Sequence record: PP400784 | Source: Escherichia phage FL38 | DNA length: 64,000 nucleotides | Strand: one strand, 5' to 3' | In this document: piece by piece, positions 1 through 64,000 of the stretch | Layout of the letters: each line of letters opens with the position of its first letter | Numbering within the stretch: the first letter of the stretch is position 1 | Notes under the pieces: generated by a model | The model's input: the letters and a program-made list of their open reading frames with translations, nothing else | The model's database searches: none | Told to the model about the DNA's origin: nothing | Translations under genes and position numbers: made by a program

Positions 1-476
1 GATTTTAACTCGAACTCAAGTTCATAATGAGCAGTGTCGCCCAATCCTTCTCCTACTTTGCCATAATAGAAAGTGTCTTTGCACATTTCCACTATACCGC
101 AACCCATATCTAGAGTCAATGACTTGCGATATGTCATTACTTGCATTATTGTAGTGATATAGTCGGAGTTTACCCCTAGACTATCAATAAAATGGACGAA
201 CTCATCCCAATTTGAAAATGTCATTTCCTCGCGGTTGAATAGTCCAGATTCATTATCACCCATTTTGACCATGATCTCTGATTTTCTACAGTCAAGTCGT
301 GCATAAATTCCTTTTTGACGTAGCGCATGATCTTCGGTATCATAATAAAATTCGTGTTTTAATATGTTATCTCGATCGACGATATTATAACCGTCATACA
401 TTGCCACCCACAAATCACAGATGGTTTCGACGCCAATTTGTGAGTGTGCATAGTATTTTAACTCAAGTTCTTTCAT
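1..476 (-). CDS. CYTH-like domain protein, partial (start at 476, 3' end beyond window edge)
   Basis: Open frame on minus from ATG at 474-476 with no stop before position 1; N-terminus MKELELKYY (ExExK), FYYDTEDHALRQKGIYARLD and later HYELEFELK resemble CYTH/triphosphate-tunnel motifs; lies immediately downstream of rnh. Confidence 0.45.
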   Translation of the reverse strand, partial: MKELELKYYAHSQIGVETICDLWVAMYDGYNIVDRDNILKHEFYYDTEDHALRQKGIYARLDCRKSEIMVKMGDNESGLFNREEMTFSNWDEFVHFIDSLGVNSDYITTIMQVMTYRKSLTLDMGCGIVEMCKDTFYYGKVGEGLGDTAHYELEFELK

Positions 477-486
477 GTGTCAACCC

Positions 487-1434
487 TTAGAACTCACCAA
501 TTTTCTGCAACATTTTAACTAACGCATTTGTTACAAAATAGTTATAAATTTTACCGCGTGGTGCTGGTTTAGATTTCTCCCATGCTAACAAAATTTCATA
601 TTCGATGTTATCAGGAATAAATTCAAAATCAATAAGTTCGCGGTTTTCGTCAAAGCGTCGTGCTTCTTCCTCTGTCATCAAAGACTTTGGATCTTCGGCA
701 TCGAAAATTTGCTCTAACCATTTGGTTGCAATTGGTTTAGCTCGTTCTCCTTCCAGTCGTGAGATAATGAAATCACTACGGCACTTGATAGAAGCTACAC
801 CGTCTTTTGCGTCACCCTTAACACATTTTACCATAAGGTCTTTGTAAGGGCTACCATATTTGCATTTCTTCCACGCTTTCTGTACTGGCGACCACTGTTT
901 CACGTTTTTGTATTTGTGCAACTGTGTGTAGTCACCATCGCCTGAGTTGATCAGCACCTGGCGACCTTCGACAGAAAACTTTTTAGTTAACACAGCGATT
1001 ATATCATCCGCTTCAACTTTGTCAACCTTAATAACGTGATAAGGCATGTTCTCTTTAAACTCTTCGGTGATCTTATTGATCGCAGCAAAGATCATCTCCC
1101 AATCACGCGGATCTGCGTCTCGTTTTTCCTTACGGTTGCGTTTATAGTAAGGGGCGATATCACGTCGCCAGTAACCTTTACTTGAATCAAAGGCAAGTAC
1201 CGTAATTGGGTATTGCTCTTTGAATTTTGTCATATTATAACGCATGGTGTCAAGAATAAGATGACGAATCATGCCTTCATTAATAGGATCTTCCGGTTTA
1301 AAGGTATGCGAGATAGTAGCAATCATAAGCTGCGACATATCAATCAAATGCACACCTTCCGGCAGTTTATCTTCTGGATCATCGAAGAAATCATTAAGTG
1401 TAGCGGTAGTTTTTGTAAACGGGTTATACGTCAT
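487..1434 (-). CDS. rnh: RNase H (5'-3' exonuclease, FEN family)
   Basis: 315 aa; size and position (divergent from gene 34) match T4 rnh; FEN-like acidic motifs. Confidence 0.85.
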   Translation of the reverse strand: MTYNPFTKTTATLNDFFDDPEDKLPEGVHLIDMSQLMIATISHTFKPEDPINEGMIRHLILDTMRYNMTKFKEQYPITVLAFDSSKGYWRRDIAPYYKRNRKEKRDADPRDWEMIFAAINKITEEFKENMPYHVIKVDKVEADDIIAVLTKKFSVEGRQVLINSGDGDYTQLHKYKNVKQWSPVQKAWKKCKYGSPYKDLMVKCVKGDAKDGVASIKCRSDFIISRLEGERAKPIATKWLEQIFDAEDPKSLMTEEEARRFDENRELIDFEFIPDNIEYEILLAWEKSKPAPRGKIYNYFVTNALVKMLQKIGEF

Positions 1435-1436
1435 AA

Positions 1437-1622
1437 TTAAGTTCTCTCCACTCTCACAACAACATATTCGCCAAACGAGTTAGATACTTCACGATCATAC
1501 CCGTACTTCTCCATAACTCGCAGAATTGCATTGTTTAATTCAGCACGGAAATAATTATAATCCTTATCAGGGATTCTGTCAACTACCCATTTTGCACCTT
1601 CTGACAAATCAACTTTAACCAT
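1437..1622 (-). CDS. hypothetical protein (61 aa)
   Basis: ATG with AGAGGA SD upstream; stop abuts rnh start; divergent from gene 34. Confidence 0.5.
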   Translation of the reverse strand: MVKVDLSEGAKWVVDRIPDKDYNYFRAELNNAILRVMEKYGYDREVSNSFGEYVVVRVERT

Positions 1623-1660
1623 AATATATCATCCTCTTTTGTTTCTATCAAGCCTCATTT

Positions 1661-1668
1661 TATAAATA
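1661..1668 (+). promoter_or_regulatory. T4-type late promoter motif TATAAATA upstream of gene 34
   Basis: Exact TATAAATA ~30 nt upstream of gp34 ATG. Confidence 0.5.
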
Positions 1669-1696
1669 TGAACATACTATAAAAGGAGACCCAATA

Positions 1697-4600
1697 ATGG
1701 CAGATTTTTCTCAACATTTCAAGGCCACATTTGGCTTTGACGCTGGTAATGAAAAGGTCGTCAATGTAGCATTGGCTGATAAGAATGTCAACACCGATGC
1801 GATCAACGTTGAATTTTTCAATTACCATAATGGTATTACTCAGTATGACACAACTCGCGGTTATGATCAATACGGAACTACAATCTATCAAAACCGTCCG
1901 TATTATGCAAAAGAAGATATCACAAAACCAGCAGGTGATTTTGACCCGACTAAATGGCAAGCACTGCGCACGGACCCACGTTGGGATTATATTGCAGCAA
2001 CTTCCGGTGATACTCCTTTACAGTCTGGTGATTATATCGCAGCAGATGGTCAATTTGCAAACTTGACTTTCTCTATGCCAACTAAGCCAGCAGAGGGAGA
2101 CACTATAACAGTAAAAGATATCGGTGGCAAGTGTGGTGTTAACGAATTATCGTTCTTGAGTACAGGACATGAGTTTTACCATAACGGTAATGTGTATAAC
2201 CGAAAATGGTATTGCACTACCCCGTATGCAATGAACTATTTCATCTTTGTTCGTAATCGTTGGCATGTTTATCAGACAGGAACAGAGCCACGCGGTGTGT
2301 ACGCACAGCCAGCGATTGATGCTATTCAAATGCAGAATGGTGATCAGGTATTTCGTCGTAGTTCGTTGGGTAATATTACCTTAGTGCTTCCTAAGTTTGC
2401 CAACAATGGCGACATGATCCAGACTACAGACCTTGACGGATTAACCGCAACCAACCACGTTACGGTTAAAGTTCATGAGCACGCAGAAGAACAATCAATT
2501 GGCACGTCCGGTCTAAAAGAGATTATCGGTAAGCGTAGCGGTCATGGTGTATTCATCTTTGACAAGACGGAAAACTTATGGCGTTTGTGGGATGGTGATC
2601 AGTCTGTTCGTCTTAAACCGATCATCGATGACACTCGCTTGCAACCTAATAGCTATGTTGCTGTATTTGGTGATCGTGATGTTACTCTGACGCTGCCGAC
2701 CAATATCGAGCCGGGTGATCGTATTCAAGTTTCTATGCAGTATATGAACGGAAACCAGAATTGCCGTATTATCACCGCCACAGAGGATACAAAAATCCTT
2801 ATGCAGAAAAACATGGTTCAGTTTCCTAAGCGTAGCGAGTACCCATTCAATGGGACCGATACATGGACGGGAGTATCTGAATTGTCTTTCAACGCTGCAA
2901 ATGATTATGTACCTTATCTGGAGTTCTCTTATTCAGAAGGTGATGATGGTAAGAAATACTGGTTGGTGGCACATCCTCACCCGATTGTAGAACGAGTAGA
3001 TCCGACTCGTAAAGATCGTGTTGGTGTAATTGCACTGGCTACCCAAACTGAAACGAATAAAAACCATGAAGAGAATCCTAGCGACGAAGTTGCAGTAACA
3101 CCAAAAATGCTGGCTAATAAAACCGCCAACGAAACTCGACGCGGTATTGCTCGCATTGCGACTCAAGCGGAAACGCATCAAGATACTGGTTCCAACTTCC
3201 TGGATGATGTTATCGTTACGCCTAAAAAGTTAAATGACTGTGTTGCTACCGAAGCCCGTCGTGGTGTGATGGAAATTGCAACCCAGCACGAAACCAATGA
3301 AGGTTTAGACGATACCCGCGCTATTACTCCTAAGAAATTAGAAGAACGTCGCGCTTCCGAAGATCTCGCTGGTATTGCTGAAATTGTTCAGGCTGGCGGC
3401 AGTGCTGCCGCTCGACGTGGCGAAGCTGGTACAGGGATCTATAACATCAATGACCATGCTAAAATTGTTACGCCAAAAAACATCAACGAAGTCAAGGCGA
3501 CCGAAACTTCCCGTGGTGTTGGCTATCTGGCAACTGACGCGGAAGTGCAAGGGGCTACAGAATCAACCCCGCAAGATGCTTTACTCATCACGACTCGCAC
3601 GCTAACGAAACGTACTGCTACCGAATCGCGCACTGGTATCGCTGAAATTGCAACTCAGGAAGAAACAAACTTAGGTCAAAGTGATAACCATATCATCACG
3701 CCTAAAAAGTTGCATACTCGCCGCGCAACGGAAACTTTACACGGTTTAGCAGAAATTGCAACTCAGCCGGAGTTTGACGCAGGTCGTGACGATTCTCGCA
3801 TTTCTACCCCATTGAAGATTAAAACCTTCTTTGAGAATGCACAGCGTTTGAAAGTAGATCCGACTCAGGGGCTTAACCTTACTGGTGATTTGTGGCAAGG
3901 TATCATGATCAGCGGTCTGGATGCAACCGAAGACACAAAAGGTGTCGCTAAAGTTGCTACTACTCAGCTTACTGACGCTGGTCAAGATGATACTACAATC
4001 ATCACGCCTAAAAAGCTGCAAGGCAAAAAGGCCACCGAAGGTAAAGAAGGCATTATCCGAGTTGGTACTCAAGCCGAAACCGTGGCTGGTATTATGGACA
4101 ATGTAGCAATTTCTCCGAAGAACTTCAAATATGTTGTTCAGACAGAGGATACATGGAAAGCAACCGAAGCGCGTCGTGGCTTCTTGAAAGTTGCTACTCA
4201 GGAAAACTGTTTTGTTGGTGATAATCTGCAAGGTTCTACTCAAGAACTAGGAAACTACCAGCATGACGGAATTGCTGTTACTCCGAAAGGATTAAACTAC
4301 GCACTTGCTAATTTCTTACCTAAGATGGCAACCGCTCAGAATAGTTTGAAATTGGGTAACGTAGAGGCCGCTAAATGGGCGCGTAGAGACATTGACCAGA
4401 CCATAGAGAGCAATTACACGTTTAATAAAAAAGTTAACGTGAAGGGCGATTTAGAGTGCTTAAAATCAGGTTCCTTTGAAACTCTGTCTGTGACTAAGAA
4501 CTCGACCGATGTTCCGAGTAATGGTCATCTGGTGTTGGGTGAGCGTGGAGTTGACGGTCACACCGGAATTACTCTGCATGGCACAACCGCATCGGAAGGC

Positions 4601-5437
4601 ATGAAAAACTCTTGGTCTATTATCGTTGGTGGTACTGGAACAGCGCAAGTTGTTGATAGTGATGCTATCGCTTTCGGTAAAATCAATGATGGTGGAGTCG
4701 TTGAGCATTACGCCTTTGCTATGAAACACAATGGCGACGCGACAGCATATCGAGACTTTATTGCAGGTCGTAACCTGTATGCGAAACAAGGCGGTTTATA
4801 CATTGTTGACCAGTCTAATCCGGCAATGACTCGTTCCCCAGATGGTATGCTGAATATCGGTCACGGTGGAAGTGTTAACATCAAGGCAGGGCATCAAACG
4901 TTAACTACAGAGATCGCCGGACAGAAGTATCAGATCGTACATGCAGGAAACGCTGACGAAGTTCTTAACCGTCAGTTTGTTAAGAATGCTGGCGATACAA
5001 TGGTCGGTAAGCTGACTATGGATAATGCGCCTATTGTTTCTGTTAAGCATGAAGCTAGCGCGGCAACCGCTCCGGCAATCGGTAACATCGGTTTCTGGAA
5101 TATGCGAGTTACTACCCAGAACATCAAAGAAACTTATCCAGAGAAGAAAAACGGTACTCTGATGCAATGGGGTACTGACGCGGACGGGCTTACCCAGCTT
5201 TGGTCCCCTGATGGTACTCATAAACATTATATCCGTTCCGGTACTGGTGGTCAATGGACCGCATGGGGTGAAATTTACACCAAACAGAACAAGCCTACCG
5301 CTCAGGAAATTGGGGCAGTGGTTGCCGAAGGTGGTTTGATGAACTCTATGACGGTTCGTGATTGGATCAAAGTTGGTAATGTTAAAATCATCGCCAATAA
5401 TCTGACTCGTACCGTAGACTTTATCTGGGAAGACTAA
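1697..5437 (+). CDS. 34: long tail fibre proximal subunit gp34
   Basis: 1246 aa; position after rnh as in T4; internal tandem ATE..RG.AEIATQ..ITPKKL fibre repeats; strong SD AAAGGAG. Confidence 0.9.
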   Translation: MADFSQHFKATFGFDAGNEKVVNVALADKNVNTDAINVEFFNYHNGITQYDTTRGYDQYGTTIYQNRPYYAKEDITKPAGDFDPTKWQALRTDPRWDYIAATSGDTPLQSGDYIAADGQFANLTFSMPTKPAEGDTITVKDIGGKCGVNELSFLSTGHEFYHNGNVYNRKWYCTTPYAMNYFIFVRNRWHVYQTGTEPRGVYAQPAIDAIQMQNGDQVFRRSSLGNITLVLPKFANNGDMIQTTDLDGLTATNHVTVKVHEHAEEQSIGTSGLKEIIGKRSGHGVFIFDKTENLWRLWDGDQSVRLKPIIDDTRLQPNSYVAVFGDRDVTLTLPTNIEPGDRIQVSMQYMNGNQNCRIITATEDTKILMQKNMVQFPKRSEYPFNGTDTWTGVSELSFNAANDYVPYLEFSYSEGDDGKKYWLVAHPHPIVERVDPTRKDRVGVIALATQTETNKNHEENPSDEVAVTPKMLANKTANETRRGIARIATQAETHQDTGSNFLDDVIVTPKKLNDCVATEARRGVMEIATQHETNEGLDDTRAITPKKLEERRASEDLAGIAEIVQAGGSAAARRGEAGTGIYNINDHAKIVTPKNINEVKATETSRGVGYLATDAEVQGATESTPQDALLITTRTLTKRTATESRTGIAEIATQEETNLGQSDNHIITPKKLHTRRATETLHGLAEIATQPEFDAGRDDSRISTPLKIKTFFENAQRLKVDPTQGLNLTGDLWQGIMISGLDATEDTKGVAKVATTQLTDAGQDDTTIITPKKLQGKKATEGKEGIIRVGTQAETVAGIMDNVAISPKNFKYVVQTEDTWKATEARRGFLKVATQENCFVGDNLQGSTQELGNYQHDGIAVTPKGLNYALANFLPKMATAQNSLKLGNVEAAKWARRDIDQTIESNYTFNKKVNVKGDLECLKSGSFETLSVTKNSTDVPSNGHLVLGERGVDGHTGITLHGTTASEGMKNSWSIIVGGTGTAQVVDSDAIAFGKINDGGVVEHYAFAMKHNGDATAYRDFIAGRNLYAKQGGLYIVDQSNPAMTRSPDGMLNIGHGGSVNIKAGHQTLTTEIAGQKYQIVHAGNADEVLNRQFVKNAGDTMVGKLTMDNAPIVSVKHEASAATAPAIGNIGFWNMRVTTQNIKETYPEKKNGTLMQWGTDADGLTQLWSPDGTHKHYIRSGTGGQWTAWGEIYTKQNKPTAQEIGAVVAEGGLMNSMTVRDWIKVGNVKIIANNLTRTVDFIWED
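3010..4300 (+). repeat. in-frame tandem ~40-aa tail-fibre repeats within gp34 (about 9 copies)
   Basis: Repeated ...TPKKL....ATE.RRG.AEIATQ.E... units seen in the translation. Confidence 0.6.
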
Positions 5438-5442
5438 TTAAA

Positions 5443-5458
5443 GGGGGCGAAAGCCCCC
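5443..5458 (+). other. GC stem-loop GGGGGC-GAAA-GCCCCC between genes 34 and 35
   Basis: Perfect 6-bp stem with GNRA tetraloop GAAA; no U-tract, so not a classical terminator. Confidence 0.4.
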
Positions 5459-5470
5459 TATGGGGTTATT

Positions 5471-6610
5471 ATGACACAAGATATAGAATTACGCAATACT
5501 GGAATTAGGTTTGCGCATTTCGACGAAGACTCTGCGACATTTACCAGCATTTCAGAAAATAACTCTGTGATGTATAAGCTGGAAGTGCGCGGATCTAATG
5601 CGGATTCTACCAAACCAGCAAGGATTAGATTTAATGGAGTGGAGATCGTTGGCACTGGCTATGAAAATGGCCTAAATTTTAAAGTTCTTACTCCAACTGG
5701 ACAACTACACGAAGAAAAGGTATTCTATGGTCGCGGTGCTGTTTTGGCAATGCGTGATTATCTTTCTTTGCTGAAAGGTGACTATATCATTGCGATGGCA
5801 ACGCATGGAGAATTGTTTGCAGATCCGATCAGTGATGGTGTATTCTCTAAGCTGGGATCTGTATCATTCCCGAATCACATTTTGCTACAGCAAATGCCTC
5901 GTGTATCCTATGCAGCAATTTATTCTACTAAAATGGGTAAAATTGTGTGCGAAGGGATGCAAGCAACTCACGGGGAAGGACAAGATTCATCTATACAAAT
6001 TGAGAAAGTCTATGATACTATAGATGATCTTGCTATAACAGGAACACCACAACGATTTTTAGATTATCCGGTTGAGTATGTTAGCGAAGATTCCGAACAT
6101 TTCGAGCTAATACAATGGCCTCGTGATGAGACCAGCGCCCCACTTGAGGATTTTAACATAAAGGCAGGTGACAAACTATCAATATCCTTTGAATTGTTCC
6201 GTGATAGTGCCGCAGCCGCAGCCAACGTAACAGCGCGTTTCTATCACAACTACTTCACCGATGGACAATATCAAACTGGTGTTCGATACAATGCCAGCAA
6301 AAAAGACCAATGGGAAAAGTTTGAAGCCGTCTATACCGTACCGGAAGGAGTTGATAGTGTAGTAACTGGTTGTATCAGATATCCAACCAACTCCAATGAA
6401 GGTATTGTTAAAATTAGAAACATACTAATAACGCCGATCAGTGGAGTCGTCAAAACTACTGGTCCTACTTCATTTGGTGTTAATGGTGTTAGAACAACTC
6501 ATATTCAGGATAACGGTGATTTTACTAACCCTGTAATGAGTCTTCTTAAACTACCCAGAGATAATAAACACATCACATCCAACAACTTTAAAGAGTTCGA
6601 TGTTGATTAA
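5471..6610 (+). CDS. 35: long tail fibre hinge/connector gp35
   Basis: 379 aa (T4 gp35 is 372 aa), between 34 and 36. Confidence 0.75.
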   Translation: MTQDIELRNTGIRFAHFDEDSATFTSISENNSVMYKLEVRGSNADSTKPARIRFNGVEIVGTGYENGLNFKVLTPTGQLHEEKVFYGRGAVLAMRDYLSLLKGDYIIAMATHGELFADPISDGVFSKLGSVSFPNHILLQQMPRVSYAAIYSTKMGKIVCEGMQATHGEGQDSSIQIEKVYDTIDDLAITGTPQRFLDYPVEYVSEDSEHFELIQWPRDETSAPLEDFNIKAGDKLSISFELFRDSAAAAANVTARFYHNYFTDGQYQTGVRYNASKKDQWEKFEAVYTVPEGVDSVVTGCIRYPTNSNEGIVKIRNILITPISGVVKTTGPTSFGVNGVRTTHIQDNGDFTNPVMSLLKLPRDNKHITSNNFKEFDVD

Positions 6611-6622
6611 CATTTTTTAACA

Positions 6623-6652
6623 AGCCGATCCATGTGGTCGGCTTTATTTTTA
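6623..6652 (+). terminator. intrinsic terminator after gene 35
   Basis: AGCCGA-(9 nt)-TCGGCT stem followed by TTTATTTTTAT. Confidence 0.6.
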
Positions 6653-6773
6653 TACAGTTGGTTAAAATGTAACCAAAACGAAGAAAGATCTTTAGAATAA
6701 TAGAAAATTTGTTTCGGTTAAAAATTAGTCAGTGCCTACGGCACGTCGCGAAGCGATATTTTTGTTAACATTC

Positions 6774-6781
6774 TATAAATA
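6774..6781 (+). promoter_or_regulatory. T4-type late promoter motif TATAAATA upstream of gene 36
   Basis: Exact TATAAATA ~35 nt upstream of gp36 ATG. Confidence 0.5.
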
Positions 6782-6815
6782 CTCGGAACTATAACTAATT
6801 TTTTGAGGTTACTTT

Positions 6816-8306
6816 ATGGCAGATTTGAAATATGGATCTACTGTAGGTGGATCTCCCATTTGGACGCAAGGAAACTTGACGATCCAGCCAGCGGGGGATC
6901 AGCTTTTCTACAAAGGTCATAAAATCTATACCGCTTTTGATAGACCTTCGGCTACCGATTTTGATGCTGTTAGTGCATCCGAAGGTGGCACATTTCAAAA
7001 GCAAGTTCATTTCGAGGAAGGTTTAAGCGTAGGTAGCGCATCGGCTGGAGAAACCAAAAAGAATGGTATCTTTAAAGGTCAGAGCGACGCTGCTAATTTT
7101 GACGGCGTAAGCTGGGGTTTGCATTCATGGAAGTCAATCGGCTTTGTTAATGCCCGTGATGGCGTTATTATGGCGTATATTGACACCACAACGGGCGAAT
7201 TTAAGTCTAAAGGGACTATCGAAGGGACAACCATTAAAGACACAGGTCAACGCGTCTATAGCCCTGTTAATAAACCAACGAATAATGATTTAGATTTGGT
7301 GTCTCGTCGCGGTGATACCCTCACAGGAACATATAATTTAAACACTGTCACTGTTAAACTATCGGTTGATTCGAAATTAATTGCAAGGGAACGTGATTTA
7401 ATTAATTTTGATGCGACTAAGATCTATTATGGTAACGTTCTTGACACGTTGGTCTTCCGAAGTAAAGATGAGCCTACCATTTTTGTTAATGACAGAGAAG
7501 GTCGTTTTTATCACACCAACAATAAACCAACTAAAGCCGATGTTGGACTAGGCAATGTCACCAATGATGCACAGGTTAAACGTGCTGGTGATATTATGGA
7601 AGGTAACTTGCAAGCGCCTAGAATGTTGGCGACAAACGATCCTGCTGGTCCTAATGAATTGGTTCGTTTGAGCTACTTTGAGAGAAAATCAATGGTAGCA
7701 AATCCAACCATCATTGGAAACGTTGATTGGAACACTCTTATTAATCGCGGTATCTATCGTGTGGAAAATGCTGGATCAGGTACTAATAAACCGTCTGATA
7801 GCTATTATAACGGCGTTTTGATGGTATATCGCCCAGAAGATGCTGTTGGTACTCGTCGAATTGTTCAGGTGTATTATCCTGAATCTATTGACCATCCGAT
7901 GTGCTGGCGTTCGTGTTCTAATGAATCATGGACTGCATGGAACTATGTAGATCACCGTAAATTGGCTGATATTCTCTATGTTAACGTCACTGGCGATACC
8001 ATGACAGGACCGTTAACTGTTCCGGCTGCAAACGGTGTTAGAACAGCTAAAACTAACTATAACGGGGATAACTGTTATGCGGCGTTAAGCGGTGCTGATG
8101 GTACTGCTATGATTCACCGCATTAGTGATATTAAAGGGACCGAAAAGCTGGGGATCACCCACGACTCAAAGGTCGTGTTTTTCCGTTCTCGAAACAATAC
8201 TCAAACCGTGGACCGCTATCAGCTTTATCATGAAGGTAATAAACCTACTCCGGCTGATGTTGGAGCGGTTCCACTTAATGCGGTGATTGATTTTGGTACT
8301 TTCTAA
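6816..8306 (+). CDS. 36: long tail fibre distal subunit gp36 (enlarged, 496 aa)
   Basis: N-terminus MADLKYGSTVGGSPIWTQGN matches the T4 gp36 N-terminus; position between 35 and 37. Confidence 0.75.
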   Translation: MADLKYGSTVGGSPIWTQGNLTIQPAGDQLFYKGHKIYTAFDRPSATDFDAVSASEGGTFQKQVHFEEGLSVGSASAGETKKNGIFKGQSDAANFDGVSWGLHSWKSIGFVNARDGVIMAYIDTTTGEFKSKGTIEGTTIKDTGQRVYSPVNKPTNNDLDLVSRRGDTLTGTYNLNTVTVKLSVDSKLIARERDLINFDATKIYYGNVLDTLVFRSKDEPTIFVNDREGRFYHTNNKPTKADVGLGNVTNDAQVKRAGDIMEGNLQAPRMLATNDPAGPNELVRLSYFERKSMVANPTIIGNVDWNTLINRGIYRVENAGSGTNKPSDSYYNGVLMVYRPEDAVGTRRIVQVYYPESIDHPMCWRSCSNESWTAWNYVDHRKLADILYVNVTGDTMTGPLTVPAANGVRTAKTNYNGDNCYAALSGADGTAMIHRISDIKGTEKLGITHDSKVVFFRSRNNTQTVDRYQLYHEGNKPTPADVGAVPLNAVIDFGTF

Positions 8307-8310
8307 TTTT

Positions 8311-8336
8311 AGCGGGGATTATCTCCCCGCTTTTCT
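8311..8336 (+). terminator. stem-loop/terminator after gene 36
   Basis: AGCGGGGA-TTATC-TCCCCGCT followed by TTTTCT. Confidence 0.5.
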
Positions 8337-8376
8337 AAATAATATTATTCTAATAACCGTTTAAGGATTTTATAAA

Positions 8377-11166
8377 ATGGCAGATTTAAGCAGAATCCAA
8401 TTTAAACGCACTAGCACTAAAGGTCGTAAACCTGATGCTAGTACGATGAATCCGGGGGAATTGGCAATCAACCTTGCGGATCAATATCTTCTTACTAAAA
8501 ATGATTCCGGTGCTATTATCAATTTAAGTTGTCCTCCTGTTTATGACCGCGATGTTACAATGGCGGGTAAGGTTAAAGGTAATAATTATATCTTAAGTAA
8601 AACCGCTAACTATCTGGAAGATCAGACCGCACGAGATCTTAATTACTTTGGTGCTTTCCGAACTAATGGACAAGATGGTCTTTTAGATCTAACTCTTAAT
8701 GTTCCTCATTCTGCTGGCATTAATCATGGTCGAGGATTTACTTTCCGTTATGCGACTGGCGGATCTCGTGTTGAAACCTATGGGTATAATGCACAGGGAC
8801 AAAAAGCATTTAGCTATAAAATGTATCACGAAGGTGATAAACCAACTCCAGGAGAATTGAACGTCTATAGCAAACAAGAAATTGACCGGATGTTTGTTAA
8901 GAACGTTAAAATGGTTGTTCCTTCTGGTGGTACAAACCGTGGTTATTTTAAAATTGCATCCGCAATGATCCCGCAGAGTGGTCGGATGGCGTTTCTGCGA
9001 ATCTATGGTGGTAATGGATATAATGTAAACTCATATGACCAAGTTGATTTTCTTGAAATTGTTATTCGTAGTGGTAATAATAACCCTAAAGGCGTTAGTA
9101 TTGCTGCATATCGTCGAAATTCTTTGAACGTCCATGAAGTATTTGCAATTAATACTTCCGGTGATAGCTATGACATTTATGTTAACTATGGTCGTTACAC
9201 TGATAACGTTATTGTAGAGTTTGGAAAAACTGTTGACGTCGCATTGACTGTTCATGATGTTCCTGAATTTTCGGCGACTAAACCAGAAACCGGAACTAAA
9301 TTTGATGCTCGTGTTATTACGATGTTCAACACCGAAAACAAAGCCGGAACATTGATGTTTGATAATAACAATCAGTTAACCTATGATATTGTTAGCCTTA
9401 GCAATGGTCCTGATGATGTTAGAAATTATCTGCGTAAATTCCGAAGTAAAGCGGGTGAAATGATTTGGCATGAAACCGTTCAGGGTGCTGTATATCGTCT
9501 TGCTACTGGAACTACTGATTCTACGGAAGTTCTTAGAGTTGATTCTAACAGTGCTCTCCCGGGTAGCTATAAAGGATATGTAATTACTGGTAAAATGGAA
9601 TTGCACGGTAGCGGTAGTGCGATGAATTTACACCGCCAGACTGGTCAAGCTGCATATATGGCGTGGTGGGATCGTCGTGATGGTAAAAACCAACGTAGTG
9701 GTTATATCGGCCATGCGGATGGTACTACTGATGGTTTTGTGTGGCGTAATGATGTTGGTGCGAACTCATTTGATTTGGAAAGTAGTGGACAAGTAAATTT
9801 GACTACAGGAAAAACAAAAATTGTATATACCAACGGACAATATTATTCCGCTAACTCTGATGCATTCCGTATGATTTACGGCAATTATGGCGCATTCTGG
9901 CGTAATGACGGCACTAAAGTTTATCTTCTTTCTACTGCCGAAAATGATCGTTTTGGTGGATGGAACGGCAACCGACCATTCATTTACGATTTGACTTCCG
10001 GTAACGTTCAATTAGGCGGTGACGGTAACGAAGCTGCATTAACGTTAGAACGTGCAAGCAAAGCCGCTCGTTTTACGGGTGATGTTTATGTAGAAAAAGG
10101 TTTCCTTCATTTCTCTAGTGGACGATTAGGATCTCGTGATTTCTTTAAAATCAACCATTGGGGTGATAGCAATAACGGTCGTGATAACATTTTGCAGTTT
10201 GAAGACAATAGCGGTGCACACTTCACAACTGAACGTAAAATGGCAACCGGTGAAATTACTGCGCGATTTAAAGGATTTGTGCGTGTAGAATCTGGCGAAA
10301 TTACATTCCATGCTAACCGTGGTTCTTCTTCGCAATTTAGTCTCAATACATGGGGTAATGAATCACGAAAACAAGTTTTTGAATGTAAGGATGCAACAAG
10401 TTATCATTGGTATACCGAACGTACTGCGGGTGGAACTGGTCCGGTTAAGTTCTCTGTTGCAGGTTCTTTCTATAGCGGAAGCGATGCTAACGTAGGCGGT
10501 AGTCTGAATTTTGGTAATGCTATTCAACGCGGCGCTAGCGTCATTACTATAGATTCTGGTTCTGCGGGTGCTGGTTCTTTTGCATCTCAACATGATGATA
10601 ACGTCAAAGCACCTATTTTCCAACGTTTAGACCGTGGTGATGCGTCTACATATGTTCCTTTGATCAAGCAACGTTATGTTCAAGGTGCAGTAACATTCTC
10701 GTTGGGTATGCTTCTTAATGAAGGTTCATGGCGAGTTCATGTTAAAGGTTCTGGTGTTGAATCTAATACTACCTTCTATAAAAACGGCGATTTCCAAGCT
10801 GGACGCAATGGTAACTTTAACGACGTTTACATTCGCTCTGATGCTCGCCTTAAAATCAACAAGGAAGAGTATAAGGAGAATGCCACTGATAAAGTTAATC
10901 GCTTGACGGTATACACCTATGACAAGGTTAAATCTTTAACCGACCGTACTGTCATTGCTCATGAAGTTGGTATTATTGCTCAGGATCTTGAAAAAGAATT
11001 ACCGGAAGCAGTAACAACTTCTAACATCGGCGATCCCGATAAGCCAGAAGAGATCTTAACAATTTCTAACTCTGCTGTCAACGCTCTTTTAATTAAGGCG
11101 TTTCAGGAAATGAGCGAAGAATTGAATGCCGTTAAAGCTGAACTAGCGGAACTTAAAAAGAATTAA
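8377..11166 (+). CDS. 37: long tail fibre distal subunit gp37 (receptor-binding fibre) with C-terminal intramolecular chaperone domain
   Basis: 929 aa; N-terminus MADLSRIQFKRTSTKGRKPDAS..GELAINL and internal AGSFASQ..DASTYVPLIKQRYVQG match T4 gp37. Confidence 0.9.
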   Translation: MADLSRIQFKRTSTKGRKPDASTMNPGELAINLADQYLLTKNDSGAIINLSCPPVYDRDVTMAGKVKGNNYILSKTANYLEDQTARDLNYFGAFRTNGQDGLLDLTLNVPHSAGINHGRGFTFRYATGGSRVETYGYNAQGQKAFSYKMYHEGDKPTPGELNVYSKQEIDRMFVKNVKMVVPSGGTNRGYFKIASAMIPQSGRMAFLRIYGGNGYNVNSYDQVDFLEIVIRSGNNNPKGVSIAAYRRNSLNVHEVFAINTSGDSYDIYVNYGRYTDNVIVEFGKTVDVALTVHDVPEFSATKPETGTKFDARVITMFNTENKAGTLMFDNNNQLTYDIVSLSNGPDDVRNYLRKFRSKAGEMIWHETVQGAVYRLATGTTDSTEVLRVDSNSALPGSYKGYVITGKMELHGSGSAMNLHRQTGQAAYMAWWDRRDGKNQRSGYIGHADGTTDGFVWRNDVGANSFDLESSGQVNLTTGKTKIVYTNGQYYSANSDAFRMIYGNYGAFWRNDGTKVYLLSTAENDRFGGWNGNRPFIYDLTSGNVQLGGDGNEAALTLERASKAARFTGDVYVEKGFLHFSSGRLGSRDFFKINHWGDSNNGRDNILQFEDNSGAHFTTERKMATGEITARFKGFVRVESGEITFHANRGSSSQFSLNTWGNESRKQVFECKDATSYHWYTERTAGGTGPVKFSVAGSFYSGSDANVGGSLNFGNAIQRGASVITIDSGSAGAGSFASQHDDNVKAPIFQRLDRGDASTYVPLIKQRYVQGAVTFSLGMLLNEGSWRVHVKGSGVESNTTFYKNGDFQAGRNGNFNDVYIRSDARLKINKEEYKENATDKVNRLTVYTYDKVKSLTDRTVIAHEVGIIAQDLEKELPEAVTTSNIGDPDKPEEILTISNSAVNALLIKAFQEMSEELNAVKAELAELKKN
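10837..11166 (+). other. C-terminal intramolecular chaperone (peptidase S74-like) domain of gp37
   Basis: SDARLKINKEEY ... GIIAQDLEKELPEAV ... coiled-coil end; matches the SDxRLK autoproteolytic chaperone signature of phage fibres/endosialidases. Confidence 0.65.
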
Positions 11167-11206
11167 GGAAACTCCCAGGGAAGGGAACTACTAAGGAGAA
11201 ACGGCT

Positions 11207-11446
11207 ATGGTCTATAATATCGTCATTGGTGCTTTGTCTAATTTCGGAATGAAATTATTGTCAAAGTTAATTAGTGAAAAGATGCTCACTAAAATTTTCT
11301 TCTATTGCGCTCGTCGTCTTGCGGATTATACCAATACGCCAATTGATGATCGTTTTGTGGAAGAACTTTATAAGGAGTTTAATAAAGATCAGTCAGAAGA
11401 TAGTAACGAGCAAGATAAACCTAGTGATAGTCAACTACCTAAATAA
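11207..11446 (+). CDS. hypothetical small protein (79 aa), N-terminal hydrophobic segment, acidic C-terminus
   Basis: SD AAGGAGAA; occupies the T4 gp38 position but is unrelated in size. Confidence 0.5.
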   Translation: MVYNIVIGALSNFGMKLLSKLISEKMLTKIFFYCARRLADYTNTPIDDRFVEELYKEFNKDQSEDSNEQDKPSDSQLPK

Positions 11447-11479
11447 GAGTACACTGTCATAGTTATCTTAGGGCATTAT

Positions 11480-12136
11480 ATGCAAGTTTCTGAAAAAGGG
11501 AAAGACTTTGCTATCTCAAATGTCCTGCGCGCTATTTTCACAACTAAAAGCACGGAGTTGCTCGTACTTCGTGTTTTTGCTGCCGTCGTGTTGTCCATAT
11601 TAGCATTTGTCGTTTATAGTAAAAACGAGTTATTTGCGCTTTATAAAGAGACTCGTTATGAGACTTATGCTCACATTCTCCAGGTAGAGAAAGACCGCAA
11701 TTTTGATAATGCAGCACAGGAGCAGTTACAGATAGTTCATGTGTCGGCTGATGCCGATTTTTCTGCTGTTTTTAGTTTTCGTCCGAAAAACCTAAACTAT
11801 TTTGTTGATTTGGTGGCATATGAAGGAAAGCTACCGCATACAATCGATGAAAAAAATTTAGGTGGATTCCCTATCAATAAAACGAGTGAAGAATATCGTA
11901 GGCATCTTTTAGGTAAATCCTATTTTACCGATAAAGATTTCCAGTATATTCCATCAAGAGAAAAGAAATTAGAGAATATCGATATAGGTTTCATGTATTC
12001 TTGTCCTATATTCAATCTCGATAATGTCTATTCTGGTAGTATCGCCATTTCATGGAAGAATAAACCGGATATTGACATTGAGAATTTAGATACTCTTTGC
12101 AATCAATCTGCCAGAATCCTCGGAAGGATTAGATAA
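11480..12136 (+). CDS. t: holin
   Basis: 218 aa; LEQLQIVHVSADADFSAVFSFRPKNLNYFVDLVAYEGKLP and C-terminal ARILGR match T4 holin T. Confidence 0.9.
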   Translation: MQVSEKGKDFAISNVLRAIFTTKSTELLVLRVFAAVVLSILAFVVYSKNELFALYKETRYETYAHILQVEKDRNFDNAAQEQLQIVHVSADADFSAVFSFRPKNLNYFVDLVAYEGKLPHTIDEKNLGGFPINKTSEEYRRHLLGKSYFTDKDFQYIPSREKKLENIDIGFMYSCPIFNLDNVYSGSIAISWKNKPDIDIENLDTLCNQSARILGRIR

Positions 12137-12142
12137 CTTAAA

Positions 12143-12173
12143 GGGGAAGCCTTTCGGCCTCCCCTTCTTTTTA
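12143..12173 (+). terminator. intrinsic terminator at convergence of late (+) and early (-) transcription
   Basis: GGGGAAGCC-TTTC-GGCCTCCCC hairpin then TTCTTTTTA; may act on both strands. Confidence 0.55.
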
Positions 12174-12419
12174 TTGGCGCATAGACGCGCCTGAATCGCA
12201 TTTTGACGCTGTATGATGAAAACAGGTAGCGTACCAGTCATCGGCTTGTTTGTCTTCGTCAGAAAACGCGTAATTGCGTTGTATGCCGTTTTCTACTTTG
12301 ACCAGTGCAATAGCTGTTTCTGGAAGATCAATCAATCGGACAAAATCGCCATCTTCCCATTCTACACGAGCAATATCATAACCCATCTCAAAATAAACAA
12401 TCACTTGCTCTAATCTCAT
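12171..12419 (-). CDS. hypothetical protein (82 aa)
   Basis: ORF with start overlapping the upstream stop. Confidence 0.45.
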   Translation of the reverse strand: MRLEQVIVYFEMGYDIARVEWEDGDFVRLIDLPETAIALVKVENGIQRNYAFSDEDKQADDWYATCFHHTASKCDSGASMRQ

Positions 12420-12763
12420 TCTGGAAACTTCCCGTAAACATTCTCTGCCAACTTACGTGCATCGCTAATAATATCTTTCATGTGATGGTCGTATTGCTTT
12501 GCCATAATAAGAATACAATCAATGAAGAATGAATAACGTCTAGAATTTACTAAAAAGTTTTTACCTAGTGAATCAAACGGATCTGGATCATCAAGTTCGA
12601 TAGATTCTCTAACTTTAGACAATTCTTTCATTACAAGGTTTACATCGTTTATAATATCTTTTGATTTATATGCGCCTTTCTTTAACAATATGGCGGTCAA
12701 TTCTGACGCAGTTTCTTGAAATTCTTTCTGATAAGCTGAGTTTACATCATCGATATTAAACAT
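12416..12763 (-). CDS. hypothetical protein (115 aa), tandem paralog A
   Basis: Starts MFNIDD, ends ENVYG; paralogous to the adjacent 12773..13105. Confidence 0.55.
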   Translation of the reverse strand: MFNIDDVNSAYQKEFQETASELTAILLKKGAYKSKDIINDVNLVMKELSKVRESIELDDPDPFDSLGKNFLVNSRRYSFFIDCILIMAKQYDHHMKDIISDARKLAENVYGKFPE

Positions 12764-12772
12764 AATCGCCTC

Positions 12773-13105
12773 TCAAATATTGCCGTAAATGTTTTCAGTC
12801 ATGGTTCTTGCTTCTTCCAGCATTTTGGTCATGCTCATGGTGTAGTTGTTATCTCGTACAGACTTAATAACGACAAGCAAGGAATCTAGGAAAACTTTAT
12901 ATACTCTCCATTTTACGCTATTGTTGAATAGTTTTATATCTTCTACTTTATCGATCAGATAACCTAAAACAGATAGCGCCTCGTTCACTTCTTCCGTTAC
13001 TTTACTGCCACTAAACCAGATGGGGTAAAGCTGGATTGACAGCGACCGTGCTGCCTCTTTCAGTTCGGTCGCCTTCCATGATTCATATTGATCAAAGTTA
13101 AACAT
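12773..13105 (-). CDS. hypothetical protein (110 aa), tandem paralog B
   Basis: Starts MFNFDQ, ends ENIYG; similar length and termini to 12416..12763. Confidence 0.55.
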   Translation of the reverse strand: MFNFDQYESWKATELKEAARSLSIQLYPIWFSGSKVTEEVNEALSVLGYLIDKVEDIKLFNNSVKWRVYKVFLDSLLVVIKSVRDNNYTMSMTKMLEEARTMTENIYGNI

Positions 13106-13117
13106 TATAGAATACCA

Positions 13118-13450
13118 TTACAGATGAAAACCTGTTACGATCACCGCATCGATCATACCGCTAGGAATAAACGGTTCGCCCTCTTTTATTTCAACTTTGA
13201 ATTGATGCCATTTCGCTAATACTTCTTCCGGTACACCCAGCGATTTGGCGTCTGCTTTAGTTTCATCCATAATCCAACTAGGCTGCATGAGAGCATAGTT
13301 TACATAGTCCATTTCTGGGGTCATGTCATCAATGTTAATATATTTGCAGTTGACGCGTTTCAGAATTTCAAATTCTTTATTGTCAACCTGTACCATGTAT
13401 AATTCAGTAGTTTCTGGAATCAGTTCCCACACAACCAGTACATTTTTCAT
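13118..13450 (-). CDS. hypothetical protein (110 aa)
   Basis: ORF in dense minus-strand array. Confidence 0.5.
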   Translation of the reverse strand: MKNVLVVWELIPETTELYMVQVDNKEFEILKRVNCKYINIDDMTPEMDYVNYALMQPSWIMDETKADAKSLGVPEEVLAKWHQFKVEIKEGEPFIPSGMIDAVIVTGFHL

Positions 13451-13458
13451 AGTTCACC

Positions 13459-13827
13459 TCACTTAACAAAGATTTTCTTTAATGCTTTCAGGATCGTTGC
13501 TTCCGGTGCTTCTTCCGGTGGAGGAAGCAATTCTACCACTTCCTCTTCCAACTCGATATAGTCTACCAGATATTCTACATAGAATGCAAGTGCTTCCATG
13601 AAATTAGATGCTACATCCGATTCACCACAAGCGCCTACATGCATTGTATAAACATCACTGCGATCAAGTTTGTGGATGCTTCCCAGATAGTTTCGGTTAT
13701 ACCAGACTTCCCACACTTTCAGCTTTCCGGTTTTGGTTGCTGTTTTATAATCGGTTTCGTAATGATGCAATTGACGTTGCAGATCATTGATAATAACACA
13801 TTTTTCGTAATTGTTTTGAATTTCCAT
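13459..13827 (-). CDS. hypothetical protein (122 aa)
   Basis: ORF in dense minus-strand array. Confidence 0.5.
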   Translation of the reverse strand: MEIQNNYEKCVIINDLQRQLHHYETDYKTATKTGKLKVWEVWYNRNYLGSIHKLDRSDVYTMHVGACGESDVASNFMEALAFYVEYLVDYIELEEEVVELLPPPEEAPEATILKALKKIFVK

Positions 13828-13837
13828 GATGTAATCC

Positions 13838-14029
13838 TCACTTATCGTTAAGAAGTTCTAAAACTTTCTGTCGTACTTTGTCAATATTAGTTGATTCAAA
13901 AACTGTACGGTATCCCCAGCTTTGACCGTATGAGCGCGAGCAATCCCCATATCCCCATTGTTCAACCTGATAGTATTCAAGGAATGGGTGCTGCCGAACT
14001 ATGATACCATCGCGATTAAAAATTACCAT
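13838..14029 (-). CDS. hypothetical protein (63 aa)
   Basis: ORF in dense minus-strand array. Confidence 0.4.
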   Translation of the reverse strand: MVIFNRDGIIVRQHPFLEYYQVEQWGYGDCSRSYGQSWGYRTVFESTNIDKVRQKVLELLNDK

Positions 14030-14052
14030 AATATAATCCTCACGTCAAAAAC

Positions 14053-14340
14053 TTATTTTCGGTTGTGGTCACGATATGTTTTAAAATATCCCTCGTACCA
14101 CGGTAAAATATCTGGATTTTTACCACTATACAGACATTTAACCATCATGTCAATAAGGCCATCTGGTGTTTGATAGTTTCCAGCTTTTATAAGCTCTTTG
14201 ATTAAAATCTCTCTGTATATGTCTTTCGGATCTTCGTAATCAACTTGTATTGTGGTTGTGGTCTCATTCAATTTGGTTTCTGGAGTATCTCGCATTGCAT
14301 CCCACCAATCTTTTGTGACCTTCATGTTATTGAATTGCAT
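14053..14340 (-). CDS. hypothetical protein (95 aa)
   Basis: ORF in dense minus-strand array. Confidence 0.5.
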   Translation of the reverse strand: MQFNNMKVTKDWWDAMRDTPETKLNETTTTIQVDYEDPKDIYREILIKELIKAGNYQTPDGLIDMMVKCLYSGKNPDILPWYEGYFKTYRDHNRK

Positions 14341-14351
14341 AATTTAACCTC

Positions 14352-15110
14352 TTACTTGCAAACGTATTGATCTACATCAATTGCGCCACCGAATGTAGGG
14401 TGACGTTTTTCAAATCGAATAGTTCCGTCGTTTGGTTCGAAAACGGAGTATTCATATAGATCTTTCTTGCCAACATTCTTATAAAACCCGCCTTTAGTCA
14501 TAACGGTTTCTTGTACGTTTGCTTTGTGTACGTTGTATTCGTCAATGTATACAAAATCAACCATCTTCCCATTTTTAATGGTTACTTTAAGATCTCCTGG
14601 CTGGTTTCCATATTTTGCATACAGTGGAGCTTCTTTAATTTTGGTGGAAATTCCATCTTTAATACTCCACTCATAACGAACGGTGCATTGATAGGTAAAA
14701 GTTTCGACCTTCGGTTCTTCCACCATTTTTTCTTCCTGTTTCGGTTGTTCTTCTTCAACCTTCGCAGAAGTCTCTGAATCGCTTTCTGACGCGGTTTCTT
14801 CTTTAGGTAATACATTCATCAAGTTTTGGATTTGAGCGTTGTATACAGCCTCCAGTGGCTGAATCTGCCCGATATTGATCATTGTATCACGAACAGTTTT
14901 ATTCCAGTTGAGTTGCTCTTGTTTAAGAGACGGATCAATCTTAACAGCCTTAACATATACTTCATGAAGTTTCGAATCCAGTGCGGAGATTGACTCATTA
15001 GCACAAATAAACTTCTCTGATTTGGTAGTGGCTTTAGCGCAATCAAAGGACGCAGCATTAGCACCGAAAGCAGTAGCGGAAAGAACGATAGCAGCGATAA
15101 TGTTTTTCAT
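14352..15110 (-). CDS. secreted protein with LprI/DUF1311-like N-terminal domain (candidate periplasmic lysozyme inhibitor)
   Basis: Signal peptide MKNIIAAIVLSATAFGANA; then SFDCAKATTKSEKFICANESISALDSKLHEVY, typical of DUF1311; Glu-rich linker; Cys-bracketed C-terminal domain. Confidence 0.55.
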   Translation of the reverse strand: MKNIIAAIVLSATAFGANAASFDCAKATTKSEKFICANESISALDSKLHEVYVKAVKIDPSLKQEQLNWNKTVRDTMINIGQIQPLEAVYNAQIQNLMNVLPKEETASESDSETSAKVEEEQPKQEEKMVEEPKVETFTYQCTVRYEWSIKDGISTKIKEAPLYAKYGNQPGDLKVTIKNGKMVDFVYIDEYNVHKANVQETVMTKGGFYKNVGKKDLYEYSVFEPNDGTIRFEKRHPTFGGAIDVDQYVCK

Positions 15111-15138
15111 AATATATTCCTCAATGTTTTGTCTTGAT

Positions 15139-15173
15139 GGGAGTATCTTACTACTCCCTTAATCCGGTGTCAA
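15139..15173 (-). promoter_or_regulatory. early promoter with inverted repeat (type II): -35 TTGACA, GGGAGTA/TACTCCC arms flanking -10 TAAGAT
   Basis: Minus strand reads TTGACA-17 nt-TAAGAT with a 7-bp palindrome around the -10; upstream of 14352..15110. Confidence 0.5.
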
Positions 15174-15179
15174 CTATTT

Positions 15180-15335
15180 TTAAATTTCTTCTACAGTAAA
15201 GTCTTCAATGTTATTGTGCTCGGAGAACGTTGCCAGACCAGCATTCCATGCATCATCCTCAGAGAAGAATACACCGTAACGTTCATATCCTTTAGCGCCT
15301 TCAAATTTAACCATTAATTTGTGAGTATGTTTCAT
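15180..15335 (-). CDS. hypothetical protein (51 aa; start trimmed to internal ATG)
   Basis: Track ORF 15180..15398 begins inside the promoter palindrome; internal ATG MKHTHK has SD GGAGAATCAAA. Confidence 0.45.
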   Translation of the reverse strand: MKHTHKLMVKFEGAKGYERYGVFFSEDDAWNAGLATFSEHNNIEDFTVEEI

Positions 15336-15366
15336 TTTGATTCTCCTTCGTTGTCTTGATGAGTTC

Positions 15367-15396
15367 ATTGTAGGGGATCGGCGATCCCCTGTCAAC
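15367..15396 (-). promoter_or_regulatory. early promoter with palindromic spacer (type I): GTTGACA-GGGGATCGCCGATCCCC-TACAAT
   Basis: Perfect 17-nt palindrome fills the -35/-10 spacer exactly. Confidence 0.6.
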
Positions 15397-15405
15397 AACT
15401 ATTTT

Positions 15406-15618
15406 TTAATTTTTACCCGCTCGTGCATTAATACGCATTTTCTGAATAGCCATGATCTGGCTTACTGCTTCTTCTTTACGTTCTTGCGTGATAACGTGAC
15501 CAGATTCCGCAAACTCTCCCGCAACTTCTTCTACGATCTCGCGAACTTGAGAACGTCCAAAGATGCGGTTTCCTTCGTAGCTCATAAACTCGGTTACTAC
15601 TTGCTCGATAGATTTCAT
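15406..15618 (-). CDS. hypothetical protein (70 aa)
   Basis: ORF with SD; preceded by promoter/palindrome element. Confidence 0.5.
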   Translation of the reverse strand: MKSIEQVVTEFMSYEGNRIFGRSQVREIVEEVAGEFAESGHVITQERKEEAVSQIMAIQKMRINARAGKN

Positions 15619-15642
15619 GTGATTCTCCTTTCGTTTCGGTGT

Positions 15643-15678
15643 GGGAGTATGTTAATACTCCCATTTCTTTACGTCAAC
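15643..15678 (-). promoter_or_regulatory. early promoter with inverted repeat (type II): TTGACG-17 nt-TAACAT inside GGGAGTAT/ATACTCCC
   Basis: Seen on minus strand upstream of 15406..15618. Confidence 0.5.
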
Positions 15679-15684
15679 CAGTTT

Positions 15685-15927
15685 TTAGAAATTTTTCGCT
15701 TCTTCTTCGGTCATCATCACCGCGCATTCGTGCATAACTTTGAAAACCGGATCAATCATATCGAATGCTTCGCGGGACAGTTTACGAGAAGCGATTTTGA
15801 TTGCTTCTACGTCTTCTACTACAGGAACAAAAACAGTTTTCAGTTCATCGAGAACGGCAGCTTCTTTTTCATTCAGGAAGATACCAGCGTCATACAGTGC
15901 AACTTCGATAACATTAACTTTAACCAT
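15685..15927 (-). CDS. hypothetical protein (80 aa)
   Basis: ORF in dense minus-strand array. Confidence 0.5.
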   Translation of the reverse strand: MVKVNVIEVALYDAGIFLNEKEAAVLDELKTVFVPVVEDVEAIKIASRKLSREAFDMIDPVFKVMHECAVMMTEEEAKNF

Positions 15928-15966
15928 TTTAATTCCTCCAGTTCGTTTAGGTATGGGAGTATAATA

Positions 15967-16191
15967 CTACCGATGACCTTTGGCGTCAACTGCTTTTTTA
16001 TTATTTTCGTGAAAATTTTTCGTCGCCTCATGTGCTTTTCGCTGGGCTTCTTGTTGTGCTTGCTGGCGTGCTGCCTCTTGTGAAGCCATAACGGAAGCAT
16101 TTGCAGCAGTTACAGCCGCTACCATCGCTGCGGTATTAGCATTTACAGTACATGCACTAGCCAGCAAAGCAATTGCAATCATTTTCTTCAT
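15967..16191 (-). CDS. small secreted/lipoprotein-like protein (74 aa)
   Basis: Signal peptide MKKMIAIALLASAC with possible lipobox, Ala/Gln-rich. Confidence 0.5.
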   Translation of the reverse strand: MKKMIAIALLASACTVNANTAAMVAAVTAANASVMASQEAARQQAQQEAQRKAHEATKNFHENNKKAVDAKGHR

Positions 16192-16358
16192 AGTTTCCCC
16201 TTTAGGTTATCTTCGACCTTCACCCATTCCGCGTATTCTTGCGCGGCTACTTTCGGATTTAGTCCGTCTTCGTACATTGCTTCAAGTAATGCTTCGTCGG
16301 TGGGCTTATACCCTAGATAAGCCTCCACCTGATTTTTCCAAATTTTATACCAGTTCAT
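16188..16358 (-). CDS. hypothetical protein (start uncertain; internal ATG MNWYKIW chosen)
   Basis: Track ORF 16188..16427 overlaps the upstream gene by 65 nt; the internal ATG removes the overlap. Confidence 0.35.
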   Translation of the reverse strand: MNWYKIWKNQVEAYLGYKPTDEALLEAMYEDGLNPKVAAQEYAEWVKVEDNLKGKL

Positions 16359-16362
16359 ATTA

Positions 16363-16635
16363 TCACCAGTCAAGAGCGCGTGTCTCTGCGTCTTCCCATG
16401 CTTGATCCATAACAGCCTTGAAAACATATTCTAAAGTATCATCTTTAGAGAATCCGAAGACCTTAGACGGAATATCTTCAATTGCTACTCCCGCGACTTC
16501 TGCATTACGCGCTTGGCAATAATGCAACTCTAAGTTATCGAGATAGCGACCGCCTAATTTCTCCATATCATCCCAGCATTTCCAGTAACCTACTTTATTT
16601 GCAATCGCTAACACCTTGCTGTTTTCGTTGTTCAT
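16363..16635 (-). CDS. hypothetical protein (90 aa; start trimmed to MNNENSK)
   Basis: SD AAAGGAGAATCAAAG before the internal ATG; track N-terminal extension reads through the leader. Confidence 0.5.
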   Translation of the reverse strand: MNNENSKVLAIANKVGYWKCWDDMEKLGGRYLDNLELHYCQARNAEVAGVAIEDIPSKVFGFSKDDTLEYVFKAVMDQAWEDAETRALDW

Positions 16636-16703
16636 CTTTGATTCTCCTTTTGTTTGGTATGTGTGTATTATGCAATGATGGATTTGTGAAGTCAACAACT
16701 TTT

Positions 16704-16736
16704 TAAAATAAAAAAGCCGACCACACGGATCGGCTT
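16704..16736 (-). terminator. intrinsic terminator after 16746..17141
   Basis: Minus strand AAGCCGATCCGTGTGGTCGGCTT then TTTTTATTTT; near-identical to the plus-strand hairpin at 6623. Confidence 0.6.
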
Positions 16737-16745
16737 AATAATCAG

Positions 16746-17141
16746 TTACTTACTAAATTTCTTTTTGGCTTCGTCTACCGCATGAGATGCCAGTACCGCA
16801 GCCGCATGTGCACTTTTATCTGTGTTGCAGAGAACGCCCAGATAAACATCACGCCAAAGTTTAATCATCTCGTAGATCATATCAATATCATTTTCTTGTT
16901 TGTTGGCGATGCTATTCGTCGTTATCTGGTAAGATAACGGCTTGATCTGTACTGGTTCCGCCATCGGGCTAATCGGTTTCGGATCAGTCATAATAGGTGC
17001 TGTTGTGGGTGGTGTTTTCCATACGTCATTATTCCACGGTTTAATCGTTGTATCGTAAAGTTTATAAGGATTTTTGTCTGGATTAACCATCCAGGCATGA
17101 TGAGTACCCAAACCATTTGAAGTGATGCGTCGTTCAGTCAT
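16746..17141 (-). CDS. hypothetical protein (131 aa)
   Basis: ORF followed by terminator. Confidence 0.5.
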   Translation of the reverse strand: MTERRITSNGLGTHHAWMVNPDKNPYKLYDTTIKPWNNDVWKTPPTTAPIMTDPKPISPMAEPVQIKPLSYQITTNSIANKQENDIDMIYEMIKLWRDVYLGVLCNTDKSAHAAAVLASHAVDEAKKKFSK

Positions 17142-17343
17142 ACTTTCCCTCCAAAAATTCTTTCATCAAATAGTCTATCGTTGCTCTGTGTTCTGGTGTG
17201 TTTGTTATCTCTGCTAACTTATTCAGAGATTCAATAGTGATCCGGTTGGATTCTTCCAGTGTTTCAACGACAATTGGAACAATCTTTTTATTGTTGTACA
17301 CAAATGCAATATAACCGCCTTCTGGATATTCTTTCATAATCAA
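17134..17343 (-). CDS. hypothetical protein (69 aa)
   Basis: Overlapping start/stop with neighbours. Confidence 0.45.
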   Translation of the reverse strand: MIMKEYPEGGYIAFVYNNKKIVPIVVETLEESNRITIESLNKLAEITNTPEHRATIDYLMKEFLEGKYD

Positions 17344-18701
17344 CCCTTCTTAAGTTCTTTAAGATCTTTCTTATATTCCTTCATTGCGGTCGTCTTTGTC
17401 CAATACTCATATTCACTATGATGTTTATCGGCATCTTTGACCAGTCGATCATACTCTTCTTGAGTAACGCTATACAATGGCATAGAAACTAGCTTATCGG
17501 CGTATGGACGCAGTTTTTCATGTCCATTGATGGATTGCATTACCTCGGCCTTTTTCTTGCCCTGTAGCTCGATTTCGCCCTTAATTACGCGGTCGATAAA
17601 TTCAGCTTTAGCCATTGCATAATTGTATGCTTCCAGTGTTTCCGCTTGCATCAATTCAATGCGTTTATCGACATACCCTAATCGGATTTCGACGAATCGA
17701 CGGATCAGATCGCTCGCTTTCTCGAATACTTCTACTAAACCACGTTCATTAACCACTACGATATTCTGGGCTACTAACTGTGTTAGTTTAAAATCCTTCA
17801 TGATTTGCTCATGTCGAGCGGATTCATCTTCGCTTTTGAAATAATCGCGTTTCAGTGTTACTTCAAATCTGAATCCATCCTTAGAGCAACGGTCATTATA
17901 TGAGACAATCAGATCTTTTTCTTCCAGTGCATCCAGTACCGCTACATATTCTTCACGGTCGAACTTATAAGGAACTTCTGATATTGTCAGTTTAGTCTTG
18001 CCGTTTAGTTCATATGTACCCTCAAGAATCACACCATCGCGATCATCTCGCGGGATAACTTTACCCGTGAATTTCGGGAATTGAACATTAGGTTCTTTAT
18101 CCAGTTTTCCGGCAAGTGCTAGCTCTGTGCATTCAATGAGGCTTTCCAGTGAATGCGGTAAAATGTCAGTTTTATACCCTGAAGCAATACCACTAATACC
18201 ATTAGCCAATACCATTGGCACAACTGGCAAGTAGAACGCTGGCGGGATGTGTTCCAGATCTTCGTGCTTAGGTGCGCAATTCATATCTTTATAGATTTTA
18301 AAGAAGTTTTCATGCACACGAGCAAAGATATAACGTGCCGCTCCTGCTTTCTGGACTAAACGCGATCCGAAGTTACCTTGACCGTCAAGCAGTGGAGTAT
18401 TATTGCTCCATGTATTCGCCATGAGTGATCCGGCTTCTACGGCATTAGTTTCGCCGTGGTGATACCCCAACTCAGCGACACCAGATCCAATATCTGCCAT
18501 CTTACGGAATTTCTTACGGTCGCCTTTACTCTTTTGCAAAGCACATTCCATAACAAAGCGTTGCACTGGTTTAAGCCCATCCACTAATTGAGGAATCCCG
18601 CGTTCCTCGGCAGAATAGATCGCATATTCCTTAGCTTCATTATGTACAATGCTTTCAAGGCTGCGGTAAGTAACTGATTTATTCATCTTCACCTCATACA
18701 C
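17340..18701 (-). CDS. 52: DNA topoisomerase II medium subunit (GyrA-like)
   Basis: 453 aa; GLKPVQRFVM GyrA-type N-terminal motif; T4 gp52 is 442 aa. Confidence 0.85.
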   Translation of the reverse strand: MYEVKMNKSVTYRSLESIVHNEAKEYAIYSAEERGIPQLVDGLKPVQRFVMECALQKSKGDRKKFRKMADIGSGVAELGYHHGETNAVEAGSLMANTWSNNTPLLDGQGNFGSRLVQKAGAARYIFARVHENFFKIYKDMNCAPKHEDLEHIPPAFYLPVVPMVLANGISGIASGYKTDILPHSLESLIECTELALAGKLDKEPNVQFPKFTGKVIPRDDRDGVILEGTYELNGKTKLTISEVPYKFDREEYVAVLDALEEKDLIVSYNDRCSKDGFRFEVTLKRDYFKSEDESARHEQIMKDFKLTQLVAQNIVVVNERGLVEVFEKASDLIRRFVEIRLGYVDKRIELMQAETLEAYNYAMAKAEFIDRVIKGEIELQGKKKAEVMQSINGHEKLRPYADKLVSMPLYSVTQEEYDRLVKDADKHHSEYEYWTKTTAMKEYKKDLKELKKG

Positions 18702-19056
18702 GCTTACAAATCACATTCTTTACTTTATCAGATTTATCAGCCCAATCCAATAGCCATTTTAACGGAAGGATTGACACAATAAACGGGGCAGCAATCAAAG
18801 CAAACATGATACACCTGATAATCAGGAAAACGCAAGTGACAAAACTAGCGATAGTGATCCCGACAAAACAAAATACCATAGAAAACAGAGTAATGATATA
18901 TAAAGGCCAGAATACCCACTCCCGCATCTTAACGCCTTTGTATTCTCTGAATTGCTTAAAATCTACAAACAACTCTCGGATAGACGCGTACAGGACCGAA
19001 AAATCATCTTTCATTGCTCTGAATGAGCAATCTTCTATTTTAGAATGACCTAGCAT
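18694..19056 (-). CDS. hypothetical membrane protein (120 aa, 2-3 TM helices)
   Basis: Long hydrophobic segments in the translation. Confidence 0.5.
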   Translation of the reverse strand: MLGHSKIEDCSFRAMKDDFSVLYASIRELFVDFKQFREYKGVKMREWVFWPLYIITLFSMVFCFVGITIASFVTCVFLIIRCIMFALIAAPFIVSILPLKWLLDWADKSDKVKNVICKRV

Positions 19057-19058
19057 TA

Positions 19059-19352
19059 TTAACCGCCTTTAACCATTGATACAGGAATTGTTTTCTGATT
19101 TGTGTATAAGTGGCCTACTTCAATTTTTTCTTGAATCACCACGACGTTACAATATCCACTGTCTTTAAGTTTTCTGATAATGACTCGCTTTTGTTCGTCG
19201 GTGATAGGATTGACTGTTCTCACCAATTCACCGCAAATAATAGCACCATCTTTACAATTACCAGTAACTTTCATGCTACGACCGTGAACAACAACCACGT
19301 CACCGTAAATCACATTTTCGTCGTCGTATTTGGTAATAACCGTGACCGTCAT
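19059..19352 (-). CDS. hypothetical protein (97 aa)
   Basis: ORF downstream of terminator hairpin. Confidence 0.5.
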   Translation of the reverse strand: MTVTVITKYDDENVIYGDVVVVHGRSMKVTGNCKDGAIICGELVRTVNPITDEQKRVIIRKLKDSGYCNVVVIQEKIEVGHLYTNQKTIPVSMVKGG

Positions 19353-19364
19353 AATGTATTCCCT

Positions 19365-19389
19365 CTAAGAAAGGCCGCGCAAAGCGGCC
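19365..19389 (-). terminator. stem-loop/terminator AGGCCGC-GCAAA-GCGGCCT
   Basis: 7-bp GC stem followed on minus strand by TTTCTT. Confidence 0.45.
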
Positions 19390-19397
19390 TATGTTGA

Positions 19398-19724
19398 TTA
19401 TTGTTCTACAGTATAACCGTTGTTTTCAAGCCATGCAATAACAATCTTTTCGCCAATTTCATCGAGCATTTCATCAGCGCCATATTCTTTAATGAAAGTC
19501 GATGGATCATTATTGCTTACTACGTGCTGGATCACAACATGTTCAGGAATTGCGTCTAGTAGTTCGCTATGATCATACTCATTAACGATATCTTCAACAC
19601 TAACATTATTAACCAAATCAACATCATCCATAGTCACAGTAACGCGACCGGACGGACGCAATGAATATTGGCTACTTTCAACTTCAACATGTGCACTTTC
19701 GCAAGTAACTTTCATATCAACCAT
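19398..19724 (-). CDS. hypothetical acidic protein (108 aa)
   Basis: ORF. Confidence 0.5.
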   Translation of the reverse strand: MVDMKVTCESAHVEVESSQYSLRPSGRVTVTMDDVDLVNNVSVEDIVNEYDHSELLDAIPEHVVIQHVVSNNDPSTFIKEYGADEMLDEIGEKIVIAWLENNGYTVEQ

Positions 19725-19738
19725 AATTAATTCCTCTG

Positions 19739-20740
19739 TTAGTAATGGCTAAAACCTTCGGTTACATCTTCAACCACATAGTAACGATGACAGCGCATTT
19801 TGGCATTCGCATAATCTTTCGGGATACTTACAACGTGACGCGGATCAACTTTACATTTAATGATTCGGCCTCGTCCACCGCCATAGTGCGGAATATAGTG
19901 TTTAGCTGCAACGTGGAGGCCATTAGAGCAAGTGCGATCATCATCTGGGTCCACGTCTTTACGCTTCATTTTAACCGTGCGACCTGGGCTATTATCAAAC
20001 GTATGCGTAAAGAAATCTTTATAATCAACATCAACACGTTTCCATGCATAGAAACAACCATCTTCCACGATCTCAATGTCGTTGTGCTCTAAGAAGTCAA
20101 ATAGACGATCTACGGCCTTACGGCTAGGGTTTTTCTTGCACTTCTCAAAGAAGTTCAGATAGTGCGTATATGGCTTATTCTCTTTAATCGACTCCACAAC
20201 TCGACGAGTCAGATTATTATCAAGAACAATATTATGATAATACACAATACCATTTTCGATACGGAAAGCGCCGTGATAATATACTTCAACCGCTTTCTTA
20301 ATGTCAATCAGCGTAATAGCTTTGATGAAATCATTATGTTTAATCGCTTCCAGTGCTTCATTAAAGTTAACATGCGATGGATCAGCAGTATAAACAATGT
20401 CACCACATGTAATAGTAATAAACTTAGTTGAGGCTATTGCTACGATTTTTGAGGAAGTAGTCACGGGCTTTTTTGCGCGTTCACCGCCTTTTCCTTTACT
20501 GGTTTTACGGCGTGCTTTACGTTTTTCTAGTGCCTTGCGACCTTCCGCTACTGCGTCTTTCTGAATCAGTAATACACGGGAGGCAGTACGACGAGATACC
20601 CCAAATGCTGACGCAAGTGCTTCGCGGGTAGTAAACTTACCTTCGCCCCACTGTTTAGCCAGTTTGATTTGTTTCGCAGAATCCAGGCATTGAACGTTAC
20701 GGTCAGAGCCGGTGATTTTTGCTTTAGTCATAGTATTCAT
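19739..20740 (-). CDS. rIIB: rIIB protein
   Basis: 333 aa; SRLFDFLxxNDIEIxEDGxFYAWK, TFDNSPG.VKM, HPR.VVSIP.DY..AKMR and VVEDVTE match T4 rIIB. Confidence 0.88.
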   Translation of the reverse strand: MNTMTKAKITGSDRNVQCLDSAKQIKLAKQWGEGKFTTREALASAFGVSRRTASRVLLIQKDAVAEGRKALEKRKARRKTSKGKGGERAKKPVTTSSKIVAIASTKFITITCGDIVYTADPSHVNFNEALEAIKHNDFIKAITLIDIKKAVEVYYHGAFRIENGIVYYHNIVLDNNLTRRVVESIKENKPYTHYLNFFEKCKKNPSRKAVDRLFDFLEHNDIEIVEDGCFYAWKRVDVDYKDFFTHTFDNSPGRTVKMKRKDVDPDDDRTCSNGLHVAAKHYIPHYGGGRGRIIKCKVDPRHVVSIPKDYANAKMRCHRYYVVEDVTEGFSHY

Positions 20741-20793
20741 TCCTCTATTAGTTGGGCGACTCTCGCCGCCCGATTCACATCATTATACCAGAA

Positions 20794-20925
20794 TTATTTT
20801 GCTTCTACAACCTTGCGGATTGTGCGGTCTGATACATTATAGATTCGTGCCAGTTCGCCTTTAGTCAAGCCGCGAGCGTATTGTTTACGGATTGTTTCTT
20901 TCTGGATAGCGGTCAGTTTAGTCAT
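20794..20925 (-). CDS. small helix-turn-helix protein (43 aa) between rIIA and rIIB
   Basis: Not in ORF track; SD AGAGGTGA; HTH TKGELARIYNVSDRTIRKV resembles the N-terminal HTH of rIIB. Confidence 0.5.
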   Translation of the reverse strand: MTKLTAIQKETIRKQYARGLTKGELARIYNVSDRTIRKVVEAK

Positions 20926-20936
20926 AATATCACCTC

Positions 20937-23045
20937 TTAAAATTTAACATTCTTAACCAGTTTCATAAAGTCTTGTGCGCGTTTGTCATTATGCAGAATA
21001 CGATACCAGTTATCTACAATATCATACAGTAACGGGCTATTCTCTTTAAACTTCGCACAAACTGCTTTAATTCGTTCGTTTGCTACCGTGAATTTTTCAT
21101 CACAAATCTTTTTAGTTTCTTCGTCCATAATCCAACGAGTACGAAGGAGTAACTTGGAAACCTCTTTATTATAATGACGACCGTACAGTCTGTCAATAAA
21201 TTCTGGAACACAGCGTTCTAGTTCATCGTCATGAAACAACATAGTGATCACACCCAGATATTCGCCATACCCCAGATGATTGGTCTTAACCTTCTTAGCC
21301 AGACCAGCCAGCTTACCGCGAACAAATTCTAGCGCACATTCCAATTGTTCGTCAACGAGATATTTTTGTGTCTCGTTTCGAGTAATAATATACTTTGTTA
21401 CCCCGAAGTAGTCAAGCGCCGTGTGTAATGTATTTTCACTATGGATCGATTTACGACTACGGCTTTCGAATGAATCACCTACGCGGAACATGTGCAAGCC
21501 TGATAACTCGCGAATCTCTGCCGCTTTCATGTGATGGCTGGTTTTATTCCAACTGTCACCAATCTTTTCCATGATATACACGTTAGGCAGCTTAGGAGTC
21601 GCTTCACGTTGTGTACGCTCGGTCTTCTCCGGTTTAACTGCTTTAGCACGCAGATCATCGGCCTCAGAAACTTTAATCACGGTCATTTCAGAATCATCAT
21701 AATACTGTTTGATGTACTCGAAAGTTTCCATATGTTTTTCGTTGCGCTGACGGAACACCAATACCTTTTTATTGATTCCGTATTCCTGGACCATGCCGTT
21801 AAGAGTCAGTGCACGCAGTTTCGGTTTATCGGTATCATCAATAAGACACGTAATATCTTCTTTATGCATCCATACAAAATGCGTAATGTTGTATTGACTG
21901 CTAACGAAAGCAGGGCGCAATTTACTGATTGTGTTACGAGTACGATATAGAGTATACACCTGACCTTCTACGTCATTTGGCGAATCTTTACCCGCATTCA
22001 CAAACTTATTATAGATTGCTACCGGATCATCCCACTGCCCGATCTTACCCATCTTGCTAATAATATTGCGTTGAGTCGATGAATACTCGCTCATAAATTG
22101 CGCAAGTTTACGCTCTGTTTTAATGTTGGCGATCTTCTCTTTAACCTTTTCCAACATCATTTCATTGATTTCTGCAATACGTTTTTCGATGTTCGCTTTA
22201 GTCTCAATTGACAAGTGAACTTCTTCACGCGATGGCATCAGGTCCAGATCACCCAACTCAAAATTAATGTAAATGGTCTGGTGCTGGCGGTTTACAGCTT
22301 CTAACCATGTTCCGCGAACATATTCATACGGGATCGGATACTGGATCTTACCCATGATTGCATATACTACATAGGAATCGTTATCACGCCCATTACAAAC
22401 ATAATAATTATCAAAGCTAGGGAAATAATTAATTTCGATTGCATTGATATTAGGTTTGTGTTCCCCAAAATGACGCAGTACAAATTGCGCTTCTCGATGC
22501 CATGTCTGAATGTCTTTTTCTTTCACTGGAATAGTGATTTTCAGACCATTGTCTTCATAGGTCGGTTCGTCGAAAATCTGCACCATTTTCGGCATAGAGT
22601 TTTGCACAAATGCCGTAAAGCCATAAGCGCGACCATTGTAATAGTTTACGATTGTAAAGGTGTCAGTGTAGCTATAAGCAGATTTCGCACCTAAACCAAA
22701 AGACCCGATATAGTCATTAGTCTGGTCTTTTGTTGATTCAAAGTAAACCGTAAACAGTTGTTCTAATTCTTTCTTAGACGGAATACCAGTACCATAATCA
22801 CGCACAGAAAAATACGGTTCGATTGCAGTCGGTAAATGAATATCAAACGGACGATCTAAGGTTCCGGCTTCTTTGTGAGTGTCGGTAGCATTGCACGAAT
22901 ACTCACGGACGCAAGCACGCTCACAATATTGATAAGTGTTCTTAGAAAGCACCATAAAAGCCTTGCTACTTGCTTTCAGTGAAAAATCAACCGCACCGCT
23001 CAGGTCACTGCCAAATACTTCTTCATTATCAATATGCATTTTCAT
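20937..23045 (-). CDS. rIIA: rIIA protein (GHKL-type ATPase fold)
   Basis: 702 aa; adjacent to rIIB as in T4; DYGTGIP/GSFGLGAKSAY ATPase-like motifs. Confidence 0.85.
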   Translation of the reverse strand: MKMHIDNEEVFGSDLSGAVDFSLKASSKAFMVLSKNTYQYCERACVREYSCNATDTHKEAGTLDRPFDIHLPTAIEPYFSVRDYGTGIPSKKELEQLFTVYFESTKDQTNDYIGSFGLGAKSAYSYTDTFTIVNYYNGRAYGFTAFVQNSMPKMVQIFDEPTYEDNGLKITIPVKEKDIQTWHREAQFVLRHFGEHKPNINAIEINYFPSFDNYYVCNGRDNDSYVVYAIMGKIQYPIPYEYVRGTWLEAVNRQHQTIYINFELGDLDLMPSREEVHLSIETKANIEKRIAEINEMMLEKVKEKIANIKTERKLAQFMSEYSSTQRNIISKMGKIGQWDDPVAIYNKFVNAGKDSPNDVEGQVYTLYRTRNTISKLRPAFVSSQYNITHFVWMHKEDITCLIDDTDKPKLRALTLNGMVQEYGINKKVLVFRQRNEKHMETFEYIKQYYDDSEMTVIKVSEADDLRAKAVKPEKTERTQREATPKLPNVYIMEKIGDSWNKTSHHMKAAEIRELSGLHMFRVGDSFESRSRKSIHSENTLHTALDYFGVTKYIITRNETQKYLVDEQLECALEFVRGKLAGLAKKVKTNHLGYGEYLGVITMLFHDDELERCVPEFIDRLYGRHYNKEVSKLLLRTRWIMDEETKKICDEKFTVANERIKAVCAKFKENSPLLYDIVDNWYRILHNDKRAQDFMKLVKNVKF

Positions 23046-23059
23046 AATATAATCCTCAC

Positions 23060-23317
23060 TTAATTAAAATCTTCTTTGTCCATCTCTGCGTAGATTACAT
23101 CCCACGCCCATAAATCAATAAACGCATTATATGTCACGGTGCAATCGTTGTCAATCACTTCTTTCGCATATTTCTTGATGTTTTCGTAGGAAACTTGCGG
23201 GTCAATTTTGTGTTTACGAAGGTGCGCATATTCATATCTCAGACATTTCATAAACAGGTCCATCGATTTCTTTTCTCGATGACACTTGGCGATCATAAAA
23301 TCAAAACTTCGACTCAT
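23060..23317 (-). CDS. hypothetical protein (85 aa)
   Basis: ORF. Confidence 0.5.
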   Translation of the reverse strand: MSRSFDFMIAKCHREKKSMDLFMKCLRYEYAHLRKHKIDPQVSYENIKKYAKEVIDNDCTVTYNAFIDLWAWDVIYAEMDKEDFN

Positions 23318-23328
23318 TTTTCTACTCC

Positions 23329-23523
23329 TTATACATTTTCAATTACCCATTGCAGATGGGCTTCTGCGTCAACCAGTTCAGCGCGGCTTTTCTCTAAGCA
23401 CTTGCTGTATTCTTTACGTTCCCACTCGGCAATTTCGTTTTTCAGGACTTCTTCATAGTAAGCAATTACGCCTTTCAGGTCTGAAACTTTACGGCTTGCC
23501 AATTCGATGTAATGGTTACGCAT
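23329..23523 (-). CDS. hypothetical protein (64 aa)
   Basis: ORF. Confidence 0.45.
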   Translation of the reverse strand: MRNHYIELASRKVSDLKGVIAYYEEVLKNEIAEWERKEYSKCLEKSRAELVDAEAHLQWVIENV

Positions 23524-23710
23524 TTTGATTCTCCTTTGTTACTAGATAACGAATTTGGTCTTGCATTGCGATCAGTTCCCAGCGTGCTACTTTCATCATG
23601 GAAACTGACTCTTTGAACATAATATTAGCTTTTTCCTTCTCCCCTGTCAAGTAGATTTCTGCAATTTTTTCACAAAATTTTTGAGTTTCTTCATTCTTAA
23701 ACGGTTTCAT
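23516..23710 (-). CDS. hypothetical protein (64 aa; ATG start chosen over track TTG)
   Basis: The track start is TTG lying in the promoter -35; ATG three codons downstream. Confidence 0.45.
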   Translation of the reverse strand: MKPFKNEETQKFCEKIAEIYLTGEKEKANIMFKESVSMMKVARWELIAMQDQIRYLVTKENQNA

Positions 23711-23776
23711 ATAAGTCAACCTTTTGTTTTCGATGGGGACATTATGATATATCCCCGATCCAGTGTCAACAGATTT

Positions 23777-24076
23777 TTAATCTTTTTTCAATGCATCCAT
23801 TACTCGCTCTGCGATCAGTTCTCGTAAGCACTGATAACCATGATATTTGATGGCAATGTCACGCAGATCATTAACCAGTTCCCGTACTTCATGGTCTTTC
23901 AGATCGTCTCTGTATTTCGATTTAACCGTGTCTTTAGGTGGATTGTGGATAACCTGAAAACCTTGTTCTGCAATCACTGCGGCTTCTCGCTGGCGTTCAT
24001 GTTGTACTGTATTTTTGATCAGGTCTACTTCCATGAACTTTGTCATGCTCATCATCATGTTATTCTTTTTGCTCAT
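23777..24076 (-). CDS. hypothetical protein (99 aa; start trimmed to MSKKNN)
   Basis: Track N-terminus reads through the promoter/palindrome; internal ATG has SD GAGGA. Confidence 0.5.
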   Translation of the reverse strand: MSKKNNMMMSMTKFMEVDLIKNTVQHERQREAAVIAEQGFQVIHNPPKDTVKSKYRDDLKDHEVRELVNDLRDIAIKYHGYQCLRELIAERVMDALKKD

Positions 24077-24141
24077 TATTAAATCCTCATAAACGAAAAG
24101 GGAGACTCCCATTATAGAGAATCTCCCTTGTATGTCAAGTG

Positions 24142-25965
24142 TTATGATTGCATCCAAATTTTGCGGCGGTCTGAATCTTCGCTATAGAGCAAATCGAATA
24201 GCTCTTTATAGTTTTCCGGTAACGTGATGATTTCCATTACAGGATCGTTGATCACGCGATGATAATCTGATTCTGTAAGAGATGCTAACCCTTTGATATA
24301 TCGAATGCTATAACCTTTGATATTATCTCGGTCGTTCTCGAAATCTTCTAGGTCATAATACCATCGAACATCATCACCTTTCTTTGGTTCCGCAATGATA
24401 ATAGGTGTTTTGATAAACCGGATTCGTCCATCTTCGAACAATTCAGGCCAACGTGCAAAGAAAGAGATCAGACTAGGTTTAATAGACCCGATCCCGTCAG
24501 TATCAGCGTCTGTCATAATCGCAATATTTTTGTATTGCATAACTTCCAATGCATCAACACCAAATTGCAAACCAGTGATCGCCATGATGTTAAAAATTTC
24601 GGCGTTCTTAACGATCTTTGCCTCCGGTTGTTCCCACGTTGTAAGAGTTTTGCCTCGCAACGGGAAACCTCCATGTAAATCTGGATCACGTACAGAGACC
24701 AGATAGTTGATCGCGGAATCACCTTCCGTCAAAAACAGGGTAGTTTCTGCGTCAGTTCCAATAAGGTTAGCTTTAACGTGTTTTGCTACCTTAGCCCGTT
24801 TCGCTGCTTTGGCTGCCTTAGTCGCTGCCGCTTTATCTGCTGCCTCTTTGCGTGCCAGGACTACAGCAATAATAGGCATGATAATGTTTTCTTTCTTCGC
24901 AATGACTTTAGCCAGCTTTTTAAAATCAAGATCAATATGACGCTTGATATCACCAGTTGGATTAGTCAATCGTTCTTTTGTCTGTGAATCAAAACGAAGG
25001 TTAGGCAATTCACGAACAATAAGAATACAGGTCAATCCAGACTTAACCGCAGCTTTAGTAACATCAACCTTATGTTCTTTCTTGATTCGTTTTACAATCT
25101 CTTCACAAAGATCATCTGTCACGTAGTCTACGTGTGTTCCCCCGTTTTTGGTAAACAGACCATTAGCAAAGGATACTGATTTAAAACCTTCTCCCTCGAC
25201 CGCAGGAACTAGGGCAAGTGAAAAGTTTTTATCTTCAATGACAAACGGATCATCATTGTATAGTTTAGCATAATCCTTGAACTTACTAACAATACGTTTA
25301 CCATTAAACTTAAACGTGATCTTAGGAAAGATTACGCTCAATGATTGCAGACGATCATGAACAATATCTAAAACAGAGTTGTCCATCATATAACCTTCGA
25401 AGTGGTCGAAGTCTGGACAAAATGTAACCTTCGTTCCCTTCAATTTTGATGGTTTTGATGACCATGTGATATTTTCAGCCCCGTTTGTGCATTGAACGGT
25501 CATTTCTGTTTCACCATCACAGGTCACACCAGTAAACCAATCGCTAAAGAAATTTGACAACGACGACCCCACACCGTTCATCCCTTGCGTTAATCGATTG
25601 GTATCATCAAAGTTAGACCCTGCTTTTGTTCGTGTCCATGCGGCTACAGGTTGCGGAATCTGCGTACCCTCTGGGGTAGTAACCATATGTTGAGGAATAC
25701 CGCGACCATTGTCTGTTACCGTAACAATATTGTTTTGGATATCGACGCTAATCACATTGGCAAATTCAAAGTTAGTGCGGATCGCCTCGTCTACAGAGTT
25801 GTCGATGATCTCATCAATGATTTTAACCAGTCCAGGAACATATGAAATTTTTGTCCACTTACCGAACAGGAAACGTTGATGTTCTTCGTAAGTTGTTGAT
25901 CCTATATACATTCCTGCACGCTTAAGGACATGTTCACGATCAGATAAAATGCGAAACTCACTCAT
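24142..25965 (-). CDS. 39: DNA topoisomerase II large subunit (GyrB-like), apparently unsplit
   Basis: 607 aa; GHKL ATPase motif IIDNSVDEA; longer than T4 gp39 (516 aa), consistent with fused 39+60. Confidence 0.9.
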   Translation of the reverse strand: MSEFRILSDREHVLKRAGMYIGSTTYEEHQRFLFGKWTKISYVPGLVKIIDEIIDNSVDEAIRTNFEFANVISVDIQNNIVTVTDNGRGIPQHMVTTPEGTQIPQPVAAWTRTKAGSNFDDTNRLTQGMNGVGSSLSNFFSDWFTGVTCDGETEMTVQCTNGAENITWSSKPSKLKGTKVTFCPDFDHFEGYMMDNSVLDIVHDRLQSLSVIFPKITFKFNGKRIVSKFKDYAKLYNDDPFVIEDKNFSLALVPAVEGEGFKSVSFANGLFTKNGGTHVDYVTDDLCEEIVKRIKKEHKVDVTKAAVKSGLTCILIVRELPNLRFDSQTKERLTNPTGDIKRHIDLDFKKLAKVIAKKENIIMPIIAVVLARKEAADKAAATKAAKAAKRAKVAKHVKANLIGTDAETTLFLTEGDSAINYLVSVRDPDLHGGFPLRGKTLTTWEQPEAKIVKNAEIFNIMAITGLQFGVDALEVMQYKNIAIMTDADTDGIGSIKPSLISFFARWPELFEDGRIRFIKTPIIIAEPKKGDDVRWYYDLEDFENDRDNIKGYSIRYIKGLASLTESDYHRVINDPVMEIITLPENYKELFDLLYSEDSDRRKIWMQS

Positions 25966-26068
25966 TATTAAACCTCTTCATAACATAACCATAACTTACT
26001 GCAACCGCCACAAAGACGGCTGCAACAATCATATTAAAAATTGAGTGATTGTCAAGTATATGACTCAT
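25958..26068 (-). CDS. putative small single-TM peptide (36 aa)
   Basis: Not in ORF track; ATG overlaps upstream stop (ATGA); stop overlaps gp39 start; hydrophobic core MIVAAVFVAVAVSYGYV. Confidence 0.35.
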   Translation of the reverse strand: MSHILDNHSIFNMIVAAVFVAVAVSYGYVMKRFNNE

Positions 26069-26238
26069 GACACGCGCACATTTTTATCATAGTACCCGCC
26101 ATTAATCCCGCGCGGGGCAGTTAATCCCTGTTTGCATTCTTTACCACATTCAGGGCATTCTGCCTTTTCACGTTCGGAAATTTTGCGGATTTTCTGAAAT
26201 TGACCGTGTTCTTCACAAGAATAATCATATAATGGCAT
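26065..26238 (-). CDS. FmdB-like zinc-ribbon protein (57 aa; start trimmed)
   Basis: MPLYDYSCEEHGQF ... CPECGK matches the FmdB-type CxxC zinc-ribbon pattern. Confidence 0.45.
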   Translation of the reverse strand: MPLYDYSCEEHGQFQKIRKISEREKAECPECGKECKQGLTAPRGINGGYYDKNVRVS

Positions 26239-26239
26239 A

Positions 26240-26908
26240 TTATCCCCTTTGTTTCTTAACTGAATTTGGATCTGGATTTTCTGGTAGGTCTTCCAGACCC
26301 ATAGCATAACGTTGTGCATAGATTAGCATAAGAATATCGCGAGCGCAATCATGAATTGCATCATGTGCGATAAAACCATCTAGCGTACCCATTGGTAACG
26401 GACACTCACACATCCCGCGATGCATCAATGTACGCTCAATGGCGGTGCGAACATCTCGGATATTCCAGAATCGCACAGGTTCAAGGCTGAACGTCTCTCG
26501 TGTATTGTGTGCACGTCGAATCATATCAACTAGTAATGGAATATCAAACGCATTACCGCGTGACCACATTACGGATTTAACCGGATCTACCCCTACGGAT
26601 TCACAGAATGCGTTAAAACGCGCTAAACCTTCTTTAGTTGATACTTCCGTACCATTTGTGATTAATTGCTTTCTCATGCCTTCTGAGGCGGTATTCTTCC
26701 ACCATTCAACCACACCATGATCAAACACCCTTACACCTTTCTGGGAAGGAATATCAAATTTTACCAGAAAGGAATTGTCAACCAGTTCTTTAAATGTAGG
26801 TGGATTGTGCGGATCTTCTTTAAATCCGATTGCCGCCATATTGATAACCGCCCCATCAGGCGGATAACCTAAACTTTCAAAGTCAATCATTAAATCCACT
26901 GGAAGCAT
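26240..26908 (-). CDS. dexA: exonuclease A (DnaQ-like 3'-5' exonuclease)
   Basis: Start trimmed to MLPVDLMIDFESLG (SD GGAGGA); DnaQ-like Exo motif; T4 dexA is 227 aa; position between 39 and dda. Confidence 0.7.
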   Translation of the reverse strand: MLPVDLMIDFESLGYPPDGAVINMAAIGFKEDPHNPPTFKELVDNSFLVKFDIPSQKGVRVFDHGVVEWWKNTASEGMRKQLITNGTEVSTKEGLARFNAFCESVGVDPVKSVMWSRGNAFDIPLLVDMIRRAHNTRETFSLEPVRFWNIRDVRTAIERTLMHRGMCECPLPMGTLDGFIAHDAIHDCARDILMLIYAQRYAMGLEDLPENPDPNSVKKQRG

Positions 26909-26909
26909 G

Positions 26910-27152
26910 TTAAATATCCTCCGCGATGTGCCGGAACAACTCCAGATCGTTTTTATCCAGAATGAAACCGCTACAATCAATAATCCCGTTACCGTAATTA
27001 TCGGTTAACAGTCGTTCCGTTGCCATGTATGCGCGTACTTTGTTGTTAAAATTCATTACATGTTGTGCATAGTCACAATGAATCTTTTGACGGTTCCACG
27101 CGACAATTGATTGTAGATGTATTACATTAGCCACATTATTAATAACAACCAT
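26910..27152 (-). CDS. hypothetical protein (80 aa; start chosen at ATG coupled to upstream stop)
   Basis: Track ORF 26910..27215 extends into the repeat; TGAnATG junction with the gene above. Confidence 0.45.
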   Translation of the reverse strand: MVVINNVANVIHLQSIVAWNRQKIHCDYAQHVMNFNNKVRAYMATERLLTDNYGNGIIDCSGFILDKNDLELFRHIAEDI

Positions 27153-27213
27153 ATCAAAACCCTCGCTTAGTGGAATGTTCTGGCATTTTATTGATACATT
27201 CAGCTTGGTAGTC
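27149..27213 (-). repeat. direct repeat copy 1 (~65 bp) spanning a gene junction
   Basis: About 85% identical to 27328..27391. Confidence 0.6.
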
Positions 27214-27330
27214 ACGAGATTTTTTTGACGAATTAAGAGCTACAGCCAAAAAATCCTGTAACTGTTCGTTTGTCATTTTTGGCTTACACCGCGTATCTAA
27301 ACCCTTCGTTCTTCTAGCTTCATTAGCCAT
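27154..27330 (-). CDS. hypothetical small protein (58 aa), ends ...ECINKMPEHSTKRGF
   Basis: Not in ORF track; C-terminus encoded by direct repeat copy 1. Confidence 0.4.
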   Translation of the reverse strand: MANEARRTKGLDTRCKPKMTNEQLQDFLAVALNSSKKSRDYQAECINKMPEHSTKRGF

Positions 27331-27391
27331 ATCAAAAACCTCGCTTAGTGAAATGCTCGATCATTTTATTGATACATGCAGCTTCACTATC
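27328..27391 (-). repeat. direct repeat copy 2 (~65 bp) spanning a gene junction
   Basis: About 85% identical to 27149..27213. Confidence 0.6.
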
Positions 27392-27499
27392 GCCGGACAC
27401 GTTCCAGCCGTATAGACCCCATCTAAAGCACATGGTAACAGTTCCATTGTGACGGCTTACCGTCACATCATTAAATTCTGGGATACTTCGCATAATCAT
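27332..27499 (-). CDS. hypothetical small protein (55 aa), ends ...ACINKMIEHFTKRGF
   Basis: Not in ORF track; SD GAGGAAA; C-terminus encoded by direct repeat copy 2. Confidence 0.4.
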   Translation of the reverse strand: MIMRSIPEFNDVTVSRHNGTVTMCFRWGLYGWNVSGDSEAACINKMIEHFTKRGF

Positions 27500-27509
27500 A
27501 ATAATTTCC

Positions 27510-28901
27510 TCAAATATAGTCTACTCGATACCTCGCACGGGTAACACCCACATATAATAACTGCATTGCCAATTCAAAGTCAACATTGTCTGTACACATG
27601 CAAGGAGTATACAGGAACACGCGGTCTACGCTGATCCCTTGTGACTTATGAATGGTGCAAGCTGGTAATGCTTTTACATTCAAGAACATACGCTTCATCG
27701 TCCAGAAGGAATCCCAATCTGGTTTAAATTTTGGATTCTCTTTCTTCATTTCGCGATATTGTCCGGCGACCGTATTCAGATAGATAGAGAAAATGTTCTT
27801 CTGACGTTGTTCTGTCAGAATGTTGATTTCTACTAAATCTGGTTTATCTGTAGTGATTCCGACTGCATCTAAACCGACTTTCTGATTTAGGATTTCTTTG
27901 TCTTCGTCATCATCGACGCTTTCCACTTTCAGAGTATATCCTAAAACTGGTTGCGGATCTACCCCCGTGCAACGTAATGTAAATTCACGCGGGATGACCT
28001 CTTTAACTCGGATCATCTCACCATTGTTAAAAATAACATTGGGAATCTTCTTCCCGCGTTCATCTCGCAGATATTCGATCAATGGTTCCTGAGTAACCAG
28101 AATTTCATCTACAATCACTGGTTCATCGGTGTTATAAACGCGCTTACGTACAATTTCATTGAGTTTTTCGACGCTCTTGTTAGTGTAGGCCAGAATACGG
28201 TTTTCTAGAAGGTCTTCCGGCGTTTTAACGGTTTCGAAATAATGCTTCATAAACTCCGGCAGAGTTGAGCTATGGAATACACCCTCGTTACCGCACTGCT
28301 TTTCGAATACCCATTTACCATTACGGACAGCGGTCGCCACATCAATTATTGGAGCATTAGATCGTTTAATCTCTGTAAGTTCTACATTCTGAAACCTTTC
28401 ATCGGTGAAGAAAGGAGAGATCGACGTTGCACCGCTCGGATCAACTGGTCGTAACTGGTTCAGATCACCCACGGCAATAATAACAATTCGACCGTTGATA
28501 CTCTTCATGAGAATATCAAATAGTTTCTTATCGACCATACTCGCTTCATCAACAATGATGATCTGAACATCATCTAGCTTAGGAGTATCTTTTTGCTCAA
28601 ATACTTGAGTATCTTCATAGTTGGTCGGGTTTAGTCGCAGTAGTGCATGTAAAGTAAATGCTTGACGACCTACCGCTTTACTCAAAACTTTTTTAGCCTG
28701 GTGGGTAGGCGTTGCCAAAACCACACCAGTTACCCCACGACGGACCATTTCCTGAACAATGAATTTCATCATTGCGGTTTTACCAGTACCCGCCGCACCA
28801 CGGACAGTTGTATGCTTCTTTTGTTCAATACGTTTCATTAGAACATCAAAAGCATGTTTTTGCCCGTCTGTTAACATATCGAAAGTTAATACTCTGCTCA
28901 T
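27510..28901 (-). CDS. dda: Dda-like SF1B DNA helicase
   Basis: 463 aa; Walker A GAAGTGKT; VDEASMV Walker B; position after dexA as in T4. Confidence 0.85.
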   Translation of the reverse strand: MSRVLTFDMLTDGQKHAFDVLMKRIEQKKHTTVRGAAGTGKTAMMKFIVQEMVRRGVTGVVLATPTHQAKKVLSKAVGRQAFTLHALLRLNPTNYEDTQVFEQKDTPKLDDVQIIIVDEASMVDKKLFDILMKSINGRIVIIAVGDLNQLRPVDPSGATSISPFFTDERFQNVELTEIKRSNAPIIDVATAVRNGKWVFEKQCGNEGVFHSSTLPEFMKHYFETVKTPEDLLENRILAYTNKSVEKLNEIVRKRVYNTDEPVIVDEILVTQEPLIEYLRDERGKKIPNVIFNNGEMIRVKEVIPREFTLRCTGVDPQPVLGYTLKVESVDDDEDKEILNQKVGLDAVGITTDKPDLVEINILTEQRQKNIFSIYLNTVAGQYREMKKENPKFKPDWDSFWTMKRMFLNVKALPACTIHKSQGISVDRVFLYTPCMCTDNVDFELAMQLLYVGVTRARYRVDYI

Positions 28902-29215
28902 TATCCTAAAATCCTCACCTTGCGAACACAGATAGTATTGAGTTCTCGCCGTACCCGTTCTTTTTCATATTCAGGAATTTTATATTCGATACCATCCCGA
29001 ACAATTTCAGAAGACCGGATTATGCCAAATTTTCGTTTAGGTACAACCTTGTATTTCGGTTCACCCGCCAATAGACTCTCACAATAATCTATCTGATCAC
29101 ACATTGACGCTAACGCAGCATCATGTGTTTCGCAAGTTAGGACGCGACCCTTCGCGTCCACTGAGTATTGAAAGAATCCGTCTTTATCACGATAACATAC
29201 AGCAAATACATGCAT
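28901..29215 (-). CDS. hypothetical protein (104 aa)
   Basis: ORF coupled to dda. Confidence 0.5.
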   Translation of the reverse strand: MHVFAVCYRDKDGFFQYSVDAKGRVLTCETHDAALASMCDQIDYCESLLAGEPKYKVVPKRKFGIIRSSEIVRDGIEYKIPEYEKERVRRELNTICVRKVRILG

Positions 29216-29970
29216 TATAAACCTACCTTCGCTTTCATCAATTCAATCCACGACGCATCAATCGGAAGCCCGTATTTCACGCGTTCTTTTTGTGCTGGCG
29301 TTAAGTTCTCATACTTAGAAAGAGATTCAATCAAAACGCTGGTATATTTTAGCACGATTTCGGTATTGTTTGCAATAGCCTTAAGTTTTTCTTCTTTCTT
29401 GTTGATTTCGCTAAGTGCTTGCTTGAGATCTGCAATTTTCTGATAACGTTCTTCCATACGGAAGAGAGTATTTTTAATCGCTCGCTCGGCTGCCTCTGCT
29501 TTCTCCGGTTCGTTGTGCTTTTTATGGCGCTCGATTGCTAATTTCTTTTCTTCGATTGCCATTTCCTGATTTTTGATGCGATTCTCGTTAAGTTCGATCC
29601 ACTCGATGTACTTCGCACGTAGGGCAATTTCATCATCAGAAAGTTTACCGTTAGTTCCTAGTTCCTGGATCTCTTTAAGAGATTCGATAGTGTGATTGCC
29701 ACGGAAAGAATTGTATTTCAGTTTAACCGGAATTACATTGCCATCAACATATCCCAGATTGCAATCAATGCGCTCTAAGGAGAGTCCGTCATCACCTTCA
29801 CCGAAAGCCTCACCTGAATAGGCACAATGAGTCTGACGGTAAATGTTACGAACAGTGACTAAGCTCATAGAGAAGTCTTTGTTGCGACGTGAAGCACCAG
29901 CCATGATAGAGTTCAGCCGGAAAACAACCAGCGCCAATTCTTCGTTAGATTTAAAAGCAAACAGTTTCAT
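29215..29970 (-). CDS. hypothetical protein (251 aa) with HNH-like N-terminal motif and coiled-coil C-terminus
   Basis: HCAYSGEAFGEGDDGLSLERIDCNLGYVDGNVIP...NSFRGNH resembles a degenerate HNH motif; Lys/Glu-rich C-terminus. Confidence 0.45.
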   Translation of the reverse strand: MKLFAFKSNEELALVVFRLNSIMAGASRRNKDFSMSLVTVRNIYRQTHCAYSGEAFGEGDDGLSLERIDCNLGYVDGNVIPVKLKYNSFRGNHTIESLKEIQELGTNGKLSDDEIALRAKYIEWIELNENRIKNQEMAIEEKKLAIERHKKHNEPEKAEAAERAIKNTLFRMEERYQKIADLKQALSEINKKEEKLKAIANNTEIVLKYTSVLIESLSKYENLTPAQKERVKYGLPIDASWIELMKAKVGL

Positions 29971-30031
29971 AATTGATTCTCCTTAGTTGGTATGTGTGTA
30001 TTATTGTCTATCTGGTTTGTGCTGTCAACAC

Positions 30032-30535
30032 TTAAATTAAAGAAAATTTGTAAATCTCTATCCGATCGCCATTACACGCGTAAACTTCCTCGATCTCATC
30101 AAGGATCATGGTCGTCCCTGTCTTGTATATGCACTCGCGCTCATCTGCCAACATAGCATACAAAGACAGTCGAGTAGTCGGATTGTCATACTCTTTAGAC
30201 ACCACTCGGTCAATAGCATGTTCGTAATAATTCATGCAAGGCTTGGTAGGTTTTATTGCAATAATCTTTCCTGTTGCATAAACATCGGTCGCAAAGTCCT
30301 CTGCTGTTGATTGCAGTGGCGTAAAGCTCATAGGACGCTCTACAACGAAAGAATCGCCTACAATTAAGGTATCCAGCTTACGACCTTCTCTTTTGCTCAC
30401 ACCGCGATACAAGGCTTCATGATGCACTAACCGCTCAGTCTTTTCGATCAATCCATTAAGGATCGACATATCGATATTTTCTTTAGAGTTCATCACTTCA
30501 TCAATGATGTTAAGTTCTTCTGGTGTAAATTGCAT
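30032..30535 (-). CDS. hypothetical protein, possible ADP-ribosyltransferase-like (ModA/ModB position)
   Basis: 167 aa; candidate R (LYRGV), S-x-T (MSFTP) and E-x-E (ERE) motifs in ART order; synteny with T4 mod genes; speculative. Confidence 0.35.
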   Translation of the reverse strand: MQFTPEELNIIDEVMNSKENIDMSILNGLIEKTERLVHHEALYRGVSKREGRKLDTLIVGDSFVVERPMSFTPLQSTAEDFATDVYATGKIIAIKPTKPCMNYYEHAIDRVVSKEYDNPTTRLSLYAMLADERECIYKTGTTMILDEIEEVYACNGDRIEIYKFSLI

Positions 30536-30604
30536 AATAAAAAAGCCTCCAATCTTTCGACGGGAGGCATAATAAAACCATTATAGAGTAGTGTCAACTA
30601 ATTT

Positions 30605-31129
30605 TTAGTAGCCGCGTTCTTGACGGGCGAAGTTTTCAGCATTTTTCAGATAGTACAGAATAAAGAGTTCTTGAGCGTCAATACCCAGCGGGATCATCTT
30701 TGACAGAATGAAGTGGATCGCGTCCACAAATTCAAATTTCACTTCAAGCTGATCTTCCGGTGACAGTTCAGAGAATTTACGCGCTCGCGCTTCTCCGTGG
30801 TTCTTTTTCCACATTTTCCAGATTGCACTTGCATCTTTACCATTGGACATTCCACCCAGCGATGTGTAAAGCTCTCGTGTTTCGTCTGCGATAGCGTCAT
30901 CCATCCGTTGCATCCAATCCAGCATTTCACCGCAAGTCTCTAGCTTAGTTGGATTTGGGACCCAATCAAATTTTTCGGATAATGCAACCTGCAAACCAGT
31001 TTGCATTTCGAGCATCACCTGAAACGGATCTTTACCTTCTGCAATAGCGTGATGATATGCGGCGATAGCCGCGTTAATATCTTTTTCGTTAACCAGACCA
31101 GCACAAGAATTAAATTCTGACATATTCAC
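30605..31129 (-). CDS. 56: dCTP pyrophosphatase-like (MazG-type) protein
   Basis: 174 aa (T4 gp56 is 171 aa); acidic MazG-like helices; adjacent to primase gene. Confidence 0.6.
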   Translation of the reverse strand: MNMSEFNSCAGLVNEKDINAAIAAYHHAIAEGKDPFQVMLEMQTGLQVALSEKFDWVPNPTKLETCGEMLDWMQRMDDAIADETRELYTSLGGMSNGKDASAIWKMWKKNHGEARARKFSELSPEDQLEVKFEFVDAIHFILSKMIPLGIDAQELFILYYLKNAENFARQERGY

Positions 31130-31137
31130 CTCATTAA

Positions 31138-32166
31138 TTAAAATTTACAATATTTCATAAACCGCATTTTAGCCATCAGACCTTGTACGGTGTTCTCTTT
31201 GATGTATTCCATGATCTGGTCGCGTGTAGCGCCCTCGTCCTGAATCATGGCGTTAACGTCTTTAGAATGCCACGGGCAACGATCCCACAATACAATCTTT
31301 TCCCCTGCATTGATAAACTTTTCCAGTCGGTGCATTGTATCGGCAGACCGTGGTTCCGCATCAAGTACAAACACTCGCTGGTCTGGGAAAGGGATTTCAT
31401 CTAATCCCAAAGTACCGCCAGTAATTGCACACCCGTTATCAATAAACAATGAATCGATCGGACCTTCTAAGAAATACACTGGTTTACTCGGATCGGCGCG
31501 TTCAAGACCATAGACCTTACTCGCTAACTCGTGAGTTTTAATCGTCATATATTTGGTCTTTCCGTAATCCTTTCTCAATGCTCGCCCCTGAATGGATTCT
31601 ATCTTGTTCTCGCGGTTAAAGATAGGAATCACTAAACGCGGTTCAGGTTGTGGATTCTTGAAAGTATCAGCCTTAATGTGATTTGCTACCTTTTGCCATT
31701 CTCTCGTGAAATACAGAAGATCCCATTTATCGTGAGGAATACAGCGATCACTGACATACTTTATTATAGGATGATTAGCCGGAAGAGTATCTAATCTCTC
31801 GCAGAAAGGCAATGTTTGCACTTTCTTAATCTCCGGCTTTTCTACCTTTTTCAGTGGCTTGAACGTGGTGTTCTTGTGGTCGCCTTGTTCCTTCCGTCGT
31901 TCCATAAGCCATTCCCTGAATAGGTCCGGCTTATACTGTTTGAGAAATTCACCTAACGGCTGATTGTAGTTACAGTTGAAACAGCCGCAACGCAAACTAT
32001 CCTTATAGGTATAGATACGGAATCGCGCTTGAGTATGATTTTTCTTTGAGTCACCGCAGATCGGACAACTACAGACCAGCGTAAATGAGCTAGTATGCAA
32101 CCGTTTAAAATTTCGTTCGCCGTATATGGCTTTTTCCGCTATTTCATAATCTGCGTAGTAAATCAT
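31138..32166 (-). CDS. 61: DNA primase
   Basis: 342 aa, same as T4 gp61; N-terminal zinc ribbon CSCPICGD...CGCFNC; TOPRIM region. Confidence 0.9.
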   Translation of the reverse strand: MIYYADYEIAEKAIYGERNFKRLHTSSFTLVCSCPICGDSKKNHTQARFRIYTYKDSLRCGCFNCNYNQPLGEFLKQYKPDLFREWLMERRKEQGDHKNTTFKPLKKVEKPEIKKVQTLPFCERLDTLPANHPIIKYVSDRCIPHDKWDLLYFTREWQKVANHIKADTFKNPQPEPRLVIPIFNRENKIESIQGRALRKDYGKTKYMTIKTHELASKVYGLERADPSKPVYFLEGPIDSLFIDNGCAITGGTLGLDEIPFPDQRVFVLDAEPRSADTMHRLEKFINAGEKIVLWDRCPWHSKDVNAMIQDEGATRDQIMEYIKENTVQGLMAKMRFMKYCKF

Positions 32167-32175
32167 ATTAACCTC

Positions 32176-32379
32176 TTATAGCTCAAATTTCATGAAAGTT
32201 CCTACACTTTCATTTTCATTCTCTCCGTTCTCATCTAAGCCAAATTTGTAGACACTACCATCTGGCGATGTGTAAGAGAATACACGAAAACGGCCTACCG
32301 GATCAAGTTCTGTAAATTCATATTCTTTTCCGGCTTCAAAAAGTGCATATGTGCTTTTAAGACATTTCATCGTAATCAT
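32176..32379 (-). CDS. hypothetical protein (67 aa)
   Basis: ATG overlaps the stop of the small gene above (ATGA). Confidence 0.5.
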   Translation of the reverse strand: MITMKCLKSTYALFEAGKEYEFTELDPVGRFRVFSYTSPDGSVYKFGLDENGENENESVGTFMKFEL

Positions 32380-32519
32380 TTAAGCGCCACCGACAACAGA
32401 ATGAGAACTACACCAACATACATTGTGATCTCGGATAACTTTTCTGTTTTTGTTTTGTGTCCAGATAATCCGAAAACAACAACACCGATAATAGCGGACA
32501 GCAAGCCAACGATAAACAT
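32376..32519 (-). CDS. putative small membrane protein (47 aa, 2 TM)
   Basis: Not in ORF track; SD GGAGAAAG; stop overlaps the next start (ATGA). Confidence 0.45.
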   Translation of the reverse strand: MFIVGLLSAIIGVVVFGLSGHKTKTEKLSEITMYVGVVLILLSVALK

Positions 32520-32526
32520 GATGATA

Positions 32527-32703
32527 CTAAGCACCGTCTTTCTCCTTTTTGCGTTTTTCTTTACCCGCTACACTAGGTCCACGATTGGTAATAGATCCGC
32601 TCGTTTCACCTGCTGCGATCTTCTCAGGATTGCCGCCAGCATCGCCAGCGGTCATATCTTCTTTGAGTTTATTTTCTTCAACAAACTGTTTAAAGCCAAT
32701 CAT
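32527..32703 (-). CDS. putative small protein (58 aa, Gly/Lys-rich)
   Basis: Not in ORF track; ATG overlaps the upstream stop (ATGA). Confidence 0.4.
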   Translation of the reverse strand: MIGFKQFVEENKLKEDMTAGDAGGNPEKIAAGETSGSITNRGPSVAGKEKRKKEKDGA

Positions 32704-33077
32704 AGAATAATCTCTTTCAGTAAGTCAACAATCTGGTCTTTTGTCAGTTTATCCTGATTCTCTACAATCTTGATAACACAAGCGTTAACATCTTTTCTAG
32801 TCACGCGGGAGATCGTTTTAATCCGGTTAAATGGTTCGTAGAAATACACTGCTTCATTATAGAGAGCGGATACTTTACGACGCATTTGATCTTTATCTGA
32901 CAAGAAAACAAGTGCTGTTTTATGACCTTCTACACCCGCCACGTTATATAGTTCAGCAACACCCCAGCGACCTTCCGGTTCAATCATTCCGGCGTGTTTA
33001 CCGTCGATAAAAATAAGAATATCTCCGTTGAATGCGGTTTTGAATGCTACATCTTCCGGTGCAATCATATTTTTCAT
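32700..33077 (-). CDS. hypothetical protein (125 aa)
   Basis: ORF. Confidence 0.5.
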   Translation of the reverse strand: MKNMIAPEDVAFKTAFNGDILIFIDGKHAGMIEPEGRWGVAELYNVAGVEGHKTALVFLSDKDQMRRKVSALYNEAVYFYEPFNRIKTISRVTRKDVNACVIKIVENQDKLTKDQIVDLLKEIIL

Positions 33078-33107
33078 AATATAGTCTCCTTAGAGTTTCA
33101 TTATAGA

Positions 33108-33743
33108 TCAATCGAATGTAGAAAGCAACTGTTTTGTTTCTTTCAGTTGTCGTTCAAGATTTTTGCGTTTCTCTTTAAGTTGCATTTTAGCATTATTTCG
33201 CTCTCTTGTAACCTCTTTATCAATGCTCTTATTCCAGTTATCAATATCAGAATAAGTTGGCATACCCAATTCTAGACCTAATGCGGTTGGATGCAGGGTA
33301 ACAGTCCATAAACCGCTAATCTTCTTAAATAGGTCGGGGTGTAGTGTACTATCTACATCTTCCGGTGTCAACTCTTTTTCTTCTTTCAGTGGTGGGATCT
33401 CGTCATATGGTTCCAGTGCATTTACTTTAATATCAGATACCTCATCAAAGAATCCGCGTACATCCGCAGGAAATACACAAGCAATTTCCCAACCGTGATC
33501 ACGCAGAGAAGTAATATTTTTCACTCCCCCACCATGTGTGATGATTGATGTGACATTGCCATCAAGGTCCACCGAATTTACGAGAAATGGCTTATCGTCT
33601 GTCAGATCATTATAAAACTGTGCTTCGGCTGTAGTCATCTCCAGAAACAGATCTCGGATCGGACGACCATCAGGTGCGTTACCTTCCTTGAGAGTATAAA
33701 AGCGACTTACGATCCATTTTGGCGGTAAAGCATTAGCGATCAT
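33108..33743 (-). CDS. hypothetical protein (211 aa)
   Basis: ORF; coiled-coil C-terminus. Confidence 0.5.
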   Translation of the reverse strand: MIANALPPKWIVSRFYTLKEGNAPDGRPIRDLFLEMTTAEAQFYNDLTDDKPFLVNSVDLDGNVTSIITHGGGVKNITSLRDHGWEIACVFPADVRGFFDEVSDIKVNALEPYDEIPPLKEEKELTPEDVDSTLHPDLFKKISGLWTVTLHPTALGLELGMPTYSDIDNWNKSIDKEVTRERNNAKMQLKEKRKNLERQLKETKQLLSTFD

Positions 33744-33793
33744 GTTATATCTCCTATCAAATCATTCATCAGCGCCCCGCAGGGCGCATTTTA

Positions 33794-35206
33794 TTAGAAA
33801 GTCATGTTATTTGCTAGCTCGTCGAGTTTTTCTCGTTTCTCGGCTTGCTGTGCGCTTTGCGGTTTAACTTGTGCATTCTCCTGATCTGCGATCTGGTTTG
33901 GTACTTCATACCAACGCTGATTGCCTTTTTTCACACCAACGTTAAACCGTGAATAATAGTTCTTGTCACCGTAACGAGACTTGATCTGCTTCATGAGTTG
34001 GACGCCCATTTTAGCCAGGTCTTCGGTTTCGATAACACCCAACATAAAGTCGGCAGTAGCCGGAAGACCTGCTGATTCAGCGGTATCACTCATGTTAAGG
34101 TCGGAAGCATCCCAACCCGCGCGGGTAGTCTGTGCCGCAGTCCAACCAACAACATCCCACTTAACAAAAAATCCTCGCAGTTCTTCCGCAATCGCCTTAA
34201 CTAGTGTGTAACTATTTTCAGAGTATACACGCAAGCGAGACGATGCGCAAATCCCCAGATAGTCAACAATCACAACATCAGGTTTAAACTGTTTCTTGAG
34301 TCGCAATTCATTCATTAACGCCTCAAAGTGATTGGAGTTCGCGCCACCAGTCGGATACTGCTTGATCATCAATTTTCCAACCGGACGATCTCCGATCTTC
34401 TTATTCTTAACACGCTTCATGCGTGCGGAATATTCCGCAAAAGAAACATTACCATTATCCAATTCATCTAATGTAATGTCAAGCAAGTTTGCGTCGATAC
34501 GTTTTGCTACTACATGCTCCGCCATCTCCATTGAGATATACAATACATCATAACCACATTCCATATAATCCGCAGCAAGAGAACACAATCCAAGCGATTT
34601 ACCAACATTTACACCAGCAAGCAACACATTTAGCGTTTTTCTTTCCGCACCTCCTTTCGTGATTTTATTCAACATCGGCAGCTTAAACGGGATCTTATTC
34701 GCCTTAGTCTGATATAGCAAGAATCGTTTTTCAAAGTCATTAAACCAGTCATGACCTACATCAGAATCAAACGTAATGGATAGTGCTTCCTGCATGATCT
34801 CAGGAATAGCACCCTCACTCGGCAATTTCTTATTCTGTTTCTCTTTTGGTAGTTGTGCGTTCGCCTGAATCTCTAGCGCCCGTGACATTGCATTGTACAT
34901 AGCACGGTCACGAATAAATTTTTCGGTTTCCTTCATTAACCAATCAAGGTCTTCCGGTGTATTCTCCAGCGAATCGAGAAGAGTTTTAGCCCCTTCATAT
35001 GTTGTCTGATTGCCTCTCTCCTTGTCTAAAGCAATCTGTAATGCAGTTGGCGTAGGAATATTGGAATATTCGTCTACGTGCTTTTTAATCAGCTTATAAA
35101 TCAGTTTTTCTTCGTCTTCGGTGAAGTAGTCCGCTTTAAGGTGAGGCCATACATTCGTAAAGAATGCGCCATTGTAAATCAACTGTGAAAAGATAGTTTT
35201 AATCAT
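33794..35206 (-). CDS. 41: replicative DNA helicase (DnaB-like)
   Basis: 470 aa; Walker A GVNVGKS; T4 gp41 is 475 aa. Confidence 0.9.
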   Translation of the reverse strand: MIKTIFSQLIYNGAFFTNVWPHLKADYFTEDEEKLIYKLIKKHVDEYSNIPTPTALQIALDKERGNQTTYEGAKTLLDSLENTPEDLDWLMKETEKFIRDRAMYNAMSRALEIQANAQLPKEKQNKKLPSEGAIPEIMQEALSITFDSDVGHDWFNDFEKRFLLYQTKANKIPFKLPMLNKITKGGAERKTLNVLLAGVNVGKSLGLCSLAADYMECGYDVLYISMEMAEHVVAKRIDANLLDITLDELDNGNVSFAEYSARMKRVKNKKIGDRPVGKLMIKQYPTGGANSNHFEALMNELRLKKQFKPDVVIVDYLGICASSRLRVYSENSYTLVKAIAEELRGFFVKWDVVGWTAAQTTRAGWDASDLNMSDTAESAGLPATADFMLGVIETEDLAKMGVQLMKQIKSRYGDKNYYSRFNVGVKKGNQRWYEVPNQIADQENAQVKPQSAQQAEKREKLDELANNMTF

Positions 35207-35520
35207 ACATAGCCCCCAACTACACGCATAACAAAGGTCTTGAGTTTATACCAGAAAGTTTCTTTTTTCAACTTTTCTTCTGCTTCTTTGATCTGCGCGG
35301 TTAACGCCTTAATGACGTGTGGATATACCACATCACGATCTGACGGCGTGGAGTAGTCGACCACAATACCTTTAGTGTCTGGATCGTATTCAACATTATG
35401 AATATAGACAATATGATGTTCTCCCTCTTCATCAACAATTATCAGTTCCTGGATAACTGTCTTCATTGCTTCTTGAATCAAGCTGTGTGCTTCTTCTAAA
35501 CTTGTTGGTTTCTTATCCAT
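35203..35520 (-). CDS. hypothetical protein (105 aa) at the position of T4 gene 40
   Basis: Synteny only (between uvsX and 41); C-terminal hydrophobic segment. Confidence 0.4.
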   Translation of the reverse strand: MDKKPTSLEEAHSLIQEAMKTVIQELIIVDEEGEHHIVYIHNVEYDPDTKGIVVDYSTPSDRDVVYPHVIKALTAQIKEAEEKLKKETFWYKLKTFVMRVVGGYV

Positions 35521-35575
35521 AATATAATCCTCTCTAGATATGAAAAAGGGGCACGTAGCCCCTTTACTACCATTG

Positions 35576-36646
35576 TTATGCTAACATATCTTCGATTTCT
35601 TTGTCAACTGCTTCGTCGCTGATCACTTGCCCCAGCTTATAATGATCGTTGATTGCTTCGTTAAACTTATCGTTTGTCAGAAGTGGTTTCCAGAACTCAA
35701 TGCTATTGGTTTCTTTAGCACGGAACTTGCGTTCTTCGGTTTCCATCTCTCCGGTCTCGGTATTTAGGATTGAACGGGAATACCAGCCGTTTGACGGTTT
35801 CACTACCCAGCCTAACTCTACAGCCAATTCCAGCAAGCCGGAATAAGGATCGATGCCACCGCTAAATGTTACGCTAATCGGGAACTTCGATTTTTCTTTA
35901 ACGGTTCGTGATTTTTCCGCATTCAGGATAAAATCATAACCAGTAATTTCGGTTCCTTCTTTCTGCTGACGACGACCAATAATGAAAACTTCATTGGCTG
36001 AATACATCGCGCCCGTACCGCCGGACATAACGGTCTTACTAAACATTTCTTGCGTTTCGTAAGTGTGGTTAATAGCGATGCACGGGATATCATTCATAGT
36101 CAGATACGGCGTAACCATACGGAACAAGCCTTTAAGTGCTTTCGCTCGCGTCATATCCTGTGCGGATTTCTCATTAATCGCGTCTTCAACTTCTTTTTTA
36201 CTTGCTAAGTTACCGATTGAGTCAATAAAGATGATCACTTTATCTTCACGGGTAATTTGCTCAAGCTGGTTCATGATTTCAAATTTAAGTTCTTCGATGT
36301 TCTTGATTGGAACATGCACCACGCGATCAGGATCTACACCCATAGATTCAAGATAAGCGGGTGTAATACCGAACTCAGAATCAAAGAACAAACACGCCGC
36401 ATCAGGATTCTGTTTCATGTATGCACTAACACAAGTTAATCCCATGTTTGATTTAAAGTGCTTAGACGGACCAGCAAAGAAAATCAGACCAGATTGAAAG
36501 CCTTTTTTAAGATCACCTGAAAACGCAATATTCAGCATCGGGATCTTAGTGCGAGTATTTGTTTTTTCGTTAAAGAAGCTGGATTTAGACAGTACCGCAG
36601 TAGTTTTCAGGGTAGAGTTCTTTTTCAGTTTTTCCAGTACAGACAT
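35576..36646 (-). CDS. uvsX: UvsX recombinase (RecA-like)
   Basis: 356 aa; Walker A FFAGPSKHFKS as in T4 UvsX. Confidence 0.9.
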   Translation of the reverse strand: MSVLEKLKKNSTLKTTAVLSKSSFFNEKTNTRTKIPMLNIAFSGDLKKGFQSGLIFFAGPSKHFKSNMGLTCVSAYMKQNPDAACLFFDSEFGITPAYLESMGVDPDRVVHVPIKNIEELKFEIMNQLEQITREDKVIIFIDSIGNLASKKEVEDAINEKSAQDMTRAKALKGLFRMVTPYLTMNDIPCIAINHTYETQEMFSKTVMSGGTGAMYSANEVFIIGRRQQKEGTEITGYDFILNAEKSRTVKEKSKFPISVTFSGGIDPYSGLLELAVELGWVVKPSNGWYSRSILNTETGEMETEERKFRAKETNSIEFWKPLLTNDKFNEAINDHYKLGQVISDEAVDKEIEDMLA

Positions 36647-36657
36647 TATTAATACCT

Positions 36658-36885
36658 CTATTCAGTTAATCCGTAATACTTTAATTGCTTCATTGTTATT
36701 CGATCTTTGTAGTGCTCTTGAATTAACTTTTTCATCGCATCAACATCGATCGTCACAAATACTTCGTTGCTGTGATTTCCGTGAACTTTCTTGAAATGCT
36801 CTATGCCTTCCTCACGTTCACGTTTAATCTTTTCAATTTCTCTCATAGTATATTTCTCACGTTGGCGGGTATCGTCACCCAACAC
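36658..36885 (-). CDS. hypothetical protein (75 aa)
   Basis: ORF between 43 and uvsX. Confidence 0.5.
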   Translation of the reverse strand: MLGDDTRQREKYTMREIEKIKREREEGIEHFKKVHGNHSNEVFVTIDVDAMKKLIQEHYKDRITMKQLKYYGLTE

Positions 36886-36907
36886 CCGCCATTATACACA
36901 CTTTATC

Positions 36908-39616
36908 TTAAATGTCAAACAGGTCTGTAAGAGATGCCACTTTTTCATATTGCAGCTTTGCAGCCGTGGTAATGTTCTCCAGTGGTTTGACGAAAGTCTT
37001 ATTAAACAACAAAGGCCAGTCTAACCACTTTAACACCTCTGATTCAATTTCTGGAGGAATACGAGTACCGGACAACCAACCAAAACAGATTTCTCCAAAC
37101 GGATTTCGATCTTTCAGCGGTACAATCATAACCTTCTCGCCTTCACGAATCGGATCTAGTCCGAATTTTCGAGCATTACGATTATAACACAATACACTCT
37201 TAACCGCATACGGACAACCCTTAATCGGATACCCGTTTGAATCGCTGTATTTCTGTAGGTTGTTTGCAGATGATACCGCAGCAACATCAAGATAGTCAAG
37301 TTTTCTAAATTCTTGCTCAAAAATACCGTAGTATTCCTGCAATGACTCTTCACCTTCCTGCAACATACGGCGAATACATTCTTTCAGTGATTTCTGACAT
37401 GCTTTAGGGGTGGAGCTACGTTGCGTTTCCAAGCCCATGATTTTTAGCTTAGGTTCAGCAAAGCGCGTTCCTTCCATATCCCAAACATTAAGAGCATAAC
37501 GCTTTTTACCAGTCCAGAATCCACCGATACCCGCAGATTTCAATGGAGGACCAGCAATTGCCTCACGGTCCATAAACATCAAGTGCTCATAGTTGTTCAT
37601 GTACTCGCATAACTCGCGATATCCCTTGTCGATAATAGGTTCCATTCGATGTTTACCGAAATTATCAAGGAAGTCAACAAGTTTTTCGGTATCGTCGAAA
37701 CGGTCTTCCCCGCCAACCTTATCAACAACATTGTTAACCAGCACATAAACGGAGTCAGTATCACAATAACGAACATATGCAAAATCGGTTGTTCCACAAA
37801 GCTCGTTTAAGTATTCGTTAATCTTACGCTCAATCCACTGAATTGCAAGCTGACCAAACAAGGTGATCGCACTAGCGTTACGGAGATCATAAAAACGGAA
37901 TTTAGGATTCCCCAACGCACCATAAAGGGAGTTGATCAAAACTTTACGAGAAAGCTGGTTTGTATTGCACAAGATCGACTCGTCTTTACATTCTTCCAGC
38001 AATTTCTCTAAGGCATCTTTACTTAATTCAGAAAGCATCGATTTAAACGCTTCATCAAAGTCGTGACGCACTTCAACGCTATAGTTAATGGTTCCTCCAT
38101 AAACATGATTTTCATCGTGTAGAATCGCTTTACAGAGTTCAGCATTGCGATCACATGCCAACATCATGTTTTTGTACTGCTTACGCTGATCGAATACCTT
38201 TTTAATCTCAATCGGTACGATACCGTGAATATCTTTTCTATACATCCATCCGTTAGGCGAGCAAGAATACTCATCACTCGGACGTGGTGCAGTTTTATTG
38301 ATATACTCGTGCATCGGTGCAGCATCAAAAGATCCAGCGATTGTTTCAGGCGAAATATTAACCTGTCGAATAATAGATGGGTACAGACTTGTTAAGTCAA
38401 AGCTCATCATCCAACGGTAAGCATTCGGCACAGGTTCTTTTACGAATGCGCCTGGATACGTCTGCTTAGGCTGTATCTTATTTTCCGGTACTACTTTACC
38501 CTCAGCTTTCAGAGATCCGAAGATAATAGCATCCCACACTTTCATCGGGTTATAAACATGGTTAAATTTAATCTTTGCATAGAAACATAGACTATACACC
38601 AGATCGATAAATCCACGCTTTTTATCAATCGCCAGAACACGATCAACGTCGCCGATGTTATAATCGATGTAAAGTTGATGGTTGTCATCACGCAATTTCT
38701 TTAACGGACCATCATAATCAACCTTACCGATTCCTGTCTCATATTCAGCAACATAATCTAATGCATATGTTGGTTGAGTCGTAAAGCTAAATTTCTTGTA
38801 CAGGTCAATATAATCAAGGCTTTCGATCCCCATGATCGTAAATGCTTCACGCTCGTTGCCAAAATCATCCTGTGAGATTCGGGATTTAATCTTACCGCAC
38901 GGGCTTAGACGGTTAGCGGTTCTACTTCCGAACTTATTACTGATACGTTTAATGATATATGGAATATCGAATGTTTCTGTGTTCCAGCCAGTGAAACCAA
39001 CGGGTCGGTTTTCCTCAAAGAATCGGATGTATTCTAACAGCAATTCATCTTCTGTGTCATAGACGTTATAAACAACGCGCTCTACAATATCAGGTCGAAG
39101 AATAGACTTGCTAGATTCCCAGATTTCACCGTTTTTTCCTTTCAAATCAAATACAAAGAAACGATCATGTACGGAATCATAATGCGTAATTGCATCGATA
39201 GGATATTTCGCTTCTTCTGGTTTAGGAAATTCTGGGGCAGTGACCTCGATATCAACCCATGCTACACGGATTTTATTTCGGTCATATCGAATCTCTCCTT
39301 TATACGTATCAGACAGATAGGAGATGATAAAATCATCCATCCCTAGCGCCTCTTGCCCCATTTCTCCCATCTTTTTACGCCATTTGTTGGCCTCGTTCAT
39401 AGAGGGGAATTTTTTAGCAATGCAAGGCTTGCCATAGATATCTTTATAATTCGTAACCATACCAGGCGCGGCATGATGAAATAAAGTTGGCGTATATTCA
39501 ACGTAACGCTCTTGTTCTTGTCCAGCATCATCAATATAACGCTCGTAGATCTTATCACCTACTCGCTCACATGACAGAAAATACATAATATAAACTCCTT
39601 CACTTACGAAAGACAC
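36908..39616 (-). CDS. 43: DNA polymerase (family B)
   Basis: 902 aa; YCDTDS polymerase motif; exonuclease motifs; T4 gp43 is 898 aa. Confidence 0.95.
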   Translation of the reverse strand: MSFVSEGVYIMYFLSCERVGDKIYERYIDDAGQEQERYVEYTPTLFHHAAPGMVTNYKDIYGKPCIAKKFPSMNEANKWRKKMGEMGQEALGMDDFIISYLSDTYKGEIRYDRNKIRVAWVDIEVTAPEFPKPEEAKYPIDAITHYDSVHDRFFVFDLKGKNGEIWESSKSILRPDIVERVVYNVYDTEDELLLEYIRFFEENRPVGFTGWNTETFDIPYIIKRISNKFGSRTANRLSPCGKIKSRISQDDFGNEREAFTIMGIESLDYIDLYKKFSFTTQPTYALDYVAEYETGIGKVDYDGPLKKLRDDNHQLYIDYNIGDVDRVLAIDKKRGFIDLVYSLCFYAKIKFNHVYNPMKVWDAIIFGSLKAEGKVVPENKIQPKQTYPGAFVKEPVPNAYRWMMSFDLTSLYPSIIRQVNISPETIAGSFDAAPMHEYINKTAPRPSDEYSCSPNGWMYRKDIHGIVPIEIKKVFDQRKQYKNMMLACDRNAELCKAILHDENHVYGGTINYSVEVRHDFDEAFKSMLSELSKDALEKLLEECKDESILCNTNQLSRKVLINSLYGALGNPKFRFYDLRNASAITLFGQLAIQWIERKINEYLNELCGTTDFAYVRYCDTDSVYVLVNNVVDKVGGEDRFDDTEKLVDFLDNFGKHRMEPIIDKGYRELCEYMNNYEHLMFMDREAIAGPPLKSAGIGGFWTGKKRYALNVWDMEGTRFAEPKLKIMGLETQRSSTPKACQKSLKECIRRMLQEGEESLQEYYGIFEQEFRKLDYLDVAAVSSANNLQKYSDSNGYPIKGCPYAVKSVLCYNRNARKFGLDPIREGEKVMIVPLKDRNPFGEICFGWLSGTRIPPEIESEVLKWLDWPLLFNKTFVKPLENITTAAKLQYEKVASLTDLFDI

Positions 39617-39668
39617 TCATTATAGGGGAATCGACTTAGTTTGTCAATACCCCTATCCCATCAGTATC

Positions 39669-40031
39669 TTATCGCCCGATCTGATATTTCTCGATCAGCG
39701 TCCACTCTTCTTTCTGTTTGAAAGACAATACACGGAAATTATTAACTTCGGTAGTTTCAAAATCACTATCAATCAGGGTACACAGATTCCACTGCGCCAG
39801 AAGTTTTGCAATGTTATTACGGCGTAATTCATCTTCCCACGTCATTTTAACACTACGACCATCTAATTTCAACAACTCCTTGAAATGAACGATGTAATAG
39901 CGCCCTTTCTTCTGGAGAATATGACAAGACTGATACAGTGTCTTGTCTCGATTGTTGGCAATGCCGCAGCGGGTTAAAGTTTCCTTAATTTTAAGGAAGT
40001 TTTCAGGACTAATCAAATTAATTTCAATCAT
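39669..40031 (-). CDS. regA: translational repressor RegA
   Basis: 120 aa; MIEI.L..PE.FLK.KETLTR.GIANN.DK.LYQSCHILQKKG.YYIVHFKE matches T4 RegA. Confidence 0.92.
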   Translation of the reverse strand: MIEINLISPENFLKIKETLTRCGIANNRDKTLYQSCHILQKKGRYYIVHFKELLKLDGRSVKMTWEDELRRNNIAKLLAQWNLCTLIDSDFETTEVNNFRVLSFKQKEEWTLIEKYQIGR

Positions 40032-40032
40032 T

Positions 40033-40611
40033 TTACCACCTTTCTATAATCTTTTTAAGTCGTTTCCTTTCTGTCTGATTCTTAGTAACACCCGCCAAAA
40101 GTTCATCGGTCGCATACGGTTTAATGTGCTTCAATAACTTGTCCATATATCCCTTTTCATTAGCCAAATCGAGATAAAACCGGGCGTCATCCATATTTAC
40201 ACAATATGCTTTCGCCACTGCCATTAAAACCAATTTTTGGTCCAATTCTTCTGTTAGTTTAGCCCATTTACCGTATCGTTTCCCCTTAGAAATACTCTGT
40301 AAGAGATAATCAAAATGCATTTGATCTGGGAGGCCATGACCGATTAAATTCATCACATACGCGCTATATAGGCAATCTGCGTGCTGGGAAAGAGCGGTGT
40401 TAATCCATCTCTGGTTATATGCAGAATTGTTTCCCACATTAACGCGCTGTTTATCTAAGGTGATATGATCCATCAGAGCAAATAATGCATTGTCGGTTTT
40501 CTCGGTGAATGTATCCGCTAATTCAGACACCTTTTCCCAATCACGAGAGCGCCATGCAATTTCATGCTCGTTTAATTGTGTATCATCTTCACCGAAAAAT
40601 TGACCTAACAT
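40033..40611 (-). CDS. 62: clamp loader small subunit
   Basis: 192 aa; QLNEH..AW.S.DW, YVMNLIG.GL, GKRYGKWAKL match T4 gp62. Confidence 0.88.
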   Translation of the reverse strand: MLGQFFGEDDTQLNEHEIAWRSRDWEKVSELADTFTEKTDNALFALMDHITLDKQRVNVGNNSAYNQRWINTALSQHADCLYSAYVMNLIGHGLPDQMHFDYLLQSISKGKRYGKWAKLTEELDQKLVLMAVAKAYCVNMDDARFYLDLANEKGYMDKLLKHIKPYATDELLAGVTKNQTERKRLKKIIERW

Positions 40612-41600
40612 TATACGAACTCCAATTCAACCATTAATTGCATTAACAAAAAGACAATGTGAATCTCTTTATCAGCCGCGTGCGCAAACATCTGATTATT
40701 TTCACCGATAATCTCAGTGAGACGAATAATAGAAGCTGGCTTAACTTGAGTATACAACTCATTATAAAGTTTCTTGACAAATTGAGCGTATGTATTGGTA
40801 TATCGCGGCGCAAGTTTACGCACATTAGCAAACTGTTTAGTTTTAAGTGCTTCCACCACATCGGTTACTTCGGTATTGCTACTTTCGATAACCATGCTCA
40901 ATACGCCAGCATCAATTTTACCATGTTTAGCGTAGCGGTCCAAAAGTTTCATTACGCGTCGGAAGTCTGGGAAGTTCTGTTTAACCAGTTCCGCTAATAC
41001 GCGCATTTCTTCTACTGGCACACCTTCTTTATCAAGAATTGCTTTACACCGGACGATCATTTCTTTCATCATGCGAAGCTGATCATCTTTAGTCGGAGAT
41101 CCAAACGTTATGGGGTCAAATCGAGATCGTAACGCTGGGATAATACCTTCTAGATCGTTTGCTGTGATAATGAATGTCACATTGTTTGAGTATGCCTCAG
41201 AGAAACTACGCAAGTGTCTTTGAGCGTCAGCCAACCCCGCTCGGTCATACTCATCGATAATAACAACTTTGCCTTTTTCTCTTTTTTCTTCATCGAGTGA
41301 TACACTCTGCGCAAAGCGTGTAATCTCATCGCGGATAAAATCAATCTTACAATCTGCGCCGTTAACAAACAGATAATCAACACCCACATCTTCGCAAAGC
41401 GCCTTAGCAACGGTTGTTTTACCAGTACCCGGCGATGGGCTATGCAGGATCATAGAAGGGATTCGGCCTTGCTTAACAATCTGCGCGAAGATCTTTTTAT
41501 CTGCTTCCGGCAGAATACATTCAGAAATTGATTTCGGACGGTATTTCTGTTCCCACTGAAACTCATTTTCATTAACACTCAGCATATAATCACCTCTCAC
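40611..41600 (-). CDS. 44: clamp loader large subunit (AAA+ ATPase)
   Basis: 329 aa; Walker A SPSPGTGKTT; T4 gp44 is 319 aa. Confidence 0.9.
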   Translation of the reverse strand: MRGDYMLSVNENEFQWEQKYRPKSISECILPEADKKIFAQIVKQGRIPSMILHSPSPGTGKTTVAKALCEDVGVDYLFVNGADCKIDFIRDEITRFAQSVSLDEEKREKGKVVIIDEYDRAGLADAQRHLRSFSEAYSNNVTFIITANDLEGIIPALRSRFDPITFGSPTKDDQLRMMKEMIVRCKAILDKEGVPVEEMRVLAELVKQNFPDFRRVMKLLDRYAKHGKIDAGVLSMVIESSNTEVTDVVEALKTKQFANVRKLAPRYTNTYAQFVKKLYNELYTQVKPASIIRLTEIIGENNQMFAHAADKEIHIVFLLMQLMVELEFV

Positions 41601-41618
41601 AAATTACATCATTAAAAC

Positions 41619-41639
41619 GGGGAGTATTTTATACTCCCC
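41619..41639 (-). other. stem-loop between genes 45 and 44
   Basis: GGGGAGTAT-AAA-ATACTCCCC followed by GTTTT on minus strand; possible partial terminator or RNA structure. Confidence 0.4.
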
Positions 41640-41651
41640 ACAAACATTATA

Positions 41652-42341
41652 TTAGTCGGTGTAGCTGGAGTCAAGGTCACACGCGATCATATAAGATACG
41701 GTTTCACTTGCCAGCCATACAGCCTTACGGCGAGTGAAGCTCAGTTTGTAATCGCCGAAGTCAGTAGCAACCAGTTTCATGTTATCTTTACGAATAAAGA
41801 AATGGAAGTCTGCGGTTCCGGTATATTCGCCCATATCAAGACAAAACATCTCATTAGGATTATTTTTGTCAATCTCTTCCCAACCTTTGATCATCAGACG
41901 ACCATCAATCGGAAGAAATTCAAGGCGATCCACTTTAAGCTGATTGCTCATTTTCATAAGCTGTTTCAGATCGTCATTGCTCAGTTCGTAATCTACATCG
42001 CTTGCAGGTGGAGTAACTCGGCCTTTCGGTGATACGATAGCAGCAGCACTAGCACCAGGGTAATTAATTTTCAGACGATCATTAGACACACGAATGTTAC
42101 CAGTGCGGTCATCAACCGTAATATCTGCTTCATCGCCTACCAGATTCAGAATACCCAAGAAAGAGTTAAGATCATAGATCCCAATTTCGTGTTCCAGTTC
42201 TTGATTCAGAGTCGCTTCACCATATACAACGTTTGTCATGTTTTTGGTGATCAGGACGTTTCCTTTTTTCAGGATGATACCTGGGTTAATAGCGGAAAAG
42301 TTTTTCAGGGTAGCAATGGTTTCTTTAGTCAGTTTCATCAA
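41652..42341 (-). CDS. 45: sliding clamp
   Basis: 229 aa; N-terminus MKL.K.T.A.LKNF..IN.GI.LK and overall similarity to T4 gp45 (228 aa). Confidence 0.9.
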   Translation of the reverse strand: MMKLTKETIATLKNFSAINPGIILKKGNVLITKNMTNVVYGEATLNQELEHEIGIYDLNSFLGILNLVGDEADITVDDRTGNIRVSNDRLKINYPGASAAAIVSPKGRVTPPASDVDYELSNDDLKQLMKMSNQLKVDRLEFLPIDGRLMIKGWEEIDKNNPNEMFCLDMGEYTGTADFHFFIRKDNMKLVATDFGDYKLSFTRRKAVWLASETVSYMIACDLDSSYTD

Positions 42342-42368
42342 ATCACCTTTATCATGTTAATCAATTAA

Positions 42369-42767
42369 TTACGGGTTTACTGCGTGTTCGTTACGAATCT
42401 TGAGCATTTTGTTTTGGAAGTTTTCCGCAGCTTGCTCATCAATAGCATGAGTATACTTAAATCCAATGTATGCTGTCAAGTATTGTTGCAGAGCATAGAC
42501 AGTAACAGGATTCTTTGCGGTCTTCTTGCCTTCGAGATATATCAGATCACCACGAACATCAAACGCAAGTTTACGACGAATCACATTATCAACAAACTCA
42601 TCAACAACAAAATGCCAAATGTTGCTATCGGTTCCAATATCAAAATTAATCACACAGCCTTGTTTGACATAATCAAACGGTATCGGGAATAGTTTATAGT
42701 CAAGTTCGATAAACATTAATTGTTCTTTTAAGCTCATACGTTTCATTCTATCACTTCCCATCAGCAA
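42369..42767 (-). CDS. hypothetical protein at rpbA position (RNA polymerase-binding protein A-like?)
   Basis: 132 aa (T4 RpbA is 129 aa), immediately upstream of 45; synteny only. Confidence 0.4.
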   Translation of the reverse strand: MLMGSDRMKRMSLKEQLMFIELDYKLFPIPFDYVKQGCVINFDIGTDSNIWHFVVDEFVDNVIRRKLAFDVRGDLIYLEGKKTAKNPVTVYALQQYLTAYIGFKYTHAIDEQAAENFQNKMLKIRNEHAVNP

Positions 42768-43143
42768 TTGCGATTAGACGAGTTACTACTACGCTAGCGG
42801 CTTCAATCAGCAGTTCATCAGTATCAATCTGATAACCCTTTTCGAGAATATCTTTACCTCGAATAGTTTTAGCGCCTTTAGCAATTGAATCATCGTAATA
42901 CTTGCGCATTGCCGCGATCCATTCTTTTTGCACCATATCATCAATATGCGCGTACAGTTCAAAGCGTGCTTGCTGCGGGATAACCTTCATTTTAGCTTTC
43001 TCGCTTTCCGGCATTTGTAGTACCCACGCTTTACGGATCTTGTTCATTGCTCGGTCAAATTCGAGACTGGTTTTCTTGTTCTGAATGTCTGCTACAGTAA
43101 TTTTAGCCAGGTTTGCGGAAGTAGTCATAATATTAATCTCCAA
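42751..43143 (-). CDS. hypothetical protein (130 aa)
   Basis: ORF. Confidence 0.5.
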   Translation of the reverse strand: MEINIMTTSANLAKITVADIQNKKTSLEFDRAMNKIRKAWVLQMPESEKAKMKVIPQQARFELYAHIDDMVQKEWIAAMRKYYDDSIAKGAKTIRGKDILEKGYQIDTDELLIEAASVVVTRLIAIADGK

Positions 43144-43158
43144 AATAAAATCAGTATA

Positions 43159-43389
43159 TCACGTTCTAAAGTTTGTTGCAACCCCAGCATCAGGGTAATC
43201 AAGTTTATCAAAGTTTGGGACCAGCATAAACTCATGATGACGACAAGACAACATTTTTGTTATGTCTTCATCGCTGTATATGCTGTTTTTCATATCCCCC
43301 ATACTAACTACATATTCTTCACCGGAATATAGATTGATTAAGGTATACAATTCTAACTCCGGCTGCGTTACTCTGTCAAATGTTAACAT
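43159..43389 (-). CDS. hypothetical protein (76 aa)
   Basis: ORF. Confidence 0.45.
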   Translation of the reverse strand: MLTFDRVTQPELELYTLINLYSGEEYVVSMGDMKNSIYSDEDITKMLSCRHHEFMLVPNFDKLDYPDAGVATNFRT

Positions 43390-45073
43390 TCATTTCAGTG
43401 AATCGCCCACGTTTAACCATCTTGAGATGACGGCTAAAATCATCAGGGTTATGGTCACGATGGCTGATAATATACACGTTATCATCTAACTTGTCAATGA
43501 TGGAATCAAGTGCTTTTACGCCTTGAACGTCCGTAGCCCCATCATAAATTTCGTCGAGTACCAACAAAGAAATGTTAGTACCAGATACTTTACCAGCAAC
43601 ATCACGCCATGTAAAGAGCATCGCAAGGTCAATACGTGCTTTTTCGCCTTGACTGAACGATGTATACGAAAACGATTCACGCCCCCGTGATTTGATTGTT
43701 TCGTTAAACTCTTCATCTAGCGTAAAGATATAATCCGCTTCCATGATATCAAGATAATACGCAATCCGATCATTGAAATATGGAATATATTTCTTGACGA
43801 TAGACGCCTTAACACCGGAATCCTTCAACATTTCTGTTACAAATCCACGGTGATATTTTTCAAGAACTAGCTTTGATTTTTCATTAGTAATCTCTACCAG
43901 TTCGTGTTCCAGTTTAGCAAGTTCTTCGGAATTGTCAACCCTTTCTTTTTGTAATTCCTGAATTGCTTTCTGGATCTGTTTAGCCCGACCTACAGATGCC
44001 GTTAAATTCGCTCTCTGTGACTCTATAGCGCGTTTAATTTCCAAGACCTTAGTTTGTGCTGTCTGGAAAGAATTGGCTTTCTCTGCGTATTCTACGCGTT
44101 TCTCGTCAATAAGAGACAGTTTATGTTCGGCTTGTGCTTTTTGTTCGCGTACAGCCTGATCATTACCCTGAATGATCGGTTGTGTGCACGTAGGACAGAT
44201 CCCGCCTTTCTCGTGCATATGGATAACACGGTCAAAGTTCTGGATCTGCGCACCAATCTGTGCGATAGCAGTATTAATTTTAGCCAATGCTGCGCTAGGA
44301 TCTTCCGGCATAACAACAGACAATAGCTCATCGGTCAAGCGCGTTTCTTCGGCTTTAAACGCTTTAGCTGATTCTACTTCTTTCTCGTACATATTCTGCA
44401 AACGCTGTAGATTCTCGGCACTCGCCTTGCTAGCGTCTTCTATGTACTTTTTATGAGTGTTGATTTGTTGCTGAACGTGATTAGCTTTCATTTCCTGCAT
44501 TTGGATATTCTGGGTTATCTCGCGCACATACGCTTTATTCAGTTTATCCATTTCACCTAGCGTAGCAATATCTAACAGGTCTTCTACCAGTTTACGGCGA
44601 CCCGCTGCCGGAAGACTCATAAACGGAACATAACCAGCAGTGCCTAAAACAACGATCTGTTTGAAGCTGGCTAGGTTCATTCCTATGATACCTTCAAAAT
44701 ATTCCTGAAAGTCTTTGGTGCTTGCGCTCTCGTCGATCTTTTGACCGTCGCGATGCACTTCGAATACTTCCGGTTTTTGACCACGTTTGATATAAAACTC
44801 TTTCCCGTCCAGTTCAAACCAGACTTCGACTAACAGTTTCTTTTTGTTGACGCTGTTAATCAATTGGCCTTTCTTGATACTACGAAACGGTTTACCGAAC
44901 AACACAAAGCAAAGCGCCTCGATCATTGTTGATTTACCAGCACCGTTAACACCAGTGATTAGTGTCTTTTTGAATCCGTCTAGCTGAATCTCTACAGGTT
45001 CAGCACCCACGCTCATTATATTTTGATAGCGCAAGGTTTTAAAATTTAACTTTGCCATTAATCCACTCCGCAA
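43376..45073 (-). CDS. 46: recombination endonuclease subunit (SbcC/Rad50-like)
   Basis: 565 aa; N-terminus ...YQNIMSVG...KTLITG.NG.GKSTM.EA..F.LFGKPFR..KKGQLINS matches T4 gp46. Confidence 0.92.
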   Translation of the reverse strand: MRSGLMAKLNFKTLRYQNIMSVGAEPVEIQLDGFKKTLITGVNGAGKSTMIEALCFVLFGKPFRSIKKGQLINSVNKKKLLVEVWFELDGKEFYIKRGQKPEVFEVHRDGQKIDESASTKDFQEYFEGIIGMNLASFKQIVVLGTAGYVPFMSLPAAGRRKLVEDLLDIATLGEMDKLNKAYVREITQNIQMQEMKANHVQQQINTHKKYIEDASKASAENLQRLQNMYEKEVESAKAFKAEETRLTDELLSVVMPEDPSAALAKINTAIAQIGAQIQNFDRVIHMHEKGGICPTCTQPIIQGNDQAVREQKAQAEHKLSLIDEKRVEYAEKANSFQTAQTKVLEIKRAIESQRANLTASVGRAKQIQKAIQELQKERVDNSEELAKLEHELVEITNEKSKLVLEKYHRGFVTEMLKDSGVKASIVKKYIPYFNDRIAYYLDIMEADYIFTLDEEFNETIKSRGRESFSYTSFSQGEKARIDLAMLFTWRDVAGKVSGTNISLLVLDEIYDGATDVQGVKALDSIIDKLDDNVYIISHRDHNPDDFSRHLKMVKRGRFTEMNVNI

Positions 45074-45302
45074 TCACACATTCCATAATATTAAATGCTA
45101 ACACATCTTCATCAATGTTGTAAACACTTGCCGCCTTCACTTTAACTAATGTGTCTCTGCGATCTGGCAACATGATCACATAATCCAGTGTCGCAGGATC
45201 ATATGTCATAAAGGGATCAACATAAATCCCTTTATTCAATGCCAGATATTCGCGAAGACCTTCTATAACCCTGTGTCTAAGGTAGGTCATCGATAGAATC
45301 AT
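45039..45302 (-). CDS. hypothetical protein (87 aa)
   Basis: ORF. Confidence 0.45.
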   Translation of the reverse strand: MILSMTYLRHRVIEGLREYLALNKGIYVDPFMTYDPATLDYVIMLPDRRDTLVKVKAASVYNIDEDVLAFNIMECVIAEWINGKVKF

Positions 45303-45895
45303 TTTAGTTTATGTTCCTCTAAAAATTCTTCAATTTCACCTTGCAGGTCTTCCGCTTGCTGTTCCAGAATATCGCGAAATTCACCTACAGTCAAGCGGTA
45401 ATCACATTTCACCAGTCGATGCGGGAGAATATACCCTTTATACATTGTCTCTGACGCTTCCAGGAATACCCCACTATGCATGACAGAGATCCAACCTGTT
45501 AACGTCAATGGAGTATTCGGAAAATAATACTTGCTGGATTGTTTCCACTGTACGAAAGCACCATATACAATCGGATTATATTCACCAACCACACTCTTAA
45601 TAATGGATTCTACTTTGTCTTTTACAAAGTCGCCAATGTCCATAGTTACCATCAAATCCTGTGGATGAATCACTTTAAGGTAACGACGATAACCGTCATC
45701 ATACCACATCTTAACCACTGGCGGACCCCACATTTTAGCAATACTCGCTTTCAGATAGCCATAGATCGGATTCTTGCAATGTGATTGTTTTAGTGTGTAT
45801 GTGTGCACCAATTTAATAAAATGTTCCATTACCAACAAATCAGAATCAGCCGCGACCATAGTCGTATTCATAATATGTTCCTCGTTCAATCTCAT
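45299..45895 (-). CDS. hypothetical protein (198 aa; start uncertain)
   Basis: ORF; overlaps the upstream gene by 50 nt from the track start. Confidence 0.5.
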   Translation of the reverse strand: MRLNEEHIMNTTMVAADSDLLVMEHFIKLVHTYTLKQSHCKNPIYGYLKASIAKMWGPPVVKMWYDDGYRRYLKVIHPQDLMVTMDIGDFVKDKVESIIKSVVGEYNPIVYGAFVQWKQSSKYYFPNTPLTLTGWISVMHSGVFLEASETMYKGYILPHRLVKCDYRLTVGEFRDILEQQAEDLQGEIEEFLEEHKLK

Positions 45896-46163
45896 ATTGT
45901 TTCAGGTCTTCTAAAAGTTCATCCACTGCTTGTTTCAGTACATGACGCAGCGTAAAGTAATAGCTTTCATCAAATTCTATTTCCGCGCGAGGAATAGAGC
46001 GAAACTTACACTTAACGGTAGTATCAGTGAGTCGCTTTTCGACCATCATCCGAACTTCTTCATGCTCTTTGGAATACCATACATCAACGGAGATCCCCTT
46101 ACGTCGAGCAAACATAGGCAATGCCTCATTAAATTCCATTACCTTTTGTGCAAGTGTTTTCAT
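45846..46163 (-). CDS. hypothetical protein (105 aa)
   Basis: ORF. Confidence 0.5.
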   Translation of the reverse strand: MKTLAQKVMEFNEALPMFARRKGISVDVWYSKEHEEVRMMVEKRLTDTTVKCKFRSIPRAEIEFDESYYFTLRHVLKQAVDELLEDLKQYEIERGTYYEYDYGRG

Positions 46164-46423
46164 CGTACAGACCCCATAGATCCACGCGCAATAACATTCT
46201 GGGTAATATCAGCAACCTTACGGGATACGATGTTTGTTAGCCCCTCTTTGGTGATATTTTCACGATCAAATGGGATTTCGTCATGAGTCCACAAACCATA
46301 GTTAGATCGAAATGATAGCATATACTGACCATCTCGCACAACCTCAAATACATGGATCTTAGTGAATTTCGATAAACCTTCGTTGATTTCTTTCAATGCA
46401 TTAGTAATCATAACAACCTCCAA
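46160..46423 (-). CDS. hypothetical protein (87 aa)
   Basis: ORF preceded by a type I promoter. Confidence 0.5.
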   Translation of the reverse strand: MEVVMITNALKEINEGLSKFTKIHVFEVVRDGQYMLSFRSNYGLWTHDEIPFDRENITKEGLTNIVSRKVADITQNVIARGSMGSVR

Positions 46424-46436
46424 TCAATTTTTAGAG

Positions 46437-46466
46437 AGTATAACGGGGATTTCTCCCCGCGTCAAC
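46437..46466 (-). promoter_or_regulatory. early promoter with palindromic spacer (type I): TTGACG-CGGGGAGAAATCCCCG-TATACT
   Basis: Spacer is an inverted repeat; overlaps the gp47 stop. Confidence 0.55.
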
Positions 46467-47491
46467 TAACTTTTTGCGCTATTTACCTCGGCTAAAAGTT
46501 CATCAGAAATACGCTTGACCGCCGCAAGTTCTTCCGGTTCTAGGTTTTGTTCTTCCAGATATTCATATACCATCTGAATAGTGCTTTTAACTTCAATAAC
46601 ACCTGTTTCCTGTGATGCGCTACTCTCCAGTTTATGGACCACTTTTAGCTTGTGTACAACGGCCTCTAACGCGCTTTCTAACTTAGTTAACCCATTATCA
46701 GCAACCGTTGCAATAAGACGCACACTAAGCCCCTTAAAGCGTTCTACATCGATTTTATCATCTGACGGGTAAGTGATACGCACATGATAAGTTTTGTCAT
46801 TCTGGATAAACTCTTTTTTGTGTGTATCGGTATCGAATACCCAAAACCCACGCGGATCGTTTTCGTCACCCGCCGTTAGTGTGTATGGTGTACCGATATA
46901 CGTTACATTACCGCCATCGCTGATAGTATGAAAATGACCGGAAAACACTTCACGGTATTTCTTGAGGAAGTCCGCGCTATAACCTTCGGATTTTAGCCCT
47001 TTATAGAAATAGTAACCGGACAATTCCCAATGGCCTACACAATATTCGCTGAATGAGTTTTGAATAAACTCTAAAATCTCTGATTTATTGTCATCACAAA
47101 ACCACGGGAACAGATCAAATGATACACCATCAAAGGTAACTGTTTCCGGTTTATCGATAACCTTAATGCAATCATACTGGCTTAACACTTCACGCGGTGC
47201 GTTAGGCTGGATCTTGTTTCGTTTAAACATATCATGGTTCCCGACCGTGATATAACAAGTAATTCCAGCCTCTTCCAGTAATGGGATGACCTTAGTACGG
47301 TTAAATTTCATGGTTTCATGGGTAATTGCTTTTCGGCAATCAAACCAATCCCCTGTTTGAATCCATGTCTTAATATTATGCTCTTTGGAGTATTCAACCG
47401 CCTTCTTGATGGTATCAAGAATATACTCATGCACCCACGGATCATCGCCACCGATACCAGTATGCAGATCACCTAAAAGCAAAATTTTCAT
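46466..47491 (-). CDS. 47: recombination endonuclease subunit (SbcD/Mre11-like)
   Basis: 341 aa; MKILLLGDLH phosphoesterase motif; T4 gp47 is 339 aa. Confidence 0.9.
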   Translation of the reverse strand: MKILLLGDLHTGIGGDDPWVHEYILDTIKKAVEYSKEHNIKTWIQTGDWFDCRKAITHETMKFNRTKVIPLLEEAGITCYITVGNHDMFKRNKIQPNAPREVLSQYDCIKVIDKPETVTFDGVSFDLFPWFCDDNKSEILEFIQNSFSEYCVGHWELSGYYFYKGLKSEGYSADFLKKYREVFSGHFHTISDGGNVTYIGTPYTLTAGDENDPRGFWVFDTDTHKKEFIQNDKTYHVRITYPSDDKIDVERFKGLSVRLIATVADNGLTKLESALEAVVHKLKVVHKLESSASQETGVIEVKSTIQMVYEYLEEQNLEPEELAAVKRISDELLAEVNSAKS

Positions 47492-47581
47492 AGTCTCTTC
47501 CTCTCTTCGTTTTCGATGCTCTCACTATATCACAGAAAAATAAAAAGGGAAACCCCTTTCAGAGTCTCCCTTATAAAGCCA

Positions 47582-47869
47582 TTACAGCATACTTAATACC
47601 GTTTGCCGTGTACTAATCCACATAGCAGAAAGCAGTTCTGGCGTGTGTGGCTGTTTGTAGATATCACGTAACTTTCCGATAGCGTAGATATACGCATCAC
47701 GGTTATCATCGATGATAGCTTGTTCAGCCCACCGCTTAAGGCGTGCAATCTCTCGCGAGTTCTTACGCAAGATCTTTTCCGCTTTCTTAGCGGCTTTAGC
47801 CTCTAGTTCTGCTTGTACTTTGTCTACTTCATTCACTGCAATCTGGTCATGCTGTTCATTGCAAGTCAT
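47582..47869 (-). CDS. hypothetical protein (95 aa)
   Basis: ORF. Confidence 0.5.
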   Translation of the reverse strand: MTCNEQHDQIAVNEVDKVQAELEAKAAKKAEKILRKNSREIARLKRWAEQAIIDDNRDAYIYAIGKLRDIYKQPHTPELLSAMWISTRQTVLSML

Positions 47870-47870
47870 A

Positions 47871-48104
47871 TTATTTTACCTCTGGGATATAATCAATTAT
47901 TAAAGAAAATTCATCTTCTGATACATTATAGCTATGTGAGATTGTACCCGTAAAGACCTCAAGATCCGGTGATTTGATATTGCACGGATCGATAATCACC
48001 GGAACGCCGCAATCTCTCAAAAATAATTTGGCGAAATACGGCACAAGGTCAGTTTCAAACTCTGCTTCTTCCAGCAAACGGGAAATGTTAATTTTCAATC
48101 TCAT
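47871..48104 (-). CDS. hypothetical protein (77 aa)
   Basis: ORF. Confidence 0.45.
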
Positions 48105-48621
48105 AAAATTGGTCCAAGCTAGGCAATTCCTCGGTCAATACATCTTCAACCTTTGGCGCTTTCGGTTTATTGACCGATTCCTCGTAGTTGTTGATTTTAT
48201 CGTAAATGTCCTGTATGAATGCCTCATCAGCAATCTGGCACATATCAGCGTCGCGTTCGTCATATACATGATGCACAAAATATTTGTATTTTGCGGCTGT
48301 CGCTGTTCTCTCTTTTTTAATGCGCTGTACAAAAGCATTAAAGCACGCTTGCGTGATGTAAGCATGAGGATTTTTATACTTTGTCTCGTCAAAATTAATC
48401 AAACCCTTGACCGCCGCTTCGATTCCGTCGTCGATCATTTCTTCGCGCCACGTTTGACTATAACCAGAAAAGTTAAAACGACGTGATAGATTTTTAGAGA
48501 TTTGCATAATTGCTAGGCCGATTTGATCGCTCATTGGAACTTGCCGACCTTCTGCTGCAATTTGTTGTTTCCAACGGCAAATTTCTTCGTAAAGCTCTTT
48601 ATTGTTTACATAATCAGACAC
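48088..48621 (-). CDS. 55: late-transcription sigma factor
   Basis: 177 aa; [50 protein letters not shown] and FIQDIYDK match T4 gp55. Confidence 0.93.
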
Positions 48622-48661
48622 TTCGCACCCTCGCTATTATTTAGGAAATAACCCTTTCGGG

Positions 48662-50131
48662 CTATTCCCCATTACCATTATACTTTCTTTGCTTAGTTAT
48701 CCACACTCTAACCATCTCTACAGATTCGCCGTCAGACGGATCAAGAGTTTTTCCTTTTTTCTTCATGCGGTACTTAAATCCGTTAAATCTTGCATTCTCT
48801 TGCTCGTTAAAGTCGAACATCTTTTTAAATGATTTTCGCCCTTTACGTTCACCACATTCTAGCGGAATCATTCGATCTGTTATTACATTGGCATTAGGCA
48901 GAAACGTTTTTAGATAATCCACCAACGCCCAATCAGGAACATATAGATTAACATTCTCCTTGCTCTCGTTGTCTCTCAGGTTACAACGCAAACATAATTG
49001 AAATGCTGGTTCCAGATAATCAGACACATGACGCGCTTTCAAAAACTCGTTTGTCGGGAGATCACAACTATTAGCAAGACCTTTTAAAATATCAATCTCC
49101 CATCGTTGAGGGTTAAAGCTGAACATCACAGCAACATTTTTATGATGAATGTAAGAGTTAAGACCATAAGACCCGTAAGGTATCCGCTCACCAATACCAT
49201 TTGTACACGCTTCACGGTCCCGATTCACGGTATAAATGAAGTCATCGCCACATTCATTTTTAACCATATCAACAAGACGTTCAAAGGTATTGTTTGTTTC
49301 TGACTGGTGACGCGACCATCGTTCAGAGTCCGTCATAAGGATGATATTAACTCTATCTGTATTTTTATACTCTTTGAAATATAGTCTGGATTCTAGCGCA
49401 CTCGGAACAAAATCGCAATTTGCATAGTATCGTAGATACTTCCCACTATATGTATCAAAGAGATTTGCACATGCTATCGTAACCTTTTTAAAGTCTCCCC
49501 ACGTACCGTGTTTGTTATCGTTCAAGAAAACAATTTTCGACCCATTCTTCCGGTGTCCTTCGTTATGTTTTACCATAACGTTGATTTTCTTCTCTAATAA
49601 CGCCTCATAAAGCCCTCTAAGAGAAGAATCGATCATATCAGTACCATCCTTCGCACTTTCTATCTTTTCTTTGATAGCGGCCTTCTCAGAGTCTTTTAGA
49701 ACTAAGTTCTGTAGGCATTCCGATTCGTCGGCGATTGGTTCGCAATGCTTCGTGATAAGTTCAAGATTAGACTTAAACGGATACTCATTAAATTCAACCA
49801 GTTGAGGAACTTCATCAATGTAAAGAGCATAATCACCAAACATTTTTGAACGTTCCATATTAGATAACGCTGTATGTGTAATGAATATCACATCAGCACC
49901 ATCTTTAACTGATTGCATTATCGACGCTTGCACTGTCTTAAGGCTTCTTAGTCTTGTGCTATCAATCAAGACAGCACGACCGCCCATTCTTTTAAACTTA
50001 TTGTAAGATTGTTCACTTAAAACACGAGATGGCGAAGCAATAACCGCTTTTTCTTTTGTCTCTAGGACGTGGGAAAGTATAGCATCAGTTTTCCCCGCCG
50101 CTGGCAATGCGATTAATGTTTCAATCTTCAT
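48662..50131 (-). CDS. P-loop NTPase of unknown function (489 aa)
   Basis: Walker A IALPAAGKTD at residues 8-17; motif Ia-like VIASPSRVLSEQ; Walker B LYIDEVP; no T4 counterpart recognised. Confidence 0.5.
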   Translation of the reverse strand: MKIETLIALPAAGKTDAILSHVLETKEKAVIASPSRVLSEQSYNKFKRMGGRAVLIDSTRLRSLKTVQASIMQSVKDGADVIFITHTALSNMERSKMFGDYALYIDEVPQLVEFNEYPFKSNLELITKHCEPIADESECLQNLVLKDSEKAAIKEKIESAKDGTDMIDSSLRGLYEALLEKKINVMVKHNEGHRKNGSKIVFLNDNKHGTWGDFKKVTIACANLFDTYSGKYLRYYANCDFVPSALESRLYFKEYKNTDRVNIILMTDSERWSRHQSETNNTFERLVDMVKNECGDDFIYTVNRDREACTNGIGERIPYGSYGLNSYIHHKNVAVMFSFNPQRWEIDILKGLANSCDLPTNEFLKARHVSDYLEPAFQLCLRCNLRDNESKENVNLYVPDWALVDYLKTFLPNANVITDRMIPLECGERKGRKSFKKMFDFNEQENARFNGFKYRMKKKGKTLDPSDGESVEMVRVWITKQRKYNGNGE

Positions 50132-50436
50132 TAGAAACCCTTACGTCGTGCTTTCTGGCATTTCTTGATCATTTTATCAGAAATTTCGCGCTTAGGTGCA
50201 ATCTCTTTCACACCGAAAGCACTAATGCCAAATTCAGAGAGAATATATTCAACCAACAATTCACGCACACGCGCTTTACCGATATTCACGCCGTTATTTT
50301 TCAGATATGTCTGGCCTTCGACTTGCATCAGATCTAAATCTGCGTCGGTAATATTGATTTCTTCCATGCGCCCAAATCGAGAATAAACCATGTGTGCGAT
50401 TGCATTGTGTACTAACATAATATATTCCTCACTCAA
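50131..50436 (-). CDS. hypothetical protein (101 aa)
   Basis: ORF. Confidence 0.5.
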   Translation of the reverse strand: MSEEYIMLVHNAIAHMVYSRFGRMEEINITDADLDLMQVEGQTYLKNNGVNIGKARVRELLVEYILSEFGISAFGVKEIAPKREISDKMIKKCQKARRKGF

Positions 50437-50439
50437 GAA

Positions 50440-50598
50440 TTACTTAATGATACTTACTTTACCAGATCCATGACAATGAGCGCAACACCCATCACCACGC
50501 AATCCTGTTCCGTTACAGTGTTTACACTTCTTCAACGGTAAAGCCATTATAGCAAATAAAGCAATAATGAATACCGAAACTAAATTCTCAATAATCAT
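50440..50598 (-). CDS. putative membrane-anchored zinc-ribbon peptide (52 aa)
   Basis: Not in ORF track; N-terminal TM helix then CKHCNGTG...CCAHCHGSG; ATG inside the end of the upstream gene. Confidence 0.4.
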   Translation of the reverse strand: MIIENLVSVFIIALFAIMALPLKKCKHCNGTGLRGDGCCAHCHGSGKVSIIK

Positions 50599-50857
50599 AA
50601 ATCGCCCTCAGTTCTTTATAGCCTCCAATGTGCTCGTTGTCAATGAATATCTGGGGGTATACAAATCGGAGGCTCTTTGAGTTCATCCTCCCCGCCAGTT
50701 CTTCAATCATATCACGGTCGGGAATAATGTCAACCCCGACCTGCTTGAATACTGGTTTAAGTGTATACGGAATACCCAGATCATCCAGTAGCTTCATTGC
50801 ACTAATACAACCATAACAATGATAAGCCTCTTTCGGTATACCGTATATCTCGATCAT
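50588..50857 (-). CDS. glutaredoxin-like protein (NrdH-like)
   Basis: 89 aa; CYGC redox motif; C-terminal PQIFIDNEHIGGYKEL glutaredoxin signature. Confidence 0.6.
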   Translation of the reverse strand: MIEIYGIPKEAYHCYGCISAMKLLDDLGIPYTLKPVFKQVGVDIIPDRDMIEELAGRMNSKSLRFVYPQIFIDNEHIGGYKELRAIYDY

Positions 50858-51354
50858 TTCTCAGCCTTTAATCTTTCTAGTTCTTCTTCCAGTTCCTTGA
50901 TCCGTTGGTCACGTTCAAAGTCACGCTGCAACTTAGTGGCGAATACTCGTTTAAACTGATTGTAATCATCGATTTTAAACACTTCTTCTTCGCCATAGCG
51001 ACGCACAGAAACTTCGTAGTTATTGAAGAATTGTTGCATCATTGCTTCGGATGATAGCTCTGCTGATACCACTTTAAAATATTGATCTTCTGTAGGCGAA
51101 AACCAATTACAAGCATAAAGATAAACCTTTTCATTGTCTGGACACTGGTAAGCCTTACCATCGATTTCAATCACAGAAACATATTCAGGTATACTAGATG
51201 AATCAATAGCTAAGACTTTAAACGCACGGTCCCCGATAAACTCGGAGATCACACGATTCGCATCACTGGTTGCAAATGCTTTACGCGCTTGTTCGTTTTT
51301 CCACTGATAGGTCATGCCAACAACAAACATATTACCAACCTCGCTCTTTACCAA
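50854..51354 (-). CDS. repeat-domain family protein (1 domain + helical tail)
   Basis: Shares the ...FKVLAID...IEIDG...WF...DQYFKVV core and coiled-coil tail with neighbours. Confidence 0.55.
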   Translation of the reverse strand: MVKSEVGNMFVVGMTYQWKNEQARKAFATSDANRVISEFIGDRAFKVLAIDSSSIPEYVSVIEIDGKAYQCPDNEKVYLYACNWFSPTEDQYFKVVSAELSSEAMMQQFFNNYEVSVRRYGEEEVFKIDDYNQFKRVFATKLQRDFERDQRIKELEEELERLKAEK

Positions 51355-52156
51355 TCAAAAATTCAACTTCACGACGTTTAATGTCTTCTTGAAGGTCTTT
51401 AATCTTCTGGCGATCTTGCATGATTTCATCCATCTTGTCAAGTGCCGCAATGAAATCATCGAAACGTTCAAAGGTTTTACCTTCATTTGCTTCGCCAAAT
51501 TTAACCATTGTCAGGCCGTAACGACTACTAAACAGACGTTTCAACTGTCCAACGATCTTAGAATCAGTGGTTATAACTTCCAATTCTTCTACTTCACGAA
51601 AGAATTTTCTATCAGAATCAATAAACCAGCTAGTTCCTTTATGGTCTCTATCTTCGGTTGCGCTCATTAGAGTATGGTCTTTACCATCAATTTCAATTAC
51701 ATCAATTTGCCCACATGGACGAACATTTTTAACAGTAAAAGGTCTATAATTTATTGCTCGTGCAATAACATAATTAAGATTAGATACGTTTTCAGCATAA
51801 TGACAGAAGTCGGTCATAGCATTCGCATCTTTCCAAGTATAAGTTTTACCAACTTCCCATTTCTGGGGAACTTCTTCAACTTCACGAAAGAATTTTCGAT
51901 CGAATGGACTAAAGAAATATGTTGCAGTCCAAATGTCTTTTCCTGTAGCAGTTTTCGCCGTATGATAAACACCGTCTAGCTCTATTGCATCAATCCAACC
52001 GTTACCATCGATCTCGATGATGGTAAATGGCTTGTCACCAATAGCTGCACTAATATCGCTGTTAAGTGGAGAAAGAACACCTTCTCCGTTAGTAATAAAC
52101 TCAGTTTTAGCGTTTTCATCTTTCCAGGTGTAGGTTTTACCAATTTCCCATTTCAT
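51332..52156 (-). CDS. repeat-domain family protein (2 tandem domains + helical tail)
   Basis: MKWEIGKTYTWKD...DRKFFREVEE occurs twice, then tail. Confidence 0.6.
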   Translation of the reverse strand: MKWEIGKTYTWKDENAKTEFITNGEGVLSPLNSDISAAIGDKPFTIIEIDGNGWIDAIELDGVYHTAKTATGKDIWTATYFFSPFDRKFFREVEEVPQKWEVGKTYTWKDANAMTDFCHYAENVSNLNYVIARAINYRPFTVKNVRPCGQIDVIEIDGKDHTLMSATEDRDHKGTSWFIDSDRKFFREVEELEVITTDSKIVGQLKRLFSSRYGLTMVKFGEANEGKTFERFDDFIAALDKMDEIMQDRQKIKDLQEDIKRREVEFLIGKERGW

Positions 52157-52168
52157 AATATATTCCCC

Positions 52169-52669
52169 TTAACCGATTTTATCAAGTTCGTTTAATGCTT
52201 TCTCTGCTTCCTGTATAGCTTGCACCCTTTCCGGCATTTTGTCAAGAAAATCTTTCAACTCTTCAAAACTGGAGATATGACGCAATGCGTTAGCACCGAT
52301 AGCCGCATGTGATTTGCATTCAAAGCGGATTTTATAATTATCCATCGCCAATTTGAGAAGGTCTATTAGATCATATTCATGACCAGGCAATAAAACTTCT
52401 TTGAAGCACGCTCGGTCGCCATCGGAAAACCATATATTATCACCAACATCGATAGAACTAATATAATCCCCTTCGTGATTATAGATTGAACGTACATTAC
52501 CCCAACGGTCTACCGTAGCGACAGTAAATGGTTTATCTAGATATGTAAACACACCATCAATATTAGGTTTTTGTTCGTAACGCCAACAATCACGCAAAAT
52601 GCGCTTTTCGTCCTCACCAACCAACTTATATGTCTTCCCTTCTTCCCATTTCATAATATCATCTCTCAT
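52169..52669 (-). CDS. repeat-domain family protein (1 domain + helical tail)
   Basis: MKWEEGKTY...KPFTVATVD...DRACFKEV, tail with LKDFLDKMP. Confidence 0.6.
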   Translation of the reverse strand: MRDDIMKWEEGKTYKLVGEDEKRILRDCWRYEQKPNIDGVFTYLDKPFTVATVDRWGNVRSIYNHEGDYISSIDVGDNIWFSDGDRACFKEVLLPGHEYDLIDLLKLAMDNYKIRFECKSHAAIGANALRHISSFEELKDFLDKMPERVQAIQEAEKALNELDKIG

Positions 52670-53195
52670 TTTTGATACGTGATTCTAATTGGATCATACG
52701 GTCGCGCGTTTGTTTGTATTCTCGGATAGCACCGATCCGGCTAGGCATACCATCCAGTACGCTCTTAATACCTTCTAGGGTAGTGATTTTAGCAATGCTA
52801 TTATGCAACCCCATCTTATCGATCAACTGAATGTCGTAGGCTTCCATAAGCAGACCCAGACGTTCTAAAGTTAGGTCTTCTTCTTTTTCTTCAGAATCTG
52901 GAATCTTAGGTTCAATAATAACTTCGGTAAAGAAACGACGCTCACCCGACCAAAACCACACACCGGAACAGCCAATAGGGGATTCTTTTAACGTCATAGA
53001 GTCGAAATCACTACCGATAATAGTAATTTCTCTAACATCACCATCATCGTCAATGTCTTCTACCCTAAACGGGCGACCAGCCAACAAGTCAACAATACAT
53101 CTGTTAATAGACGACGAAAATTTAGTCAGTTCGGCTTTCGACGCTTCGCATTCAATCTTGTAAGTTTTACCAACTTCCCATTCCATAATAATCAC
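52659..53195 (-). CDS. repeat-domain family protein (1 domain + helical tail)
   Basis: MEWEVGKTY...RPFRVEDID...ERRFFTEV, tail with LDGMP. Confidence 0.6.
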   Translation of the reverse strand: MIIMEWEVGKTYKIECEASKAELTKFSSSINRCIVDLLAGRPFRVEDIDDDGDVREITIIGSDFDSMTLKESPIGCSGVWFWSGERRFFTEVIIEPKIPDSEEKEEDLTLERLGLLMEAYDIQLIDKMGLHNSIAKITTLEGIKSVLDGMPSRIGAIREYKQTRDRMIQLESRIKNER

Positions 53196-53196
53196 C

Positions 53197-53706
53197 TCAA
53201 ATAATTTTCACTGGAATACTATTAACAATCTTGTATTGTACTTGATTGTCAGATCCCCGCCACGGCTTCTTCGTTGGCATATCTTTAATATAACGCCCAT
53301 CGATGAACATGTCAACTGATTCTACAATTTTTCTTTGCTCATCATTCAATTGGTCAAGGGTATAACCGGACCATAGCCAAATATCTTTATTTGGCATCCA
53401 TGATTTTACTTCATCGATGATCCGCTGTACACCCTTTAAATTGCGTTTATACAGTGGATCGCCACCTAAGAATGTTAGCCCCTGAATAAAATCAGGTCTA
53501 AGCAGATCCAGAATCAATCCCATTGTATCATCGGTGAATGGTTCCCCGTTCTTAGGATTGAGTAGGCTAGCATTAAAGCAACCATCACATGCATGTGAAC
53601 ATCCGGTAACGTAAAGGGAGACTCTCACTCCCTCACCGTTAACCATATCACAATCTTTAATATCGGCATAGCGTAGTTTGCCGTATGTATCAGAACTCAT
53701 ATTCAA
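53197..53706 (-). CDS. nrdG: anaerobic ribonucleotide reductase activating protein (radical SAM)
   Basis: 169 aa; GCSHACDGC cysteine cluster; adjacent to nrdD. Confidence 0.8.
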   Translation of the reverse strand: MNMSSDTYGKLRYADIKDCDMVNGEGVRVSLYVTGCSHACDGCFNASLLNPKNGEPFTDDTMGLILDLLRPDFIQGLTFLGGDPLYKRNLKGVQRIIDEVKSWMPNKDIWLWSGYTLDQLNDEQRKIVESVDMFIDGRYIKDMPTKKPWRGSDNQVQYKIVNSIPVKII

Positions 53707-53842
53707 TTACCCCGAACTCGTTTACAATCTGCGCTTTATAGTAACCACCGCGAGATGCTAATAGATAAGCTGGGCTTAGGTATTCGTATTCACGGATTTC
53801 TACTTGTGCGTTTTCAGTTTCCCAAATCAGTAAAGTCCACAT
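53690..53842 (-). CDS. hypothetical small protein (50 aa; start trimmed)
   Basis: Track start lies inside the promoter palindrome; internal ATG MWTLLIW has SD AGGAGAATCAAAT. Confidence 0.4.
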   Translation of the reverse strand: MWTLLIWETENAQVEIREYEYLSPAYLLASRGGYYKAQIVNEFGVIEYEF

Positions 53843-53884
53843 ATTTGATTCTCCTGTAAAGTTGTATCTCGTCTTGATGAATAT

Positions 53885-53914
53885 AGTATAGGGGATCTCG
53901 CGATCCCCGTCAAG
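53885..53914 (-). promoter_or_regulatory. early promoter with palindromic spacer (type I): TTGACG-GGGATCGCGAGATCCCC-TATACT
   Basis: Inverted repeat fills the spacer. Confidence 0.55.
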
Positions 53915-53917
53915 CAT

Positions 53918-54466
53918 TTATTTTAAATTTTTTCGAATGTAGTCAGACCATTCCTTCCCTGTCAGTTCGGTCCCATTCTGGAAACTGAAATATTCATACG
54001 GCATCGAGTCAAGATAAAACAGGATCATACATCGCGCCATATAATACCAATCACGATTAAAGTAAACTACGTTATCACCAGTACCATCAACCCCTTTATC
54101 ATAACCATCGCGGGTACGGGCGACCCATTGAATAGTATCATTTTTCTCGCGGATCGTAACAGGTTCCCAATATCCAGCACATCCAGCATGACCACACGAA
54201 CAAGTCAGGAAATATTGACCTTTTGCTTTGTTGTCATCCCATTCACGATGGATTGGTTCGATCTCGTGAAACAGTGCTAAGCAATCATGATTATGCAACA
54301 CTGGCTTACCATCAATCAATGCATGGAATGTATACAAACGACCAGTAGACAAATAGCTATCCTCACGCTCAACCAGTTCAATAGCAATCTTTTTAGCTCG
54401 TTCTTTGTGTCGTTGTGCTTTACGCTTACGGTTTAATGATTTCATATTCACCTCACACATTATCAA
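53918..54466 (-). CDS. hypothetical protein (182 aa) with Cys cluster CSCGHAGCAGY
   Basis: ORF between nrdD and nrdG. Confidence 0.5.
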   Translation of the reverse strand: MIMCEVNMKSLNRKRKAQRHKERAKKIAIELVEREDSYLSTGRLYTFHALIDGKPVLHNHDCLALFHEIEPIHREWDDNKAKGQYFLTCSCGHAGCAGYWEPVTIREKNDTIQWVARTRDGYDKGVDGTGDNVVYFNRDWYYMARCMILFYLDSMPYEYFSFQNGTELTGKEWSDYIRKNLK

Positions 54467-55002
54467 AGGTCGCGATATAGTACATTATGAAAATGAGAAC
54501 TTGCATTACCAATATTGTAGATAATAAATTCTTCATCCGGCGCTTGCGCTACAAATTGAGTATGAGCAACCGCCACAACCTTAAAAATACGATCCGTGAT
54601 CTTGTGTTTAATTTCTGCCCCTACTTCCATAGGAACATATTCATTTGTTTCTGTTTCAGTCGCAAAACAGCCATCTTCTTCATAAGCACGAACAAATCGA
54701 TCGCAATCAGTACGCTTAACAAATTCAAGAGTATACAATTCTCGTGAATTGTCGGTATAGACCAATACAGAATTATTATGATAGCGAATCACATACAGGT
54801 TATTATCATCGTCAATTACGCAAAAGCTACGGATTCCTTCGCCTTGACTCCAGCAGATATTAACCACCGTTCCTCTAATAAAAAAACTTTCCTTTAAATT
54901 AAAACTAGTCAATGTGCTAGCGTGCATTTTAACAACAACACCATCGCCAATTTCCAGTTTACGAAGTTTAACTTCTTTGTTCAGTACACAAAACATCATC
55001 AT
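54463..55002 (-). CDS. hypothetical protein (179 aa)
   Basis: ORF; TTGACA-16 nt-TATAAT promoter upstream at about 55030-55058. Confidence 0.5.
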   Translation of the reverse strand: MMMFCVLNKEVKLRKLEIGDGVVVKMHASTLTSFNLKESFFIRGTVVNICWSQGEGIRSFCVIDDDNNLYVIRYHNNSVLVYTDNSRELYTLEFVKRTDCDRFVRAYEEDGCFATETETNEYVPMEVGAEIKHKITDRIFKVVAVAHTQFVAQAPDEEFIIYNIGNASSHFHNVLYRDL

Positions 55003-55069
55003 GTTGTCCTCTCGTTGTTTTCGATGTGAGCATTATACATTAGCTAATCATGTTGTCAACACCCCAAAA

Positions 55070-55097
55070 CGAAAAAGCCGACCCTTTCGGATCGGCT
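55070..55097 (-). terminator. intrinsic terminator after nrdD
   Basis: Minus strand AGCCGATCCGAAAGGGTCGGCT then TTTTTC; same arm sequence as hairpins at 6623 and 16714. Confidence 0.55.
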
Positions 55098-55102
55098 GAA
55101 AA

Positions 55103-56965
55103 TTACATGTGCTTAACGCGGTTTACCATCTCGGAGTGTTTCCCGTGGTTAAATGGACGCAGATCAACAGATCCAAGATATCCACTAACGCGACGGATAA
55201 CATTCATCTTTTCCAGATTGTCATTGCCGCAATCAGGGCAAACAAAACCAGACTCGGTCGCTCTCATTTCCTTATTAGATCCGCATACATGACATACATC
55301 AGAAGGAGTATTAACACCGAAGTAGTGCAATTTATCCATTGCATAGTCTACTACAGTTTCAAGACCTTTCAGGTTGTTTTTCATGTCTGGGAACTCAACA
55401 TAAGAGATCATGCCACCGGACGCCAGCCAGTGATAATCTTTCTCAAAGTCGATTTTCTCAAATGGTGTGACTTTCCGGTCTACGTCAAGGTGGAATGAGT
55501 TGGTGTACCAGTCTTTATCGGTAGCACCCTTAACAATACCAAATTTCTCTCTGTCCAGTCGATTAAATCGATAGCAAAGACTCTCGGCTGGCGTACCGTA
55601 AAGACTAAACCCAAGTCCGGTTTCGTCCTTCCATTTTTCAGTATAATGACGCAAGATCTTAAGAATATGTTTACCGTATCGCTGCGCATCTTCCGAATCA
55701 AACGGATGAACACCAAACAGGACGCTCAATACCTCATGTAAACCAATATATCCAAGAGAGATACTAGCGCGACCATCTTTCAGCACTTCCAAAATTTCAT
55801 CGTTTTGATGAATACGGAAAAATGCACCTTCGGTATACAGTACAGGAGCAACATTGGCTTTAGCCCCTTTTAAAGCGTCTACGCGACTCATAAGCGCATC
55901 AAAACAAATAGGCAGACGATTCGCTAGCTCTTGTTCGAATAGCTCAATTCTGCGCATTACAGACGCTTTACCAGCACGACGCGCGGCAATAAGGGCAATA
56001 CGCGGAAGATTCAGAGTCACAACACCTAAGTTATTACGTCCGTCTAATACTTCTTCGCCTTTCTCATTATGCCACACACCCAGGAAGCTACGACAACCCA
56101 TCGGGCTAACCGGAACACTAGATCCAGTGATGCTACGGTTATTCTTCGCAGAGATATAATCAGGGTAAAGACGCTTACTCGAACATTCCAATGCAAGTTG
56201 CTTAATGTCGTAGTTCGGATCTTCCGGTTTAAGGTTTAATCCTTCTTCTAAGAACATCACCAGCTTAGGAAACACCGGAGTTATACCGTCTTTACCTAAA
56301 CCTTTAGTTCGAACTTTCAGGATCGCTTTCTGAATCAGTTTTTCTTCCCAGCTAGTACCCATACCAAAGGTTAAAGTCACAAAAGGCGTTTGACCGTTGG
56401 TGGAGAACAAAGTGTTGATTTCATATTCCAACGCTTGATACCCGTCTAAAGTTTCTTTTTCTGTCTTCTCTTGTGCATAGAGAGTATCAGCTTTGATTCC
56501 GTAGGTTTCGGCATCAGCAAGGTGTTTATGATATGTTTTCTCAACGTATGGCGCTAAAACCTGATCGATGTTTGCAATTGTGGTCCCGCCATATTGATGA
56601 CTTGCCACCTGTGCGATAATTTGAGCGGTTACAGCACAAGCAACGCCGATTGATTTCGGACTTTCGATTTGTGCGCTACCCAATTTAAAACCATTCTCTA
56701 ACATGTCTTTGAGATTAACAAGACAGCAGTTAGTAAACGGCATAGCTGGTGCATAATCCATATCATGATAATGAATATCACCGTCTACATGCGCTTTATA
56801 GATGTGCTCAGGTAACACGGTTTTAGCAATCTGTTTAGACACAGCGCCAGCAATCAGATCTCGACGTGTCGGGAATGTTCGCGCGTCTTTGTTCGCGTTC
56901 TCTTTGCTTACTTCGTTTTCTTTACCCGTTGCGATCTCTGTAATGTCTTTGATTAGTTTTTCCAT
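55103..56965 (-). CDS. nrdD: anaerobic ribonucleoside-triphosphate reductase (glycyl radical enzyme)
   Basis: 620 aa; C-terminal zinc ribbon CHVCG...CPDCGN and glycyl-radical motif RVSGYLG. Confidence 0.95.
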   Translation of the reverse strand: MEKLIKDITEIATGKENEVSKENANKDARTFPTRRDLIAGAVSKQIAKTVLPEHIYKAHVDGDIHYHDMDYAPAMPFTNCCLVNLKDMLENGFKLGSAQIESPKSIGVACAVTAQIIAQVASHQYGGTTIANIDQVLAPYVEKTYHKHLADAETYGIKADTLYAQEKTEKETLDGYQALEYEINTLFSTNGQTPFVTLTFGMGTSWEEKLIQKAILKVRTKGLGKDGITPVFPKLVMFLEEGLNLKPEDPNYDIKQLALECSSKRLYPDYISAKNNRSITGSSVPVSPMGCRSFLGVWHNEKGEEVLDGRNNLGVVTLNLPRIALIAARRAGKASVMRRIELFEQELANRLPICFDALMSRVDALKGAKANVAPVLYTEGAFFRIHQNDEILEVLKDGRASISLGYIGLHEVLSVLFGVHPFDSEDAQRYGKHILKILRHYTEKWKDETGLGFSLYGTPAESLCYRFNRLDREKFGIVKGATDKDWYTNSFHLDVDRKVTPFEKIDFEKDYHWLASGGMISYVEFPDMKNNLKGLETVVDYAMDKLHYFGVNTPSDVCHVCGSNKEMRATESGFVCPDCGNDNLEKMNVIRRVSGYLGSVDLRPFNHGKHSEMVNRVKHM

Positions 56966-56976
56966 TGTATCACCTA

Positions 56977-57000
56977 TGAAAAAGCGGGATTTCTCCCGCT
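56977..57000 (-). other. stem-loop AGCGGGA-GAAA-TCCCGCT plus U-tract immediately upstream of nrdD
   Basis: Terminator-like hairpin 12 nt before the nrdD ATG; possible attenuator or processing site. Confidence 0.45.
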
Positions 57001-57009
57001 CGTTGATAG

Positions 57010-57504
57010 TTATTTTACCAGTTCTGCTAATTCTTTTTCTTTAGCTTCTAGTTCAGCTTTAAGCTGTTTAATCTCTTGTCGCTTCTTATTAGCGGCTTCT
57101 TGCTTACTATTTCGGATAACCTGATCTAGATACAACTCCCAATCCTGAATATTTTTGATAATGTAACCGTCAACATTAATTGGTCGGAGATTCAGTACAG
57201 CTTCCAGTTTAGTCGCAAAAACTTTAATTGCTGGTGTGAAGTATTCATATTCGTTATCTTCAAACCAATAACCTAGACTTGCATTATCAATACGAAGACG
57301 AAGTTCAAGATCAAGGTCTTTATCTTCGGTGTAAAGATCTTTCACCTGACCCAGCGAACTAACAACAACTTTAAAACGAATTTTATCTACACCACCAAAC
57401 ACATCAGTAAGGATACCAGCAATTGAGCTATTAGCGCAAGATTGGTCGCTGAATGCGTCAAGGTTTTCTTTAGTTACAGTATACCAAACATCTTGTACCC
57501 ACAT
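57010..57504 (-). CDS. hypothetical protein, possibly divergent member of the repeat-domain family (coiled-coil C-terminus)
   Basis: YWFEDNEYEYF and KQLKAELEAKEKELAEL tail; weak similarity only. Confidence 0.45.
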   Translation of the reverse strand: MWVQDVWYTVTKENLDAFSDQSCANSSIAGILTDVFGGVDKIRFKVVVSSLGQVKDLYTEDKDLDLELRLRIDNASLGYWFEDNEYEYFTPAIKVFATKLEAVLNLRPINVDGYIIKNIQDWELYLDQVIRNSKQEAANKKRQEIKQLKAELEAKEKELAELVK

Positions 57505-57528
57505 AATATAATCCTCTCGTTGTTAAGT

Positions 57529-57563
57529 GGGAGTATTATAGCATACTCCCTTCGCATGTCAAG
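57529..57563 (-). promoter_or_regulatory. early promoter with inverted repeat (type II): TTGACA-16 nt-TATAAT within GGGAGTAT/ATACTCCC
   Basis: The -10 TATAAT sits in the loop of an 8-bp inverted repeat. Confidence 0.55.
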
Positions 57564-58737
57564 CACTAACTTTTTTCTTTACTGCTTTCACCTTCTGGCG
57601 AATTGCTCGAATCTCTTCGATCTCTTTTTCAGTCTCTTTAACAATTTCTTTGCGATTCTGAATATCTGTATCTAGATTATCATCAAGTTTAGGCAGCATG
57701 TCAATCAAGAACTTTTTAAAGTCTTTCAGGTTTCGGATAACAGCACCTTCACCCATTACCGCCACGCCTACACCATCCGGCAGATCACCAAACAGCTTAA
57801 CCAGTTCAGACAGATGATCATGATCTTCTAGTGCTTCTTCCGGTTCAGATGGCAGTTCAACAAAGTTATAACGTTCATCATTGCTGATCAGGTGATACCA
57901 GCAAAGCCCAAAAGATTTAGGAGTATATTCTACACCACCAACTTCAACTGCGTCAACACTTCCGAAAGAATCTACTTTAGTTACCTTAAATCCATGTTCC
58001 AGCGTTTTAATAATTTCAATAACATGACTGGATACGGTTTCAGTATTAAACCAATGAGGCAAATTATGTGGATTTGGCTTGTATCGTTCGCCTACTTTAA
58101 ATCTCTGACCACGCTCTTGCATACGGACATATTCAACTCGCGTGATTTCCGCGAAGTATTCAAATTCGCTACCGTCAAACAAGCAATTCCATTGATCACA
58201 AAAACGGTCCGCCTTGACGGTTTCACCTTTCGCGGTGATCATGGTAGCTGATCCGTGCAATTCTTCTTCAACTAAAAAGCCATATTCGACAAAATCAACA
58301 AGTTTCATGGCTTCTTTGTGCTCTGGGTCATGCTCTCCCCAGAATCGCTTAAATTCTTGCAAACCTTCTGGGGTAAACGAATAACATTTACCTTTTTCAA
58401 AGTAAGTCGGCATTGCATCCTCTTTCTTGTTCATCGCTTCGTATGCCTCTTTTGAGATACGTTTAAAGTATTTGCGCTCATTGTGCATAATCATAGTAGA
58501 CCAATAATAAACGATATCCTCAGCGGAATAAACTACATCTCCAGCTTCAATAGTAATAACATGACCGTGGTCATCTTTTTCTAATACTTTAAAGCCCTTT
58601 TCTACGATTTCAGCAACCCGAATATGACCACGGCGCGAAGCATCGGTCAGAATAATTGAATAGCGAGAAAAGTCTAGAAACTCATCTTTACCGCCTTCAC
58701 GGAATGCATAGTAATGACCTTCAAAGAATTTAGCCAT
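57559..58737 (-). CDS. repeat-domain family protein (3 tandem domains + helical tail)
   Basis: Three units each with F.xG.YY...GFKV...ERKYF/ERYNF, then tail with NLKDFKKFLIDMLP. Confidence 0.6.
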   Translation of the reverse strand: MAKFFEGHYYAFREGGKDEFLDFSRYSIILTDASRRGHIRVAEIVEKGFKVLEKDDHGHVITIEAGDVVYSAEDIVYYWSTMIMHNERKYFKRISKEAYEAMNKKEDAMPTYFEKGKCYSFTPEGLQEFKRFWGEHDPEHKEAMKLVDFVEYGFLVEEELHGSATMITAKGETVKADRFCDQWNCLFDGSEFEYFAEITRVEYVRMQERGQRFKVGERYKPNPHNLPHWFNTETVSSHVIEIIKTLEHGFKVTKVDSFGSVDAVEVGGVEYTPKSFGLCWYHLISNDERYNFVELPSEPEEALEDHDHLSELVKLFGDLPDGVGVAVMGEGAVIRNLKDFKKFLIDMLPKLDDNLDTDIQNRKEIVKETEKEIEEIRAIRQKVKAVKKKVSA

Positions 58738-58762
58738 AATATAATCCTCTCGTTGTTTAGAT

Positions 58763-58797
58763 GGGAGTATCTTACTACTCCCGTTTCATCATGTCAA
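58763..58797 (-). promoter_or_regulatory. early promoter with inverted repeat (type II): TTGACA-17 nt-TAAGAT within GGGAGTA/TACTCCC
   Basis: Palindrome identical to the one at 15139. Confidence 0.55.
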
Positions 58798-59378
58798 GCG
58801 TTAAATGACTTTTGGATCTCTTTCAGTTCAGCTACTTTATCTGCGCTGAATTTAGCGTAGGTATCATGTCGAATAATTTCACTTTCAAGAAAGGTTTCCA
58901 GTCGAGATCTATTTTCAATAAGGAACTCTTTCAGGTCTTCCGCGTTCTTGACAAAGATTTTATTGTCGGTAATGTCATCTTCAATCGCAAAGGAGATAGA
59001 GCGAACTTTACCAAACAAGTTAATCAGATCTTCCAGAGATTCTTCTTTCTTAACTGGTTTCATTTCTTCAAACTGCTTTTTAGTGATGCGTTTAAAGTAT
59101 TTGCGCTCGCTTGCATCAATCATGATTGACGCACCCTCATAATCATGAGTTTCTACCAAATACACTTTACCCATAACATTAACCGTAAGAACTTTAAAGC
59201 CCCTGTGAAGCACACCATACAGGAACTTGTTATGTTGTGGGTAGCGTTTAACAAATTCCTCTGCGGACTCAGCATTACGGAAAGTGTAATAACGACCTCG
59301 TTCAAAAACAGCATCATTTGAAGACTTAGCCGGATACAATTTATACGTTTTCTGTACCATAATATAATCCTCTATCAT
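58794..59378 (-). CDS. repeat-domain family protein (1 domain + helical tail)
   Basis: FERGRYYTF...GFKVL...ERKYFKRI, tail with AEDLKEFLIEN. Confidence 0.6.
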   Translation of the reverse strand: MIEDYIMVQKTYKLYPAKSSNDAVFERGRYYTFRNAESAEEFVKRYPQHNKFLYGVLHRGFKVLTVNVMGKVYLVETHDYEGASIMIDASERKYFKRITKKQFEEMKPVKKEESLEDLINLFGKVRSISFAIEDDITDNKIFVKNAEDLKEFLIENRSRLETFLESEIIRHDTYAKFSADKVAELKEIQKSFNA

Positions 59379-59707
59379 TTCACTAATTGAACAGCACGGA
59401 ACAGAATGCGCTCACACGGAAGCAGCATAAATTCCCAACGCGGATCAAAGTCTTTAGCGGTGTATGTTTTCCCATCAACCGAGATTTCACTTACATAACC
59501 AACAGGTGACACTTTAAGAACAGTAAACCCATTCTTGATGACTTCGTAGGTATATTTCACCCCTTCGTATTCATCATCTAAGAAGTCTTTATGTGCTTGC
59601 TCAGATTTAAAAACATAGGCAACACCGGATTTAAACATCTTACGCATTGTTGATTCTCCTTCTTGATTAGATGGGAGTATTTTACTACTCCCATTTCTTA
59701 TTGTCAA
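59375..59707 (-). CDS. repeat-domain family protein (single domain, no tail)
   Basis: MFKSGVAYVF...GFTVLKV...ERILFRAV. Confidence 0.55.
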   Translation of the reverse strand: MTIRNGSSKILPSNQEGESTMRKMFKSGVAYVFKSEQAHKDFLDDEYEGVKYTYEVIKNGFTVLKVSPVGYVSEISVDGKTYTAKDFDPRWEFMLLPCERILFRAVQLVK

Positions 59708-59708
59708 C
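59673..59708 (-). promoter_or_regulatory. early promoter with inverted repeat (type II): GTTGACA-17 nt-TAAAAT within GGGAGTA/TACTCCC
   Basis: Between gene 49 and the family gene 59375..59707. Confidence 0.55.
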
Positions 59709-59710
59709 TA

Positions 59711-60199
59711 CTATCTTAATCTTTGTATGAATTGTTTCTTATACTTCTTCGTGATTTCTTCTCGTGTATCAGCGTCGCAGTAATCGAAACCTTCTGCGTC
59801 CATAATATCAACCATCTCCGCGCGTGTCAAGCGTGAAAATCGTTTTACTTTATCAACAGCATATTGAGGATGTAAATGATTGTTGGTGTAGTCTCCTTTG
59901 ATGTAATTAACATAGTTTGTAGCCCAAACAACGAAATCAGCACCTAAAGCACCAACACCAAACCGTTTAAAGTCTCCGGTCAACGATCCTTCTAGGCGGT
60001 TGCAACACGAATGAAGCAATCCCCTTACGCGGCCTTGCCCTTTCCCATCTAGATCGTGGTCGTGGTCAAGATGGTTTTTGCTCATATCCTCAAAAAGTGG
60101 CAATTGACAAAGGGGGCAAATGCCCCCCTGTTTTTCGAATAGTTCTTGTTTGTACTCTTTAGCACTCTTAGCAGTCAGTAACATAAATTCACCCTCCAA
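59711..60199 (-). CDS. 49: endonuclease VII (Holliday junction resolvase)
   Basis: 162 aa; C.LCQ zinc site, HLDHDH...G..RGLL..CN..EG and YIK.DYT.N..HP match T4 gp49. Confidence 0.88.
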   Translation of the reverse strand: MEGEFMLLTAKSAKEYKQELFEKQGGICPLCQLPLFEDMSKNHLDHDHDLDGKGQGRVRGLLHSCCNRLEGSLTGDFKRFGVGALGADFVVWATNYVNYIKGDYTNNHLHPQYAVDKVKRFSRLTRAEMVDIMDAEGFDYCDADTREEITKKYKKQFIQRLR

Positions 60200-60208
60200 A
60201 GAAGGTAT

Positions 60209-60502
60209 TTAACCATTAATCTTGTTTTTGACTACAAAGGATCGGAACTCATCAAAGCCACCGATATAATCACCATCATAGAAAATCTGCGGCATGGTGG
60301 CAATAACTTCTACCCCTGCGCGATCCTGAATATCGGCAATGATAGAATCAATCTTTACCGGACGACCGTTTTCGTCCACACCATCATTAACCGGAATGTA
60401 GATGTAAGGGATCTTACGCGATTCACAAAGGCGCTTTGCATTCTGGCAATACTTACAGTTGTAACCTTCAAAACCAAAAATTTCTACCATGTTATACCTC
60501 AA
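60209..60502 (-). CDS. nrdC: thioredoxin/glutaredoxin
   Basis: 97 aa; C.YCQNAKRL and TMPQIF.DG..IGGFD match T4 NrdC. Confidence 0.8.
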   Translation of the reverse strand: MRYNMVEIFGFEGYNCKYCQNAKRLCESRKIPYIYIPVNDGVDENGRPVKIDSIIADIQDRAGVEVIATMPQIFYDGDYIGGFDEFRSFVVKNKING

Positions 60503-61311
60503 TCTACGTTAGTTACATAAACTTCTTGTGTATCAGAAGACTTGCCACCTGAACGATCTAGGCAATAGGTCTTATTCAACAGGACGCAGTTTAAATCATT
60601 CCGCTTGATAAAGTCAAGAAGATGATCATTTACCTTTCCCTTATGATGTGTGACATTACTGATACCAAACTGAAAACCACGCGCCATAATAGATTCTACC
60701 CACTGATAGAATTTAATCTCTTCCTCGTCACTCCAGAACTTATTATATTCCGCAGAAGTGATAAGGTACGGCGGGTCCAAATAAACGAAATCACCCGGCA
60801 AGATCTCGATCTCGTCATAACGACCAGACGTAAAACTGATTCGACCGTCTTTGTTTTCTTCCTTAAAATTCAGGACACGCTCTACCGCGTTTTCGTTAAA
60901 AGTCCGGCGACCAAAATTAGCATTAAATTCGCCCTTCCGGTTATGACGGTTAATGTTGCTAAAACTATGCTGAATCAACACAAACAGCGATAGCGGATCT
61001 GGATTCTCGTTATACTTCTTGCGGAATGCCATATAAGAATCTTTATCATCACGAGACAAACCATTTTCGGCAATAATCCTCTTGATCATAAAAACCGGAT
61101 CAGGACACTCATCAATGGCCTTGTAAGCGTCAATTAAGCGGTGATCATAGTCATTAGCCAGCACATCCCCTTCGACGTACAGAGACACGCTCAAGCCACC
61201 ACAAAAGGCATCGACAAAGCGGTTATAGTGCTTAGGGAAATACTTACTAACACCAGGCAATAACTTTTCCTTATTGCCCGTATAGGGAATTAAACCTAAT
61301 GCTTTCTTCAT
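60499..61311 (-). CDS. dam: DNA adenine methyltransferase (N6-A, GATC-type Dam)
   Basis: 270 aa; FVDAFCGGLSVSL and DFVYLDPPYLIT...YNKFWS match T4 Dam. Confidence 0.88.
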   Translation of the reverse strand: MKKALGLIPYTGNKEKLLPGVSKYFPKHYNRFVDAFCGGLSVSLYVEGDVLANDYDHRLIDAYKAIDECPDPVFMIKRIIAENGLSRDDKDSYMAFRKKYNENPDPLSLFVLIQHSFSNINRHNRKGEFNANFGRRTFNENAVERVLNFKEENKDGRISFTSGRYDEIEILPGDFVYLDPPYLITSAEYNKFWSDEEEIKFYQWVESIMARGFQFGISNVTHHKGKVNDHLLDFIKRNDLNCVLLNKTYCLDRSGGKSSDTQEVYVTNVD

Positions 61312-61745
61312 TATCCCTTCCTCAAATAAGTTCTTTCAATTTCTACCAGTTCGAAAAATTCTTCCCAATCACACGGAAAATTGCAGTTTCCAAAATGGTC
61401 TTCATTGTAAAGTTCTTTACCGGATGGCAACTTAATATCTGTTACAGTATACCAACCGCAACAATCGCAATCACCCTCAGCAACAGAAACTTTCGTAGGA
61501 ATTTGCATCATTGCAAGATACAAAGGCACGTCGGACTGTTCAAAGATCATGTAACCTTCATGGTCAAACGAAACAAAATTATCATCACCCAAAAAAGGGA
61601 TATAGTGGTCATAGTCAGTAACAGGTTGACCGTGTAATTCCCATTCTACAATATTAATCTTACCGCTAAAAGTGATACCCATCATATCAACCATAAAATG
61701 GGTATCATCGATGTAAATCTTACTAGGAGTTGGATAAACCATCAT
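61311..61745 (-). CDS. hypothetical protein (144 aa)
   Basis: ORF. Confidence 0.5.
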   Translation of the reverse strand: MMVYPTPSKIYIDDTHFMVDMMGITFSGKINIVEWELHGQPVTDYDHYIPFLGDDNFVSFDHEGYMIFEQSDVPLYLAMMQIPTKVSVAEGDCDCCGWYTVTDIKLPSGKELYNEDHFGNCNFPCDWEEFFELVEIERTYLRKG

Positions 61746-61752
61746 ATAATCC

Positions 61753-62049
61753 TCATATCTCAGAGAATAGAATCTCTGTTAATCGTACTGACTGCTCTCT
61801 GAATGTTAGCGTATACTCGAAAGGAAAGTCAACACCTAATTTCATAAGAGAATAGCCTACCGCCTCTTTATGCTTGTCTGTTAGGGCAATCCTAACCAAT
61901 TCCCGTTGAATCTCTTTAGGCGGTGAATGGATAGTAACACGGGTATCGTGCAATGTCCAGTCACCATTACGAATCAAGATTAACGGTTTATCGTCATTGA
62001 AGATCACCGACCCCTTTCCGGTCGGTGAGTGTTTTATACTAATCATCAA
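61753..62049 (-). CDS. hypothetical protein (98 aa)
   Basis: ORF. Confidence 0.5.
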   Translation of the reverse strand: MMISIKHSPTGKGSVIFNDDKPLILIRNGDWTLHDTRVTIHSPPKEIQRELVRIALTDKHKEAVGYSLMKLGVDFPFEYTLTFREQSVRLTEILFSEI

Positions 62050-62260
62050 ACTCTAAGAAATATTCTGGAACGATATACCCGTTAAAGTCATTGCACTTAT
62101 AAAAGTGTGGTGCATTTAATGCTGGATGAGCATTAGTAAAGAGTTTACCCTCTAGAAACAGAATGTAATTAATAGGTCTAATACCTACAGAATCAGGGTC
62201 TAAACCTTTTTCTTTCAGTTCAGCCAGCGTTAAAACTCGTCCAGATCGTAACTTAGCCAT
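62039..62260 (-). CDS. hypothetical protein (73 aa)
   Basis: ORF. Confidence 0.45.
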   Translation of the reverse strand: MAKLRSGRVLTLAELKEKGLDPDSVGIRPINYILFLEGKLFTNAHPALNAPHFYKCNDFNGYIVPEYFLEFDD

Positions 62261-62546
62261 GATTTACCCCTAATTCATCAAGATTATGTCTCAGCATTTC
62301 AGAGTATTTTTCTACTTCCTTGATCTTAGTGTGGATCTCCACGATCTCATCTTCACTATCAGATAGTTTAATGGCAATAGCGAGCGTGCTTTTACCAGCT
62401 TTCATAGTCTCTTTCCGTTCAACCAATAGATCCGCGTGTTTCAATAGCAATTCTTCACGTCGAACATAAGCGACGGTCAAAGCCTCATCAGCGATTTCTA
62501 AAGCATTTTCAGCGACACCAACAACCATTTTACGAGTAGACAGCAT
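62253..62546 (-). CDS. hypothetical protein (97 aa)
   Basis: ORF. Confidence 0.5.
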   Translation of the reverse strand: MLSTRKMVVGVAENALEIADEALTVAYVRREELLLKHADLLVERKETMKAGKSTLAIAIKLSDSEDEIVEIHTKIKEVEKYSEMLRHNLDELGVNHG

Positions 62547-62560
62547 AAATTCACCTCACA

Positions 62561-62869
62561 TTATTTCACGTTAACGCCGTTATCAATCCAGCCGACGCTA
62601 TTTGGTTTAACAGTTTTACCATAGGATGCATACTTAATCAAGCATGGTTTAACATCATTATCAAATCTTCCTAAACGTACTCCCAAATCAGGAATATCCA
62701 TGTATGCGGCTTTATATCCCCATGTACCGTATTCAGAATCAATCTCAACCGGACGGCCTTTAAAAGCATACACTACACCGTGACGGTCAACGATAACATA
62801 GCGATAGCCAGCCGGAAGATACACAGTTTCGCCGTAAACTTTAACTGGAGTAGCAGAAGAGATAAACAT
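62561..62869 (-). CDS. hypothetical protein (102 aa)
   Basis: ORF. Confidence 0.5.
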   Translation of the reverse strand: MFISSATPVKVYGETVYLPAGYRYVIVDRHGVVYAFKGRPVEIDSEYGTWGYKAAYMDIPDLGVRLGRFDNDVKPCLIKYASYGKTVKPNSVGWIDNGVNVK

Positions 62870-62938
62870 AATATAATCCTCACATCGTTCATTTGATGCG
62901 GTTATTATATGATAACCGCATTTTCATGTCAACAGTTT

Positions 62939-63313
62939 TTAAAAATCTTCTTCCGGTTTATATCGACCGTCGTCTTCTTGTTTTGGAGTAAATCCTTTAT
63001 GCGTGCGCGGCTTCGCTTCCGGTTTACCCGCGATCGATAGTCCAAGCCATTTAAGAAGTTTGTATGAGTAAGCGATGATCACAACTACCCACGTTAAAGG
63101 CCATACAATAGAACAAATGGCATATGCTCCAGTATCGACCGCTTTGGTGTCCTTGTCGAATCTGGCGTATAAGCAAATTATAAGATAGGTGATCATTGCA
63201 CCAGTAGGCCAGATATAAAGCACATTAACAATATCTTGTGTTGTCAAATTGTCCTCCTTACATGTCTTGCAGTGCATAAAAGCATTTTTCTTCGTAGTCA
63301 TAGAAAATGTCAA
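62939..63313 (-). CDS. hypothetical membrane protein (start uncertain, 2 TM)
   Basis: Hydrophobic helices; the track N-terminus may be an over-extension. Confidence 0.4.
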   Translation of the reverse strand: MTFSMTTKKNAFMHCKTCKEDNLTTQDIVNVLYIWPTGAMITYLIICLYARFDKDTKAVDTGAYAICSIVWPLTWVVVIIAYSYKLLKWLGLSIAGKPEAKPRTHKGFTPKQEDDGRYKPEEDF

Positions 63314-63536
63314 AGTATGCTTTTTCTACATACTCGCCATTGATCCAAGCGGCAGTAACAATCAGAGTGGTCCAGGTAGATCCGCTCTCAACGGTAAAGG
63401 TTTTAATACCCAGCTTCGCTGCCAAGTCGAACGCAAACCGGACGCAACCACGACAGGAAGTGATGTTGGAAGTTTTGATTTTAAAGCCACCGCGAGTTTT
63501 AGAAATTTCTACTTTAGCGAAAGACAGGTTGCTCAT
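63258..63536 (-). CDS. hypothetical protein (92 aa; start trimmed to MSNLSFAK)
   Basis: SD AAGGAGAATCAAA before the internal ATG; the track start reads through the promoter. Confidence 0.45.
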   Translation of the reverse strand: MSNLSFAKVEISKTRGGFKIKTSNITSCRGCVRFAFDLAAKLGIKTFTVESGSTWTTLIVTAAWINGEYVEKAYFDIFYDYEEKCFYALQDM

Positions 63537-63578
63537 TTTGATTCTCCTTAAGAAAGTGTGTTTCGTTTTGATGTGTGT

Positions 63579-63608
63579 AGTATAGGGGATCACCGATCCC
63601 CTGTCAAC
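63579..63608 (-). promoter_or_regulatory. early promoter with palindromic spacer (type I): GTTGACA-GGGGATCGGTGATCCCC-TATACT
   Basis: Perfect 17-nt palindrome as spacer. Confidence 0.6.
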
Positions 63609-63623
63609 AACTTTTTTATGATT

Positions 63624-63881
63624 TTAGTGAATTAACTCTACACCAAAATGAGGCACAGAGAACGCCTTACAAAACACATATTCATCATGTTTAGGAATCG
63701 CCCCTAACCGCTCTATTTCGCTCGCTAACACTATAAACTGTTTATCTGGTGCATATGCCTTGCGTGCTTCAACAACGCACGGAAAACGCGTTTTAGAGAG
63801 TTCTGGATAGTTTTCCGAATCCAGCAGGACAATGAATACCCTGTTACATTGATTGTAGAATCCTGTTTTTGATTTCATCAA
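63624..63881 (-). CDS. hypothetical protein (85 aa)
   Basis: ORF. Confidence 0.5.
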   Translation of the reverse strand: MMKSKTGFYNQCNRVFIVLLDSENYPELSKTRFPCVVEARKAYAPDKQFIVLASEIERLGAIPKHDEYVFCKAFSVPHFGVELIH

Positions 63882-64000
63882 GTTTTCCTCTCAGTACAAT
63901 TCGTGAAATCTTCCCTTCATGATTTCGTTGGTTCTTGTCTTCACAGTTTACCCATTCAACAAGGTCTTTACCTAACTCGAAAGCCCATTCTCGGTCCTGC

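What the first reader, a model, noticed from the sequence alone, without database searches (positions are those of the whole stretch)
57529..57563. Type II early promoters with the -10 hexamer inside the loop of a GGGAGTA/TACTCCC inverted repeat
A second recurring cassette is seen at 15139..15173, 15643..15678, 57529..57563, 58763..58797 and 59673..59708, with an imperfect copy near 15950..15990. In each, TTGAC(A/G) is followed 16-17 nt later by a -10-like hexamer (TATAAT, TAAGAT, TAAAAT, TAACAT) flanked by the arms GGGAGTA(T) and (A)TACTCCC. The cassettes sit between almost every gene of the paralog clusters and the small-ORF array, which is consistent with mobile regulatory cassettes that duplicate genes together with their promoter.
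Basis: partly seen in the sequence, partly recalled or inferred. Interest (0 to 1): 0.6.

Follow-up and report, generated by a model that had tools for sequence, protein, structure and literature searches.

The report
Known phage promoter–hairpin cassettes (PeSLs)
These are real early promoters of an RB49-like T4-type coliphage whose -10 box sits inside a short hairpin, but they are the already published 'PeSL' promoter/stem-loop cassettes, so the finding is correct and ordinary.

Summary
On the minus strand, five cassettes read TTGAC(A/G)-N16/17-TAnnnT, with GGGAGTA(T)/(A)TACTCCC arms around the -10, then an SD and a start codon. The window is a Krischvirus (RB49-like, ~97-99% identity). These are the PeSL (promoter-early stem-loop) cassettes of RB49/phi1 (Arbiol 2010; Comeau 2014), in the published subclass 'stem-loop overlapping the -10 box'. 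RB49 PeSL193/192, cloned in that work, is itself a copy of this family. New support found here:
- The arms are kept by compensatory and G·U changes that pair only on the sense strand.
- Other arm sequences occupy the same register.
- In RB49, embedded hairpins and canonical upstream terminators never co-occur (27 vs 9, 0 both, P=7e-4).
- In the 14.3-16.8 kb array, 7 of 11 indel breakpoints against 13 relatives fall inside cassettes (P=0.002).

The 'genes duplicated with their promoter' idea is not supported, because near-identical cores precede unrelated genes or only 30-35% identical paralogues. The hairpins lack a U-tract, so termination by this subclass is inferred, not shown. Verdict: already known, low interest.

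The parts
57529..57562 (-). Type II cassette core. -35 TTGACA 57562-57557 (overlaps the TGA stop of the upstream 392-aa gene); 5' arm GGGAGTAT 57550-57543; -10 TATAAT 57540-57535; 3' arm ATACTCCC 57536-57529. SD GAGAGGA and ATG at 57504 (164-aa ORF). Homologue of the RB49 cassette between frd.2 (ORF058) and ORF057.
   Evidence: annotated as a promoter in GEC-3S
58763..58797 (-). Type II cassette core. -35 TTGACA 58797-58792; 5' arm GGGAGTA 58782-58776; -10 TAAGAT 58774-58769; 3' arm TACTCCC 58769-58763. ATG at 58737 (392-aa frd.2/goF-like gene).
59673..59707 (-). Type II cassette core, just downstream of gene 49 (endonuclease VII). -35 TTGACA 59707-59702; 5' arm 59692-59686; -10 TAAAAT 59684-59679; 3' arm 59679-59673. 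ATG at 59647 (90-aa ORF).
   Evidence: promoter in the GEC-3S record; annotated as a + strand terminator in the TB34 record
15139..15173 (-). Type II cassette core. -35 TTGACA 15173-15168; arms 15158-15152 and 15145-15139; -10 TAAGAT 15150-15145. ATG at 15110 (252-aa ORF). Its AT-rich leader (~15187) is a recurrent indel breakpoint.
15643..15677 (-). Type II cassette core. -35 TTGACG 15677-15672; arms 15662-15655 and 15650-15643; -10 TAACAT 15654-15649. ATG at 15618 (70-aa ORF). Breakpoints lie at 15698 (leader) and 15636 (5'UTR).
15955..15989 (-). Degenerate type II copy. -35 TTGACG; -10 TATTAT followed by ACTCCC; 5' arm decayed to GGTAGTA, so only a weak hairpin forms. ATG at 15927 (80-aa ORF). 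It lies inside the segment that RB49 lacks.
41620..41638 (-). Hairpin with the same arms (GGGGAGTAT-AAA-ATACTCCCC) but no -35 in register. It sits between the gene 45 stop and the gene 44 start and is followed by GTTTTAATG, so the context is terminator-like.
15367..15395 (-). Neighbouring cassette of another PeSL class: a GGGGATCGCCGATCCCC hairpin between -35 and -10. Together with its 51-aa ORF it forms the unit 15187-15396, which is absent from five relatives.
62904..62932 (-). A -10-overlapping cassette with different arms (GCGGTTAT/ATAACCGC) in the same register.
63579..63607 (-). Cassette with hairpin GGGGATCGGTGATCCCC between -35 and -10. The stretch 63533-63617 is 93% identical to RB49 PeSL211/210, whose stem-loop was the one tested as a terminator in the literature.
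16667..16740 (-). PeSL of the 'terminator upstream of -35' class: GCCGATC-CGTGTG-GTCGGC plus a T-run, then TTGACT-17-CATAAT. Its 5'UTR (16631-16669) is an insertion/deletion junction in four relatives.
15698..16201 (-). Segment of two small ORFs plus one cassette. It is present here but absent from RB49, JSE, Phi1, AV108, pEJ01 and JK32. Its right junction lies in the AT-rich leader of the 15677 cassette.

Best explanation
These are PeSL (promoter-early stem-loop) cassettes of an RB49-like Krischvirus, in the published subclass whose stem-loop overlaps the -10 box. Each cassette is a self-contained expression unit. It has an AT-rich, UP-like leader that holds the upstream gene's stop codon, then a near-consensus sigma70 promoter used by host RNA polymerase right after infection. 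Transcription is predicted to start at the A just after ACTCCC, followed by an A/C-rich 5'UTR with a strong SD and the start codon. Because the start site lies 3' of the palindrome, the hairpin is not in the cassette's own mRNA. It can form only in RNA read through from the upstream gene, or on the non-template DNA strand. The most likely role (inferred) is as an attenuator or 3'-end structure for upstream transcripts, insulating each small gene unit. This is the same job done by canonical terminators placed upstream of the -35 in other PeSLs. The repeated cassettes also provide 14-23 bp identical blocks at which homologous recombination deletes, inserts and swaps the intervening genes. Shown here: the motif, its conservation, the base-pair constraint and the breakpoint association. 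Published: promoter activity of related PeSLs, terminator activity of one PeSL stem-loop of another subclass, and mini-circle formation. Inferred: termination by this subclass.
For: Identity: the window is 95-99% identical to RB49 and other Krischvirus genomes. The five cassettes have RB49 homologues at 36985, 38220, 39130, 158746 and 159253. Literature: PeSLs are defined as a sigma70 promoter, an AT-rich leader, a Gn-loop-Cn stem-loop and an SD. There are five positional subclasses, with 'overlapping the -10 box' among the commonest, and about 51 in RB49. RB49 PeSL193/192, cloned for promoter assays and flanking the mini-circle gene ORF192, reads TTGAAA-17-TAAGAT with GGGAGTG...TACTCCC, so it belongs to this family. 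Independent annotators mark these sites as promoters. Published 5'-end mapping and consensus give C at -3 to -1, which fits a start just after ACTCCC. Structure: the hairpins fold at -5.4 to -8.5 kcal/mol as DNA, with z from -3.3 to -6.1. Among 24 distinct cores, 97.2% of pair cells are paired and two pairs show compensatory changes: A-U to G-C in RB49 paralogues, and G-C to U-A in the JK32 orthologue. All four one-sided changes that still pair are G·U on the sense strand. 0 of 500 shuffles reach the covariation score. Other arm pairs sit in the same register: GGGGGTA/TACCCCC, GGGTGTA/TACACCC, GGGGATA/TATCCCC and GCGGTTA/TAACCGC. Terminator equivalence: of 53 RB49 promoter+SD+ORF units, 27 have an embedded hairpin, 9 have an upstream hairpin plus T-tract, and none have both (Fisher P = 7e-4). 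The same arms occur with a U-tract between genes 45 and 44. Recombination: only 24 of 58 relatives cover at least 80% of 14.3-16.8 kb. 7 of 11 breakpoint sites lie in cassette footprints that make up 19% of the region (P = 0.0016). Chimeric cassettes are seen in ECD7, MIZ4 and Brandy.
Against: No U-tract follows the hairpin on the sense strand in any type II copy, and the terminator scan does not call them on that strand. They are therefore not canonical intrinsic terminators. The only published terminator assay used a stem-loop of a different subclass (PeSL211/210, between -35 and -10). The covariation sets were collected with patterns that required near-matches or at least 6 of 7 pairs, so the 'percent paired' figure is biased upward. 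The copies are also related by descent. The 57-60 kb cassettes show no associated indels among 58 relatives. No transcript mapping is available for these particular sites.
Confidence: 0.85

Rival explanations
1. The palindrome is an operator. A dimeric phage or host DNA-binding protein binds the two half-sites over the -10 and shuts off this subset of early promoters.
For: It is a perfect dyad overlapping the -10, as in many repressor operators. RB49 has no MotA or middle mode, so how early genes are shut off is open. The half-sites are highly conserved.
Against: Half-site spacing varies: 5, 6, 8 and 9 nt between the 7-nt arms. Different arm sequences occupy the same place and each is complementary to its own partner. 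The substitutions are compensatory or G·U on one strand only, which matters for a folded single strand and not for a duplex recognition site. Embedded hairpins are mutually exclusive with upstream terminators.
Confidence: 0.05
2. The inverted repeat has no function of its own. It hitch-hikes in a promoter cassette that spreads and is homogenised by recombination or gene conversion, so its conservation only reflects recent common descent.
For: Cassettes share 14-23 nt identical blocks in mosaic combinations. RB49's single cassette at 159253 looks like a mosaic of two window cassettes. The degenerate copy at 15989 is still kept in seven relatives.
Against: Compensatory double changes occur, and there are at least five different complementary arm pairs in one register. 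The loop and spacer vary while the arms stay paired. The exclusivity with terminators gives P = 7e-4.
Confidence: 0.07
3. The structure acts at the DNA level. A non-template-strand hairpin or a cruciform either modulates promoter melting or is cut by junction-resolving endonuclease VII, making the cassettes recombination hot spots.
For: The ssDNA hairpins are stable, with z down to -6. G·T wobbles on the sense (non-template) strand fit this model as well as they fit RNA. Published mini-circle junctions include one inside a stem-loop's loop. Breakpoints cluster in cassettes.
Against: The stems are only 7-9 bp, which is short for cruciform extrusion (general knowledge). A cruciform needs both strands to pair, but the wobble variants would be A·C mismatches on the other strand. 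Most breakpoints mapped here lie in the AT-rich leader or the 5'UTR/SD, not in the palindrome.
Confidence: 0.06
4. The hairpin is a terminator for antisense (+ strand) transcription entering the early region.
For: The + strand scan calls 59669-59696 terminator-like. The TB34 record annotates that site as a + strand terminator. The + strand tails of two copies are T-rich.
Against: Only 2 of 5 copies have T-rich + strand tails. The natural wobble variants pair on the minus-strand transcript and would be mismatched on the + strand.
Confidence: 0.03

Closest known systems
PeSL (promoter-early stem-loop) cassettes of coliphages RB49 and phi1, subclass with the stem-loop overlapping the -10 box (Arbiol et al. 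2010, PMC2839356)
   Same: Same phage lineage and homologous positions. Same anatomy: AT-rich leader with the upstream stop codon, near-consensus sigma70 hexamers, Gn-loop-Cn stem-loop over the -10, SD and ATG. Same location upstream of ORFans in hyperplastic regions, and same association with indels. RB49 PeSL193/192 carries the same arms.
   Different: Nothing essential. This genome has a slightly different complement: an extra degenerate copy at 15989 inside a two-ORF segment that RB49 lacks, and TAACAT instead of TATTAT in the 15677 copy. Termination was tested in the literature only for a stem-loop of another subclass.
PeSLs of T4/PST and KVP40/nt-1 (Comeau et al. 2014, PMC4122927)
   Same: A composite promoter plus stem-loop plus SD unit in hyperplastic regions, next to indels and replacements.
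   Different: In those phages the stem-loops lie just upstream of the promoter and use other consensus stems (AGnA/TCnT; A3-4G3/C3T3-4). The promoters follow the T4-type early consensus rather than TTGACA-N17-TATAAT.
Canonical Rho-independent (intrinsic) terminators
   Same: A G+C-rich 7-9 bp hairpin in the 3' untranslated region of the upstream gene. It is mutually exclusive with true terminators in RB49 cassettes.
   Different: No U-tract on the sense strand. Only the 41620 copy has one.
Repressor operators that overlap the -10 hexamer (general class)
   Same: Dyad symmetry centred near the -10.
   Different: Variable half-site spacing, interchangeable arm sequences, and strand-specific wobble tolerance.

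Membership tests
PeSL cassette (RB49/phi1 type) | Near-consensus sigma70 promoter: TTGACA-like -35, 16-18 nt spacer, TAnnnT -10 | tested here: met
   All six copies have TTGAC(A/G) and a 16 or 17 nt spacer, scoring 10-12 of 12 hexamer matches.
PeSL cassette (RB49/phi1 type) | [quoted passage not shown] | tested here: met
   Examples are gaaatttAAAAATAG-TTGACA, aaaaaagttagtgcTTGACA (stop TGA inside the -35) and ttcTAAaaactgg-TTGACG.
PeSL cassette (RB49/phi1 type) | Stable Gn-loop-Cn stem-loop at one of five positions, here overlapping the -10 | tested here: met
   Stems of 7-9 bp and loops of 4-6 nt, with z from -3.3 to -6.1 as DNA. The structure is predicted in RNA folds. The positional class is recovered genome-wide in RB49.
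PeSL cassette (RB49/phi1 type) | Shine-Dalgarno sequence and start codon of the downstream gene at the 3' end | tested here: met
   GGAG/GAGG motifs lie 5-9 nt before an ATG, 25-30 nt after the 3' arm. The ORFs are 70-392 aa.
PeSL cassette (RB49/phi1 type) | Early-gene orientation, mostly upstream of ORFans in hyperplastic regions | tested here: met
   All 12 RB49 family members and all window copies are on the minus (early) strand, upstream of hypothetical proteins.
PeSL cassette (RB49/phi1 type) | Association with insertion, deletion or replacement breakpoints between close relatives | tested here: met
   In the 15 kb array, 7 of 11 breakpoint sites lie in cassette footprints (P = 0.0016), and chimeric cassettes are seen. 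This is not seen at the 57-60 kb cluster, which is syntenic in 56 of 58 relatives.
PeSL cassette (RB49/phi1 type) | Sequence homology to the published RB49/phi1 elements | tested here: met
   Orthologous copies occur in RB49 at 95-98% regional identity. PeSL193/192 shares the arms and the -10.
PeSL cassette (RB49/phi1 type) | Promoter activity in vivo | not testable with these tools
   It is published for PeSL206/205. For PeSL193/192, nearly all clones carried -35/-10 mutations, which the authors read as toxicity from high strength. RB49 early 5' ends are reported to match the consensus.
PeSL cassette (RB49/phi1 type) | Stem-loop terminates or attenuates upstream transcription | not testable with these tools
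   It is published only for the PeSL211/210 stem-loop, which belongs to the class between -35 and -10. The only support here is indirect: exclusivity with canonical terminators.
PeSL cassette (RB49/phi1 type) | Formation of mini-circles by recombination between neighbouring cassettes | not testable with these tools
   It is published for the ORF192 and ORF210 regions.
Intrinsic (Rho-independent) terminator | G+C-rich hairpin immediately followed by a U-tract on the transcribed strand | tested here: not met
   The hairpin is present, but the tails are AUCUAAUCAAG, ACUUAACAACG, ACACCGAAACG and the like. There is no minus-strand call in the scan. The exception is 41620.
Dimeric-repressor operator | Fixed spacing and fixed sequence of the two half-sites | tested here: not met
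   The arm-to-arm gap is 5, 6, 8 or 9 nt, and at least five alternative complementary arm pairs exist.
Any Rfam RNA family | Match at the gathering threshold | tested here: not met
   There are 0 matches in the whole window.

The most novel reading that the evidence does not exclude
The hairpins embedded in the promoter core are a U-tract-independent kind of transcript-boundary element whose action depends on being fused to a strong promoter. For example, the sense-strand hairpin might form on the nascent RNA or the non-template DNA just as the reading-through polymerase meets promoter-bound RNA polymerase or sigma70 at the -10. One 35-bp module would then both stop the upstream transcript and start the next. 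The strict exclusivity with canonical terminators and the sense-strand-only wobble tolerance are compatible with this. No published assay has tested the -10-overlapping subclass.
Probability: 0.1. Interest if true: 0.55.

Novelty: already known. Interest (0 to 1): 0.15.

Why it matters
PeSL cassettes explain how T4-type phages carry dozens of small accessory genes as independently expressed, easily swapped units. This matters for host-range evolution and for engineering therapeutic phages. This finding adds no new kind of element. The work here extends the two-genome study to 13 relatives at one hyperplastic region and confirms that breakpoints sit in the cassettes. It adds base-pair covariation and strand-specific wobble evidence that the stem itself is selected. 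It also shows that embedded hairpins and canonical terminators are mutually exclusive in RB49. The one open point is mechanistic: how, or whether, a hairpin without a U-tract embedded in a promoter core terminates upstream transcription.

Tried and rejected
(1) A fixed 7-nt gap pattern found nothing because the gaps are 5, 6 and 8 nt. The variable-gap pattern found six copies.
(2) Co-duplication of gene plus promoter was rejected. The downstream proteins are unrelated or only 30-35% identical, while the cores are near-identical.
(3) The canonical terminator reading was rejected for the sense strand. The antisense terminator reading was considered and judged unlikely from the wobble pattern.
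(4) The operator reading was rejected on spacing and covariation.
(5) Rfam gave no family.
(6) The IMG/VR scan for the composite motif returned Krischvirus-like contigs plus a few unrelated contigs. In the unrelated ones (L005, L008, L013, L015 and others) the arms follow TTGACA, but the spacing rules out the same promoter architecture. I treated these as unrelated and did not follow them up.
(7) Desplats et al. 2002 (RB49 5'-end mapping, PMC135041) is not held, and the supplements of Arbiol 2010 are not held. The exact sequences in that paper's Fig. 2 could therefore not be compared. I inferred membership of the subclass from the text and from the RB49 sequence itself.
(8) The second covariation set (A2) was selected for at least 6 of 7 pairs. 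Its 'percent paired' figure is circular, and only the diversity of complementary arm pairs is used from it.

Full report
WHAT IS THERE. Read on the plus strand, the listed sites show GGGAGTA...TACTCCC followed by GTCAA. The genes here run on the minus strand, where each site reads as one unit. The unit is an AT-rich leader, TTGAC(A/G), a 16 or 17 nt spacer, a TAnnnT hexamer, ACTCCC, an A/C-rich 5'UTR with a GGAG/GAGG Shine-Dalgarno, and ATG. The -35 boxes start at 57562, 58797, 59707, 15173, 15677 and 15989. The -10 hexamers are TATAAT, TAAGAT, TAAAAT, TAAGAT, TAACAT and TATTAT. The exact palindrome GGGAGTA-N4-10-TACTCCC occurs six times against 0.00 expected. The half-site occurs 16 times against 3.5 expected. 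It has no -35 in register, lies between genes 45 and 44, and is followed by GTTTTAATG. The stem is 7-9 bp with a 4-6 nt loop. The -10 fills the 3' part of the loop and its last one or two bases open the 3' arm. The 15989 copy has a decayed 5' arm.

WHERE IT COMES FROM. The window is a Krischvirus, an RB49-like T4-type coliphage. All 58 matching records are Krischvirus-type coliphages at 90-99% identity, led by phages FL37 and AV108. The window aligns to RB49 at 95-99%. The five perfect promoter cassettes have RB49 homologues at 36985, 38220, 39130, 158746 and 159253.

IT IS ALREADY DESCRIBED. Arbiol et al. 2010 (PMC2839356) defined 'promoter-early stem-loop' cassettes (PeSLs) in RB49 and phi1. 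A PeSL is a sigma70-consensus promoter with an AT-rich upstream region, a stable stem-loop rich in G then C, and the SD and start of the next gene. There are about 51 per genome, mostly upstream of ORFans in hyperplastic regions. Five subclasses are distinguished by stem-loop position, and the commonest are 'between the -35 and -10' and 'overlapping the -10 box'. The authors proposed the stem-loops as terminators or attenuators. They proposed the cassettes as recombination substrates that shuffle genes, and they detected mini-circles. Comeau et al. 2014 (PMC4122927) summarise the RB49/phi1 stems as 'GN-loop-CN' and extend the concept to T4/PST and KVP40/nt-1. RB49 PeSL193/192 was cloned in that work and flanks the mini-circle gene ORF192. 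It is 93% identical to PeSL211/210, the element whose stem-loop was tested as a terminator. GEC-3S annotators independently marked these sites as promoters. Nolan et al. 2006 report that the RB49 early consensus has C at -3 to -1 and agrees with mapped 5' ends. That places the start just after ACTCCC.

GENOME-WIDE PICTURE. RB49 has 12 members of this family, all on the early strand upstream of hypothetical genes. Six are perfect GGGAGTA/TACTCCC. Three are GGGGGTA/TACCCCC. One each is GGGGGTA/TACTCCC, TGGAGTA/TACTCCC and GGGAGTG/TACTCCC. A scan for promoter+SD+ORF units finds 53 in RB49, close to the published 51. Of these, 27 carry a hairpin embedded in the promoter core, 9 carry a canonical hairpin plus T-tract just upstream of the -35, and none carry both (Fisher P = 7e-4). 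The -10-overlapping class also uses other arms in the same register: GGGTGTAT/ATACACCC, GGGGATAT/ATATCCCC and GCGGTTAT/ATAACCGC. In IMG/VR the composite motif recurs, in promoter context, only in Krischvirus-like contigs.

IS THE STEM SELECTED? Across window, RB49, 13 further Krischvirus loci (GEC-3S at two regions) and the IMG/VR relatives, the spacer and loop vary. For example, orthologues differ between TAAAAT and TAAGAT and between TAACAT and TATTAT. The arms stay paired. In 24 distinct cores, 97.2% of pair cells are paired and two pairs show changes on both sides. These are A-U to G-C, and G-C to U-A in the JK32 orthologue of the 15173 cassette. 0 of 500 shuffles reach the covariation score. 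All four one-sided changes that keep pairing are G·U on the minus (sense) strand, and they would be A·C on the other strand. With so few events this is suggestive only, but it points to a folded sense strand (RNA or non-template DNA) rather than a duplex protein site or a cruciform. There is a caveat. The copies were collected with patterns requiring near-matches, and set A2 required at least 6 of 7 pairs. The paired percentages are therefore inflated, and the sequences are related by descent.

HOW IT PROBABLY WORKS. The promoter part is straightforward: a strong host-polymerase early promoter with a UP-like leader. This rests on the sequence and on published assays of sister cassettes. Because the start lies 3' of the palindrome, the hairpin is absent from the cassette's own mRNA. 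It lies about 10-35 nt after the upstream stop codon, and at 57562 the stop TGA sits inside the -35. It can therefore form in read-through RNA from the upstream gene. The exclusivity with real terminators suggests the embedded hairpin does the terminator's job of ending or attenuating the upstream transcript, or stabilising its 3' end. The reuse of the same arms, with a U-tract, between genes 45 and 44 points the same way. However, no type II copy has a U-tract on the sense strand, and the published terminator assay used another subclass. This step is inference, at roughly even odds.

RECOMBINATION. Only 24 of 58 relatives cover at least 80% of 14.3-16.8 kb, against 56 of 58 for 56.5-60.5 kb. 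Recurrent junctions against 13 relatives are as follows:
- 15187/15396: loss of exactly one cassette plus a 51-aa ORF, in five phages.
- 15186/15416: replacement by an unrelated ORF, in two phages.
- 15698/16201: two ORFs plus one cassette, absent from six phages including RB49.
- 15636/16639: the ECD7 deletion, which leaves a chimeric cassette joined in the SD region.
- 16631-16669: a gene insertion in Brandy, pEJ01 and JK32. Brandy's insert ends with its own type II cassette.

Seven of eleven breakpoint sites fall in cassette footprints that occupy 19% of the region (P = 0.0016). Most lie in the AT-rich leader or the 5'UTR/SD, as Arbiol et al. suggested. Cassettes share 14-23 nt identical blocks in mosaic combinations. 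RB49's 159253 cassette looks like a mosaic of two window cassettes. phi1's ORFan263.1, listed in the paper as unique to phi1, sits in this same array.

WHAT IS NOT SUPPORTED. The claim 'duplicate genes together with their promoter' is not supported. The three frd.2/goF-like genes at 57.6-59.6 kb are only 30-35% identical, and one of them has no cassette. The other cassette-led genes (164, 70, 252 and 80 aa) are unrelated. Near-identical cores in front of unrelated or anciently diverged genes fit exchange between cassettes, not co-duplication.

RIVALS. An operator for a dimeric repressor is unlikely. The half-site spacing is 5-9 nt, the arm sequences are interchangeable, and wobble tolerance is strand-specific. 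Pure hitch-hiking is unlikely given the compensatory changes and the terminator exclusivity. A DNA-level hairpin or cruciform acting as a recombination hot spot or promoter modulator is not excluded. But the stems are short, the wobble variants would not pair on the other strand, and most junctions lie outside the palindrome. An antisense terminator is suggested by one plus-strand scan hit and by the TB34 annotation. Only two of five copies have T-rich plus-strand tails, and the wobble pattern argues against it. No Rfam family matches.

VERDICT. Novelty: already known. Interest: low. The residual open question is how a promoter-embedded hairpin without a U-tract would terminate transcription.

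Noticed in passing
window 41620-41638 (-), context 41585-41680: This is a hairpin GGGGAGTAT-AAA-ATACTCCCC with the same arms as the type II cassettes. It lies between the gene 45 stop and the gene 44 start, downstream of a TTGACT-17-TATAAT match, and is followed by GTTTTAATG. In RB49 it reads GGGGAGTG-TAAA-TACTCCCC, and that record annotates the loop as a 'hypothetical late promoter'.
   Followed up: partly
window 63579-63607, 53885-53913, 46437-46465, 15367-15395 (-): A second cassette class has a G4ATC...GATC4-type hairpin exactly filling the -35/-10 spacer. The copy at 63533-63617 is 93% identical to RB49 PeSL211/210.
   Followed up: partly
RB49 genome (L002, L018, L019, L020), minus strand: Of 53 promoter+SD+ORF units, 27 have a hairpin embedded in the promoter core, 9 have a canonical hairpin plus T-tract upstream of the -35, and none have both (Fisher P = 7e-4). 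I did not find this exclusivity stated in the PeSL papers I could read.
   Followed up: yes
window 55032-55097 and 16667-16740 (-): These are PeSLs of the 'terminator upstream of the -35' class. The terminator's T-run doubles as the AT-rich leader, and there is no embedded hairpin.
   Followed up: partly
window ~47488-47492: RB49 carries an HNH endonuclease gene (RB49 26380-26934) at this point. The window lacks it, leaving a clean 566-bp presence/absence difference that is not associated with a cassette.
   Followed up: no
window 14352-15110 (-), especially 14370-14709: The C-terminal half of the 252-aa ORF, which has a signal-peptide-like N-terminus, is replaced by divergent sequence in MIZ6, GEC-3S, JSE, Phi1 and AV108. 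This is an intragenic mosaic junction unrelated to the cassettes.
   Followed up: no
window 57559-59647 (-): Three adjacent frd.2/goF-like genes (90, 188 and 392 aa) are 30-35% identical paralogues. The 392-aa protein contains an internal repeat of the shared module.
   Followed up: partly
L005, L008, L013, L015 (IMG/VR contigs, not Krischvirus): Four unrelated viral contigs share TTGACAT(A/G)AGAAAAGGGAGTAGAATTACTCCC followed by a T-rich tail. The arms are the same, the loop is 4 nt, and the spacing is incompatible with the cassette's promoter architecture.
   Followed up: no
L033 3373-3400 (TB34), equivalent to window 59672-59699: The TB34 GenBank record annotates this palindrome as a plus-strand terminator, antisense to the genes. 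The simple scan also calls it on that strand.
   Followed up: partly
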